From the NCBI GenBank assembly GCA_010015585.1, contig ML975152.1: a stretch of DNA of 64,000 nt. One strand, given 5' to 3'. The notes beneath the pieces were generated by a model. That model was given only the letters and a program-made list of their open reading frames with translations, searched no databases and was not told the DNA's origin. Below, piece by piece: positions 1 to 64,000 of this stretch; position 1 is the stretch's first letter, and each line of letters opens with the position of its first letter. This DNA is from Eremomyces bilateralis CBS 781.70. Lineage: Eukaryota. Both the position numbers and the translations under genes were made by a program.

Positions 1-25
1 GTTTCCTTTCGCCATCGTCATGGTT

Positions 26-1642
26 TTAGCCTAACTTCGCCTCCGCCATATTGTCCATCTTCATCTCGCCCTGAAGTATCTTCCAACCCAGTCGTTGCCA
101 CACTTCCGACTCTAACCTCACCAGCGGAGCATGGCTTTCTTCACCTTCCTGTACAGGCGTGTATGAGACCAATGATTGCTTTTGAACCTGTAACGGCACC
201 GCTTGCGCATTCCTTGCCCCCGGAGCCCCAAAGATCCCGTAGATCAGAGTTTGCTGGAGTCTTTCCTCGAAATCGACGCCGAGGCCCGCTGCAGGTCTTC
301 CAGCACAGGATTCGGCGTCCTCCCCTGAATCGTCTGCGTTGAGGAACCGGGCAGACAAGTCCATGACCACGTGGAAAGTCTGGAGAAGATAGTGAGAGTA
401 GATATCGAGGGCTAAAGGATCAAGGCGACGTTCGAGATTCCTCGTCTCCTTCGTAATGGTGGTCGCACGAGTAGCTGCAAACGTGGACGTGTATAGCTCA
501 TTACCCACTGCATTCAATACGCAGGCTGCCATACTTTCGAACAGTTTGCGATGGGCAGCGCTTGAATCTGATAACATCCGTAACCAAGCTATGAGCAAGT
601 ACGTTGTGAATTCCGCCGATATAGTGTTTGGCCTAGTCTTCTGCTTCTTCACTGGTGGATTAGAATTTGGTTTGGCGCCGCCTATCACCATTGTCTCGTT
701 GTTATGCATTCGTACTGCTGCGTCCGAGCATGTCTGCTTGAGATACTTGAGAAGATCGGTAAAACATGAGACAGAACAGTATATAGTCGAGCCGAATGTA
801 CCCGATCTATCGGGGACATCTAGTTTCGTGAGCGCGCTGGTTAGAACTGAGAGGATGCGCTCGAATCCGAGGCATAGACTAGATATCCTTGATCGCACCG
901 AAGATTCAGTGGTAGTCGCGCCTGTATGAACGTCGTCGAAAGAATTTGACACAAGGGATGAAAGTGCGGAGATGGCGAACGAGCAGTGAAACGCGAGCAG
1001 TCCAGGCTGAACTGGTTGAGACTTGATGATAGAAAGAATCTTATGCACGTGTTGGAGGATATCAGAACCTAGAACTTGTAAGATAGGTCTGCGGAGCGAC
1101 GAAGCGTATTCATGAAAGATTTCAAACCTTGAGACATTGATTCGAGGACCAAGCCTCCATTTGGGGACCTACGACTCGTGGATTTGGATTGTCTCGATTT
1201 CGAACGATATGTGTTTCCATAGACTTTCACGAGATTGGCCATTCCAAGAGTGTCTTTCTTTGCCAATTCGTCATTTAGAACGCTGCCATTGGCTTCCGGT
1301 TCAGTTTCAAGCTGCCGGAGGATCAATTCTGCCTTGCTCAGACGGGCTTGTAGCCTCTCAGAATCTCTCTGAGACCGAAGAAAACGGGACTTCCAGTAAG
1401 AGGCGTTGTCAAAACCGCCCGCGGACCCCTCGCTTTGGGCCTCTCTACAGCGAATGCAGTGCCTTAAGGAGTGTATAAAGTCTGAAGACATGATGATTAG
1501 ATGATGCTCTAAAGGATTGCTGTGAACGGTTTAGATACTTACCTTCGACAGTTTCACTTGGGGGCTTCGCTTTCAATAGGACAATGCCACACAATAGGGA
1601 ACTTGCCAGTCCAAATGGCGATGCTGTAATCATTTCAGTCAT
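26..1642 (-). CDS. Hypothetical fungal protein, 3 exons (about 500 aa), with a short coiled-coil segment
   Basis: ORFs 1445-1642, 1069-1491 and 26-1048 join in frame through GT-AG introns at about 1542-1482 and 1127-1069. No domain recognised. Confidence 0.65.
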
Positions 1643-2426
1643 AATTATTTCATTCTGTCCGAGTCATCCTTATGCTGTGACCGGCAGTCGAGTGACTACG
1701 TGGAGAACAATCCGAGGGAATACGGATATCTACATTTTTCGATGGGTACAGTTCAAACATGGACCGGACAGGACAGTAGGACATGCAATAATAGAAGGGG
1801 AAGGAAGTCTTATCATCATGCCTTCCCTCAGTAATTACTGTCAGTAGACAGTCGGGTGGTGTCGTAGTACAGCAGACATGGAGAGCGGTCTGGTCCTGTG
1901 GGTCGCCGCTTCTCTATGTGGCCCTGGCGCCCCGCCACCCCGGTGGTCCCGGGTCCGTGGTCGGGTGGTGGGTGGTCGCCTGGTCGGCCCAACTGCAACG
2001 TCCACCAGGCACCAAAGTCCATCCCCAGCTTTCTTCTCATTTCTGCTGGACGTGGAACAGAAGCAAATCACCGCACGGAGTATCAATACTGAGAGAAAGA
2101 TATCGTATCACTCAATAATAGCAACGATACGCGTCTATTGTGAGATCTGGAGCCAAGGGTAACCGGTATAGCTCCCGTCTATTGCTGCCGAAACCGGATC
2201 GTGACAACCGCTAACACGCAGACATCCCTCTTATCAATGCATTCCTATTATCGGATACCGCCGATGCATGGTCTATCTATGATATTAGGTAAGGCATAAT
2301 ACTTTGAGGACACTGCAAGTTGGAATCTCTATATAATTCCCCGTTTCTCTTGAATCGCCAATCCCGTTTCGGTAAGACAGCAGGCGGCATTCTTTCAACA
2401 TTCATGCAATTTGAAATAGTACAACC

Positions 2427-3487
2427 ATGTCTGAGTTCATTATTCCTACCGTTGATATCGGCCCTTATCTCCAATATCCAACGTCCAAAGAGGCCGAAGT
2501 TGTGATGGGTAAGATCTATCAAGCATGTATCACGAGTGGGTTCTTTCAATTGGTTGGTCATCCTATCCCCTCGAGTCTACAAGAGAAGGTCTTTGAAGGA
2601 GCGCAAGCACTCTTTGCTCTGCCGATGCATGAGAAAGAGACTCTTGTCTCAAAAGCCGGTGGACTAGGAAACCAGGGGTATGAAATCATTGGTGCCCAAG
2701 CTCTGCAGAAAAACACCCTTCCGGATCTAAAGGAGGTACGTTTCCCAGAGCGGTTCGACAGCAGTTCTTGAAAATGTTAATACTTGAATAGGGATTCTTT
2801 GTAGGAGAGGAATTCACTCCTTCTGTCATCGCTTCGAACCCGTCTATCTTCGCGCCTAATGTCTGGCCAACTGCCCTCCCCTCCACTTCAATCACACCTG
2901 CATCGTTCAAATCCACGATGCTTGAGTATCAATCACGTTGCGTGGATTTGACCAAAGTCCTTCTGTCGCTTTTGGCCCGCGTGCTCCCTTATGGCCCTCA
3001 TATTTTTGAGACCTTTAGCGCTGACCCTTCGCTCGCGGTGATCAGGCTCTTACATTACCCTCCTCAGGATTGCACAGACCCGCGCCAACTAGGTGCAGGT
3101 GCTCACACTGACTTCGGAGCCCTAACTCTATTGCTTCAGGATGGTGAGAATGCAGGGCTGGAGGTTCTGGACTCCGACGGAGAGTGGCAGGCAGTGCCGC
3201 CTGTGAAGCACGCTCTCGTGGTTAACGTCGGGGATATGCTGCATCGATGGACAAACGGGAGATTCAAAAGCTCGGTACATAGAGTCATCAACAGGAGCGG
3301 GAGGGATAGATACTCTGTGCCCTTCTTCTACGATGGGAACCCGGATTGTAGGCTGGTTCCATTCGAGGTTGCAGCTAAAACAGGGGACGGGAACCCCCTA
3401 TACCAAGACTACATCACCGTGGCTGATCATATGAAGGAAAGATATGCGGCAACTGTATTAAAGAAGTCAGAAGCTACTGCATCGTAG
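2427..3487 (+). CDS. Fe(II)/2-oxoglutarate dioxygenase (IPNS/DIOX_N + 2OG-FeII_Oxy family)
   Basis: Motifs IPTVDIG, GFFQLVGH, DLKE|GFFVG, RLLHYPP, HTD...H (HTDFG; SSVHRV) and RYS. Intron 2736-2791 joins the two ORFs in frame. Confidence 0.92.
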
Positions 3488-3949
3488 CGAATCGAAGCAT
3501 TGTATAGCTTCCCGAAGATGCTTTCTCGTGATGCTGGAGTTGAAGATTGCCGAGATATCTATTCCGGGGAATAAGGACCGATTCGACTCAAGCTAAGGCA
3601 CCTACTACTACTGACTACTGTACCATCAGGTGGGGGCTAATGTTCAGTGGATTTTTTGATAGGCCAAAAGACATAAATACCATAGATTTAATGCCTCTTG
3701 CCTAAATTCGATCGCGCTGAGCTATTATGCCCCGACGGCCGACATGTCTATGATACGAAACTAGGGATCTGCATCGCCACTTGCTCCGCAGATAAGACGT
3801 CGCTGCATCACCAGCGACTTCGCCAATACCAGCGAGCTATCTTAAGCATGAATCTCGCGAGTTTAGAAACTTTATAGGCATTGATTTACATGTTATACCA
3901 GTTTTATTAGATCTCCCTTGTTTCATCCTTTGACGATCAAGTTTTCACT

Positions 3950-5124
3950 ATGTCGGTCGTTGATATCCATACGCATATGTACCCTCCGTCATACATTTCT
4001 CTTCTCCAGTCAAGATATGATGGCGCAGGTTCCGCCGTCCCGTACATCAGAACCTTCGAAGATGCTCCTGACGATCCTCGACTTATAATCTTACCCGATG
4101 AAGACGCCAAAGGCGGCCGTGGTCGCCCCGTGGGACCGGAGTACTGGTCAGTGGAGCAGAAGATCGCATTCATGGATACCCACAACATCGAGACCTCTGT
4201 GGTTTCTCTCGCGAATCCATGGCTCGACTTCCTCTCGGGGTTTGAGTCCCCGACCTGGGCGGCCAAAATCAACGATGATTTCGAGGCCATTTGCGCTTCG
4301 CATAGTCCCCGCCTCTTCTTCTTCGGCGTGCTTCCGCTGTCCGGCCCCCCGTTGACCATCATTGCGGAGATCAAACGGCTTCAAACGCTAAAATATGCTC
4401 GCGGGGTAGTCATCGGCACCACCGGGCTGGGGCGAGGCCTGGATGATCCGGAGATGGGCAAGATCTGGGAGGCGCTCGAAGAGACGAATACGTTTGTCTT
4501 CCTGCACCCGCACTATGGCCTACCGAGCAGTGTCTACGGATCGCGGGCCAGCGAATATGGACATGTGCTTCCGCTTGCCTTGGGATTCCCGATGGAGACT
4601 ACGATCGCAGTGGCACGAATGTGGATCAGCTGCGTGTGGGATCGGTACCCGGGACTCCAGATCCTGCTTGCGCATGCCGGGGGCGCCATCCCGTCATTAG
4701 CAGGCCGATTGCAGAGTTGTTTGGAGCATGATGGGCATCTGAGAGGCAATGGCAAAGAGGAAGGTCCGAAGAGAACGATTCAGGAGGTCTTGAAGCAGAA
4801 TATTTACCTCGATGCGGTTGTGTATGGAGAAGTAGGTATAAGTGCTGCGGTGGGGCTAGTAGGAAAAGACAGAGTCATGTTCGGTACGTCATCCAGGCAC
4901 AGTTGGATTTGCTCCGTTCCATACATGTCATTGTCTCGATGCTAACAGACATAGGGACCGACCATCCGTTCTTCCCACCACTTGGAGCAGACGAGAAAGA
5001 ATGGCTGAGCGTTCGAACCAATTATGATGCGATCCAGGAGGCATTCACAGACGAGCAAGACCAAGACGCTAAAGGGGTATTGGGTGGCAATGCCATCAAA
5101 GTCCTGCGACTTCAAGTTGACTGA
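3950..5124 (+). CDS. Uracil-5-carboxylate (iso-orotate) decarboxylase, amidohydrolase-2 family
   Basis: VDIHTHMYPPSY, SLANPWLDF, FLHPHYGLP, YGHVLPLALGFPMETTIAVARM and MFG|TDHPFFPP match fungal IDCases. Intron 4884-4954. Confidence 0.9.
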
Positions 5125-5313
5125 ACTCGCTTTATGAGATTTCTCCTTTTATACAATGTCGGCCCATAGATGTTAACACGGGGCTGGTATATGGTACAAA
5201 CGCCATCAAAGCAATATATAAGGGTACTATTCTGCAGCAATCCCACGAACACCCAGATATGCAGTAGAATGAATGTCGCAGTGAATGTCGCGTAAGTGAT
5301 AGCCAAATCTGTC

Positions 5314-6421
5314 TCATGCGGTTTCCCCTTCTACACTCTCCCCCTTTGGCTCAAACAAGAACCCACCGTATGGGTTGATGTCCGATTGGTGATTTCGGAG
5401 AAGATAGTTCAGAGCGCTCTGCTCCATCACCACCCTCTTCATCTTCAAAAGGTCCCGGATTTCGACATCCTCGGCCGTGATTAGCTGTCCAGCGGTTTTC
5501 AGCTCCTTAATTCCGAGCGCCAAATTCTTTCTTTCACCTCTTGTAACAAACGTGGACCCTCCGTCATTTCTACCCCAGCCCAATTCTTGGAGAATCTCCC
5601 TGGTCACATCGGTGATATGACCTATCCTCCTGTCGTCTAACTCTCGGAACAGCTGAGCTTCCTTTGAACCGTCTTCACCGAAAGCAAATTCCACGGGGAT
5701 GTCCAAGTGGTCTTGCACCACCACTAATTGGCCCCGTCTAAATCGATAGCTGAGTGCCGTCCGCATGGCAAGATCGTAGATTTTCCTCGGCAGATCGGTG
5801 CTGAAATCTCTCGGCTTCGGGCCGAACGCCACTCCACCACCCCTGAGCATGGGGGATTTCTTATCACCCAATCGTGCTGAGCCAGTTCCCTTCTGTGGAC
5901 GGATTTTCCGACCCGATCCGTGGACTTCGGACCGCCATTTGGTCGAGGCCGTCCCTTGACGGTCGGCGTCGGCTTCGAATACCACGGCGCGGTGCAGAAG
6001 ATCTTTTCGGAGGGGCAAATGGAGGTGAGAGCTAGGATATGACAGGAACTTTATCGGCTCGAGGGTTGGAAAGGCGTAGAGTGTGGTGAGGACATTCGGT
6101 GGGCGGAGATGTTCGGGGACGGGAAAGGCGTTACGCAGGGAGGTGGGAGGCGGAGCGAGGATAGGAGCGTCGTCTTTAAGGGGATTGGACTGTCGCGTCG
6201 GCCTTGGTTGTGATTTGGAAACACCATCGGTGGATTCTATGTTGGTTTGGGCTGCAACGGGTGCTTCCGTCGCAAAGCTTCGGATGGGTATCGTCGTTGC
6301 GGTTCGCTGTTGTTCGTCAGTGGTGGTCGAATACTCAACATCAAGGGCCGTAACAACATACCGGACGACGGATGCAATTACAAGCATCGCGAAGATGTCT
6401 TAATCGAGGTTTCGATGCCAT
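5314..6421 (-). CDS. Mitochondrial large-subunit ribosomal protein uL4m (YmL6-like)
   Basis: RQGTASTKWRSEVHGSGRKIRPQKGTGSARLGDKKSPMLRGGGVAFGPKPRDF is the L4 signature. The true start is probably ATG 6421 (MASKPRLRHLRD, targeting-peptide-like), followed by a GTATGT...CTGAC...CAG intron. Confidence 0.92.
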
Positions 6422-6640
6422 GGTTTGTATTGGAAAACTCCTTACGTTTTGAAGGCTGTTGCGAGTTGTGATGGATGTATCGTGAAGTTGAAATTATTCC
6501 TTGGTCCGAGCGTCTCCTCCAGTTCCCCCAAAAATCTTCCCCAACTTCAGCTATCACTGGGAATAGAGTGTACTCCGGTTACTTTCCTTCTCTATTCCTT
6601 TCTTTTGAAACAAGCGGGTTTCCTTATCTGTTACGGCATT

Positions 6641-7939
6641 ATGTCGATTGCCAGTAGCGCCCAATGCCTTCGTTGTATTGGCCGTACTTCGCTTTCTTCA
6701 TCACGTAGTTCCACATGGAGGGCTTTCTCTAAAGCATCACGACAGGAGGCGTCCCTTAACACAACATCCTCTTCTAGCCCTCCAATCGAGCCTACACTTA
6801 CACGACAAACTTCCACGCCTGTTACATCGACTCCTCTCCAGACCGACCCCTCCGAGTCCACCCGGAGACAAGCTGTTCGAAAAGAACTGAAGGATCCCAT
6901 ACCTTTCGAACAATTACCGTACGAGTGCTTCCAAGAGGCGCGTAAGATATTGCAAGCAGATCGGGAAGAGAAACTCGGGCAAATTGAAATTCAGCGTGGT
7001 CGAATTGCGCGCCTTGTTGAGCAGGATGCCTCTGTTAGCGGAGGGAACGTCGCGAAACGGAAACGGTTGGAAAGCATGCGCCAACGCCTCGAAGAGTTGA
7101 AGATACTGGCCGATATCAATGATCCCCTGGTCAAGAAGCGTTTTGAGGATGGTTTAGGTGAGTAGAACTCAGGTTTCAAAGAGAGATCCTAGCGTTGCTG
7201 ACATGATTCACTTGGAAAAGGTGACATGGACAAGCCGATATACCGACATCTGGCCTACAAGAAATGGATAGCATATAAGCGCAAGGTTGCTATGCAACGC
7301 ATCACGCAGATGAGCGTCATCCCCGACGTCCTACCTTCCATTGAACCCATCCTAGATGTAGACATGAACTTCGACCGTGTACGAGTTCAACCAGGAAACT
7401 TCATCATGTCGACCACCAGCGAACGAACACCCACTTTCAATGTACAGAGTTTCGCTGCGGGAGAGCGGTTATATACCGTTGCAGTCATCGATCCCGACAT
7501 ACCCAACATCGACACGGACAACTTCGATCACAAATGTCTTTTCCTTGCGACAAACGTACCGATTTCACCAACGTCTCCGAAGGTCGACGTCGCAAGCCTC
7601 CCCGACGCCTCCGTCGCGCATAGCTGGCTACCGCCTGTGGCGCAGATGGGCGCCCCCTACCATCGCATATCAGCCTTCATCCTTCGCCAACCCCACGGAA
7701 CCACCATCGACGTGGAGGCTCTCAAGGGTCAATATCCTCGGGATAATCTCTGGCTGAGAGATATGGTGAAAAAGCATAGTTTGCGGCCAATGGGCGTGAC
7801 TATGTTCCGCAGTATGTGGGATGAGGGGACTGATGGTGTGATGGAGAGAGCCGGAATTGAAGGAGTGGATATGGAATTCCAAAGGCCGCCGCCAGAGAAG
7901 TTGCCTTATAAGAAGAAGCCTGGTTGGAAGTTCAGGTGA
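6641..7939 (+). CDS. Mitochondrial large-subunit ribosomal protein mL38 (MrpL35-like, PEBP domain)
   Basis: S/R-rich presequence, then EQLPYECFQEARKIL, DINDPLVKKRFEDGLG|DMDKPIYRHLA and the PEBP motifs IDPDIP and GAPYHR. One intron at about 7158-7220. Confidence 0.9.
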
Positions 7940-8236
7940 ACGTGCCTTGACATAGTTGCGATTGTGATGCAATGTTCGGATACTGTACCATAGTGTAAGA
8001 AAGAACCTGTTACGCAGTCCACGTCCACTTTTCTGCGTTCCTGCACACACCTGGCTATCATGGGACAGCATGGGGGGTTGAGTGTATGACTGCGCCTGAG
8101 CTCTGTCCTGATACTGAACAACTTTGCAAGCCTATTTGTTGATTTACCCTTTAAATTCTCTCGCAATCTATTGTATTTTGAGGTGTCTACCTTCCCGATA
8201 TCGTTTAATACTACGGTACCAAGATCTTGGTATGGT

Positions 8237-8357
8237 TGGATCTCACACGGATTCGAATAACTATCCGGATAGGAATTCTATATCCGTGAATTTCGCGGAT
8301 CGGATATTATCCGGATATGGCTGGTGTATCCACGAACTCGATCCGTGCCGAGCTCTA
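8237..8357. mobile_element. Possible degenerate MITE-like element rich in ATCCG/CGGAT motifs
   Basis: Imperfect terminal inverted repeats (tggatctcacacggattcga / tcgatccgtgccgagctcta) and internal palindromes such as ctatccggatag at 8261-8272. No clear TSD. Confidence 0.35.
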
Positions 8358-8655
8358 GTTGAGATGCTCGCTTTGGAAGTTGTAATATTGTGTCGACAAT
8401 GTGTTTTGGCGTTAGTTCTGCTCTACTTTGCAGCGGGCTACTCTCCAGCAGTGGACAGCCTCAAGGCAGGGTGTTGATCGGCAAGCCTTGCGGATGCATT
8501 CGCCAGTTGAGGATGAACCTCGTCTGGGTACAGACATGAACTCACTCTTAACTGTTCGCATGCGTACATACTGTACACGATAACATGCGCAACGAGAGCG
8601 CAACAATAGCGCAATAGCTGGCAGCAGGAAGACTAATGTCGCTCTCTTTGATACC

Positions 8656-11600
8656 ATGTCAGGCAACAATCAACACATCAGCGGCTTATCTGCAAGCGAT
8701 CATTCTCAGCTCTTCGCTGGTCAGGCCCACGATGTATATGTTGGCAAAAATGAAGGCGAGTCGTGTTTATCTGGCCATGGTCGCAGAACAACAAGAAGCT
8801 AACTGGCAGCCTAGCTCTGAACGTTGTGCTCGACTCGCTGCCTACCGCTGCGGACGCGTCGTTCAACGCATATCAGCGACAACGCGACCGGACCTGCCTT
8901 CCCAATACCCGCGTCGAACTCCTCCGAGATATATACAACTGGGCTGATGGACAAGACGGGCCATATATCTTCTGGCTGAATGGTCTAGCTGGTACAGGAA
9001 AGTCGACGATTGCGCGCACCGTCGCCCGTCGATACTTCGACCTGAAGCGCCTTGGGGCCAGCTTTTTCTTTTCGCGCGGCGGTGGAGATGTCGGCCATGC
9101 AGGCAAGTTCATCACGAGCATTGCGTTACAGCTGGCGAGCAGCATTCCTTCTCTCGGTCAACTTATATGCGAAGCTCTCACGAAGCGCCGCGATATTGCA
9201 AGCCAGTCTCTTCGCGACCAGTGGCAGCAACTCATCGTAAGCCCGCTGTCGAAGTTGGACGAGAGCAGTAGTCTATCCTCGTATGTTCTTGTCGTCGATG
9301 CTCTGGATGAGTGTGACAATGACTACGATATTCGGACCATTATGGACCTTTTGACTGAAGCCCGATCGTCAACGTCAGTTCGATTGCGAGTTTTCCTGAC
9401 GAGCCGACCGGAGGTTCCGATGCGATATGGAATTCACCAGATACCGGAAGATGAACACGAGGATTTAATGCTTCACAACATATCATCCTCTATTGTAGAT
9501 TACGACGTCTCTATTTTCTTCGAGCACAATTTCAAGCTCATTCGGCAGGAACAATCTCTGGACGTAGGCTGGCCGGGCGAAGATGTTATCCGATGCTTGA
9601 TTCAGATTGTAGGTGGATTATTTATTTGGGCCGCAACTGCTTGTCACTACATTCAAGAAGGCCTATTCGCGGACGAAAGAGTACAGACTCTGCTGGAAAG
9701 CAGCACGTCTACCACTACCCCCGAAGAGCATCTCAATGAGCTCTATACTACCGTCCTGAAGGAATCCATTCGGCCGGGATACTCAGTGAAAGAAAAGGAA
9801 GTTTTGTGTGGCATATTACGACATATTCTAGGAAGCATAGTGGTTCTCTTCTCCCCGCTCTCAGCAAATTCCCTTCAGACGCTGCTCGGTGTCACAAAGC
9901 AAAAGATTGATCAGGTGCTAAGGGATCTTCATGCTATTCTGGACATTCCGAAAGTGGATGTCCACCCGATCCATCTGCATCACCCTTCGTTTCGTGACTT
10001 TCTCCTCAACAACAAAAGATGCGAAGATCCGATTTTCTGGGTGGACGAGAAGCAGGCACATCAAGTTTTGGCTGACAGATGTATACAGCTCATGTCGACA
10101 TCACTCAAACAAGACATTTGTGGGGTGGATGCTCCGGGCATGCTTGTAGCCAATATCGAGAGAACTCGGCTTAAGCAGAGCCTTCTTCCCGAAGCCCAAT
10201 ACGCTTGTCGATACTGGATCGATCATATTCGGAGGAGTGGCATCCAGCTCCGCGATAACGGTCAAGTACATCTTTTCTTACAGGAGCATCTTCTTCATTG
10301 GCTCGAGGCTCTTGGGTGGATGGGAAAGGTGTCGGAAGGTATTCATGCTCTCGCGGCTTTAGAATCATTGGTTTCTGTGAGTATACCACTCTAGCAAAAG
10401 TTCTCGCTAACAGCTCGGCTAGTCTAATGGTTGCCCAGATCTTTGGAGCTTTATCCACGACGCGAAGCGCTTCGTCCTCTATAGTCGGCGTGCTATAGAG
10501 CAGGCTCCACTCCAGACGTACTGCAGTGCTCTCGCATTTGCACCGATAAGGAGCATAATAAGAAAACAATTTGCGAGTTGTACATCTAGATGGATACGAA
10601 GGTTGCCAAAGGCCGAGGAGAAATGGAATACATTGCTACAGTTGCTCGAGGGCCATTCGGGCGGGGTCACCGCTGTGGCCTTCTCGCCGGACGGTAAGAC
10701 GCTGGCGTCGGCTTCGGACGACCGCACGGTCAGGCTATGGGACGCTTGGTCGGGCGCCGCACTACAGGTGCTCAAGGGCCATTCGCGACCGGTCACCGCC
10801 GTGGCCTTCTCGCCGGGCGGTAAGACGCTGGCGTCGGCTTCGTGGGACGGCACAGTCAGGCTGTGGGACGCCGGGTTGGGCACCGCATTGCAGACGCTCA
10901 GGGGCGATTCGCTTTGGGTCCGTGCCGTAGCCTTCTCGCCGGACGGCAAGACGCTGGCGTCGGCTTCGGACGAGGTCAAGCTGTGGGACGCCGGGTCGGG
11001 CGCCGCCCTACAGACGCTCAAGGTCCATTCGCGCTGGGTCCGCGCCGTGGCCTTCTCGCCGGACTGTAAGACGCTGGCGTCGGCTTCGGGGAACCGCACG
11101 GTCAAGCTCTGGGACGCCGGGTCGGGCGCCGCCCTGCTAACGCTTAAGGGCCATTCGCGTTCGGTCCGCGCCGTGGCCTTCTCGCCGGACGGCAAGACGC
11201 TGGCGTCAGCTTCGGGAGACCGTACGGTCAAGCTGTGGGACGCCGGGTCGGGCGCCGCCCTACTGACGCTTAAGGGCCATTCGCACTGGGTCCGTACCGT
11301 GGCATTCTCGCCGGACGGTAAGACGCTGGCGTCGGCTTCGGACGACCGTACGGTTAGGCTATGGGACGCTTGGTCGGGCGCTGCACTGCAGACGCTTAAG
11401 AGTTATTCGCATTTGGTTAGCGCCGTAGCCTTCTCGCCGGACGGCAAGACGCTGGCGTCGGCTTCAGGGGACCGTACGGTCGGGCTATGGGACACCGGGC
11501 CGGGCGCCACGCTACAGACACTTAAGGGCTATTCGAGTTCGGTCCGCGCCGTGGCCTTCTCGCCGGACGGTATGACGCTGGCGTCGGCTTCGGGCGACGG

Positions 11601-13320
11601 CACGGTCAAGCTATGTGACGCTGAGTCGGGTACCACGCTGAAGACGCTCAAGGGCCATTCGCGTTCGGTCGTCGCCGTGGCCTTCTCGCCGGACGGCAAG
11701 ACACTAGCGTCGGCTTCAGGGGACCGTACGGTCAAGCTGTGGGGTGCCGGGTCGGGTGCCGCCCTGCAGACGCTCAAGGGCCATTCGCGTTCGGTCAGCG
11801 CCGTGGCCTTCTCGCCGGACGGCAAGACGCTGGCGTCGGCTTCGTGGGACCGCACGGTCAGGCTATGGGACGCCGGGTCGGGCGCCGCATTGCAGACTCT
11901 TAAGGGCCATTCGCGTTCGGTCCGTGCCGTAGCCTTCTCGCCGGACGGTAAGACGCTAACGTCGGCTTCGTGGGACCGCGCGGTCAAGCTGTGGGACGCC
12001 GGGTCGGGCGTCGCGTTACAGACGCTTAAGGGCTATTCGCGTTTGGTCAGCGCCGTGGCCTTCTCGCCGGACGGCAAGACGCTAGCGTCGGCTTCGGACG
12101 ACCGTACTGTTAGGCTGTGGGACGCCGGGTCGGGCGCCGCGCTACATACGCTCGAGGGCCATTCGGGCGGGGTCGATGCCGTTGCCTTCTCGCTGGACGG
12201 TAAGACGCTGGCGTCGGCTTCGGGCGACCGCACGGTTAAGCTATGGGACGCCGGGTCGGGCGCCGCACTGCAGACGCTCGAGGCCCATTCGGGCGGGGTC
12301 GCCGCTGTGGCCTTCTCGCCGGACGGTAAGACGCTGGCGTCGGCTTCGTGGGACCGCACGGTCAGGCTATGGGACGCCGAGTCGGGCGCCGCGCTCAAGG
12401 GCCATTCGCGTTCGGTCAGGGCCGTGGCCTTCTCGCCGGACGGCAAGACACTAGCGTCGGCTTCAGAGGACCGTACGGTCAAGCTGTGGGATACCGGGTC
12501 GGGCGCCGCGCTGCAGACGCTTAAGGGCCATTTAGACTGGGTCCACGCCGTGGCCTTCTCGCCGAACGATAAGACGCTGGCGTCGGCATCCGGGGACGGC
12601 ACGGTTAAGCTATGGGGCGTCGGGTCGGGCGCCGCACTACAGACACTCGACGGCCATTCGCGTTCGGTCAACGCTGTGGCCTTCTCGCCGGACGGTAAGA
12701 TGCTGGTGTCGGCTTCAGAGGACCATACGGTCAAGCTGTGGGATGCCGGGTCGGGGGCCGCGTTGCAGACACTTAAGGGCTATTCGAGTTCGGTCCGCGC
12801 CGTGGCCTTCTCGCCGGACGGTATGACGCTGGCGTCGGCTTCGGGCGACGGCACGGTCAAGCTATGTGACGCTGGGTCGGGTACCACGCTGCAGACGCTC
12901 AAGGGCCATTCGCGTTGGGTCAGCGCCGTGGCCTTCTCGCCGGACAATAAGACGCTGGTGTCGGCTTCGGGGGACGGCACGGTCAGGCTGTGGGACGCCG
13001 GGTCGGGCGCCGCGCTGCAGACGCTCGAGGTTGGCGCCGTCGTTAATACTCTGGCTGTCTCTAATGATGGTTCCTTTCTCCAGACTGACCGGGGATCCGT
13101 ACCAATTCCACCTTTCTCTTTGCCTTCAGATGCTAGAGCTATAGCTAGTTCACAGCTCCCGCCTTCCATTTTTGTCGATGACCAATGGGTAAGTCGCGGT
13201 ACCGAGCGGGTCCTTCGGCTCCCCCCGAAGCATCGGCCAAGCCATATTGCTGTTCATAGGGACACTGTTGCCTTCGGGTTCCAATCTGGAAGAGTTGCGA
13301 TGATGAAATTTGCTTTGTGA
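8656..13320 (+). CDS. NLR-like NACHT-WD40 protein (HET-E/NWD family, about 1519 aa) with an N-terminal amyloid-signalling-like motif
   Basis: Exons 8656-8755, 8815-10376 and 10423-13320. Walker A GLAGTGKST, Walker B VLVVDALDEC, FLTSRPE, HPSFRDFL, LLHWLEAL and FIHDAKRFVLY...APLQTYCSALAFAP, followed by 19 WD40 repeats. Confidence 0.93.
10645..13023 (+). repeat. Tandem array of 19 highly conserved 126-bp WD40 repeat units (two carry in-frame deletions of 6 and 9 bp)
   Basis: Unit consensus LKGHSxxVxAVAFSPDGKTLASASxDxTVKLWDAGSGAALQT, counted directly from the translation. Confidence 0.95.
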
Positions 13321-13699
13321 TATGCTCTGAAGCTTTTCTTCAATCTCCTTCACGCCCACCTCTTTTGCAAATGCTGTCTTTTCATACCGCGTGGAGAGCT
13401 CAGGTGGCGAGAACAATATTTAAATTAGGAACATAAAGGCTTTGAAATCAAATTGTGCCTTAAGGCGATAGCAACTCATGTTAGCAAAGCTGTCAGGACA
13501 CACGAGGGGTGGAACTAGGAAAGTAGCACACGAGTAGCATGCGAGTAGCTGGAGGGTATATTGTCCTTCAGACTTAGACTGATCCTTGGGGAATTAGGAA
13601 TAGTGGGGAGCGGTGAGTGCTATCCGTCGGACGATTCGAGGCTGCAATGGCCGGAAGAGGAAAGCCGGCCATTCTGGCGGTCGACCTACCATCGCAACA

Positions 13700-13930
13700 T
13701 TTACCTTTCGAATCCTCAGAGTTCCATTTCCTCGCATCTGCCTCCGTTTGGTCAACCCTTGCCATCATCAATGAAAATATTATGTAGCTGAGGGTCGCCA
13801 TGAGAAAGACCAGCTTTGGACAACTCATTGTAAGCATCCTTAATTGCATCCAGAGCTAGAGCTCGTTCTGCAGGGGAGAGCTCGTTTAGTGTTTTGCCCC
13901 TTGCTTTTGACATAACGATGCAAAGCAGAT
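13700..13930 (-). pseudogene. Fragment of a protein-kinase-like (APH/RIO/Bud32-type) gene
   Basis: CIVMSKARGKTL...AYNELSKAGLSHGDPQLHNIFIDDGKG contains the HGDxxxxN catalytic loop. It stops immediately afterwards, with no DFG and no N-lobe in frame. Confidence 0.5.
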
Positions 13931-16900
13931 TGTGGAGGGGATCGAGCCATGGTAGCAGATACAGTAACAGAGACAGGTGAAGACAAATGAGATGGAGTGG
14001 CGGAAGATACAGGAGCAGGTGTAGGGATCGCCATAGATACAGGAATTGATACGGTAACTGAGGTGTGTGCTTGTCGTAGGACATCAGCAAGTGTTTGAAC
14101 CGGGGGTTGAGGAGGAGGCTGGAATTGAGGGATAGAAGGCGGTACACACCGTTCAAAAGCTGATAGATCTCGACGAGTTAATGCCTCGTTCCTCCTCGAT
14201 GCACCTCTTGTTTAAGTACGAAGCGGCTCTAGGATATACTAATATGGCCTGGGAGATAGGCGTATTGACCGTCCTTGCACATGTTAATAGCGCCAATGAT
14301 GTCGTAAAGGTGATCCAGTCGTAACGTCGATCTAGATTTCATTACATATCGCAGTGTATGACATTATAGAAGACCGTTCATCTTCTCAAAGAGGCCAGAA
14401 TAAGGATACCCGCTACGAAGTTGACTCTGCTCCTTCTGGCGTAGCGGATCCTGTTGTCTAATTACAGCATTCAATTACCGGTGGCGAGAGGACATTATGA
14501 ATGCCGGGAGGTAGGAATGGCATTGACTCCAATCCGTGCTCGAATTTAACGCCGTGTTTAGAAGAAGCAATCTGCCTCCTGTACTTGTTATATTGGTTTG
14601 ATCTGTGAGAGAAGGAATAGATTAAAACGTTGAAGTTGTCCGAAGAAGATGATATAGGAAACTGGGCTAGGCCCAGTTGAGCGATTAATTTCCATCATTA
14701 TTAGCGCGGGAGGATAATCTCACGCCGCAGTCATCGATATGGTTCCGTACACGTGACTGAGAATGTAGGAAGAATGCAAAACCAGATACGATCTCTCCCT
14801 TTCATTTGTCTCGTTCCCCACATGGGCCTCGCTGAGAGGCCTGACGGGCGTATGAATCTCTCTCTCTCTTCATTTGTCTCGTCTGTAAGTCACCAGGCAA
14901 GTTTCAGAACAGCGTCAACATGTCTGTACCATTACCTGAATAGAGACCTCGTTAAGGCGATTCCATCAATATCCTGCCCATGCACACTTCGCTTGAGGAC
15001 GCATTGTTTTGGACTTTGAACGTCTCCCTGTTGATCACGCCGTTCGGTCTCCCAAATCCTGCCCGCTCGCCCCCAAAAGGATTGAAAAATCCCAGGACAT
15101 TAATAGACGACGGGTACCAGCGTATCCAACAGTCTTCAAACTTGGACCAAACGCACCCGGATGCTATTCGGCTGCTTGCAGAACCCATTACGAAGGCTCT
15201 CCGCTTTGCGAGACTAGCAATCACCAGAATACGATGTTACACAACGGTGCCATCCAGTCTTGTGGGTTCAGGCGAGCAGTCTCTCCGCTCAGTCCAGTGT
15301 CTTCTGCCAGCGATGAGGCAGAACCGCAGAATGTGGTTCATCCTATATTGTCAATGCAGAATCGACTGGCGAGGTGAGCCCCAAGATGATGTCCGGACCT
15401 CGAACGGGCCAACGAAGCGGCGAAGCATTCCATCAAAGGAGATTGCGGTAATGTACCACCATGGTGGTAAGACGGACAGTCCTCGGCTTGGTAATTATCC
15501 TTGCTGGCTGCCCTCCTTCTCAATAGGATCATGGCGGTGCTATGTTGTGCTATGCGATGTAGTAACCCGCGATATTTGATGCCGCTTAATTTTAGGTTAG
15601 TTCAAAGGCATTTCTCTTTTTTTTTCTATGCACAAAGATTCTTTTTCTGTGGTCGGGTTTGAGCCAGCCTGCAGGGCTTGGTCACTCCAAAGATTCCATT
15701 GCATGATTAAAAAGATCAAACGTCTCAGAACCAGGGTTTCAGAATTCAGATTTGTTATTTGAGCACAGAGCATCTCATTTTCGTCTGAAGAGCACGTCTT
15801 GCGAAAGGTGGTATTCGATATTGTTCTATCCTTGTCAAATCTCAGCATATGAATGGTGATTTGAGAACCTGGTTTTCTAAGTCTCAGTTCCGAAGTACCT
15901 CAACAGCTTGCCTATATGCTGTACTACATTATTGCTTCTGCAGCTAGCGATTGGAGTGCATATCCTAGGCGCCACTCGCTCCTTCGACAGGCCTGTCTAG
16001 TTTTGATGACTTCACATGGATTCGAACATCATCACTTCGTCTAGACATACGACATCGTTTAATGGGGTCCAACAAATTCCTTTGCACTGGATTCGCTACG
16101 GTAGCGCTGGAGCAAATGTTGACAGACGGTCACTCAAGATGTGCTCGAGCCACCGCCCGAGATGAGTTTTATTCACAACTGCTACCGTTTCCAGGATCCT
16201 CGCTGCAATGGCCTGTAGTGTATGCTCTGTGTGTCGTTCATATGGACCGGAATTCCAATTATTGAAGTGCAGATGGTACGAGTCCCCAGCATTATCTTTT
16301 TTACAGCCTTGTCATCGATCCCATGTTCAAGTCAAGTGAACCGCTATTGGTTGACGTTTCATCTCAAGTTCTTCCTCGAGCACGGGCTGCCTCCTCAATG
16401 CGCTGCCTGGTGAACGAGGAACGGGCAGTTAGCTTGACCATTCTTGTTGACAGTTGATTGCGTCTTTAAAAGAGTCTCTGCATCATTATGGTGCTTGTCG
16501 CCCGGTTACACAGATACCACCCTTTATAAAGGTAAATGTGCTCGTGCTGAGATATAGACCAATCGTGCCAGACTCCCGGACGAAGGTCCTATAAACGAGC
16601 TGTTTGATATTCATGGCCAGGCTTCTTCCTCGTCCTTGAAGTCAGACCCCGCCTCATCTGTTCTTTTTCTATTGATGTTTGGCGTTTCTTCGAGACATAG
16701 GAGGTCTCTAGCATGTCCGAAGCAGTCGTTTATATCAATCATTCGCTGTCCATTTCTTGTTTATTGTCGATATTTGAGCCAGTGGAGGTAACGAGAGTTC
16801 TCACATAAATCAAGTCTGGATACTCGCCGATCATACCCGTCTCAGGTCGATTTACACCAGCATCCTACTACGAACTATCGAACGAACATTGGAGAAAAAG

Positions 16901-17003
16901 GTGGACACTTCACATTGAACGAGCGCCTTTTCGTATCCGAGTCTGAGACGTGTGCCATTCACCATTCGGTGAAGAAGCGCTCCAGCTTCACTTCGCCGCT
17001 TCA

Positions 17004-19058
17004 ATGTCTATCCCAAACATGGACCCGCCGATGGCGGGAATTCACATTGAAAGAAATGGCTCCCGCACATCACTCACCCCACCTTCATCACTACAACACC
17101 CATATTTGAAAACCCAACAACCAACTTCGACCTCAGTTTCAGACCTGGGTGGCTTCGCCGAAAAATATCGATACGAATTGGACCGCGCGTTCAGTTTAGA
17201 ATCCTCACCGCAGCCAACCCTCCGGAACGGATCTAAATCCACCATCACTGCCCCAGTGAAAAATCATCGGAAGGGTCGCTTTATGTCGAAGCTACCGTCT
17301 CTTCAAATCAAGATACAGAATGAGTCCACGAGATTACATATTATATTCCTCGCCCTTTCCCTAGCCCTCTTCCTCGCTGCGCTCGACACAGTCCTCATCA
17401 CGACAGCACTGCCGACCATTTCTCGAGAGTTCCAGGTCCCCGATGCTGGCTTTGCCTGGGTGGGAAGTGTTTACCTCCTCGCCAATGCTGCAACCGTGCC
17501 GTTTTGGGGTAAGGTGAGTGACATATTCGGTCGCAAGCCGATTCTTCTCGTCGCGAACGCTGTTTTCCTGCTGGGAAGTATTATCAGTGGCGCCAGCAAC
17601 GGGATCGGTATGCTTATAGCCGGGAGGGCCATACAAGGCATGGGTGGCGGTGGCGTGGTAGTACTGGTAAATGTGTGTGTGAGCGATCTCTGGAGCGTAC
17701 GGTAAGTTCCCTGCGTACTTCACAGGCGTGCCCCTAATGAACGGCGTTGCTCATTTCGCACATGTCACCATTCTAACATTTGGGATTAGGGATCGCGGAC
17801 TATACCTGGGAATTGTCGGCGCGATTTGGGCGGTAGCCTCCGCTCTCGGGCCTGTTTTTGGGGGGATCTTTGCAGAACGTGTCAACTGGCGTTGGTGTTT
17901 CTGGATCAACTGTAAGTATTTCCCAAGACTGGAGTTGAAACATAAACCTGATTTATATGGCTAGTGCCTATCGATGGAGTTGCAATCATTTTGCTTCTGC
18001 TTTTCCTTGATGTTCATAACCCTCACACGCCGCTCATTCAGGGCCTCCTGTCAATCGACTATGCGGGCACCTTTACTGTTGCGACAGCCACGGTTTGCGT
18101 CATGCTGGGCCTACAATTCGGCGGTGTGACTTACCCGTGGTCATCTGTCCCGGTCATACTTCTTCTTGTCTTTGGGATTCTCACATTCGGATTGTTTATC
18201 TTCACCCAGTGGAAAATCTCCCCTTCTCCCACTATCCCATTACGGATATTCTCCAACCGCTCGAACTTCTCCGCCCTTGGCGTTTGCTTTTTCGATGCCA
18301 TCGTCTTTAACTCGGTGGCGTACTTCCTCCCCTTATACTTCCAACTCGTTCTCCGCCAAGGTCCTCTTGCGTCTGGGCTCCTCATGCTTTCTCTTGCGAT
18401 CCCGCTATCAGTCATATCCGCCGCATCTGGCTTCCTAATGCAGCGTACTGGTCGATACCTAGAACTTCTCCGTTCTGGAATGGCGCTGATGACTTTGGGC
18501 GTTGGACTATTCATATCCTTCCCTGGACACTTCGATTGGGCGAAAGTGATCGTCTTCCTGATTGTTGTTGGCATTGGGTTCGGTCCTAACTTTCACGCGC
18601 CATTGATTGCCTTGCATTCAAGATTGGAGGAGAGAGATATTGCGGCAGGGACAAGCACATTTGGGTTTGTCCGCATGTTAGCGGGAGCGATGGGCATCGT
18701 CCTCGGTCAAGTGCTCTTCGCTGGCCAAATGGGTAGACGGGCAATAACGCTGCTGATGTCTGAGGTGGGATTGAATCCCCTCGTTGTTAGCGATTTAACA
18801 AAAGGCTCTGCTATCACCCAGATCGAGGCAATCAAGAAGCTCGAGAGGCCTCAGCAAGACTTCGTGGCGAAACAGCTTGCTGGAAGCATGAGCATGATGT
18901 GGGTTCTTTACTGCGTTTTCAGTGCGGTCGGCTTGATCATTAGCTTCGGTATTGGTAAATACACGATGCAGAAAGAAAAGGACACGATCAGGTTGGGCGA
19001 GGGATCCAGTGCTGAAACAGTTGGCAAGACTGAGGGCAATGATGAAGAGAGTCGGTAA
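17004..19058 (+). CDS. MFS drug:H+ antiporter (DHA2, 14-TM type), 3 exons
   Basis: LFLAALDTVLITTALPTI, GKVSDIFGRK, GRAIQGMGGGG, WRWCFWIN|LP. Introns at about 17702-17789 and 17912-17965. Confidence 0.92.
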
Positions 19059-19736
19059 AAAAGTGGACGTGCCCTAGGCTCAGAGGCATGGTTTTGTTGC
19101 TGTTCGGTTCTGGAAGGCATTTCCCCTGATGTATAAAATTATGGCTGATGAACTTGGAATGAGGAACCTCTGGACTTGGGACGGACAGAAACTAAGGGAA
19201 CAGGTTGGAGTTGGAAGAATCACAAAACGGGGGCCTTGTTTCTTTGGTATGGGAAGCAAACACAAGGGCTGCAACCGTGCAATGTATATCGTAGTATACA
19301 TATCCTACCTGTATTTATGATAAGAGTGTCGTCTTTAGATGAAGCAAACCACAATTAACTTCGAAGAGCGATGGATATCTTACAACTCTCCCTTCCCTTG
19401 AATGCGCCTCGTTGATTGGCCACGTCCGAGTCTGGGGTACCAAGTATTAATAGGGTTCTGAGCTTGGAGCTGCATCACCAACGTCATCGTCCAACAACAA
19501 GAACCTGAAAAACATAGCGATCACTGGAATGCGACACACCCATCATGGTGCTCTGCTGTAGCAACAATCTCATTATTACGTAGCGTCCAACTCCCAGCCA
19601 GGAGCAAAGGATATTAACAAGGACCTCCCGTGAAAGTTCACACATTACTCGTAGCTCGAACCACACCTTCTACTCTTACACCAATACTCTATTGAGGAAA
19701 ACAGCACTCATATTCGACCACTAACTCTCAAGCACC

Positions 19737-20099
19737 ATGGCATCCATTCTCACGTCCATCAGTGACCTCATTGCTTCCATCTTTAAGGTTGTTGGCTCGA
19801 TCTTCAGCCAGGCACTCCACGCCGTCGAAGGCGTCTCCAGCATGGTGGTGCACTTCTTCACCGGGCTCCTTTCCATGGTCCAAGACGTGTTCGTCGGCTT
19901 GGCCAAAGCCGTGGGGGGCGTTGGAAACTTCGTCATTGGTATGACCCCTCTAGAACTCTTGTGTCGGAAACTGACAAGGATCGAACCAGGAAATGTCGTC
20001 GTTCTTAGTATCATCGCGGCAGGTGGATATCTGTTTTTGCAGTATCAGCAAGGGCAAGGGCAAGGCAGGGAGCCTATTGCGGCAAAGAAGAGACAGTGA
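19737..20099 (+). CDS. Small fungal membrane-associated hypothetical protein
   Basis: Amphipathic N-terminus, C-terminal hydrophobic helix and basic tail. In-frame 51-nt intron at 19939-19989 (GTATGA...CTGAC...CAG). Confidence 0.7.
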   Translation: MASILTSISDLIASIFKVVGSIFSQALHAVEGVSSMVVHFFTGLLSMVQDVFVGLAKAVGGVGNFVIGMTPLELLCRKLTRIEPGNVVVLSIIAAGGYLFLQYQQGQGQGREPIAAKKRQ

Positions 20100-20658
20100 G
20101 CGATGGACAGTCAGCTAGTTGTTTACCAGTCAGTTGCAGCGTGGTAGTTGGCACACGGATATCGGATATCGGATGAGAAGGAAAGGCGTAATCACTTCGG
20201 ACTGGAGATTCAATCTCGATACCCGGTTTTCTCGGACGTAATGAAATGAATGATACCTTGTTGGAGCCATGCTGGTGCAGAACGATATACTTTCAATAAA
20301 TATTCAGCCACTACCGCTTGCAAAGTCGCCAGGGAGTGACCGCAGCCGGAGGTGAATTCGCGGCTCTCTACAGTTTGACGTAGAAACGGTTCTGTTCAAA
20401 AGAGAATCAAATAGTATATACCCACACGAGGCTCGGATGTTCGACCTGATGGTTATGGTAAGGATAATTGTATCGCATGTTCGCCAAGGCTCCGCGTCTG
20501 TTCCCTTGAAGATGAGTTGCATTGAATCAGTAGAGGCCATACTGGGTTGGAAGAGTTTCCAGAACGCAAGTCACCATCTCCTGTCGCCCGGCCCCCTGCT
20601 CCGTCAGATGCGACATCTTCTCAATGATGAAAGGTGCCTGTATTGACTACATACAATT

Positions 20659-21583
20659 TTATAACTTGAAATGCCTTCCGTTGCTGAGCCTGGCACCTCC
20701 GTCCAAGGCAATGTCCTCGCCATTGATGTACGAGCCCGCCGGCGAGCACAAGAACACCGCCAAACCCGCAACGTCCTCCGGAACGCCCAATCGTCCGCGG
20801 GGGTTCTGTCGGTCCAACTCCTCCTGGCCGCCCAAAATATCAATCAGTCCGTTCGCAAGTTTGGACGGGAAGAATCCCGGCGCGATGGTGTTAGTCGTCA
20901 CATGTCGGCGGCCCAACTCCATGGCCAGATTTCTCGCCAGATGATGCGCGGCGGCCTTGGAGGCGCTGTACATGATCGTTCCGTTGTCGCCAACGTGCGG
21001 GACGTTGGACCCTGCCACGCTTGACATGACAATGATCCGGCTCGGGTCTTCCTGCGTCGCGTACTTGGTCAGGAGCGGCGTGTACAACCGCGCCAAGTTG
21101 AAAACGCCCCGCACATTCAGATCCAGCACTTTCTTGCTGCTCCAGTCCGGAGTAGGCTCGAAGGGACCACCCCATGTCGCGCCGGCGTTGGCGACAAGGA
21201 TGTCGAGTCCTTTATTCGGTCCGCAAACTTTCGCGATGATATCCTGGGTCGACTGGACAAGACGTTCGATGTCTTCCGTTTCGGCTACGTTGGCGGGGAT
21301 ACCCACGGCTTTTCCGACAATGTTCGGAAGGGCATTGAGCTTCTCGACGGCCTGATCGATGCCTTGTGGGCCGCCGGCCTTGCGGGCGGTGACGATGACA
21401 AGTTTCGCGCCGGCGAGGAGGAAGCCGGTTGCGCAGTGCAAGCCTAGGCCGCGGGAGCCTGTCATACCTTGGTCAGCTTCTGTCGGTCTTCAATTGTGTG
21501 CAGTAGATCCACATACCTCCAGTGACGATGGCGACCTTTCCATCGAGTCTGAAGAACTGGTTGAAACCCTTGAGTTCCGACAT
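20659..21583 (-). CDS. Short-chain dehydrogenase/reductase (RhlG/FabG-like)
   Basis: Exon 1 MSELKGFNQFFRLDGKVAIVTG, then G|SRGLG (TGxxxGxG), ANAG, YSASK (YxxxK), IAPGFFPS and DGG. Confidence 0.92.
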
Positions 21584-23969
21584 GGTGGTATGTGTCTGGT
21601 AGTTAAATGGGTTGTTTGTATCTACAACAACCAATGACGGGGCTCGTAGTCTGAAAAGCGTATGTTCTGCGAATGGGCTAAGGGGGGTGAAAGAAATACA
21701 CCCCTCGATCCTCTATATACTAAGGATAATGTTGGACTGGAGACCAGACCAAGCATCCTACCGGAGTTCATGTTTGGAGTTATTGAGCCTCTCCCTCGGA
21801 AGTCGGATGTTGAAAGCCAAAGCGGGGAGAAGTGGTTGTTGGGCGGAGGAGAAGTCTATCCAATGCTAGCTCGGCGGTTTTACCTAACAAACCCCGCCTC
21901 CTCAACCTCCAACCCAGATATTCTGAATCAGCCGGCGGAGCGGAGCGGAAAGTTGGGGTAGTTTTGACTTTTGAGGAGTATGGAGTCTTGGCAGAAAAGT
22001 TCTCGATGCCGATTGGTTGTTACGAGAATCCACCGAAACCCAAAATGGGTTTCTTGTACGTAAATTCTGGAGCGGGCGGACCAAACATTGGACCAGCATC
22101 ACCACTTCACCAGAAATCTTGAATTGACGACATTCATTCCAATTGTTCTTTTTGTTTTCTTCCTATCTGCGCCGTTTGTCAATCGAATCTTGTGGTTCGG
22201 CGTCAAGAGCCGTCTGCTTCGTGCTCAACCTGAACGAAACCCATTTTGGGCCTCAGCTGCATCCCCGGCCAGGTTGTGGCTGGTCCCAAAGCCCAGCTCC
22301 TTAGCTTCATCAGGAGACACAGCTGAATGCCTTCAATGCTATATTGCTATACCTACGGAGGTCCATTTCCAAAGTTATTGCTCGCCAAGAAAGGGGCTTG
22401 ATTATATAAGCCGTTCGAAAGCCGATAGCACGGGCAGTAGGGTGCCTAGCCAACGGGCGGGTACTACGCGCGGTAAATCGAATGCCCGGCGCCCTTGCCT
22501 CGAATTAGGCTCTATAAGACCTGAATTAAATGCCCAGTTGATAGGCAGTCCAGTGCCCGTGGCATAGGCTCTCGAAACTGCTTATATAATCACGCCACTT
22601 CCTTGGCGAGCAATAACTTTGGAAATGGACCTCCGTATACCTTCAGGAATATTCCTCATGGTTTCTAGATATCCTAACTCCTGGAGAGGATGACTCAAGG
22701 CCCGTCGATGGAGTTGGTTTATCATCCTTCCATATGAGATGTCGAGAAATGCTCCCCTGAGTTCGGTCACCCATTTCTGGGTCCTCCCTCTTAGTGAAGT
22801 ATTCTGTACTATTACATGTTTGTATCCTATACGTTATCGATTTCATTTCATTTTTAAACCAGTCTGGGTTCTCTCTCTGTCACTGTCATACATCTTTTTG
22901 GAGCACCAGCGTGGACAATGCGTGCGGTCTATGGAAACGAAACGCATATGCGACATGAGATTTGGACATGTTTATTCCTGTCAATGATTTGTGGGACACA
23001 TTTAATCGAGTTCTCCGAAGGTCTGGCAGGTATTTCCAATTAAATATTGCCAAGTCAACCATGGGTGCTCAGAGAACAGGCGCAGCACTACTCCAAGGGC
23101 CAAGCCGAACTCGGAGAGCCCTGGTGCTTCCTGGTGCTTCAGCAGAGGCCAATCCTAAGGCGTCACCCTCTGCTCCAGCAGACCAGCACCTTTGCATGAG
23201 AAATTCTCTGTTTCAAGGTTTCCGCGGCCGTTGGTTTGATCTTCGCGAACCAATCATCAAGCGAACGGTTTGTGCGGATGAAATTTTGCAGCTGATTGAA
23301 CTCAGGGGGGTTGGAATGGCTCCTACCTTCCATGGACCTAGCGTACAAGTCCGCATATCCTATTCTCCGCTGTCGAATCTAGATCCTCGGTGGGCATTGT
23401 TGCAGGAGCGCCGTTGATCGAGGAAGCAGGCAGGCCGAGCCCGTGGTGGACTGCAATCGATCCATGAAGGTTGGAGATGCGGTCATGCCTAGTTTGAACA
23501 CCAAAAGAGCTGCCGGAGAAACTCTCCGCGACTTCATACCCACCACGCCGATCTTCAACTTTCTCCAAAGTACTGGGTCGATGATGGTCATGATCAATGC
23601 AGACATATATCTTCGGCCAGGGATACACGAAAGAGAGGGCACCGCGAGCCTGACGCAATCCCTCTACTTTCATAGAGGTGGATTATACACTAACCCACTA
23701 GGCGAGAAGGAGCACACTGGTTACAGAGGCTCATATCCCGAAGGGGTTCAGGGTAGGTCATGTCGGGAACAGTTGGGGGATTTGAGTTCTGGAGAATTGC
23801 TTCAGGACTGTCAATTAAGTTCACTCTAGAATCTGGATGATCTAGCTGGCAACCCGGTGTTTACCGTTCAGCCAGGAGCCGGTTCATTCTCGTATTGTTG
23901 AATCATGAATGGCATCGGATTTCCTTAGTGTGGTCACAAGTTGGAGATCAATATCCTGCGAATCCCATC

Positions 23970-24430
23970 ACTTATCAACCCTTACGCAGGCCAATCAGAT
24001 ACCAACCGCGGAAACGTCGATCTAGAGGTGGATACGTGGGCGTGGTCGTCGGCTTGCTCATCGCCTGCAAGATAAGGAATGCTTGGCAAATCTCATATCA
24101 ACGTCGCCCGTTTAGGCTTAGCGTCGATCTCACTACTATCAGTCCAACCTTAACACCCAACGAGAAATCGGGAATCAATGGTCTCCGCGGTTCTAACGAT
24201 TGCATCCCTCCGACCCGCGATAATCTCACTCCCATGCAGATCATCTTCAACCCCACGACTCTTTCCGGACCCGTTGGGCATTTTGGCAAGGCTCAAGTAT
24301 GGCTAACGCACGGGTGATTGGTCGAGCAGATCGCGACCAGGGGACATATCTGATAGGGCGATGCGAGCACCCGCATGGCGTATTTGGACATCTCCTTGGG
24401 ATTAGACCCATGGATCGGTATATAGCTCCA
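23970..24430 (+). promoter_or_regulatory. Nitrate-responsive promoter: NirA/NIT4-type site plus several AreA/NIT2 GATA sites
   Basis: CTCCGCGG at 24183-24190 matches CTCCGHGG. A near-match CCGCGGAA lies at 24006. HGATAR sites at 23972 (reverse), 24070, 24218 and 24351. CCAAT at 23991 and TATATA at about 24419. Confidence 0.65.
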
Positions 24431-24545
24431 GAGGTTTTCGTTCAGATGAGCACGATATTCGACACAAGACAATCATCGCAAAGCCAGCCACGTCCTTACC
24501 TATTCTTGAGCCCGTCTTTGTAACTATAGGAGAAAGATCCGGTTC

Positions 24546-26194
24546 ATGATGTTCGACATTACCGTCCTGTGGAAGGCCCCCCGGGTCAACCCTTTCAACA
24601 AGAAGGCTCGATCAATACCAGTATTGAACCCCCTTAACCAGTATGGCAGAGTGTTCACATTCTCATGGGTCAGTCATTCTACAACGTGCAGCGACGATGA
24701 TCCTAACAATCCAATAGCTGGGTTTCATGATCGCCTTCTGGTCATGGTACGCCTTCTCGCCGCTTCTGACCAAGACCATCAAGAAGGACCTCAATCTCTC
24801 CCAGGCTGAGATTGCCAACTCCAACATCTTGGCGCTCACGGCCACTCTCGTCGTTCGGTTTCTGTCCGGTCCCCTCTGCGACCGTTTCGGACCCCGGAAG
24901 GTCTTCGCCGGTCTGCTGCTTACCGGTGCGATTCCTACCGCTTTGGCCGGCACGGTGAAGAACGCCACGGGCCTTACCATCATCCGATTCTTCGTGGGCA
25001 TTCTCGGCGGGACGTTCGTCCCATGCCAGGTCTGGTCCACTGGCTTCTTTGACAAGAATGTTGTGGGCACCGCTAACGCCCTCATTGGCGGCTGGGGCAA
25101 TGCTGGTGGTGGCATCACATATTTCGTTATGCCTGCCATCTTCGATAGCCTTGTCGAGCACTTCGACCTAACCCCTCACGTTGCGTGGCGAGTCTCGTTC
25201 ATCGTCCCTTTTATCCTCATCACCGCTACCGCGCTGGGTATGCTCTTCTTCTGCGACGACTGCCCGACTGGGAAGTGGGAAGAGCGTTTCGAGAAGCTCA
25301 GTGAATGTATCTCCGAGTCCCACAATGCTGGCGTGATCGTATACAACGACGGCGGCCATTTGGACAAGGGCCCGGCAACTCGCAGTGACAGCCCCCCGGA
25401 GAAAGACGTAAAAGATAAGAATTCGGGCTTCAACTCCGACTCAGAGGCCGAAGCGCAAACTGGCGAAGCCATTGTCGTCGACCAGTATCAACACGAGGCC
25501 ATCGTCAATCCTTCGCTCAAAGAGTTCGGGCAGGTTCTCATCAGCCCCCAGTCCATTACTCTCATCTGCCTCTACTTCAACTCCTTTGGTGGTGAACTGG
25601 CGATCAACGCAATTCTCGGCGCCTACTACCTTCAGAACTTCCCGTCCCTTGGCCAGACGTCCTCCGGTCAGTGGGCCGCCATGTTCGGTTTAGTCAACGT
25701 TGTTTTCAGGCCGGCCGGCGGCGTCGTGTCTGATCTCGTCTACAAGTGGACCGACGGTAATCTGTGGGCGAAGAAACTCTGGATCCACTTCGTCTGTATC
25801 ATGGCCGGTACCTTTTGCCTGATCTTAGGACTTGTGGATCCTCATCATCTTCCAACAATGGTCGGATTGATCGTCGGCCTGGCCTTCTTCATGGATGCTG
25901 GGAACGGTGCCAACTTCGGTCTAGTTCCGCATGTCCATCCTCATGCAAACGGTAAGTAAAGCATCGGAAGTAAACTCCCAACCCGAATCCCAAGCTAATC
26001 AATACATAGGCATCTTGTCTGGCGCTGTCGGTGCAGCTGGAAACTTGGGCGGCATTGTATTTGCCATCATCTTCCGCTATACCAACATGAATTACCATAA
26101 AGGCATCTGGATCATTGGCGTCTTCTATATTTCCATGAGCCTGATGACGATCTGGATCCCTCCGATCCCCAAGGGACAGATCGGCGGTCGCTGA
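24546..26194 (+). CDS. High-affinity nitrate transporter (NRT2/NNP family; CrnA/NrtA-like), 3 exons
   Basis: [37 protein letters not shown], nitrate signatures GGWGNAGGG and GAAGNLGG, and [12 protein letters not shown]. Confidence 0.93.
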
Positions 26195-26772
26195 CTGTCA
26201 CGATCTTGTCATATTTTCGGTTCGAATCGGTGTTTGGGGTTTTTGAGAAATAGGTCGCTCTTGGAGAGCTGGTGCTTGGAATGTCAAGTTTCTGAAGGGC
26301 TCAGGCTTGAGGGTACATGAATAGATGACGATGGATCTCGTCGGCGTTTTGGAGGTGTTTCATTGCCTGAAAATCGAAACATTTAGGAAAAGTTCTTTCC
26401 GTTCACCATCTATAGTCAACTGATAGAGGCCATTGTCCGTAAATGTTAGATGTCAATTGTCTTTCGTCCGCCAAGGTGCAACGTGTTTTGTGATAGACGA
26501 TAGGAATCGCAATTCACATCGCTTTCAAGTTTCAACCGTCCAGTGTTATCAAAAGTGCCACGCACGTGACCTATATCGGCATCTGACCCGCCGGCAAGTT
26601 CGGTATTGGGCGAGTCGCAGCCAGAACTCCAGCTTCGGAAAATCATACGTGGACATTTAACAAGTGGCGACTCCCCACACGTCCACAACTGGCAAATACG
26701 AGTTCACCGCTCACATACATCACATTCTAACGATACCGAGACAATAAGCCCCCATCAGCCGCGGCATCCATC

Positions 26773-27562
26773 ATGTCCGACGTCAATATCCCGCAGCTTG
26801 TTTTCCTCGCCGTGGTCGGCTTCCTCGTCGTCCGATGGTACCTCAAACCGGGATCTCTCGCCGACCCTTCCAGCTCGTCATCTTCCGGCTCGCGGACAGC
26901 CAGCTCACGGACGGGGCTTCGGGGTGAGGTGCCACCGCAGACGATGGTGCGGGTCGAGCGGGTAGCGCAGATGTTCCCGCAGTTGGAGCGGCGGGATATC
27001 TTGTGGGATTTGCAACGCCATGGAGGGGATGTGCAGGGGACGATTGAGCGGGTGTTGAGTTTGGGGAGGTTGGGGACGGTAAGTGGTTCAGTCATCTCCT
27101 GTTTCAAAAGCATATGTCCGAAGACTTCGAGATCATCCCAGTAGCTTCGTACGCCCTTAGATAGATCTTGAGGTAGCAGTGTTGGGAAGCTGAACTGTAT
27201 CACTGACAATATGCGTACTATAGCCACCTCAATCATTCCAACCAATCTTCCCTACCCCGGCGAACGCTTCTCCGGCCGCCCGACCGAATGCCTCACAACC
27301 TTCAAAATCCGCCCATCCAGACCTCATTACCCGATACAACCTCTCTTCCAAGTTATCCGCATCATCACCTAGCAGTGGCGCAGACTCACCTGCCATTGCG
27401 GCTACTAGCGAACGGCCCTTGTCAGAAATACCGACAAGCAGTGCGGCGAAGGAGGGGTGGTCCTCGAATAAGGTAGAGCGGGCACAGCTGTTGCAACGGA
27501 GAAGAGAGGAGATGATATTGGCGGCGAGGAGAAAGATGGAAGAGGAGGGGAAAGGGGCTTAA
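26773..27562 (+). CDS. CUE-domain ERAD protein (Cue1/Cue4-like)
   Basis: N-terminal TM helix, CUE motif VAQMFPQLERRDILWDLQR, and C-terminal LLQRRREEMILAARRKM. Intron at about 27079-27223. Confidence 0.85.
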
Positions 27563-28003
27563 GCAAGTGAGTTCGCGGATTTTCCAATTAGTTCTGGGAC
27601 GACGCTGGATTCTAATGGTGCCCTCAGAGCATATATGGGATGCCTCTATTGGCGGCGCATTTTGTTTATTCTGGTCATATACCTGCGGATGCATTGGCGT
27701 GGCGTTTACGAAGCGTTGGAGCTTCTTGAATGGCGTCATATAAATCAAGACTCGGACTGTTGGCTTAAATCCTTTCGTACTGAGGAATAATATTGATTGG
27801 AATGATCCATCTCCAACACTATTTTGGAATCACGTCTCGGTATCTATTCCATTCGTGATTATCCCATTAAGCGGCCACAGGGGCGCTGTTATCCATATCT
27901 GTTCATGTCCTTGAACAACGCCTGAAGTGGTATCGATCTGGCCCAATTTCCCAACGCTCGCAAATATAACGTCGAAGACAAAGCAGTTGTTCTTTCCCCC
28001 TCA

Positions 28004-28666
28004 TTATCTTCTTCGCTCCGCCAACTGCGCTCTCAACATCTGGTTCTCCTCCTGCAACCCCTTGATCTGACCCTCGACCTCCTGCAGGTAGTCGACCGCC
28101 GATGCCAGCACTACCAGCTTGCTGACCTTGGCCGCATCGAACGAAAACCGATCGTTCGACTGCGGGAGGTTGGGAAGCACGCGACGTAACCGCTCCATGC
28201 CTTGGTTCAAGCCTTCCCGATACTTGCGCTCCACTTCATTGTGGGGGATGCGTTCGCGGGGGGTGGGTTTGTTCGCCGGCTTGCTGGCGTTGCGAGGGGT
28301 TGGGGAGGCGGTTTTTCTTCGCTTCGGCGTTGGCGATTGAACTGGCGGGTACGCCTCGGGCAGCACTGGAGACTCTGCCTTAAGGATTGGACTTTGAAAT
28401 GGGCTCGCTGTTGATTGTGATAATGGCGGAGAGAGTGGAGAGCCGTATGTGTTTAGGAAAGTGGTGTCGGCAGGTGGGTTGACTGATGCATCCCATGACT
28501 GCTTGGATGGCTCGTCTGAGAGGGAGTAGGGATCGAGCCAGGTGTCTATGGGATTGACACTGTCGAAGTTTATGTAATCCCATGAGTCGACGGGGTATTG
28601 TTTGGCCATGTCCCACTTCGGGTCATCATATTGTGGGAAGGCATCAAATAACTGGTAGTCCGCCAT
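28004..28666 (-). CDS. bHLH(-ZIP) transcription factor of SREBP type, without TM segment
   Basis: RIPHNEVERKYREGLNQGMERLRRVLP...SKLVVLASAVDYL...LQEENQMLRAQL. Likely start ATG 28666 (MADYQLF). Confidence 0.85.
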   Translation of the reverse strand: MADYQLFDAFPQYDDPKWDMAKQYPVDSWDYINFDSVNPIDTWLDPYSLSDEPSKQSWDASVNPPADTTFLNTYGSPLSPPLSQSTASPFQSPILKAESPVLPEAYPPVQSPTPKRRKTASPTPRNASKPANKPTPRERIPHNEVERKYREGLNQGMERLRRVLPNLPQSNDRFSFDAAKVSKLVVLASAVDYLQEVEGQIKGLQEENQMLRAQLAERRR

Positions 28667-30360
28667 GAGGGTGGTCGGTTGGTATGATGATTCAAAGCCA
28701 AGTATATATCGGACCTCACCAAGCGTAACAGCAATGACTTGACGAGTGTAGACTGTAGAGTATATGGTTGGATAGAGACTTGGAGAGTTAAATAACGTCA
28801 CCTTTTGCGTTGACTAGGTATGCTTAAGTACAACTATTCACAAGGACACTCGCGCGTATGAAGCAGAGACTACAGAGCTTTCTTCGCCGAGCATGGGCAT
28901 CTCCGCACCGTCGGTGAACCTTGGCAATATGTGGCCTGGCGGATTTGGATGCCATGTTAAGGATGAGATTCGCACATTCAGACAAAAATTATGGAAAATA
29001 TGCAGGGTTGGCTGTTCATGGCATGCTAATCCTGAGCAACCGGATTCTCGGACGGATGAAGCGGAACTGTTGAAGCGCAAGAAATGTGTCGCCGTAGCGG
29101 TCTGGACCGCCTCGGGGGCTTGCCGAAGGGGACACCCGAATCTAATCCAATTGTCAGACCACGGTCTCCTGCTTGAGGCTGCTTCCATCCTGCTTCCATC
29201 CCTGGATTCACCCCCCATTCTAGACCTTAGCTGCGCCATCCACATTCCACGAACGGAGCCACGAGGGTGCAAGGGGTCAACCAGGGGGGTAGAGGCTCCA
29301 GGACACGCAAAGCGAAGGAAGAATCAGTCGACGATCCTCCAAAGAGACCAAGTCGCCGAGGAGCATCAGGAGAGTCTAGAACCATCTGTGTACATCTGCG
29401 ATCGATGCCTCCATGATACACTTACTCCCCGAGTCGCTCGGCGCATACCGGAGTCCGGAGAAAGGCCTTGTCTTCTCCCCGAACGTTTCGTCGCCTCCAT
29501 CAATCAGCACCCGCGATGGATAGCCGCGATGGATAGCCGATTCGCTTGATGTTCAGGTTCTTGCCTGTCACACGCGAAGAAATGGCCAGTTTTTTTCGAA
29601 TCTGCCAGGTTCGACTCGCTGATTCAGTATTACAAGCGGACTCACAGTTTCCAATTACTCTATCACAGAGAGCAGACTAGCACCACTCCCGTATCCGCGC
29701 CTGTATTCACGTGAAACACATACGCGGAACCACCCGCGGAGGTCGACGTCCGACAACTTCCCTCATTTCCAGCATGAAGAATAAAATTAATCCACTTACT
29801 TCTGATGACCTCTGAACGGTGAAGTCGCGCGAATTTTCGCTTCCCCAAGTTCCCTTTCAGTCTGTTCCACGAAAGCTGTGGTGGTGACTGTTGAGTCCGA
29901 TTCAGATACTTTGGTTCCTTGTTCGTTGTATTCGTGGAGCACAACAATCAAAGCATCCTCGAGGCAATCAATATAAGCATTCCGTCATCAGAGATTGTGT
30001 TCCCCAGTTGATCCTCCCTAAATGTGGTAAAGATGGTTCAAGGACATTCGATCGAGTTGCTCAGGTTGCCAACTGATCCTCCGCCGTCACGATTACCATG
30101 ATGGTGGTGTTTCCCCTCGCTCGCCCTCTAGGTTCGACTATAAGCAACTGTTCGAGGGCCGAGTATAGGTACTGTATTCTACGGTAAGACATCCAAGCAG
30201 ATCTTCATGGCCTCGAAATCCTATATTCACGGAATGTTCTGTTTTTAAAGTTTGGTTCTCCCATATCAACCCCTTCGCTTGTGTCTTCCAAGTTCCAGGT
30301 CAAATCGAAGCGCCCCATCGGCCCAGTCTCCTGCCTTAATATAGCCTTCTCGCGTCTGCA

Positions 30361-30923
30361 ATGGCATCCGATATCACGCTATATACCTACTTCCTATCCT
30401 CTTGCAGCAGCGGCGTTCCGGTCCTCGTCTTCTCGTCCGATTCCTCCGCGGGACCGTTCGCAATCGGCCAGTCCGTCGCCACCATGGAATATATAGTGGA
30501 AGCCTACTCGTCCATTCCGGCGCCGCTGCCGCCCCGAGGCGTTCTGCGATCTCGCGCTCTTGTCCGCCAGCTCGTTTGCATCGTTGCTAGAGATATGCAG
30601 CCAAATCGAATATGAGGGTGCTCCGCCGCGTGGAAGAGTTGCCAGGAGGGTCGGGAGGGTGAGCAGGACAATTCATGGCGATAGGATTAGAGGCTTACGA
30701 GGCGGTGATCACAAAGACGGCTGGATTGTATAGCGTAGGCGACGAGGTCACCATGGCGGATGTTCGCCTGGCCATGGCGATGTGGAATGCCGAAATATAC
30801 CATGTGGATTTGGAGCCAATGCCACGGTGAACAAGGCGTACGAATCTGAGTAAGTTGAACACGGTGACGATGGCATATTAGAAGGTCTAGCCAGATTGTC
30901 CGCCCGACCTCAAGGGTCAATGA
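30361..30923 (+). pseudogene. maiA: Maleylacetoacetate isomerase (GST-zeta) pseudogene
   Basis: Pieces TLYTYFLSSCS, VPVLV, IGQSVATMEY, RALVRQLVCIVARDMQP, YSVGDEVTMADV and PDCP follow MAAI order. Lesions: an internal deletion after SSCS, frameshifts near 30605 and 30820-30845, and stops at 30660, 30879 and 30888. Confidence 0.85.
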
Positions 30924-31076
30924 AGGGAGACTTCGTGGACCGGTTAATTATGTGCTATTAGATACACCCGATAGCACCAGATCCTCGCGCTAAAGTCCAT
31001 CAACATGGCTGGCTTTGTCCCAGGATATCAAAAAATTAGGGCTGGTACATAGTGCTCAAAAACGGAGGTGCCAGGC

Positions 31077-32419
<1,343 letters not shown>

Positions 32420-33400
32420 GATATTAGGAATAATAGGAATGTGTAGGATCAATAGGTTAAGAGGTATTCAAGGGAGAAGACCCGGTCGGACAAGGAAAGC
32501 AAGAAACGCTAATATAGGACAGATGCGAACAATCTGATTATTGAGAGACTCGAGAAGTCGTGAGGGGAAGAGAGTTTATATCAAGGAGATAAAAGGGACA
32601 TGTCTCAACAGGACTAGGAACCCAAGAATCCACGCTTCCGCAAATGCCGTTGGATTTTGATCAAACTTACATCGGCAATGCAACATTGCAGCTGATAGAA
32701 GGATCAATGTTACTACCTGAGTGGCAGCGATTGGATGCGACACCACTTGGAGGAGGCAGATAATCTTACCCCGGGATCGATGTGCGGTTATCACGAATCT
32801 CGGAGCGATGAAGTTTTGCAGCATTACGGCATCTGGGGTTGAATTGGGTCATAAGCCCGGATATCCTAGGAAACATCCGCATTGTCGGCATTGATACGTC
32901 AAGACATTCAAGGAGCTGAATGAAGGAGGTGAGTAAAATGGTGGGGCGGCGGTTGGTGCCTTTGGTGAGGTGGTGTCGCATTTGGTGGTAGATGACTCGT
33001 GGTGGTACAGTTTGGTATGCTTTGCCCGCTAATACGTATTCGGTTCCACTCGGCTTAATGCGGACTCTATTCACACCTCATCTTTTCTATGGTGGGATTC
33101 AGGTACTCTTCGACCTCCTCCCTCCAGATGCCTTCATACTGCACTTCTCCCTCCTCCCTCTACCCTAGTACCTATCCAAACTGCAGTCATTATATATATG
33201 TGTGTACTTTAACTTAGATGCTGCTTATTACTATTGGTGTAAGTTAGGTATTAAATTGTTCTTAATTCCTTGCAGCTTCTTATCAACGAGGTCCTATTCA
33301 TCGTCGTCATTGCTCGAGTATATCTTCTATCAATGAGGCACTATTCAAAGTCGTCCTACCATCTCTCAACCCTTTCGATTCATCTATCCAAAAAGTTGCA

Positions 33401-34135
33401 ATGACAAACCCACCGTCAAGTCTCTCCAAGAACGATGCCCGCGTCCTGAATGCATTGTTTGATGCCGAGTCGTCACTATCATCCGGTGTAGCCATCTCGA
33501 ATGAGTCCATCCCAGCCTTTGCGACCGATATTGAGATCAAGCAGCGCGAGTCTGCCGCCATAATACCTCTAAATTCGCCGCAACCCTCCAGACCAAGTGT
33601 CGAGAAGGCTATCGCAGAGTTAGACGGCATCATTAACGAGAGACCCCAATATGCATCCGCTTACGCGAATCGAGCGCAAGCGAATCGACTACTCCTTTCT
33701 GCGAAATCGGACGACCTCGCTGCCATGGATTTATTCTCGGCCAAGGGTGTCCAACTGTCACAGTCCATCCTCAAGGATCTGACCAGTGCGATCAACATGG
33801 CGACGCCGTCTCCCTCCGCGGCAGTACCTACGACCGATGCACGGTTGCTATCCGCAGCTCATACGCACCGGGGTTATTTGCTGCTGCAAGCGGCGAAATC
33901 AATCTCCACATCGTCTGCCGACAGCGCGTCGGTGAAGCTCCCGGAGTCGCTGAGGGGTCTGAGCTCGGATACCTTGGAGGAAATGGCCAGCATGGATTTC
34001 TTCTGGGGCGGACGATATGGAAACGAGGTTGCGAAGGTCTTGGCGGTGAAGACCAATCCGTACGCGAAAATGTGCGGGGCGATTGTCAAGGAGGCTCTAC
34101 AAGAAGAGATGAAGCAATACCAACCAACGCAATGA
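33401..34135 (+). CDS. hmgX: TPR protein of TTC36/HmgX type, divergent from hppD
   Basis: NDARVLNALFD, YASAYANRAQA and AVKTNPYAKMCGAIV resemble TTC36. Position matches the hppD-hmgX arrangement in Aspergillus. Confidence 0.75.
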   Translation: MTNPPSSLSKNDARVLNALFDAESSLSSGVAISNESIPAFATDIEIKQRESAAIIPLNSPQPSRPSVEKAIAELDGIINERPQYASAYANRAQANRLLLSAKSDDLAAMDLFSAKGVQLSQSILKDLTSAINMATPSPSAAVPTTDARLLSAAHTHRGYLLLQAAKSISTSSADSASVKLPESLRGLSSDTLEEMASMDFFWGGRYGNEVAKVLAVKTNPYAKMCGAIVKEALQEEMKQYQPTQ

Positions 34136-34224
34136 TGTATCGGACGGTGACAGACATTGCCACCAAGTCTATCGAATCGCATTCTACTCGTAGGGAGTTC
34201 GTTCGATACCACTAGGGCCCTATT

Positions 34225-37200
34225 TTACTCCGCGTTCTCCTCCATATCCTCATCACTATCCTTCCCAGAGTTGAAATCTTCCTCATCCTCCTCATCCTCC
34301 TCATCCTCATCATCCAAGTCGTCGCCTTTCAAGCCATAGTCATCTTCGAAGAATTTGAGCGGTTGAACCTCCGGAGCGAACCCCTCGGCTTCGAATCGGG
34401 TCTTGAGAGACTGCAATCACGGTTAGCGGACGGTCGGCGTCCCATCCGAAGTCATCGGAATTACCTCAGCATTGATGCTCGCACAAGTCACCACCAGATT
34501 CGCCGATTTCGGATTAAACAGCGGCGCCAACCACGCGCCCATAACCCGCTGCACATCCTCCTTCCCCACCGTTCTCACCTTCCCGAGCATTTTTTGGCTC
34601 CACTCCTTCCCAACCCCTCGAATGACCTCGTTCACAAATGCCAGCATCGCCGCCGATCCCATCGTCGGCTGCTCGTCCGCCATGCCGAGAACAATGGTGC
34701 TGACGCAGGCCTCCAAGGCATGCTGTTCCAGCGGCGTCTTCCCGGACACAAAGTCATCCACGACCTTCTTCCCCGCCGCGTACGCATTGAACGCATCCGG
34801 CGATCGGTAGATGCTGAATTCCATCAGGCCGTTCTCGACGGATCGGGAGAAATTGGCACCGTAGACGAGCCCCGTGCCGCGGAGGTTGGCCCAGATGGGT
34901 CCTTCTGTGGTGTCGAGGTACGCCATGGCCACCATGAGAGCGGGGAGGTCGGGGTGGGCATAGGAGTCGGGTCCGGGGCCAGTGAGCATAGCGAAGGAGG
35001 AATCGATCGGGGGCATGGGGACGATGAAGGCCTTGCCTCCAGGGGTCTTGCCAGCGTCGGAAAGCCGTTCTTGTTTCCGGTCGATGGCGTTCAGTGGCTT
35101 GCTGGTGTCGAGGCCAGCGGTCAATGTCTCCCAAGACGAGACGGGGCCCTTCAGCTTGTGGACATCTGCAATCACGGCAACTCTCATGTTGCAGAATTGC
35201 GTAATGGCTGAGTTGAATTGCTTCATGCGGCTCACCACGGCGTCGGGATCCGTATTCAACAGATGCTTGATCCGCTTGAGGTAGAGCCCTTTGGCAAGAG
35301 TGCTTCGTGCACGTGGAAGGGATTGGGCATTGAAATGGATCATAATGTCGGCATCCTTTAACATACCCCAGCCGCTTCGCTTTTCGTCCGGAATGTCGGC
35401 GAGAATCTTCGCGATGTTGGTTTTGAGGCGCTACATCTTGTCAGTGGGTTAGACTTCATAGCTTTCTCAGAACATACCTCAACATCTAGAATGGAATCAA
35501 ACAAAAGTGTCTTCAACCATTCGATGGCGACAACATATTTCTCCGGCTCGACCACTAGCTCAATCCTCAACATGTCACCATTCCCAAACCCGCTACCTGC
35601 ATGGTACGATGCCGTATCCTCTTCCAACATCGTGATGACTTGTTCAAACTCGACCCTCTTTCCATCTTTCATCACTGGCGTAGTGAAGAGATTCGCGAGG
35701 TACAATGACACCAGGGGCTTCAAATCCGCTGACAGGTCGGTGGTGCCCATTTGCACGACGATTTGCACGAAATTGCTAGGGATATGCTCGAAATGAATGA
35801 ACAGCGGGTTTTCCTTGTCGGCATCGATGGTCTTCTGGATCTCATTGTCCAGCGTCCCCAGCTTCTTGGCCAAACCCGACCTGGCCATCGTGGTGGGGAT
35901 GAATTTGATCGATTCCGTTCCTGGGATTTTGAAGTCATCCATGATCTCGTCGGGGATCTTTCGATCGTTTTCAGCTTTGGCTTCGTCGAGCTTTTTCGTG
36001 AGCTCCTTCAGTCCTTCCTCCCCAAGCCGCTGTTGCTGCTCCTCAACGCGAGCCTGCTCATCCTTCTTGAGTTTCTCGGAAAGTGTCGCCGAAGGGACGC
36101 CGAGAATTGAAACATGGTGCGCTTCGGCAAGATACTTGGTCAGGAAGTCTCTCCATTGTTGGTCGGACCACGAGTCCAGATCATCAAGGGTCTTCAGTGA
36201 ACTGAGTTGCAGCTTGAGGTATTCGCCTTGTCGATCCCCGAAGAGGTGATCGGAGATAACTGCGTCCGAAAATGCCGAAGGATTGGTCTCGCATTCTCGC
36301 TTGTCATGGCGCTTCAACCGTACCAAGCAATCCTTCATGTATTTCATATCAAATGGTTTCGCCGCCGTCTCTTTCAGAAGTTCGAAGAAGCGCTTCTCAA
36401 CATCGCCGAGTTTCTCCGTCTCGACGCTCGTCAGGGTGAACCAAACAACGCCTTTAGTCTGAACTTCGGATTCATAGTAAACCCCACTCGCCAATTGTTC
36501 TTTCTCCACAATGACATTCTCGAGCACCGTAGCCGGGGAACCCGCAATGTACAAGAGAAGGGCATTCATTGCAGTTAGATCGACATCGTCCAAGTAACCC
36601 GGCCCAAAGAACGCGATCACGATTTCGCCCATGCTCTCGTCCTCTTCGGGAAATTCGACCTTCACCACGGACGTTTGGCTGAGTGGCGGCGGCGCAGCTG
36701 ACTCAACCCAAGGTCGCTTGAACGGATCGCCCGGTTTTGGAACTTCGTCTACGACGCTATCCTCGAACTTCTCCAGGATGCCCAAGAGCTCGTCGTGGTT
36801 CACGTCGCCGACCAGGATGACCCGTAGGTTTTTCGGCTGATACATCTCCTTGTGAAAGTCTCGAATGCGTTGCGCAGTCAGGACTCGAAGCTGCTCCATC
36901 ATTCCGCCTGTCTCGTAGCGGAAGCCGTTTCCTTCCGGATACAGCAGGCGCTTGGCCTCGAGCGACATGAGGTTCGACTGTTTGTTCTGGACGTCTTGCA
37001 TCTCGCAGTAGACGACGCCGGCATCTTGGCCAGTGCCGTCAATATGGTGGACTTCGGTGTAGCACCCAGCGTCTGTTAACGTGGGTAGAAGCACATGCTC
37101 TAGGTAGACTGGGAGGATCAAGGCTGTGCCATCCCACCCCGCTGACTCAAGAGTATATACTGTCTGATCGGTGCCGGTCCACGCATTGGTCATGGAGTAC

Positions 37201-37481
37201 GCTCGGGTTGCGAGCTTATCTAGCAGACCTTTATACCTGTAGCTTTTTGAGCCCATGAAAATGAGATGTTCCAGCGTGTGGGGCGCGCCGGAATCATCGT
37301 GGATCTCGGTGGCTACTGCGAAGTATCCGTACACCTTTGGACCCTTCTGGTCCACCACGAACACTCGCATTCCCGTCCTTTCGGATTCATATTGAGTGAA
37401 CTTGACTGACACCGCATAATCGGATTTGAAGTCTTGGGTTTTCTTGAAGTGAGTCTTCCCTGGCCCGTTTGCTTGAGCCAT
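34225..37481 (-). CDS. M16 (insulinase-family) zinc metallopeptidase, presequence-protease-related cytosolic type, 3 exons
   Basis: Inverted zinc motif HTLEH (HxxEH), NAWTGTDQTVY, GVVYCEM and an acidic C-terminal tail. Introns at about 35478-35431 and 34467-34411. Confidence 0.9.
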
Positions 37482-38721
37482 TTTACAACGGAGTCGATCC
37501 AGCGGGTCAGCTGGAGGAGAATGGAGCCTGCGTATGCGAGGGCTGTATTTGATGGCAGGAGAAAGAGGATCAATTCTCCTGAGTGTGGACTTGATTCCTT
37601 GTAGCAGGCGATGAGTTGCGATGTTTCGTATTTCCTGCAGCCTAGGACACAGCTCGTCCTCGTCGTGGAGGTCGTGTGTCTAACGCGTTCCGAAGGGATT
37701 TATTATCTGTGACAGATCTACACAGACATGTAAACGGAAGACAAAAGAAGAAAACGAACTGGCAAAGAGAAGACTCGCTTCAGCCCTCGATGAATATTTA
37801 CTTTTAGTGATCTGACCCTGATGTTTGGGAACCTGCAGCGATCGCTGTCGTCAAACCACAGAACCAGCTGGATGGATCCGCCCCGCCTTGCAGCCTCAGG
37901 CCCCCCAGCCTCGCGGATCTCCAGTCATTTGGGCAATAAATCAGGGACTCAAATGGTTACTTGCACAAGCTGTAATAGTGCGGATTTATAACTATGACTT
38001 TGTAAGTTTGGTACGGAATAGAAGATCCGTCTTTAATTTGGGTGCGAAAGGGGTTTCCGTCGACCGAACGCTATGCCCAAGTAGTATCTACGCCGAATTC
38101 GTGAATACTCGGATTGTATATTTCCTGTAGGCCAGAGGGCTAGTTTAAACTGTAGAACTTACCGTAAGTATCGAGGCGGTGCGAGCATTGGGAGTACGAG
38201 TCGCCTTTAGCAATTTACTTTATTTAGGTCCCTTTATGGTAGTATTAGCCTTAGGGATGTCAATCAACCTAAGAAAGTGAGGATGCAACTGCTTTCGGAG
38301 GAGGCTGGGACTGGAGATCATACCTTGAATTTCACGCGCTCTCATTGGTCGGGAGCATCTCCAAGCTTCAACCCTTCAACCACCAACGTCCAACGCGACT
38401 CTTCCTCTCTCGCGTCTTGAATCCCATCTCAGCTTCTCTCCTTCACACCATTCCCTCGATATTCTCGTGTAGCAGAGTTCTTAGATGCATGGAGTCATCG
38501 GTCTATTTAAATATCCTGTCGTTACCCCAAACCTTTTCTTTTACCGTGATTCCTCCACCAACGTTGTTTCTATAACAACCACCATCGCGTCCTCCTCGCT
38601 CCGACCACCACTCGGCTGTCACTTCTTCGCAGGACTCCAGCATGTCTTTTCGTCCTTTATGATGCTCATCAGACATCTTCATTCTCGACGTCCGACCCTC
38701 CCAAATCTATAATTGCGCGTC

Positions 38722-41700
38722 ATGTCTTCCCCATCCCTCCCCTCCGATGGGGCTACTCCACGATCCGATCTCACCGCCCACGGTGGAAATGACATGGACT
38801 CTGCTGGACTCGACATTCCACGGCGGTTGATGAAAGGTAATGCATGAAGTTCTGAAGGTGCTGGACCCTCTCTAATTACTTTTCGTCTTTTAGTGAAAGT
38901 TCTTTATACTTTCGACGATCAGAACAAGACCAACTGCCTCGCCCGACTGCCGAACGCCGTGAATGTCCCCGTGGTCGATCTCGATGACTCAACTCAGATT
39001 GGGGTGATTGAACTGAGGACCTGCATCCAAGCAATCATCACAGCAAGGTAAATTCCGTCAGCCCCGCAATCTTCGTAGGGTCCGCTTACCCAGCCTCTAG
39101 TCCGGAACTGATCTCCAAACTCGAACACGATTATACCGTCTATGCGTACGACTTCTCCGAATATGACACTCCTCTGGTCGGACAGGGCCTGTTATCCGCC
39201 GTCCTTACTTCTGGTTCCACTCCAAATGCTCCTCTGAGCGATTCACAACCCATGATCACGGGCCGAGTATGCAGGAATATATTGGGTATATTCTCAGGTG
39301 GTGCTTCCGAGACTCTAGAGGTGAAATTGAGGCTGGTTCCGGTACCATCATCCTCACAAACGGAGTATATGGCGAACATGGAGCGTTATCGCAGCATGAA
39401 TCGACCGATGCCGGATGGATATGAAAATGCTGCTTGGACGAATTATCCCCGCGAATACCAGGACGACGGTCGGCTGACCGGTCACTCGGGGTCGCCACCA
39501 GCCCAACCCCAGATGCAACGCGGCAGCCTTCAGAGATCGTATTCCATGGCCTCGGATTCGCTACACGATATACTAGCCCCGAGGGCCCGGGCGGCAGATT
39601 TCTCCGATGCGGGTATGACTCCTGCGTACAGCATTGAAGGTAGCCGAGTTGGGAGCCCCACTCCAAGTGTCCGGTCCGCGAATGGTCTATCCCAAGGACC
39701 GCAACAATACCCCCAACCGACCAGACCTCCCTCGAGAGCATCCGTCCGTGGTGACATGACAAATCAGCAAATGTCTGACTGGGGCGAAGGAGATATTGAG
39801 GAAGGCCCGGCAAAGAAGCGTGCACGTCTCGAACAGGTGGAATGGCGTGGTAAGACAGCTTTCGGAGCCAAGCAAGATTCTTTGCGGGTTGCGGCGAGTA
39901 CCCAGGCCTCTATTCGCGGTCATCGTCCACTTCCCGGTCATCTTATGGCTCAAGGCCATGATGGTCCAGGGCGAGCTCCAACTCCTCGACCACAAAGGTT
40001 CGCTCAACCAGATCGCCGCCCGTCTCAAGCTGGGATGAGTACACTGCGTCAGGAATCTGCCTACGACTTGGTGGATTATATGTCGCCTGATCCAACAATG
40101 CCCCCAACTGCCCCTCAAGTTGACTCAGGGCTCTACTCTGCGGAGGACGAACAATCAGGCAGTCACTATGCGTCTCCCACTTCGGATATCCCTTCATCGC
40201 CGCCCGAACTTCCTACACGCCGAGACATTATCCAGCCCGCGCTAAATAGCCCTGCACCGGCGACGCAGATTAATCCCAACGACTCCGGGTTCGGAAGTGA
40301 TACTGTCGATATACAAGATCAACGAGTCCGAAACAAGGAGCAGGGAAAGAAAAAGCAGCTAGAGGCAATCCATAAGAGAAATTCCACGACCGACTGGATA
40401 TCTCACTGCTATGGACCCCAGGAACTCCTCCCATCCAAGATGCACTTGACGGAAAATTTTGAGCGGGCCCAGAAGAATTTGACATCCTACCAAGCACGGC
40501 TTCAAAGTGCGGCGGCTGACCTACCACCACCAGCCAGTCAGTCACACAGAACACAAGCTCCAGGAGTCAATCAGTCCGATCTACCCGATGAGAGACCTAT
40601 GAATCCTCTTCCCTCCGAAAACCCGATTCCTAGCACACCTTGTCCTGCAAGCAAGGCCCCAGACCGGCCCATTCTCGCGACCAGTGCCCCCGAATCGAAC
40701 ATAAACGTGCTTCCACCTTTTATGTTAGAGACTAGCACAGTGGAAGTCCGGCGTCCAGGCAAAGGGAACACGAAACCCGCCAAAAAATCATCTAAATCGA
40801 ATTCACAACCACGATCACGCGCAAACTCCAAAGCGCCACTCGCCGCTGAGCAGAATGGAGAGGCACCTGGTTCTACGCCTGCACCGGAGGGGCCTCAAGA
40901 ACCTCCAAAACCTCGGAGTGGCTCCGGTGCTCGTCGTAAGAAGATGATCCAGGACAACCTCGAAAGTGCCATTCGATCGGGTGAGATGCCACGGTTTTGC
41001 ATCAATTGTGGTGACATCAAACCCTCCACATGGCGAAAGGCTTTTACACGCGTCGTAGACGGCGATCCTGCAGACGTGGTGCTCCGCAATGAGGCTGGTG
41101 GCATTCTGTGCACTGAAGTCCTGGAGAGGGACGAAGATGACCGTGTGACCAAATATCGGATCTATAAGAAGTCGCCGGGACCCGAAGACAAGGTCGGCGA
41201 CAACATTGAGGAGGTCACACTTTGCAACTGTGAGTATTGGTTAAATTTTAGTCAATGGGTCATGCTGACTTTGAATTCCAGCTTGTGGTATTTATTTCGT
41301 CTCCAAAGGCGCCATGCGACCCTCATTCCTCTGGGGCAAGCGACAAAAGCCCGGAGAATCAAAGATGAGCCGCCAAAGGAAGAAGAAAATCGAGTATACC
41401 GGCCTTCCTCAACCCTCATCAGACTTCTTCGCTCCGCCTCAATCGGATGCTGGCATGAGTGTCGATGGTACGGGCGAAAACGGCTCTCCTGACGATGCCT
41501 TGAACACAAATGCGGCGCCAGCCGATCAAGCGGAGCGTCAGCCTTCAACATCAAAGGATGATTCAGCAGCTGCGGCTCCGCAGGATGCTCTTCAAGCGAC
41601 TCCAGAAAACGCGAGGCCCGAGGTGCAACAGAACTCTGCGGAAATTGGGGTTGACCCGACACCTAAACCGACTCGTCGGTTGCTCTTCCCTTCGCCGCGA

Positions 41701-42777
41701 AAGGATGGGGAAATGAAGCTGCTTGGTGAAGATCCCGCGTCTTCAAAAGCGTCTCTAGCTGGATCGCCGCCTCACTCCGAGTCCGGGAATGGAAATTCTA
41801 TGGGGCCCTCGCAAACGGATGCACAAGGCGATGGAGCTCAATTCACAAATGAAGACGCATCTGAAACCCCAGCGGACCAGACCAACGAATCTACCGAGGC
41901 AGACAAGGAGAACCATCCGCCTCCAATTTCAGACTATGAGCTCGCGCACCTGTTCGACGACCTTCCCGAAATCGCCTCGCCATCCGCTCCCAAGACCCCA
42001 CGGAAAACCCCTCAATCCAACAAATCGAATTCGACATTCAGCTTCGCATCTCTTCTCAAAACCCCCACCCCTGCCACTCGACGGTCCATCCGAATCGCGG
42101 AGAAGAGCGGCGGGAAAGATCGATCGTCACGCTCGAGACGACAACGCGATGGTGATCAGGACAACGAGTTCAGCGCCACCCCTTCCCGATCCTCGAAGCG
42201 GAGGCGCAGACGTTCCCTCGTTGAAGCCGATGACAACGCGCTGGATGGCAACGATGGTCTCCCACCCACCAACCTCGGCGTGCACATGACGCCCTTTACC
42301 GCGCAACTCAACCAAATGCTGAGCGACGGACTGTTCACCAGTCCTCATCGCACGTTCGGCCTCCTCAGCTCTCCCGGACGCGTATGGGGCGCGGGCCAGA
42401 TGGACGGCGGCATGCAGCTTGACGGGGCCGATTGGACGAGCGACGGGTTCTTCGAGGACGCGGGGCTGATGCAGTTGCAGATCCCCGGCGACGCGGCGGG
42501 GCTCGGGATGGCGGGGTTCGTTGGCCAGGGAAACGGAAAGGGAATCGATCAGGCGGGTGTAATGACAGACGCCACGGTGCCGTCGAGTCCGCCGGCGCTC
42601 AACGAGTCGGCGCTGGGGTTCGAGTTCTACGTCGATCCGGACGCGGATGAGGATTGGAGCGTGCCGAGGGAGATGGGCGGGCTGGGGCTCCAGGATGCGG
42701 TGAAGCCGATGCAGGAGGTGGGTGTAGGAGGAATGCAGGGCAGCGCTGTCGACGTGATGGAGAAGACTGCGGGTTGA
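38722..42777 (+). CDS. Ams2/Spt21-family GATA-like transcription factor, 4 exons
   Basis: N-terminal RLMK|VKVLYTFDDQNKTNCLARLP...S|PELI...DYTVYAYDFSE...GQGLLS. Zinc finger CINC...TWRK...LCN|SCG. Introns at about 38837-38893, 39048-39100 and 41230-41281. Confidence 0.85.
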
Positions 42778-43240
42778 TGGGCGATATGTAGCGAATTCAG
42801 CGATGCGCTGGAACTGGTGTTCAATTGGTTTTTTTGGGTGTATCAATCACGGACGGGGGACTGTGGTTCTCGACGTCAACGGCGATTCACCATTCATGTA
42901 CTGATGCCGATCACGACCATCACCATTCATAGGAGCGAGCGAATTGAAGTTGCGGGATTGCATGAGCATCACTTCATCATCCATGTACCTACATGCTGGG
43001 AAGAAATCAACGCAATAAGGCTAGAAGAAATGGGACGAACAATCAGCCCGGACGCCGAACAATGAAGAAAACATGGACTTCCTCTCCTTCCTAACAATCC
43101 CAACGCCGTTACGCACGAACGACATGACTTCCTTCCCGTGACGCGCCTTTGCTCGTTTGTCGAGCGAAGTGGAATGCAAGCCGTAACACATCAGAGCTCA
43201 TCTACACTCCATCGAACACGTTCTCGACACCCCAGAGTAC

Positions 43241-45439
43241 TCACTTCCTCCCCCCGACAGCGATGCTCCCCATGCTCCCCACCCGCCCACTCACCTTCCT
43301 CACCCCATCCGCACTCTTCCTCGCACTCTGCGGCGCCCGATTGTCCATCTTCGCGTAACCCCCGCTCACCTTCCGCGCCTTCGTCTCTTGCCCGATCGGC
43401 CGGTTCTCGATCCCCACCTCCCCATCCCCCATGCCCAGCTCCTCCAGCAACGCCGCCGCGTTCCCCCCAATGCCGCTCGAATGACTCACCGCCCGCCGCG
43501 CGGCCGCCGCTGCCGATTTGCGCGTTGAGGATGTCGGTGACCGGCTCGCGTGGCGGCGCGCTAGCATGCGGAGTTGGATTTCTTCCTCGGTCTCCCCGGA
43601 AGGGGCGTCGCGGTAGGAGGACATCATGACGACGTCGACGTCGACGTCGTCGGCGCCCTCGGTGTCGGAGACGGCAGGGAGGGCGTGGGGATCATCTTCG
43701 TGGATGTAGTCGACGGTGTGGGGAGAGCTGAGGCGGCTGGAGAGGTTGCGGAGGGGAGAGGAGACGCCGGGACCGTAGCGTTTGGAGGTCTTGCGGGGTT
43801 GGCCGGGGGTGGGGGCAGGGAGGTTCTCAGTAGAGACGCCGCAGGTGGTGGGGTTTGTTGGAGGGACGGTGGTGGTATGCGTGGATCGTTCGATGGTGGA
43901 GGTGGAAGTGGATGTATGGAAGGATCCGGAAGAAACGCGGGAGTCGGGTCGCTCTCCGTTGGAGGTGATCTCGCCAAGGGCTTCTCGTTTGTTGTGAGGG
44001 GGAGTATAGCTCTGACTGGTGCTGACTAGACGTCGTGGGGAGGATTTTGAAGGTGTAGCAGGAGCGGAAAGGGTAGAAATGGCAGCAAGCTTCGGTTTCA
44101 AGACCGTATCTTCGAACCACCATTCGCGGAATGTGCCTTGGTTGAGGTGAAGCCAATGTTGTTGAGGACCGACCACCATACCCGGTCGCATAAACCGCAT
44201 GAATGCAATGATCTCGTTGGCTGTGAAGCCATGTCGATAGATGAGATAGGCTCCAATGAGGCAGCCGGTCCGTCCCAATCCAGCTTTACAGTGAACTGCA
44301 ATTCCGCGTTTCCGCACCGTGATGACCTCATGCGCCAAGTTGATGAATTGACGAACCATCTTAAGTCCCGGGCATGTCCCATCATCGAAGATCATATCGA
44401 GGTGTTGGATGCCAAGCTTGGTGAAGTATGTTGGGCAATAAAGCTCCGAGTTCAAGCGGACGACGAGGCCAATGTTCCGCTCGCTGAAATGCATGAGCAC
44501 GTTCTTGAATGGAAGCGGTATATCTCTCGCTGCAGCCACGCCCGACCTTGTTGATGGGATCTTGGCCCACCGAGGGTCCGACTGGGCGACCGGTGCCACT
44601 GGTGTGCATTGAGGAGATGCAAAGGCAAGAAAATCGGGTGTAACCCAATTGAAATCCCCCATATCGACTCTCTCAAATCGTTCATATCTGTTTATCATCA
44701 ACGGCTTTCCCTTAATGTCGATGCGATCTGCTTACTCTTCCAAGTTAAATTCCCGTAGGCCCACCAAATTTTCCTCTTTTGCTTTCCACACACCATAAAC
44801 AATGTCTTGAACATTCAAAACATAGTCCGCCTGGCTGTATCCAGCATCCCGGAACGGCATGCATGGTGGATCCATTTGTGATATCGGTGCAAGCGCGAGA
44901 TGTGGTGGCCATGACTGGATCATCACCATATAACATGCCAGAATGCACGCAGCATTGGCTCGACCTTAGAAATATCAGCATTAGGTTCCAATGTCTGAGA
45001 TGTTAACTCACTTCTTGAGTCGTCGTTACTCCAGAAAACCACTGGGCGATCAACATTGGCAGGATCTGCCAGAACTTCATGAAGTAAAACTGCGAAGCGA
45101 TAGAGATGACCGACGTGCAATGGACCAAAATCGGCGTGGAATGCATTGTACAGGAGGGTGTTGTCAATGGTGAAGTATGCCGGGACTTTTGGCCTGGTTG
45201 TTGATGCTGCTGTCGGACCATTTTGCGCTCTTGACGATCGCTTCGTCGGTGACTTCGAAGGTTTGGTCGGATATGGGAAGGGAGTATGTTCCGATGGTGG
45301 GTGGGTGTATGAAGCTAGGTAGACTCGATCTAAGAGCGCTGTTAGAATATCACTTTGACTTGTTTGCGACCTGGCGATGATGTTTACCTTGGATATACTC
45401 GATGACCTGTCCGTAACTGACGGACGTGTTTGAAGGCAT
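43241..45439 (-). CDS. cdc14: Cdc14 dual-specificity protein phosphatase, multi-exon
   Basis: YGQVIEYIQ|DRVYLAS, YNAFHADFGPLH, PFRDAGYSQADY, GDFNWVTP, active site HCKAGLGRTG, and RPGMVVGPQQ. Confidence 0.96.
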
Positions 45440-45799
45440 GACTGTGGAATAAGGGCTATCAATGGACAGTAGTCAGCTCCGTCACTCTTTCAGTAGTTGC
45501 AATTGACTACCACTCACTGTTTTCGTCCTCTAGATAAGAATGGTGGTGATGACGACGGGTAAACGCATAGACCGAGGAGAGATGAGAGATGGAGCTGTTC
45601 CGAATATGTCACTGGCGCAGGAATTCCGACTCTTGCGAAGGTCACCTCCAAGCGAAACCGAAAGATACAAACAATAATGTTGAGAATTGGAGAGGATGAG
45701 AGTAAAAGGTGGAGAGGAAGCGCATAAGTACAATTCTCGGCATGTTTTTAGTTTCAGCAACACACACAAGATGTTGGGGGTAAATGGTAGGGGGAGTGC

Positions 45800-45880
45800 C
45801 GTTGCCGGGTAACGGGATTACGGGATAGCATATCACGTGTACGGTCACGTGGTTGTTTCATTCCCCTGAAGATCACGTGC
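45800..45880. promoter_or_regulatory. Cluster of three TCACGTG E-boxes plus CCGGGTAA in the cdc14/Ybp1-like divergent promoter
   Basis: CACGTG at 45834, 45846 and 45874. CCGGGTAA at 45805. Confidence 0.5.
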
Positions 45881-46114
45881 TTATATTTGCGCCACATGTA
45901 ATCTCTCCAGCCACTCCACCCCTCCACCGTCCACTACCTCCTGTTTGATGTCCATACATTCATTCCATCGTCATCGAAAGTCGAAATCGCCTTCAAAGTT
46001 CTTTGGTAGGTAAGTATCCAGTATCAACCATCAGACTGCCAACGTATTTCCTGGGATTAATTTGAGAACGCCCTCGTTTCAGCTCTTCTCACTCGCTCTA
46101 TCTTTCCCATCGAC

Positions 46115-48085
46115 ATGGAACACCACGATCATCCGTTCATCGCGGCTTTGCCGCCTGAGATGGATTACATCACTTATCTGACACTCGTTGAACACAACTT
46201 GACCAAAGACAATCTCCCAATCCTTCACATAGCTCTTCAAGACTCAAAATTAACGGTTAACATTGGTTGGGATCTCGTCGCACTACTGATTCCACTTCTA
46301 CCGGAATCACGAGAATGTCTACAAGATGTTGCCCAGCTCGGGAATCCTCGAGAAGTGGTTTTGAAGGTCACCGAAGCCTTGCGTTTCCTAGACTTTGATC
46401 TTGACATTTCTGAACATGAGGATGATGATCAGCCAAATACTGGCCCATCGAGCGTCGAAGTCCCACCAAGTTCGTCGGCGACACAAGGAATCCAGGAAAC
46501 CGAATCAGAGACTTCCGTTCCACTTCCAATTCTACAGTTCGAAACTCTCTTATCCATGCTTTCTATTCTGCATCCTCGTCTCAAAACCAAGTTCCCTAGC
46601 AGGTTCCTTTCAGGGACGCTGCAAGCCATTTTGGCGGCATATTCAAAAACCACCCCCAGACTAGACGATACCACTGAATCCGTCGTGAAGTTTGTCAAGA
46701 CCTTGACTGGAACCAAAAGACCTCATCTACCCCCAAGACGAAGTACCAGTGGGCTTCTGATGGAGGTTACTGCAGCGGCTCCAGACCCCGAAGCCCAGGA
46801 GGAGTCTGTGGGAGAAAAAGAAATTCAGAACCGTTTGATTCAATCCTTCATGACCCACATCTTGGAAGAATACATGCTAGCTCTTCACTTTGGGGACGTG
46901 GCTGGGATGGCCTGGAGCAGTCGAGTACAGGAGAAACTCCTTCCGGAAACGAAAGTCAAAGGTCGGACCACCATGATCGAGCAATTTGCCACCCAAGAGA
47001 AATATAAAGAAAAGGGTGCTGTTCTCGGTCAATTGGTGGCCATCTGCCAGGATCTTGACATCGACTTACCCGAACTCTGGCGGATAGTAAATAGCACGGA
47101 TCCCGAACCAACTGGCAAACCTGAAGAAGACGATCCTCCAGAGTCGGCTGCAGACATCCCCCTTTCCAAGAACGGCGCCCTGTTCCTTCTTACGGCCAAG
47201 AAAGTGGCGGAGATTTTGTATGATATCCGGAGCCCGTCCATCCCCAAGTTTTCCATCTTCCCGGATCATGCGAAAATTTGCTCCAACTTCATCGGAGTTG
47301 CGGGCAGGAATACTGGCCTCGAGTCGGAGGCGTTGTTGGATACGATCCTCGCGCTTGCGATAATCGCCATCGGAACAGGAAACGTCGGGGAACCGACCTC
47401 GGACGACGAGTTTTTGAACTATCTCCAAGCCACGTCGTTGATATCGGCCAATTCACCAATTCCCCAACTCCGAGGCGTCGCACACTTCGTCACCTCGACG
47501 ATCCTCCGATGTCACCCGCACGATCTATTGCGGTTAACATTCATTCAAGATACCCTCCAGCATTGCCCATACGAGAATCTCAAAGAAACTGCCGTCGGTT
47601 GGCTCAAAGGCGAAACCATCGAGGCCAATCTCGGTCTCGGCATCCTAAACATCAAACCGGGGCCAACAGATACAGAGGATGATAACACCACCTCCATATT
47701 CGCGACTCCCGTCGCCCTTTCGTCAGTCGCCCCCTTCCTCTGGCCGAAAACCGATCCCGCCGTCGACCGAACCCAACCCAAGGAAGCGTGGCTCCGTTTC
47801 CGCATCAACCTGGGCTTCTACCTCGCCGCCCTCAACTTCTGGTACCTTATCGTCACCGCACAACCCTTGCACGAGCCTCTCGGCATCCGTGGACTCCATG
47901 CCACCGTCCAAAACGGCTACCTCGAGCCGTTGGCCGCATTGGTGGCATCGTTCAAGAAAGGATTGGACACCGGTGAATTGTTGGAGATGGATGCCGAGCA
48001 GGCAAAGGCGGAGATCTGTGACTTGTTGATCGTGGAGGATGCGCTTGAGAGGATCAGGACGTCGACTAAGAAAGCTGGATTCTAA
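46115..48085 (+). CDS. YAP-binding/ALF4/glomulin-family protein (Ybp1/Ybp2-like, DUF1760)
   Basis: Single 656-aa ORF with ALPPEMDYITYLTLVE, NIGWDLV, VAQLGNPREVVLKV, RLKTKFPSRFL and CPYENLK. Confidence 0.8.
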   Translation: MEHHDHPFIAALPPEMDYITYLTLVEHNLTKDNLPILHIALQDSKLTVNIGWDLVALLIPLLPESRECLQDVAQLGNPREVVLKVTEALRFLDFDLDISEHEDDDQPNTGPSSVEVPPSSSATQGIQETESETSVPLPILQFETLLSMLSILHPRLKTKFPSRFLSGTLQAILAAYSKTTPRLDDTTESVVKFVKTLTGTKRPHLPPRRSTSGLLMEVTAAAPDPEAQEESVGEKEIQNRLIQSFMTHILEEYMLALHFGDVAGMAWSSRVQEKLLPETKVKGRTTMIEQFATQEKYKEKGAVLGQLVAICQDLDIDLPELWRIVNSTDPEPTGKPEEDDPPESAADIPLSKNGALFLLTAKKVAEILYDIRSPSIPKFSIFPDHAKICSNFIGVAGRNTGLESEALLDTILALAIIAIGTGNVGEPTSDDEFLNYLQATSLISANSPIPQLRGVAHFVTSTILRCHPHDLLRLTFIQDTLQHCPYENLKETAVGWLKGETIEANLGLGILNIKPGPTDTEDDNTTSIFATPVALSSVAPFLWPKTDPAVDRTQPKEAWLRFRINLGFYLAALNFWYLIVTAQPLHEPLGIRGLHATVQNGYLEPLAALVASFKKGLDTGELLEMDAEQAKAEICDLLIVEDALERIRTSTKKAGF

Positions 48086-48398
48086 GACGGGTCGTTCGGC
48101 CTATTGATGGCGCCTCTGCTAAGGCTGATGTGTGGGTCGTTCGTATCGGCAAAATTGCTCGTAGCAGGTGGACAATCGGTTGCCACTTATGAGACATGAA
48201 GGCGAATGCTTCAATCATGACGTAGAGGTCATCAAAATACAAATCCATCTGTTTCCTAGCAGTACGGCGCAAAATTTCTGGGACCCTGATTCCAATCACC
48301 GGGGTGTCCAGGATTGAACCAATCGTTGTTGATAACAATAGAGATATGATGTCTCAAAGGATCTCAGAATAGTAGCCGATGAGAGTCAGCGAGTGATT

Positions 48399-49135
48399 CT
48401 ACCTATCGTCATAACCTTGACGACATACGGGGTCGCCGCTCATAACCATTGTCATCCCACCAACCCTCACTGGACATCGAAGTGCCTGTGGTTGTAAGGA
48501 GCTCATGCACAAAGTCTTCAGGCAAGAGCTGATGATGTTTTGCTTAAGCGGACTTGGTTCTTCATGGTGTCGGCTGGGGAGAATAGGCAGAGTCATTTCC
48601 CATTGTTGAGGAGCAGCGGGAGGTGGAGGTTGTTCATGCGCCGACTGGGGAGAATAGGCAGAGTCCTTTCCCATTGCTGAGGTACGGGAGGGGTAAGCTC
48701 AGCACCATAAGTCCAGGTATCCGTATCTGGCAGGCTATCCTCCAAAGCTCCAAGATTGAAGGTTTTTCGAGCCTCTTTATGGGTCTTCTTCGCCTTGATG
48801 CAACTGGTGACCCCCATCTTCACCAGTTCTTGGAAGACTCGCTCGAACACCTTGCGGCGCCACGCGGGTTCGATAGGCCGCTGTTTGCCATCAGGTGTAT
48901 CGTAGTGGATACCGATGACGGGCTTCATATGGGTGGCGAAATCAACGAAGTTCACGTAAGACTCCTTCAGTCGAACGTAGCGAAGGATTCCTTTGAGGAG
49001 ATCTTCTTCGAGATGCTCGGGACTGGCACAATCCACTAGTACAGTCGTAAGTCCTGAGGTTGATATCAAGAACAGACACTTACCCCTATGCTCAGAAGCG
49101 GCTTTCTCCGGGATGAAGTAACTCTGGGCACTCAT
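48399..49135 (-). CDS. Hypothetical protein with a C-terminal tandem duplication, probably frameshifted
   Basis: 180-aa ORF from ATG 49135. The repeated peptide QQWE(R/M)TLPILPSR is split across two reading frames. Confidence 0.45.
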
Positions 49136-50379
49136 GGCTGAGAATGGAGATAGGTGCAGGAGTGCTTGAGATGATTGTTGAAGTAATTAAATGGAGATGT
49201 GCTGTCTATGGTTCAGTTGATGAGGCAAGAATAGGCTGACGATGCCGAAAAGATCTCCGTATCTTGAATCCAAAAGATCTGAAGGAAGAGCGAGGTGAAG
49301 GTAGGAAGATGTTTACATTGAAAGAAGAGAGAAGTGGTCCTCGAGTCCAATAAATAGTAGGTAACAATGCTCCACTAACACTGTTCGCTGAGGAAGGGTT
49401 GAAAAGGCGCACGTGAATGTCCGCTATTGAGGCCACTTCCAGATATAACACACAGTTTGTTGTTGGGAAGACGCGTCTGACTGGGTCTTACGCATCTTGC
49501 TGGAGTCCTACGCGTCACGTCGGGGCAGTGGACGTCTACCCATTTGCTTGCCCCGAGTAGAACAATGGTGCAGTTCGAAGGTATCGCTTCATAGATAACA
49601 TGTGGTGCCGGCATGGTTTCGCGGAAGGCATTGCTGATCAAGCGAAGCGGGATTCCAGGGGCTGATTGTGGGAAGTATGCCGTGGAAGATCATCGCTAAG
49701 GAGGTTCCTTGCCATGAATGAGATCCGAAGAGGAAGAGATTGATGCTCCAGAAGCATATCCCCAGGAGCCGAAACACCGAATCGTCATCTTCGTTTCGCC
49801 TCACATTTCCTCTTTTGTAGTATACCTTACACTCCTGTTAGTCAAGTCGATAATTATATACGACTCTCCGCTACCTGAGGTTGGAGGACATGATATGTCA
49901 GGGCCCATCAGTCTCTTCTGCCCCAGATAGACCTTGGACAGCTCTCCTTCACGGCACCTTCTTAGTTACAACTTCATCGGCATTCACCACCACGCGAGTC
50001 AGCTATCACTACCCCAGGTAATCCAAACGATACCGCCCCTTTAGGACAGAAGTGAACACATTACGTCTTTCCAAGCTCTTTACGGTTCCATGTTGTGACT
50101 CGCAGGAATAGCGGCCATAAACATGTCGATATGCCAAAGGTTCCAATCCACAGGGCGGAGCGTTTGTTCTGTCGATGATACATCATGTCAGCAGGTCTCA
50201 TACTATTAACTTCTCGAGGACGGAGTGTTGATGGTTTTAATTACAGGGAATTTAACATACTACTATTTTATGACATGAAACGAGGCTTGATCAAGCTCAT
50301 CCAAGACAACCGCAGAGCGGTGCTTCTTGCAATGTCGATACTCCGAATCGAGACCAAACGAGACGGGGACCACTCACTA

Positions 50380-50552
50380 CAGTCAACCACCGCTATAACG
50401 ATTACCGCGACAGCGATATTCGCGTTATAGCGATAAGATTCCCTGCACGGATTCTCAATCAATGCTGCCAAGAAAATTCGTTTTAGCGATATCCGTGTTA
50501 TAACGATTGGATTCGCCTGTACGGATTCAATCGTTATAGCGAAGGTTGACTG
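50380..50552. mobile_element. 173-bp MITE, Tc1/mariner-pogo superfamily
   Basis: 24-bp TIRs: CAGTCAACCACCGCTATAACGATT versus reverse complement CAGTCAACCTTCGCTATAACGATT (2 mismatches). Flanked by TA at 50378-79 and 50553-54. Confidence 0.88.
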
Positions 50553-52267
50553 TACATCAATTCATGCGTACGGCACGCTAATTGTGTATGGGATGTCATC
50601 TACGGGCGGAGCCTCGTGAATATACTACCTAGAATCTCCGAGCATCTATACATTCGAGACTCCGTCCGTTGTCATTTCTAACCTCAGGTCGATCGTAATT
50701 TATGCTTACCTTCGTAAAGGAGGCAACCAGGCACCAAGCTTCTCCCGTTTCCCTGCACTCGTGTCACTTGGGACAGGTAGGTTGAAACTTGAAAGGCGTC
50801 CTTCTGCTCTGGAATCCTGCACTAGGATTCTAATTCATCTAACGACCTTTCATATTGGCAGGCAATTCAATGATTTGTTGATACGGAGTCTCATGCGGCT
50901 GAGAATGGACTGGACCGTTGGGTTGTAAGTCAATATACCGAGCGTTTGCCTGGTTTTGGTCAACATCCCATCCTGGGCCATCGACGGTTTGTGTTTTCGG
51001 GATACGGACAGCATAGATTTGCGATTCGTTATTTGACGTCAATGACACGGCCAAAGACACTTTACACTCATAGGACGAGTCTCCAAGGTTTGCCACAGAT
51101 ATTGAGATATGGGTATCAGTTTGTGATGAGCCGCCTACCAGCAAGAACTTGAGATTGGGCAAAATCATAACTAGTGATGAGGAATAGATTGGCGTTTTGT
51201 ATCGAAGTTTCCTATTGAAGATTGACAATGTCCCCTTCAGTATACCAAAAGGTCACTAAATTTGGCTCGGTAAACCTTAGTAATATTCTTCGTGCTCTTC
51301 ACCGGGGAGGAATTAACCACTACTGAGAGGAAAAAATGTTAACTAGGAGAAAAATAGTAAACAATGACAAACGCATGATACGCAACATCGGACCGAAGAT
51401 ACGATACTCTAGGAAAACAAAGTCACTAGAAATTCACACCAGACTCAACAAACATCGAAAGGTAGCCTTCAGGCAGTGGAAATCGGACAGGCATGCAGTT
51501 CAATGAGAGCTCAATGCCACAACCAAGATAAGTACTAACTACCCGGAGTAGCTACATGATAGATAATACTTTCTTCTCAATCATATTTGCATCTTATGGC
51601 GAGTTTGCGACAGACCGGAGATAACTTCTTTTGAATAGCAGCACCGAGGCCAGGAAGGTATCCGAGAAGCAATTCGAAAGCTACTGGTGTGGTTGGTATA
51701 GATTGGGTTGGGGGTCGGGTGGAATGCACTGAAATTTTCAGGGGAATTACTCTGTACCGATGATGGATTCGTCACATTTTCACATGAGAGTGGACATGGT
51801 CCAATAAGAAGCATTTAATTATACACTAGTGTATGTATTAAACGTCCTCGGCCGTATTAGGGAGGGAAATGGCCAATATACATCTTGCGCCTTGCATGGC
51901 TACCCGGCTTTATTGGAGATTCGGAGCCTTATGCTTAACTGGTTAACGAGTAGGACTGAGGAGGATACGATCACACCAAGTGGAATGGTGCATAACATTG
52001 CCTCTCGGCTCTCCGGCTACAGCATTGTGATCTCATACCCTAACGCTCAATAATACATAGTAGTATGGTCATACGGAGCCTGGCATTGGTCCACTAGTGT
52101 AAAATTGGCGTCACAAGCGTCCAGGAGCCCCGGACTTCCAAAACCTCCCTGGCTGTCCAGCACGAGGCGCCCTCCACCCTGGCTAAATGGCTTTTTGGTC
52201 GTTGGTACACGAACCTCCACGATCCCTTAAACTTCCCTTGTCTTTATGCTGATGTGCCATCCATTGA

Positions 52268-53747
52268 ATGGCTCCTCCGACCATGTGGAGAGCAAAAGCT
52301 GAGCAGGCGAGCTCAATGTTGCCATCACGTCGAGGTCATTTCCCGGCTATACGAGTGTTGGGTGCTTTGGTTGCGTTTGTCTTCGTTTACACATCCCTTT
52401 CGAGGGTATTTCACGGGTCAAGATCGCGGAACGCTCCTGTCTCCTTAAGTCCGCTCAGGTTCGGGTCGAACGATACTGCCCATCGACCATGTCCCTATAT
52501 ACCTGGACTGGACGATGTCCTTGTCGTGATGAAGACCGGATCGAGCGAAGCCGACACCAAGTTGCCATGGCACTTCTCGACGACCTTCCGATGTGTCCCC
52601 CATCATTTCATCGTCTCCGACTTGGAAGAGTCCATCCAAGGGTATGATCTCCACGATGCCCTTCGCGACGTCAGCCCAGCGATCCGGAAAGACGTACCGG
52701 AGATGGAACTGTACAATAACTTGAGAGAGCATGGCCGGAAAGCATTGGACGATTACGACTTCACCAAGTACACCCAATCAAAACAGGCAAAAAAGGATGG
52801 CAGGGAGAATCCGGCACACAAGCTCGACAAGTGGAAATTCTTGCCTATGGCCCATCAGGCATACCAGCATCGGCCGGCCGCCAAATGGTACGTGTTCATG
52901 GAAGCGGACACGTACCTGTCGTGGTCGAACGTCATGAAGTGGCTCAATAATTTCGATGCCTCGAAGCCGCAGTACCTTGGCAGCCAGATGCAGATCGGAG
53001 AAACCATTTTCGCCTTTGGCGGCACCGGCTTTGCGATATCCAATCCGGCGATGAAAGAACTGGTCGACTACCGAAGCCGACACTTGGGCGACCTGGAGGA
53101 ATATACCAAGAATGGATGGGCAGGTGACGAGATCCTTGGACATGTACTTGGGGATATGGGTGTCAAATTGGTATGGGGATATCCAAACTCGCAGATGTCT
53201 CTGCCGCAGGAGCTATCATATACCGAAGCCGAGTATGACAAGCGGTTATGGTGCTACGCGCCAATCGGATGGCACCGTGTGGACTCGGAGGACATCGACG
53301 CGTTGTACTCATTCGATCTGACCTTCAACCATAATGTAAGTGATCCCAAGCAAGCTCTTCCGACCATGGCTAAGCCGACGACAGAAATCCCTCCTCCTCC
53401 ACTCCGACATGTTTAACCAGTACGTCCTCCCCCAAATCGAAGCCGCTCCTGAGAGAGACGACTGGGAAAACCTGGCGGAGGAGGTCCATGGAATCGGACC
53501 GGACAGTCCACACGTGAGGACCGCGGCGGCCTGCCGGTCGCTGTGCATGAAGGATAAGAATTGCAAGCAGTATACGTATGGACACGGCATCTGTCGAACC
53601 TCCTCCTCCGTCCGGCTCGGAGAACCGGTTGCTCGAAGCAGTCCGCAATTGTGGTTACCCACGCACTCTGGATGGATCGTTAACCGGGTGAGAGCGTTTT
53701 CCAAGAAGATGCCTGCATGCCGGGAGGGGCCGTGGGTTCTATCGTGA
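52268..53747 (+). CDS. Glycosyltransferase family 31 (Fringe-like), type II membrane protein
   Basis: N-terminal TM helix, VVMKTG, LDKWKFLPM, KWYVFMEADTY, FAFGGTGFAIS and WAGD. Intron 53336-53384. Cys-containing C-terminal domain. Confidence 0.88.
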
Positions 53748-55613
53748 GAAATCCGCGGTCATGTTGCCCTTCCACACGGATAGCCTTCTCGGCCTGTCAA
53801 TTCGTCTTGGATGGCATATGGAATCGTGGCCGTACGTCACTGGCTACGAGGGTTTGAACATATTATGGAAGGAAACGTGCTTACGAAGACTGCGATGCCG
53901 CGTCAACTTGGATCTCCCACTGCTCGCAGTATCCCCACGGACTCTTAAGATCTAGTTGACCGTCAGGCGAAGTGTTCAAATGGCACCGGATATGGAGGAC
54001 ATACAGGCAATTCACTTTCGGAAGAAGTGCAAGGCGTTCGGATATTGGGTTGCTTCTGCCTTTGGGAAGGCATTCATGTACTGTACAGTGTCCTCGGTAT
54101 CCAGCTTGTCATTTCCGGGGGCTTATGACACTGGAAGGGGTTAAGCGATAAAGCGGAAGGTACATACCTGTAATGATCAATAGACCGCAATATAGCTGCA
54201 CAGTATTTGAAGGGATCGTCATTCCAAACCATAATGGCATAGTCCAACCCATCAATAGTAGATCATACATGTAGCGGTGCAATAGACCAGATGGAGCGGG
54301 TCTGATATGGCAACGATATCACCACCTTCTGATTTTGTCGGCTGTTCAATAATTCCGTACTAAATCTGAAAAAAACAACTCTCAGAGCCTTCCACTTCAC
54401 CCAGCGGGTTAAACGAAATGGGATCATGATTCACACTTTCAAATCAATGTTGAACTAGCGGCCCTCAAACCTCCCAAGTCCCAGCCGAGGAGCAGTTCGT
54501 CCATAAAATTGTGCAATTTTCATCAGATTTTATGACCGATACGCGAAATGCTCCAATCATGGATGGACATGAAGATGTTCAACAAATGTATGATTCTGTC
54601 TTTGGCAGTCTAACCTTATTTTCTTCATGCCCCTCTACGTTTTGCTGGGGGTAAACTTACCTCAAGCCTATCCGTCGCTATCGAGAGTATTCCGTCTGTA
54701 TTCGAGGTCTATCCGCGCCACGTTTTGTGCTCGACGGAAAACAGTCTTGTGTAATGTGTTCTATCAAAAGAATTGAACAGTTTCAACCTTTTCATTTGCT
54801 CGTCGTTTCTCCATTCCTAGTCCTTCATCCGTTTCTCGTTTTCTGGTGGTTTGGTTTTCCCCACAGGATCAATAAGATTGACGCCTCGTGCTGTTTTGAA
54901 ACACGCCCCAGCGCCGAGCCTGGGAAAGTGGTGCACGACTCAACGGTTTACGGTTTGATCGAACGCCATTGTTGTCCAAGCGCATTTCATTGATGGGATT
55001 GTGTTTGGCTACTTGCCTTCAGACCGGCGTGTCGCTACTTGCGATGATACGGAGATTGGAAAATCTAGGAGATGGTGAAGGAGTATCTGAAGTTTCCGAT
55101 CCCTCAGCTTCCTTGCTGGCGGTCTTGCCTGCAGGTACTACCACAGAGCCCTGCAGCATCCTGAACGAAATTGGGTGCAACTCTTCAACATGATGATTGA
55201 TGTCTTTTGGATTGACGCCAGACACCAGGTTAGCCCAAGCCACGATAGAAAAGTGTTTCTTCATGGTGGGGATCTAAGGACCTGTCATCTGGGGTCGTTG
55301 TAGCATGGTCCTCGAACGAGGTACTTATTTCTGAAGTCTTTCCTCTCATGCTGTCTCATCGCTCTCTCGCTCTCTTCATCCGTCTCAAAAGTCATCCACA
55401 TTCGTTTCTTTCCTTCAGGGCCAGAGGCTCACTTCCATTGCGGTCTGAGATCGCGTCGTTCATTTGCTCGAGTATCACCAAGTCACTCATTTGATTGTCT
55501 TTCTCTTCGTCAGTCAGTCAGTTATACACTGCTGGTCTCTGCCTTCACAAGTCAACAAGGGCTTCCATTGTTCAATTCACAGCTTCAAAGCAAGGAACTC
55601 GACACCGACCAAT

Positions 55614-57200
55614 ATGCGAGTCTTTTCCAATCTCGCAACCATGGCGGGTCTTGCCACCCTGGCCCATGCATACATACGCTTCGATTGTCGTGGTGTGCTC
55701 GTCGAAGAACGGGCCGATCCGATTGTGAATCCAGGTCAAATCGCTGGCCACGTTCATAAGATTGTAGGGGGAGATGGCTTCGACTTGACCATGGACTACG
55801 ATAAAGCCGTTGCTTCGAGTTGTTCAACTTGTCAAATTAAACAGGACAAGAGCAACTACTGGACTCCAAAGCTTTACTATCAAGCGCAGAACGGAAGTTT
55901 CATTAACGTTCCTGGACCCGGTGACCCAGAGGATAAGAATAGCGGCATGATTGTCTACTATCAACAGCGCGGACCCAACCCCAAAGCTCTCAAGGCCTTC
56001 CCCAAAGGCTTCCGGATGCTGGCTGGTAACCCCTCGAAACGATCCTTCGGCGGTGACTTTGCTTCCGATGCGGTTCGCTTCGCCTGCCTTGACGCTGGCA
56101 AGCCAGAAACAAATGATATGCCGAATTACAATTGCCCCAACGGCCTTCGTCTCCAGATCTACTTCCCGTCATGCTGGGATGGGGAGAATCTCGATTCTCC
56201 TGACCATCGCTCCCATATGGCGTATCCGAAATCCGGCAACTTCGACAACGGCCCATGCCCCGACTCTCACCCCGTCCAACTCGTCTCCCTCTTCTTTGAG
56301 GTCCTCTACGACACCAACCGCTTTAAGGACATGTGGTACGGTGACAAGCACCCCTTTGTTCTATCCAACGGCGACACGACCGGCTACTCCTTCCACGGCG
56401 ACTTCGTCAACGGCTGGGACGTCGACGTGCTCCAGAACATCGTCGATAACTGCAAGGATGACTCCAAATTCGGTTCGATCAATAAGGATGCCTGCCCCAT
56501 TATCGAGCAGTATAGCTTCGAAGAGATGCAAGCCTGCAAGGTCCCTACAAAGTTCAATGAGCTGGTCAAGGGCGCATTAGACCAGCTTCCAGGCTGCAAC
56601 CCGGTTACATCCGGCCCGGACGCCGTCACACCTGGTTCGGGTGCAGACTGTGGCGCCCCTGCAGAAGGTGGTGGCTCCTTGCCCGTCCCTACGGCATCCT
56701 CATCTGCTCCAGTCCCTTCCTCAAGCTCGTCTGTCCCGTCCGTCCCATCTGTCCCAACCTCCGGCCCTTCTCCCCCTGCCGATGATGGCCCAACCGTGCA
56801 AGGATACGAGTACATCGGCTGCGCCAACGATTCCCACGACCGAACACTCAAGGGAGCAACTACGATCTACACCGCCGAAGCCGGGCCGCTGATGAGCCTC
56901 GAGTACTGCGCCGACTTTTGCCAGGGCACTACCTACTTCGGCGTGCAGTACGGCCAGGAATGCTTCTGTGGAGAGTCGATCTCGGCGGGCCGCGAACCTT
57001 CGGTTGACAACGGTGCGAAATGCATAATGAAATGCAAGGCGAATGGAAGCCAGACGTGTGGAGGCGACTGGTCGATCAGCTTGTACAAGCTTGCCGGAAA
57101 TCTCGCCGTGAGCAAGCGACACTTGGCGGTCGAGAAGGGCATGGAAGCGAAGGCGAGGCATTTGCATCGCAGGAGTAAACATGGGAATATGTTTTCCTAG
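55614..57200 (+). CDS. Secreted DUF1996 + WSC domain protein
   Basis: Signal peptide, ERADPIVNPG...HVH, DKSNYWTP, FPSCWDG and HGDFVNGWD. A S/P linker precedes the WSC domain (YIGCAND...YFGVQYGQECFCG...CGG). Confidence 0.92.
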   Translation: MRVFSNLATMAGLATLAHAYIRFDCRGVLVEERADPIVNPGQIAGHVHKIVGGDGFDLTMDYDKAVASSCSTCQIKQDKSNYWTPKLYYQAQNGSFINVPGPGDPEDKNSGMIVYYQQRGPNPKALKAFPKGFRMLAGNPSKRSFGGDFASDAVRFACLDAGKPETNDMPNYNCPNGLRLQIYFPSCWDGENLDSPDHRSHMAYPKSGNFDNGPCPDSHPVQLVSLFFEVLYDTNRFKDMWYGDKHPFVLSNGDTTGYSFHGDFVNGWDVDVLQNIVDNCKDDSKFGSINKDACPIIEQYSFEEMQACKVPTKFNELVKGALDQLPGCNPVTSGPDAVTPGSGADCGAPAEGGGSLPVPTASSSAPVPSSSSSVPSVPSVPTSGPSPPADDGPTVQGYEYIGCANDSHDRTLKGATTIYTAEAGPLMSLEYCADFCQGTTYFGVQYGQECFCGESISAGREPSVDNGAKCIMKCKANGSQTCGGDWSISLYKLAGNLAVSKRHLAVEKGMEAKARHLHRRSKHGNMFS

Positions 57201-57956
57201 GAGGTGTACCTTTCGCTGTTTCTTTCCTGCCCTGGCGTGGCCTTATGAATCTAGAATTATCCAGACAGATATTCCCTAGTTTAGTTTGGGTATAGATAGA
57301 CAGCATCCCCTGTTAACACTTCGATTTAAGTAAAAACTGAAAATTAAAGGTTGGTTGGCTATTAAACTGACTCTACTTCTCTTGAATCTTTGGATTTGTA
57401 GCTCTTTTGCCTTGTGCGAAGGTTATTTAAGGTCGAGATCACATCGTGGGGAGCCCGGAAGAGGCAGCAGCTCTTGAGTGGATGAGTAGATCAGATAGGC
57501 TTCATGTCATGGGAGAAAAGATATAGAACAATGATATGAATATCTGATGCAGTGTTTTAGACAAGCCATCCAGTCGATGTATGACTTGCTAAAGCTTCAT
57601 GTACCCAGCCGCAAATCTTCTCAATTGCTCAAGTGCGCTGATAGTCTGCTGAGAATACCATATGCATTCAATCTATCTACCGTGACCGATGCCGATGAAT
57701 TGATTACATGAGGAAAAGCAAATTTGAGACATCATACAGTACAAGCCCATAAAGCACGCTGTTTACTCCGCTGTGAAAAACTCAATCCGACTCAAGAGCG
57801 TACCTCCAGCCCTCAACTTCTGAGGCCACGAATATCTCCACCGTCACCGAGCCACCAATGTCGCCATTACGTTTTACACAACGTCCGATGAATGTGTCTT
57901 GGACACGAGTACCGAGGAAAGGTTGTTTGTCAAGTCCCGATGCTTTAATGGGGCAC

Positions 57957-58862
57957 CTAGCAGTGAACATCCCCTGCTGTTCGGGAGTTCATAAGCAGGG
58001 CAACAATCAGACCGTAGAGACCTAACATCCAAATCAGCAAAATGATTCCGGACATTCGAAGTTGCATGCAACATACCCAAGACTTCGGCGAAAATGAGGA
58101 TCAAAATCATGCCGACATAGAGACGTGGCTGTTGAGCGGTACCGCGAACACCAGCATCACCGACGATTCCAATGGCAAAACCCGCAGCCAGACCGGCCAA
58201 ACCGACGGAAAGACCAGCTCCGAGCTGAATGAAGCCGGTGAACAGCGAGCTTTTTTGTTGAAGGTTGTTGGAGATCAGGACGGACACGACGAGACCGTAG
58301 ATACCGATGATACCAGCCATGATGACGGGAATGATGTCTGCGTTCAATAGTTAGCATTCAATAAACATGAAATTCGGGTGATGGTCTCAATAGCCCCCGC
58401 TTTCGGGCACAGAAGGCATGCCTCATGGATATCTGATGGTGATATTAGGGATTACACATACTTTTCACGATCAGGTCTGGTCTCAAGACACCCATAGCGG
58501 AGATACCGACACCGGACTTAGCAGTACCATAGGCAGCACCAAAGCAGGTGAACACAATTGCGGAGGTGCACCCCATCGCACCGAAGAAGGGCTAGTAATG
58601 ATGTTAATGTTTAGCTTCGAAGGGACACGGTAGGGGCGGTGCAGTTCGACCCGGTGCCTCCGGTCGTTGGCAATCGGGGCGGTTGAGTAGGGCAAATCGA
58701 AGTAGCGATCGGGGTTTCGGTGAACTTACGGCATACACAGGACTACATTAGACAACGGGTTAGCGGAGAGCTTAATGGAAGGGTGTTGCTCGTTGAGCTC
58801 TGCTCCGTGTCTCAGGAAGCACAGGCATAGGGGAAGAGAGCTTACCATAAATCGGTCGACAT
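57957..58862 (-). CDS. vma3: V-type ATPase 16-kDa proteolipid subunit c, 5 exons
   Basis: [24 protein letters not shown]...[25 protein letters not shown]...[33 protein letters not shown]. Confidence 0.96.
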
Positions 58863-59029
58863 CTTGGCTGTTGGTGAAGCGTCGAAGCTTGTTTTGCAAT
58901 GAAATGAGGTATGGAGAAGTAATAGAGCTTGCTACAGAGTAGAGTAGATGGATTGTGGTGGCAGCAAGCTTGGTCGGGTCGAGTCGATGAGGTTGAACAG
59001 AGCAACTTGAAGTCAAACAACTCGTCGCG

Positions 59030-59112
59030 CACGTGACATAGTAAGATGAGATGCACGTGCGCGTCATCACCGCACGTGACCTATAGTCTTGGCATTCGAC
59101 TTCAAATTTTTT
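59030..59112. promoter_or_regulatory. Three CACGTG E-boxes plus PAC-like GATGAG and RRPE-like AAATTTTTT in the vma3/snu13 divergent promoter
   Basis: CACGTG at 59030, 59054 and 59073. GATGAG at about 59045 and an A/T tract at about 59104-59112. Confidence 0.5.
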
Positions 59113-59245
59113 GTCAGGTCGCCATCAGTGTGAGGAAAAAGAGGAAAAAGAGGAAAAAGTTGCGTATCTTAGTCCACGATCTTCAAATTTCCACCTCACG
59201 GACCCAACCTCAAACCGAATTGAGCATTCGAATATCTTTGTCAAA

Positions 59246-59857
59246 ATGGACAATCAATCTGCCGCCTGGCCTGTCGCTGATGCTGCCTTAACCCAAGTAA
59301 GCTCTTGAAGATTGGTTCAATCTCATGATAGAGCTATTGCTAACGATGTGATACAGGAAATTCGTATGTCCACCCAATACCAACCCGGAAACCGAATTCA
59401 AACGGACGAAGCTAACTGACGTTGCTAATAGTGGACCTGGTCCAGCAATCTTCCCACTACAGGCAGATCAAGAAGGTGAGGCTCTTGCGCATCGAGTTGC
59501 AGTATCGCTACTAACAAGAATATTAGGGTGCCAACGAAGTCACCAAAAGCCTCAACCGTGGTATCGCCGAAGTCGTAATCTTGGCCGCCGATACCACTCC
59601 TTTGGCGATTCTTCTCCATTTGCCCCTCCTTTGCGAAGACAAGGTACGATTTACACGATGTGAATCCTTTCGAGAGCGACGCTGACTTCCTCCTTCAGAA
59701 CGTCCCTTACGTCTATGTCCCATCCAAAGTGGCTCTTGGCCGTGCCGCTGGTGTTAGCCGAAGCGTGATCAGCATATCAATAACCACGAACGAGGCTTCG
59801 GACCTCATGGGCCAGATCCGAGCCCTCAAGGACAAAGTAGAGAGGCTGATGATCTAA
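59246..59857 (+). CDS. snu13: Snu13/15.5K (L7Ae family) U4/U6 and box C/D snoRNP protein, 5 exons
   Basis: [40 protein letters not shown]...[29 protein letters not shown]. Confidence 0.96.
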
Positions 59858-60111
59858 GGTGGAATGGCGGTGGCTCTTGATACCACGCACATCCGTTAGG
59901 ATTCTTTCCGGGTTCGGCGTTGTATTGGGAGTTGATATGCCTCGACAATAACTTGTCAGCTTGAGGCATCCCTCGTTCAAGGGTCAAAGAGGAATCGGAG
60001 TTTCGTCGTTAGATACAGTTACACGGTCAAACTTGACCAAATCTAGGTTACGATCCAAATTCAAAGGGTATCAAACCTGCCAAAGAACTCCCTTTGAAGC
60101 CACTTCCGTGT

Positions 60112-61157
60112 CTAGTCCATTGCCCGCATGACGCCTTCAAAAGCAACCAACGCAATCGCATTCGCCGGGAACGCTCTCAGGAAACATGGCACAAATCCTC
60201 TCCAATATCCTCTCCATCCCTGCTCGCGGTACACGCCCAGCGCCGCATCCACGTACCTCTTATATTTTCTATCCGCGCCTAACTTGTCGGTCATGATTTT
60301 CTGCTTGACCACATCGCTCGGGTAGCTCGTAAGCCAAAAACATTGCGCGCTCAACCCCCCCGCCCAAAAATTGATGCTCGGTGCACCCATACTCGTGTGT
60401 TTTTCCATGCCCTTGGTGAAGACATCGTACATGCCCCACCAGACGAAGAACCAGCCTCGAAATATCAGCGTGGCGAGTAGCCCCTTGTAGAGTCCGCGTA
60501 TTCCATGCGATCGAACGATCTGTTTTGTGCAATCGATCGGTCCGGAGTATTGTCGTCCAGCCTTCGTGGCTGAATATTGGATCTGGAGTCGAGCTTTGAC
60601 GTGCTCTACAGGAGCGGCGATGAAAGAGACGGTAAAGCCGGCACCCATGCCTGCTATCGCATGTCCAATGGTCGGCAGAGGTACGGAGGGCACTGACAAC
60701 GAGCTTTTGTGCGGATTGAAGACATGTTGATGTAGCAAACGACGGTATGCATTAAGGGACCCAAGCATGCTAAATTCGTGTTAACAGAAGAGCATATATA
60801 TGTCGGTAGAAATCCGAACCTACACCGAGTCCATGACCATCCATCCTAATAACGGAGGAGTGGCACCTTTGTAGAGCCCAGAGAGCCCTTCTTTTCGCAC
60901 GGTCTGAAGCAAGCAGTCAAGTGGGCCGCGAAATTGCGTCTTTGACGAAGTTTGGAGGCGCACTTTGATGGTATCAAAAGGATGACCGACTATAAGCTAT
61001 CTCGTTAGGATGATGGCGCAATCCATGGCAATCTCTCAAACATACCACTCAACTTCGCGATACCGGAGAAGACGCCCGCTACATATCCGGTATACATGCT
61101 CGAGGATGCCATCGACACAGCTCTCTTCCCTCCGTCGCTTTGAGTATCATGACTCAT
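60112..61157 (-). CDS. Mitochondrial carrier family protein (carnitine/ornithine/Ymc-like), 3 exons
   Basis: Three PxD/ExxK signatures (HPFDTIKVRLQ, APVEHVKARLQ, YPSDVVKQKIM) and RAFPANA. Confidence 0.93.
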
Positions 61158-61686
61158 TGATGAATTGGTATGAGACATGATATTGTCCTACGGTCCTACC
61201 GGGCTGTATTTGACGGGAAAAACGTGCAGTATAAGCGTTCCTCATCACGCTAGGCAAGACATGCTCCGAGGCAATGGGAACGAGGAAATAGAACTTTGAG
61301 CTCAGGCTATAACGGCAATGGAATGTACATGGAAATCGTAACTGGTAACTAAGGATTGCAACCAGAACTCAATCGATCTAAATGTTGGTAGTGCAAGGTT
61401 GCTCCTAAGAAGAAATAGTAGTCTGTTCCGTCGTCTCACGCTTACCTCCGAAATCGCCGATCGCAAACATCGCCAGTCGCTGGCGTGCTTAGCAATATTA
61501 GAATCGGATAGACACAGCTATGAGATATCCAGTCCAACTTACTAATCCACCTAATCAACCTATTAAATAACGTAGTCTGCATGTCCTAAATGATAATTAA
61601 TTCGATTTCATTTTCATCTCCCTTGTTGGCGTATACACCAAAGCAGAAGGAGATACTCAGTGTAGGCGACAATCAAGGGGGTCGAG

Positions 61687-62713
61687 ATGACATCGCGTCA
61701 TTTTGAAGAGGGGAAAACTGGGGAAAATACGAAAAGCGATGAAGCAATAACCTCGAAGAAAGGTGTGTATCAGTGTAAAACTCAAGTTTCAAATCACTAA
61801 CACCCACCGAGTATGGGTCTCTCTCGTCACCAACCTCGACTACCTCCCGGGATTCCTCACCCTCGAGCATTCCCTCCGCAGCGTAAACTCCGCCTACCCC
61901 CTCGTAGCCCTCTACACTGACGCCCTCCCCCCCGCCGGCCACGCCGCGCTCCGCTCCCGCGGCATCCCCACCCTCCGCGGCGACCACCTCGTCCCCTCCG
62001 TCCCCAAGTCCTACGAGCAGGACCCGCGCTTCCACGAGACCTGGAGCAAACTGAGCGCCTTCTCCCTGACGCAGTTCGACCGCATCGTGCAGCTCGACAG
62101 CGACATGCTCGTCCGTCGGAACATGGACGAGCTGATGGAGCTAGCGCTGGATCCGCCAGGGGAGGAGGGGGCGGGCGACCGCGTGTTTGCGGCGAGCTAT
62201 GCATGCGTGTGTAATCCGTTGGGGAAACCGCATTATCCCAGCGATTGGATCAGGGAGAACTGTGCGTTCACTAGCCAGCATGACGCGCCGGATCGGGCGC
62301 AGACGGAGGGGGCACCGCTGGGTGCTGGGTTGGCGATGCCGAATTCGGGGTTGCTGGTCATCAATCCGAGCCGGGCGGCATATGAGCTGATCTTAAAGGA
62401 ATTGGTAGAAGCGACCTCGACGGCGGCCTATGAATTCGGGGATCAGAGTCTGATCGGGTACACGTTCCGTGGCCGTTGGGCGCCACTGCCATACGTCTAC
62501 AACGCGTTGAAGACGCTGCGGTGGAAGGGCGTCCATGATCAGATTTGGCGGGATGAGCGGGTGAAGAACGTGCATTATATAATGGTCCCCAAACCGTGGG
62601 ATGAACCGGACGGCGAGAGGGGCCAAGCGGACGAAACACACAAGTGGTGGTGGGACGCGAATGATGAACGGAAGAGACTGGAGAAAACAAGAGGGATTGA
62701 GGATGAATTTTGA
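61687..62713 (+). CDS. Glycosyltransferase family 8 (glycogenin/galactinol-synthase-like)
   Basis: WVSLVTNLDYLPG, WSKL, QLDSDMLV (DxD), NSG, DQS, YNALK and HYIMVPKPW. The first exon from 61687 is inferred. Confidence 0.88.
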
Positions 62714-62838
62714 TTGGCATTATTGCATAGTTACTGTTAGACTGTCTGATGTTGCTACAAGCCTACCCCGTTTTGGATGCTAATCCCAATATACCCAGGC
62801 CTGTACTCCTCGCCAATGCCAATTCCAAACGCTACAGT

Positions 62839-64000
62839 TCAATCGTCCCGTCTCTCAGACTCGTGTCCCCAAACTTCCTCCGCTGACTTCTTTCCCTTCG
62901 TCTCAGGCACGAAGGTGAGGACCAGGAGGAAGAACCCGGCCGCAAACGCCGCGAAGATGAAATACACCCGTCCCTCACCCAGCGCTTTGTTCACCACGGG
63001 AAAAAACTGAGCGACGACAAAGGTGGCGATCCAATTGGACGCGAGCGCCCAGCTTTGGGTGGCGCCGACGGCTTCGTGGACGGCCAGCTCGCTGGCAAGG
63101 ATGAACGGGACGGGACCGAGCCCGACCGCAAACGAGCAAACAAACAGGATGACGGCGACGGCGGAGAGGACTTTGATGTTATAGCCGATGGAGAAGGCTA
63201 GAGCAAGAGATGAAATGCCCATCCCGAAGATAGAGCCGAGCAGGCAGGGCTTACGACCGAGCTTGTCGACGAGCGGGGCACAGGCGGCTGTGACAATGAT
63301 ATTGAGGGCAGAAACGGCGAGGTTGAGGAGGGCAGAGGAGGAAGATAGGAGCGAGGATAAGAGGGAAACGCCGTACATGATAATCGAGTTGATACCTAAG
63401 TCCGTCAGTGAATGGATACTGTTGGTCAAGGGGTGCGGTCTTACCGCAAAGCTGTTGGGCAAGCATAACCATTATGACAGCAATCACTGCCTTCCTGGTC
63501 TGGGGGCTGGCCAAAGCTTGTAGCATCCCAAGATGCCCCTGGCCGGACTGGCTCTTGTTTGAGGGGAGGTGTTGCTGATCCGGCGAATTCAAGAGAGATT
63601 CTTGTTCCTCTAAACTTCGCGTTAGCATGTTCATATTATAGCCAAAGAACTGCTTACCATCGTCTTCACCAGCAGCAATGCCCCAGCTGTTAAATTCGCC
63701 GTCGATATCGAACCTCTCACCTCTCACTCTCCTCAAGATCTTTCGTGCTTTCGGCCCACCCCCTTCTACGTTGGCAGCAATCCATTTCGGGCTTTCGTCC
63801 GAGAACATCAGTCCGACCAGCTGCCCAACTCCAACCAGCCCAGCAGCAGCCAGTACAATCCTCCACATCTGACCAAAGGCCAGGAAATACCCAAGCAGCT
63901 GTGCAAGAAAGATGCCAACATTCACCATCACCTGGGTGAAGGCGCCGAAAAACCCCTTCTCAGCCGGCGGGGAGAGCTCGGAGATGTATATTGGCACGGA
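62839..64000 (-). CDS. MFS sugar porter (Vps73/GLUT-like); 5' part lies beyond the window
   Basis: PIYISELSP, ESPKW, AQQLC|GINSIIMY, VDKLGRK, GLGPVPF and VPETKGK. Confidence 0.92.

Follow-up and report, generated by a model that had tools for sequence, protein, structure and literature searches.

A spliced first exon gives a NACHT-WD40 receptor of Eremomyces bilateralis a probable HRAM2-type amyloid signalling motif

The locus described here raises two linked questions: whether a short exon, which an earlier note had proposed from the letters alone, really forms the start of the NLR gene that follows it, and, if so, whether the peptide it encodes is a HET-s-related amyloid motif (HRAM), of which subfamily, and through which partner it might act. 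We addressed these questions in a window of 64 kb (the whole stretch of Eremomyces bilateralis CBS 781.70 DNA that was analyzed), together with homologous receptors, metagenome loci and published lists of motif copies. Our overall reading, which we hold with considerable confidence, is that positions 8656-13320 (+) form a three-exon NACHT-WD40 NLR whose first exon encodes a single copy (r0), 21 residues long, of the HRAM2 type, and that the receptor would signal in the manner of HET-S/NWD2. The coordinates of the features are collected in Table 1.

Table 1. Features of the receptor gene, in positions of the window
Feature	Coordinates	Strand	Basis
In-frame stop upstream of the start codon	8581..8583	+	ORF list, sequence
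Out-of-frame ATG ahead of the start, C at -3 (weak context)	8636..8638	+	Script on the spliced sequence
Exon 1: 33 codons from the start codon on, plus the first base of codon 34	8656..8755	+	RNA contig joint; identity to P0003
r0 copy, HET-s-related amyloid motif (inferred subfamily HRAM2), residues 4-24, NNQHISGLSASDHSQLFAGQA	8665..8727	+	Pattern test, profiles, published r0 lists
Conserved tail after the 21-mer, HDVYVGKNE	8728..8754	+	Alignments A1 and A2, effector sequences
Intron 1: 59 bases, phase 1, with GC donor GCGAGT, branch site CTAAC and acceptor AG	8756..8814	+	
Exon 2: linker and NACHT/NPHP3_N NTPase module	8815..10376	+	Pfam; joint at 10376
Intron 2: 46 bases, GT..AG	10377..10422	+	RNA contig joint
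Exon 3: sensor region of WD40 repeats, with the stop codon	10423..13320	+	Pfam WD40

A complete NACHT protein needs the first exon, because the NACHT frame, open from 8754 on, lacks any methionine from its upstream stop up to the Walker A region. The exon is 100 bases long and starts with an ATG in an ACCATG context; this start, the in-frame stop before it and the peptide MSGNNQHISGLSASDHSQLFAGQAHDVYVGKNE, after which the frame meets GCGAGT, can all be read from the sequence as the earlier note had claimed. For transcript evidence we turned to a public run (X1) labelled ‘RNA?’, which has 94% of the sampled words and whose contigs were aligned to positions 7000-14500. We take this run to be RNA-derived, because its contigs skip three GT/GC..AG introns. 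One contig (record 2, depth 106) spans 8295-8753 and resumes at 8813-9124, skipping 59 bases; as 2 letters at this joint fit both sides, it can be read as 8755^8815, with GC..AG ends. The depth of this contig over its whole length (8295 to 9124) equals that of the NACHT exon. The same run also joins 10376^10423 (GT..AG) and removes one intron of the upstream gene. When 8656-8755, 8815-10376 and 10423-13317 are joined and translated, the resulting 1519 residues are identical to a public protein of the same strain (P0003; KAF1814946.1 / XP_033536577.1), which is annotated as ‘WD40 repeat-like protein’, and a protein search with the 48-residue read-through of the exon 1 frame matched, among 2 candidates, KAF1814946.1 alone. 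The proposed in-frame junction onto the NACHT exon thus holds on both counts, the RNA contig and the public protein, and we regard the exon and its splice as practically certain. The earlier description of the exon as hidden was right insofar as a plain list of open reading frames misses it; the exon and its junction are already in the public annotation, however, and in that sense it was never hidden. The position and phase of intron 1 are the same in two metagenome loci (L001 and L003, introduced below).

Two other candidate introns were rejected. An alternative frame-keeping GT-AG intron at 8760-8809 is used neither by the RNA contig nor by the public protein, and a joint at 12291^12538 is a collapse within the tandem array that encodes the WD40 repeats, a 126-base array at 10644-13030 inside exon 3 (Tandem Repeats Finder: 19.1 copies, 82% matches). 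Ahead of the main start there are nine ATGs, eight at 8317-8585 and one at 8636, the last of which, if it is inside the transcript, would open a candidate uORF of 41 codons in the spliced sequence that overlaps the main start. In the protein, Pfam finds NPHP3_N (1.6e-30), NACHT (4e-06) and WD40 in 19 stretches; as the earlier note had claimed, this NACHT-WD40 NLR has no other N-terminal effector domain.

The published HRAM pattern is a 21-residue unit with G at position 19, hydrophobic residues at positions 5, 8, 10, 16 and 18, and N, Q or H at position 3, depending on the subfamily (PMC4518210). Residues 4-24 of the protein follow it throughout (Q3, I5, L8, A10, L16, A18, G19), and the register against HET-s R1 that had been proposed earlier is that of the published numbering. 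Position 15, at which R or K is a preference and not a rule, is occupied by Q. The pattern was found in 16/20000 shuffles of the peptide and at 5/65472 six-frame positions of the window, this motif being one of the 5. Given that the motif begins at residue 4 of an NPHP3_N/NACHT and WD40 protein, it has the placement of a single N-terminal r0; the 2022 survey puts most HRAM copies at positions 5-9. Published r0 copies contain much S and H, little D, E or K, and fewer charged residues, and the present copy contains 5 S, 2 H, 1 D, no E and no K. Sequence and context bear out the proposal that the NLR carries a single N-terminal, putatively amyloid-signalling copy of HET-s-related type.

The motif recurs in related receptors. 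We found 2279 NACHT homologues and examined the best 120, the protein itself included. Among these, the motif stands at the N-terminus of 5/119 others, namely one from the Phaeosphaeriaceae (P0004), one from Sarcosagium (P0009), two from Agyrium (P0013 and P0022) and one from Cadophora (P0083). Others among these 120 open with an extended effector domain or with a different short motif that looks like HRAM1 or PP; P0100 and P0106, for instance, are sister NLRs that bear the core of the PP motif, defined in the 2022 survey as G-hydrophobic-Q-hydrophobic-G, a pentad that on reading is absent from the 33 residues of the exon 1 peptide. A search with a profile of six N-termini (A1) added 5 further proteins, P0124 and P0125 among them, and 27 proteins matched at E<=0.001 when 1.84 billion representatives were searched with a profile of eleven (A2). 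Most of the 18/27 that were inspected are N-terminal fragments bearing the motif, one match (P0152, Monosporascus) is a NACHT-ankyrin NLR with the motif, and 7/27 show 6-12 repeated partial matches. Beyond its motif, the protein P0127 resembles what we take to be the start of an NB-ARC-type P-loop; Pfam gave zero matches on it. In a leave-one-out design, in which the profile was built from the 10 other N-termini, the peptide of the window scored 64.5 bits, against a mean of 0.2 and a maximum of 12.9 for 2000 shuffles (0/2000 reached its score). The motif thus far exceeds shuffled controls, as the earlier note had required of it, and, together with the homologues and profile matches, this indicates that it is conserved, as judged by sequence similarity, at the N-terminus of NLRs across several ascomycete classes.

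As for the subfamily, the text of PMC4518210 (Daskalov, Dyrka and Saupe 2015) makes Q at position 3 the mark of HRAM2, and this position, which is Q6 of the protein, is invariant in A2 (11/11 rows). Supplement 2 of that paper prints r1, r2 and r0 of HeLo-related proteins, relatives from Cochliobolus and Penicillium included. One of its r0 strings, NSQSISGLSATVNSTLLAGQF, matches part of the Cadophora homologue P0083 letter for letter, and another, NNQSISGLSATVNSTLLAGHF, does the same with part of P0124 and P0125; strings printed there are also among the members of the leave-one-out profile. In Table 1 of PMC4518210, Cadophora has 2 HRAM2, which is also the exact number of its rows in the supplement, each with a motif of this type. 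On the basis of Q3 and of these Cadophora counts, we infer the label HRAM2 for the motif family and for this r0, the supplement itself having no group column. The motif of exon 1 is, in other words, very probably an HRAM2 r0. It belongs to the published HRAM family and not to a new variant, as had been considered, so the receptor is a further example of a known system, not a new one.

The other subclass named beforehand was the HELLF/HRAM5-like one. A copy of the HELLF/FNT1 type, or a new HRAM variant, would accommodate the Q at the first motif position and the G-Q near the end, and HRAM2 and HRAM5 do fuse into one supergroup at a looser clustering cut-off (PMC4518210), which makes the guess a close one. 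The hallmarks of HRAM5/HELLF, however, are QxFG at positions 1-4 and QG(Q/I) at positions 16-18 (10.1101/2020.07.06.188508), and the motif reads QHIS and AGQ there. Moreover, the closest printed r0 strings are those inferred to be HRAM2, with 13/21 residues identical to each of two of them (our own count). Both the HRAM5 and the new-variant assignment are accordingly very improbable, and Q3 points to HRAM2. Naming in print is inconsistent, in that the HeLo-like motif of Podospora is HRAM4 in the 2015 text (PMC4518210) and HRAM5 in both the 2017 review (PMC5485727) and the 2020 preprint (10.1101/2020.07.06.188508).

By eye, the PUASM pattern FxGxGxQxxGxGxF is also absent from the exon 1 peptide. 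Pfam has models for the HET-s prion domain and for sigma/SesB. A Pfam search with the peptide returned 0 families at E<=10, and so no HET-s, sigma or SesB match, and an effector of a related locus (P0161, see below) gave no match to the HET-s prion-domain model at E<=1. Of the instances that the 2022 survey found with its own profiles, only about half are, by its account, recovered with methods based on Pfam. Searches of the PDB with P0161, with A2 and with an HRAM1-like control profile built from the N-termini of sister NLRs (A3) found no HET-s or HELLF chain, and hhalign gave a probability of 1.5% between A2 and A3. These tests are of low power, considering that the PDB search with the HRAM1-like control came up empty as well.

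The effector side is seen in relatives. Scanning metagenome contigs with A2 yielded 5 loci, in 4/5 of which (L001-L004) the NLR has a HeLo-like gene in head-to-head orientation beside it, a minus-strand open reading frame that ends in two copies of the 21-residue motif. In L003 this frame begins some 314 bp from the NLR start, on its upstream side (our own count), and is unbroken, encoding an effector of 314 residues (P0161) in which Pfam finds PigL_N (PF17111, 1.9e-22) and SesA (4.1e-06); PF17111 is, we assume, the former HeLo-like N-terminal family. The copies of P0161 are TGQKIKGIKATNDGVALAGFI (r1) and MNQDISDVSADSRGFVVAGVV (r2), with 8 residues between them, and a protein of 166 residues (P0143) has the same two copies at its C-terminus. 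L002 is nearly identical to L003, and the effector frames of L001 and L004 are broken, so that we count one independent intact pair, in addition to the published ones. With a profile made from the 7 distinct effector 21-mers only, the peptide of the window scored 11.4 bits in an ungapped match over residues 5-22; the highest of its shuffles reached 6.9, and 0/2000 attained 11.4 bits.

This pairing bears on whether the N-terminal peptide could be some other short linear signal, for instance for turnover or localization, and no amyloid motif. Such a signal would sit well with the blank profile comparisons to HET-s and with the outcome of a full-text search for ‘HRAM2’, which returned no published experiment on this subfamily. 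It would leave unexplained, on the other hand, why the same 21-residue pattern forms a C-terminal tandem pair in HeLo-like proteins encoded beside NLRs, in the layout of the proven HET-S/NWD2 and HELLF/FNT1 systems, and published co-variance favors in-register stacking (PMC4518210). We consider a signal of this kind hardly credible, and prefer the amyloid motif.

In the window itself, a partner was sought in three ways. Short-query blastp and profile scans of all six frames revealed no second copy of the motif, tblastn of P0161 against the 64 kb gave a best E of 4.4, and Pfam on the 23 long open reading frames returned no HeLo, HeLo-like or SesA match. The neighbors of the receptor in the window are ordinary, among them ribosomal L4, a PEBP-family protein, MFS transporters and a short-chain dehydrogenase. 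As the partner gene is not beside the receptor, it lies elsewhere in the genome or has been lost. In the second case the r0 would be an orphan or relic, whose tail is silent or otherwise used, such as in stabilizing NLR oligomers. The empty window fits this scenario, as do the broken frames of L001 and L004, from which it follows that effector/NLR pairs do decay, and in the 2022 survey a role as scaffold is considered for some of the motif instances. Set against it, the peptide retains all core positions of the HRAM pattern, the gene is transcribed and correctly spliced, and unlinked pairs are common in print, given that the NLR gene is adjacent for only 98/155 published effectors. We therefore think a relic unlikely, and lean towards an r0 that would still function.

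By analogy with NWD2/HET-S and FNT1/HELLF of Podospora, the WD40 array would sense a ligand and thereby trigger oligomerization of the NACHT domain; this would bring the r0 tails together, and the gathered tails may then fold into a beta-solenoid-like amyloid rung. By the same analogy, we infer that folding, templating of a partner in Eremomyces bilateralis and cell death would follow, and on balance we lean towards a working amyloid signal to a HeLo-like partner in this fungus. The 21-mer is followed by a conserved tail, which reads [DS]V[YH][FIV]G in the relatives and NV[DN][MIL] after r2 of the effectors. It is conceivable, if rather doubtful, that the locus holds an unlinked HRAM2 r0 whose partner is distant or lost, with an r0 tail that signals in trans across the genome or has a role free of any partner, and that the conserved tail after the 21-mer is an extra structural element with no counterpart in HET-s; if the tail has that role, the fold of HRAM2 would differ from the solved solenoids of HET-s and HELLF.

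The receptor adds one transcribed and correctly spliced HRAM2-type NLR from a little-studied ascomycete. The strain is absent from supplement 2 of PMC4518210, and the protein from the searched parts of the supplements of the 2022 survey (of file 2, one part). Motifs of this type are easily missed. Pfam is blank on the present one, the 2022 survey labels the Cadophora NLR PVH69237.1 ‘noasm’ even though PMC4518210 lists its r0, and a gene model without the 100-base first exon would conceal the motif entirely. A motif of that survey, NLR34, which is found mostly in Fusarium, shares the N-terminal cluster POR31696 with PVH69237.1. Since the full-text search for ‘HRAM2’ brought up no experiment in print, any member of the subfamily could serve to test for folding and templating like those of HET-s and HELLF.

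Of the known systems, NWD2/HET-S of Podospora anserina (HRAM1) is alike in its single r0 on a NACHT-WD40 NLR and in the presumed mechanism; its effector has two 21-residue pseudo-repeats that form a beta-solenoid (PMC4518210). It differs in having N at position 3, where the present motif has Q, and a HeLo effector, where the relatives have a HeLo-like one, and profiles detect no similarity between the two. FNT1/HELLF of the same fungus (HRAM5), a proven prion system in which a HeLo-like effector with two pseudo-repeats is encoded next to an NLR with an r0 (10.1101/2020.07.06.188508), shares the Q at the first motif position, whereas its QxFG and QG(Q/I) sub-motifs are missing from the present motif. 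Nearer still are the HRAM2 systems. The review PMC5485727 gives Penicillium roqueforti W6Q0M1 / W6PZN6 as its HRAM2 example, and a row of the PMC4518210 supplement with a CDM accession, which from the accession style would be the P. roqueforti pair, has the r0 ITQHISGVNAESGGKVFAGYV; this string shares the Q-H-I-S-G start and the F-A-G of our motif and differs in its middle, ESGGK instead of SDHSQ. The HRAM2 pairs of PMC4518210, such as that of Cadophora jgi_Cadsp1_474010 and the NLR now recorded as PVH69237.1, agree with the present motif in Q3, I5, L or V at position 8, A10, hydrophobic residues at 16 and 18, and G19, and the HeLo-like partners of the relatives have r1 and r2 split by an 8-residue loop. 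Eremomyces departs from these pairs in that its partner gene is not adjacent, and from the relatives at L001 and L003 in that its conserved intron has GC and not GT as donor. The Cadophora NLR itself resembles the receptor, with an r0 at its extreme N-terminus, a NACHT-WD40 architecture and 55% identity over residues 1-560.

For the NACHT-WD40 receptor (NLR), the N-termini of the 120 best of 2279 NACHT homologues were compared (P0003-P0122, including the NLR itself). Among these, the N-terminal modules differ even between closely related NACHT modules (55-68% identity). For example, short N-termini carry the window NLR's HET-s-related amyloid motif, an HRAM1-like motif or a PP-like motif, and long N-termini carry HET (PF06985) or PNP_UDP (PF01048) domains, as taken from precomputed Pfam lists. 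Such variation on closely related NACHT modules suggests that the signalling end of these NLRs is swapped frequently. The motif also has its own small exon, since an intron separates it from the NACHT exon at a position and phase identical in the window NLR and its distant relatives in L001 and L003, two metagenome loci; the donor dinucleotide differs between them.

Coordinates of features in the window and in the metagenome loci
Feature	Location	Strand	Remarks
PBP gene (Pfam; phosphatidylethanolamine-binding family)	window 6404-7939	+	upstream of NLR
NLR intron 1, motif exon/NACHT exon boundary	window 8756-8814		GC donor
Equivalent intron	L001 and L003, near 10094-10153		GT donor
WD40 region tandem array	window 10644-13030		126-base unit, 19.1 copies, 82% matches
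HeLo-like gene adjoining HRAM2-type NLR	L001 8701-9655	minus	reading frame interrupted
HeLo-like gene adjoining HRAM2-type NLR	L004 8703-9661	minus	reading frame interrupted

In the effector of L004, the second C-terminal copy of the motif (r2) lacks one residue; this short copy and the interrupted frames in L001 and L004 reflect either effector decay or sequencing error. In P0133, a 103-aa metagenome protein, an r0-type motif directly follows a segment that resembles the start of a HET domain, and no HET domain is reported in this protein by Pfam. Since its contig is 1.7 kb long, P0133 could be either an artificial chimera of gene prediction or a genuine fusion.

On the transcript side, RNA-derived contigs cover window 8317-8638, a stretch with nine ATGs upstream of the NLR start, and a putative 41-codon uORF from the ATG at 8636 overlaps the NLR start codon 20 bases downstream. 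The contigs of the NLR and of the upstream PBP gene abut near 8295-8324; the latter gene shows the higher depth and an intron at about 7156-7218 with GT..AG ends (marked 7155-7219). The joint 12291^12538 is a collapse of the RNA contigs inside the WD40 tandem array. High internal conservation, as in this array, is typical of the rapidly diversifying sensor repeats of fungal NLRs.

In supplement 2 of PMC9815663 (the 2022 motif survey), the Cadophora HRAM2-type NLR PVH69237.1 shares the N-terminal cluster POR31696 with Fusarium NLRs that carry an unassigned motif, "NLR34", at positions 5-32. Going by these entries, NLR34 may be a Fusarium form of the HRAM2-type motif of PVH69237.1.
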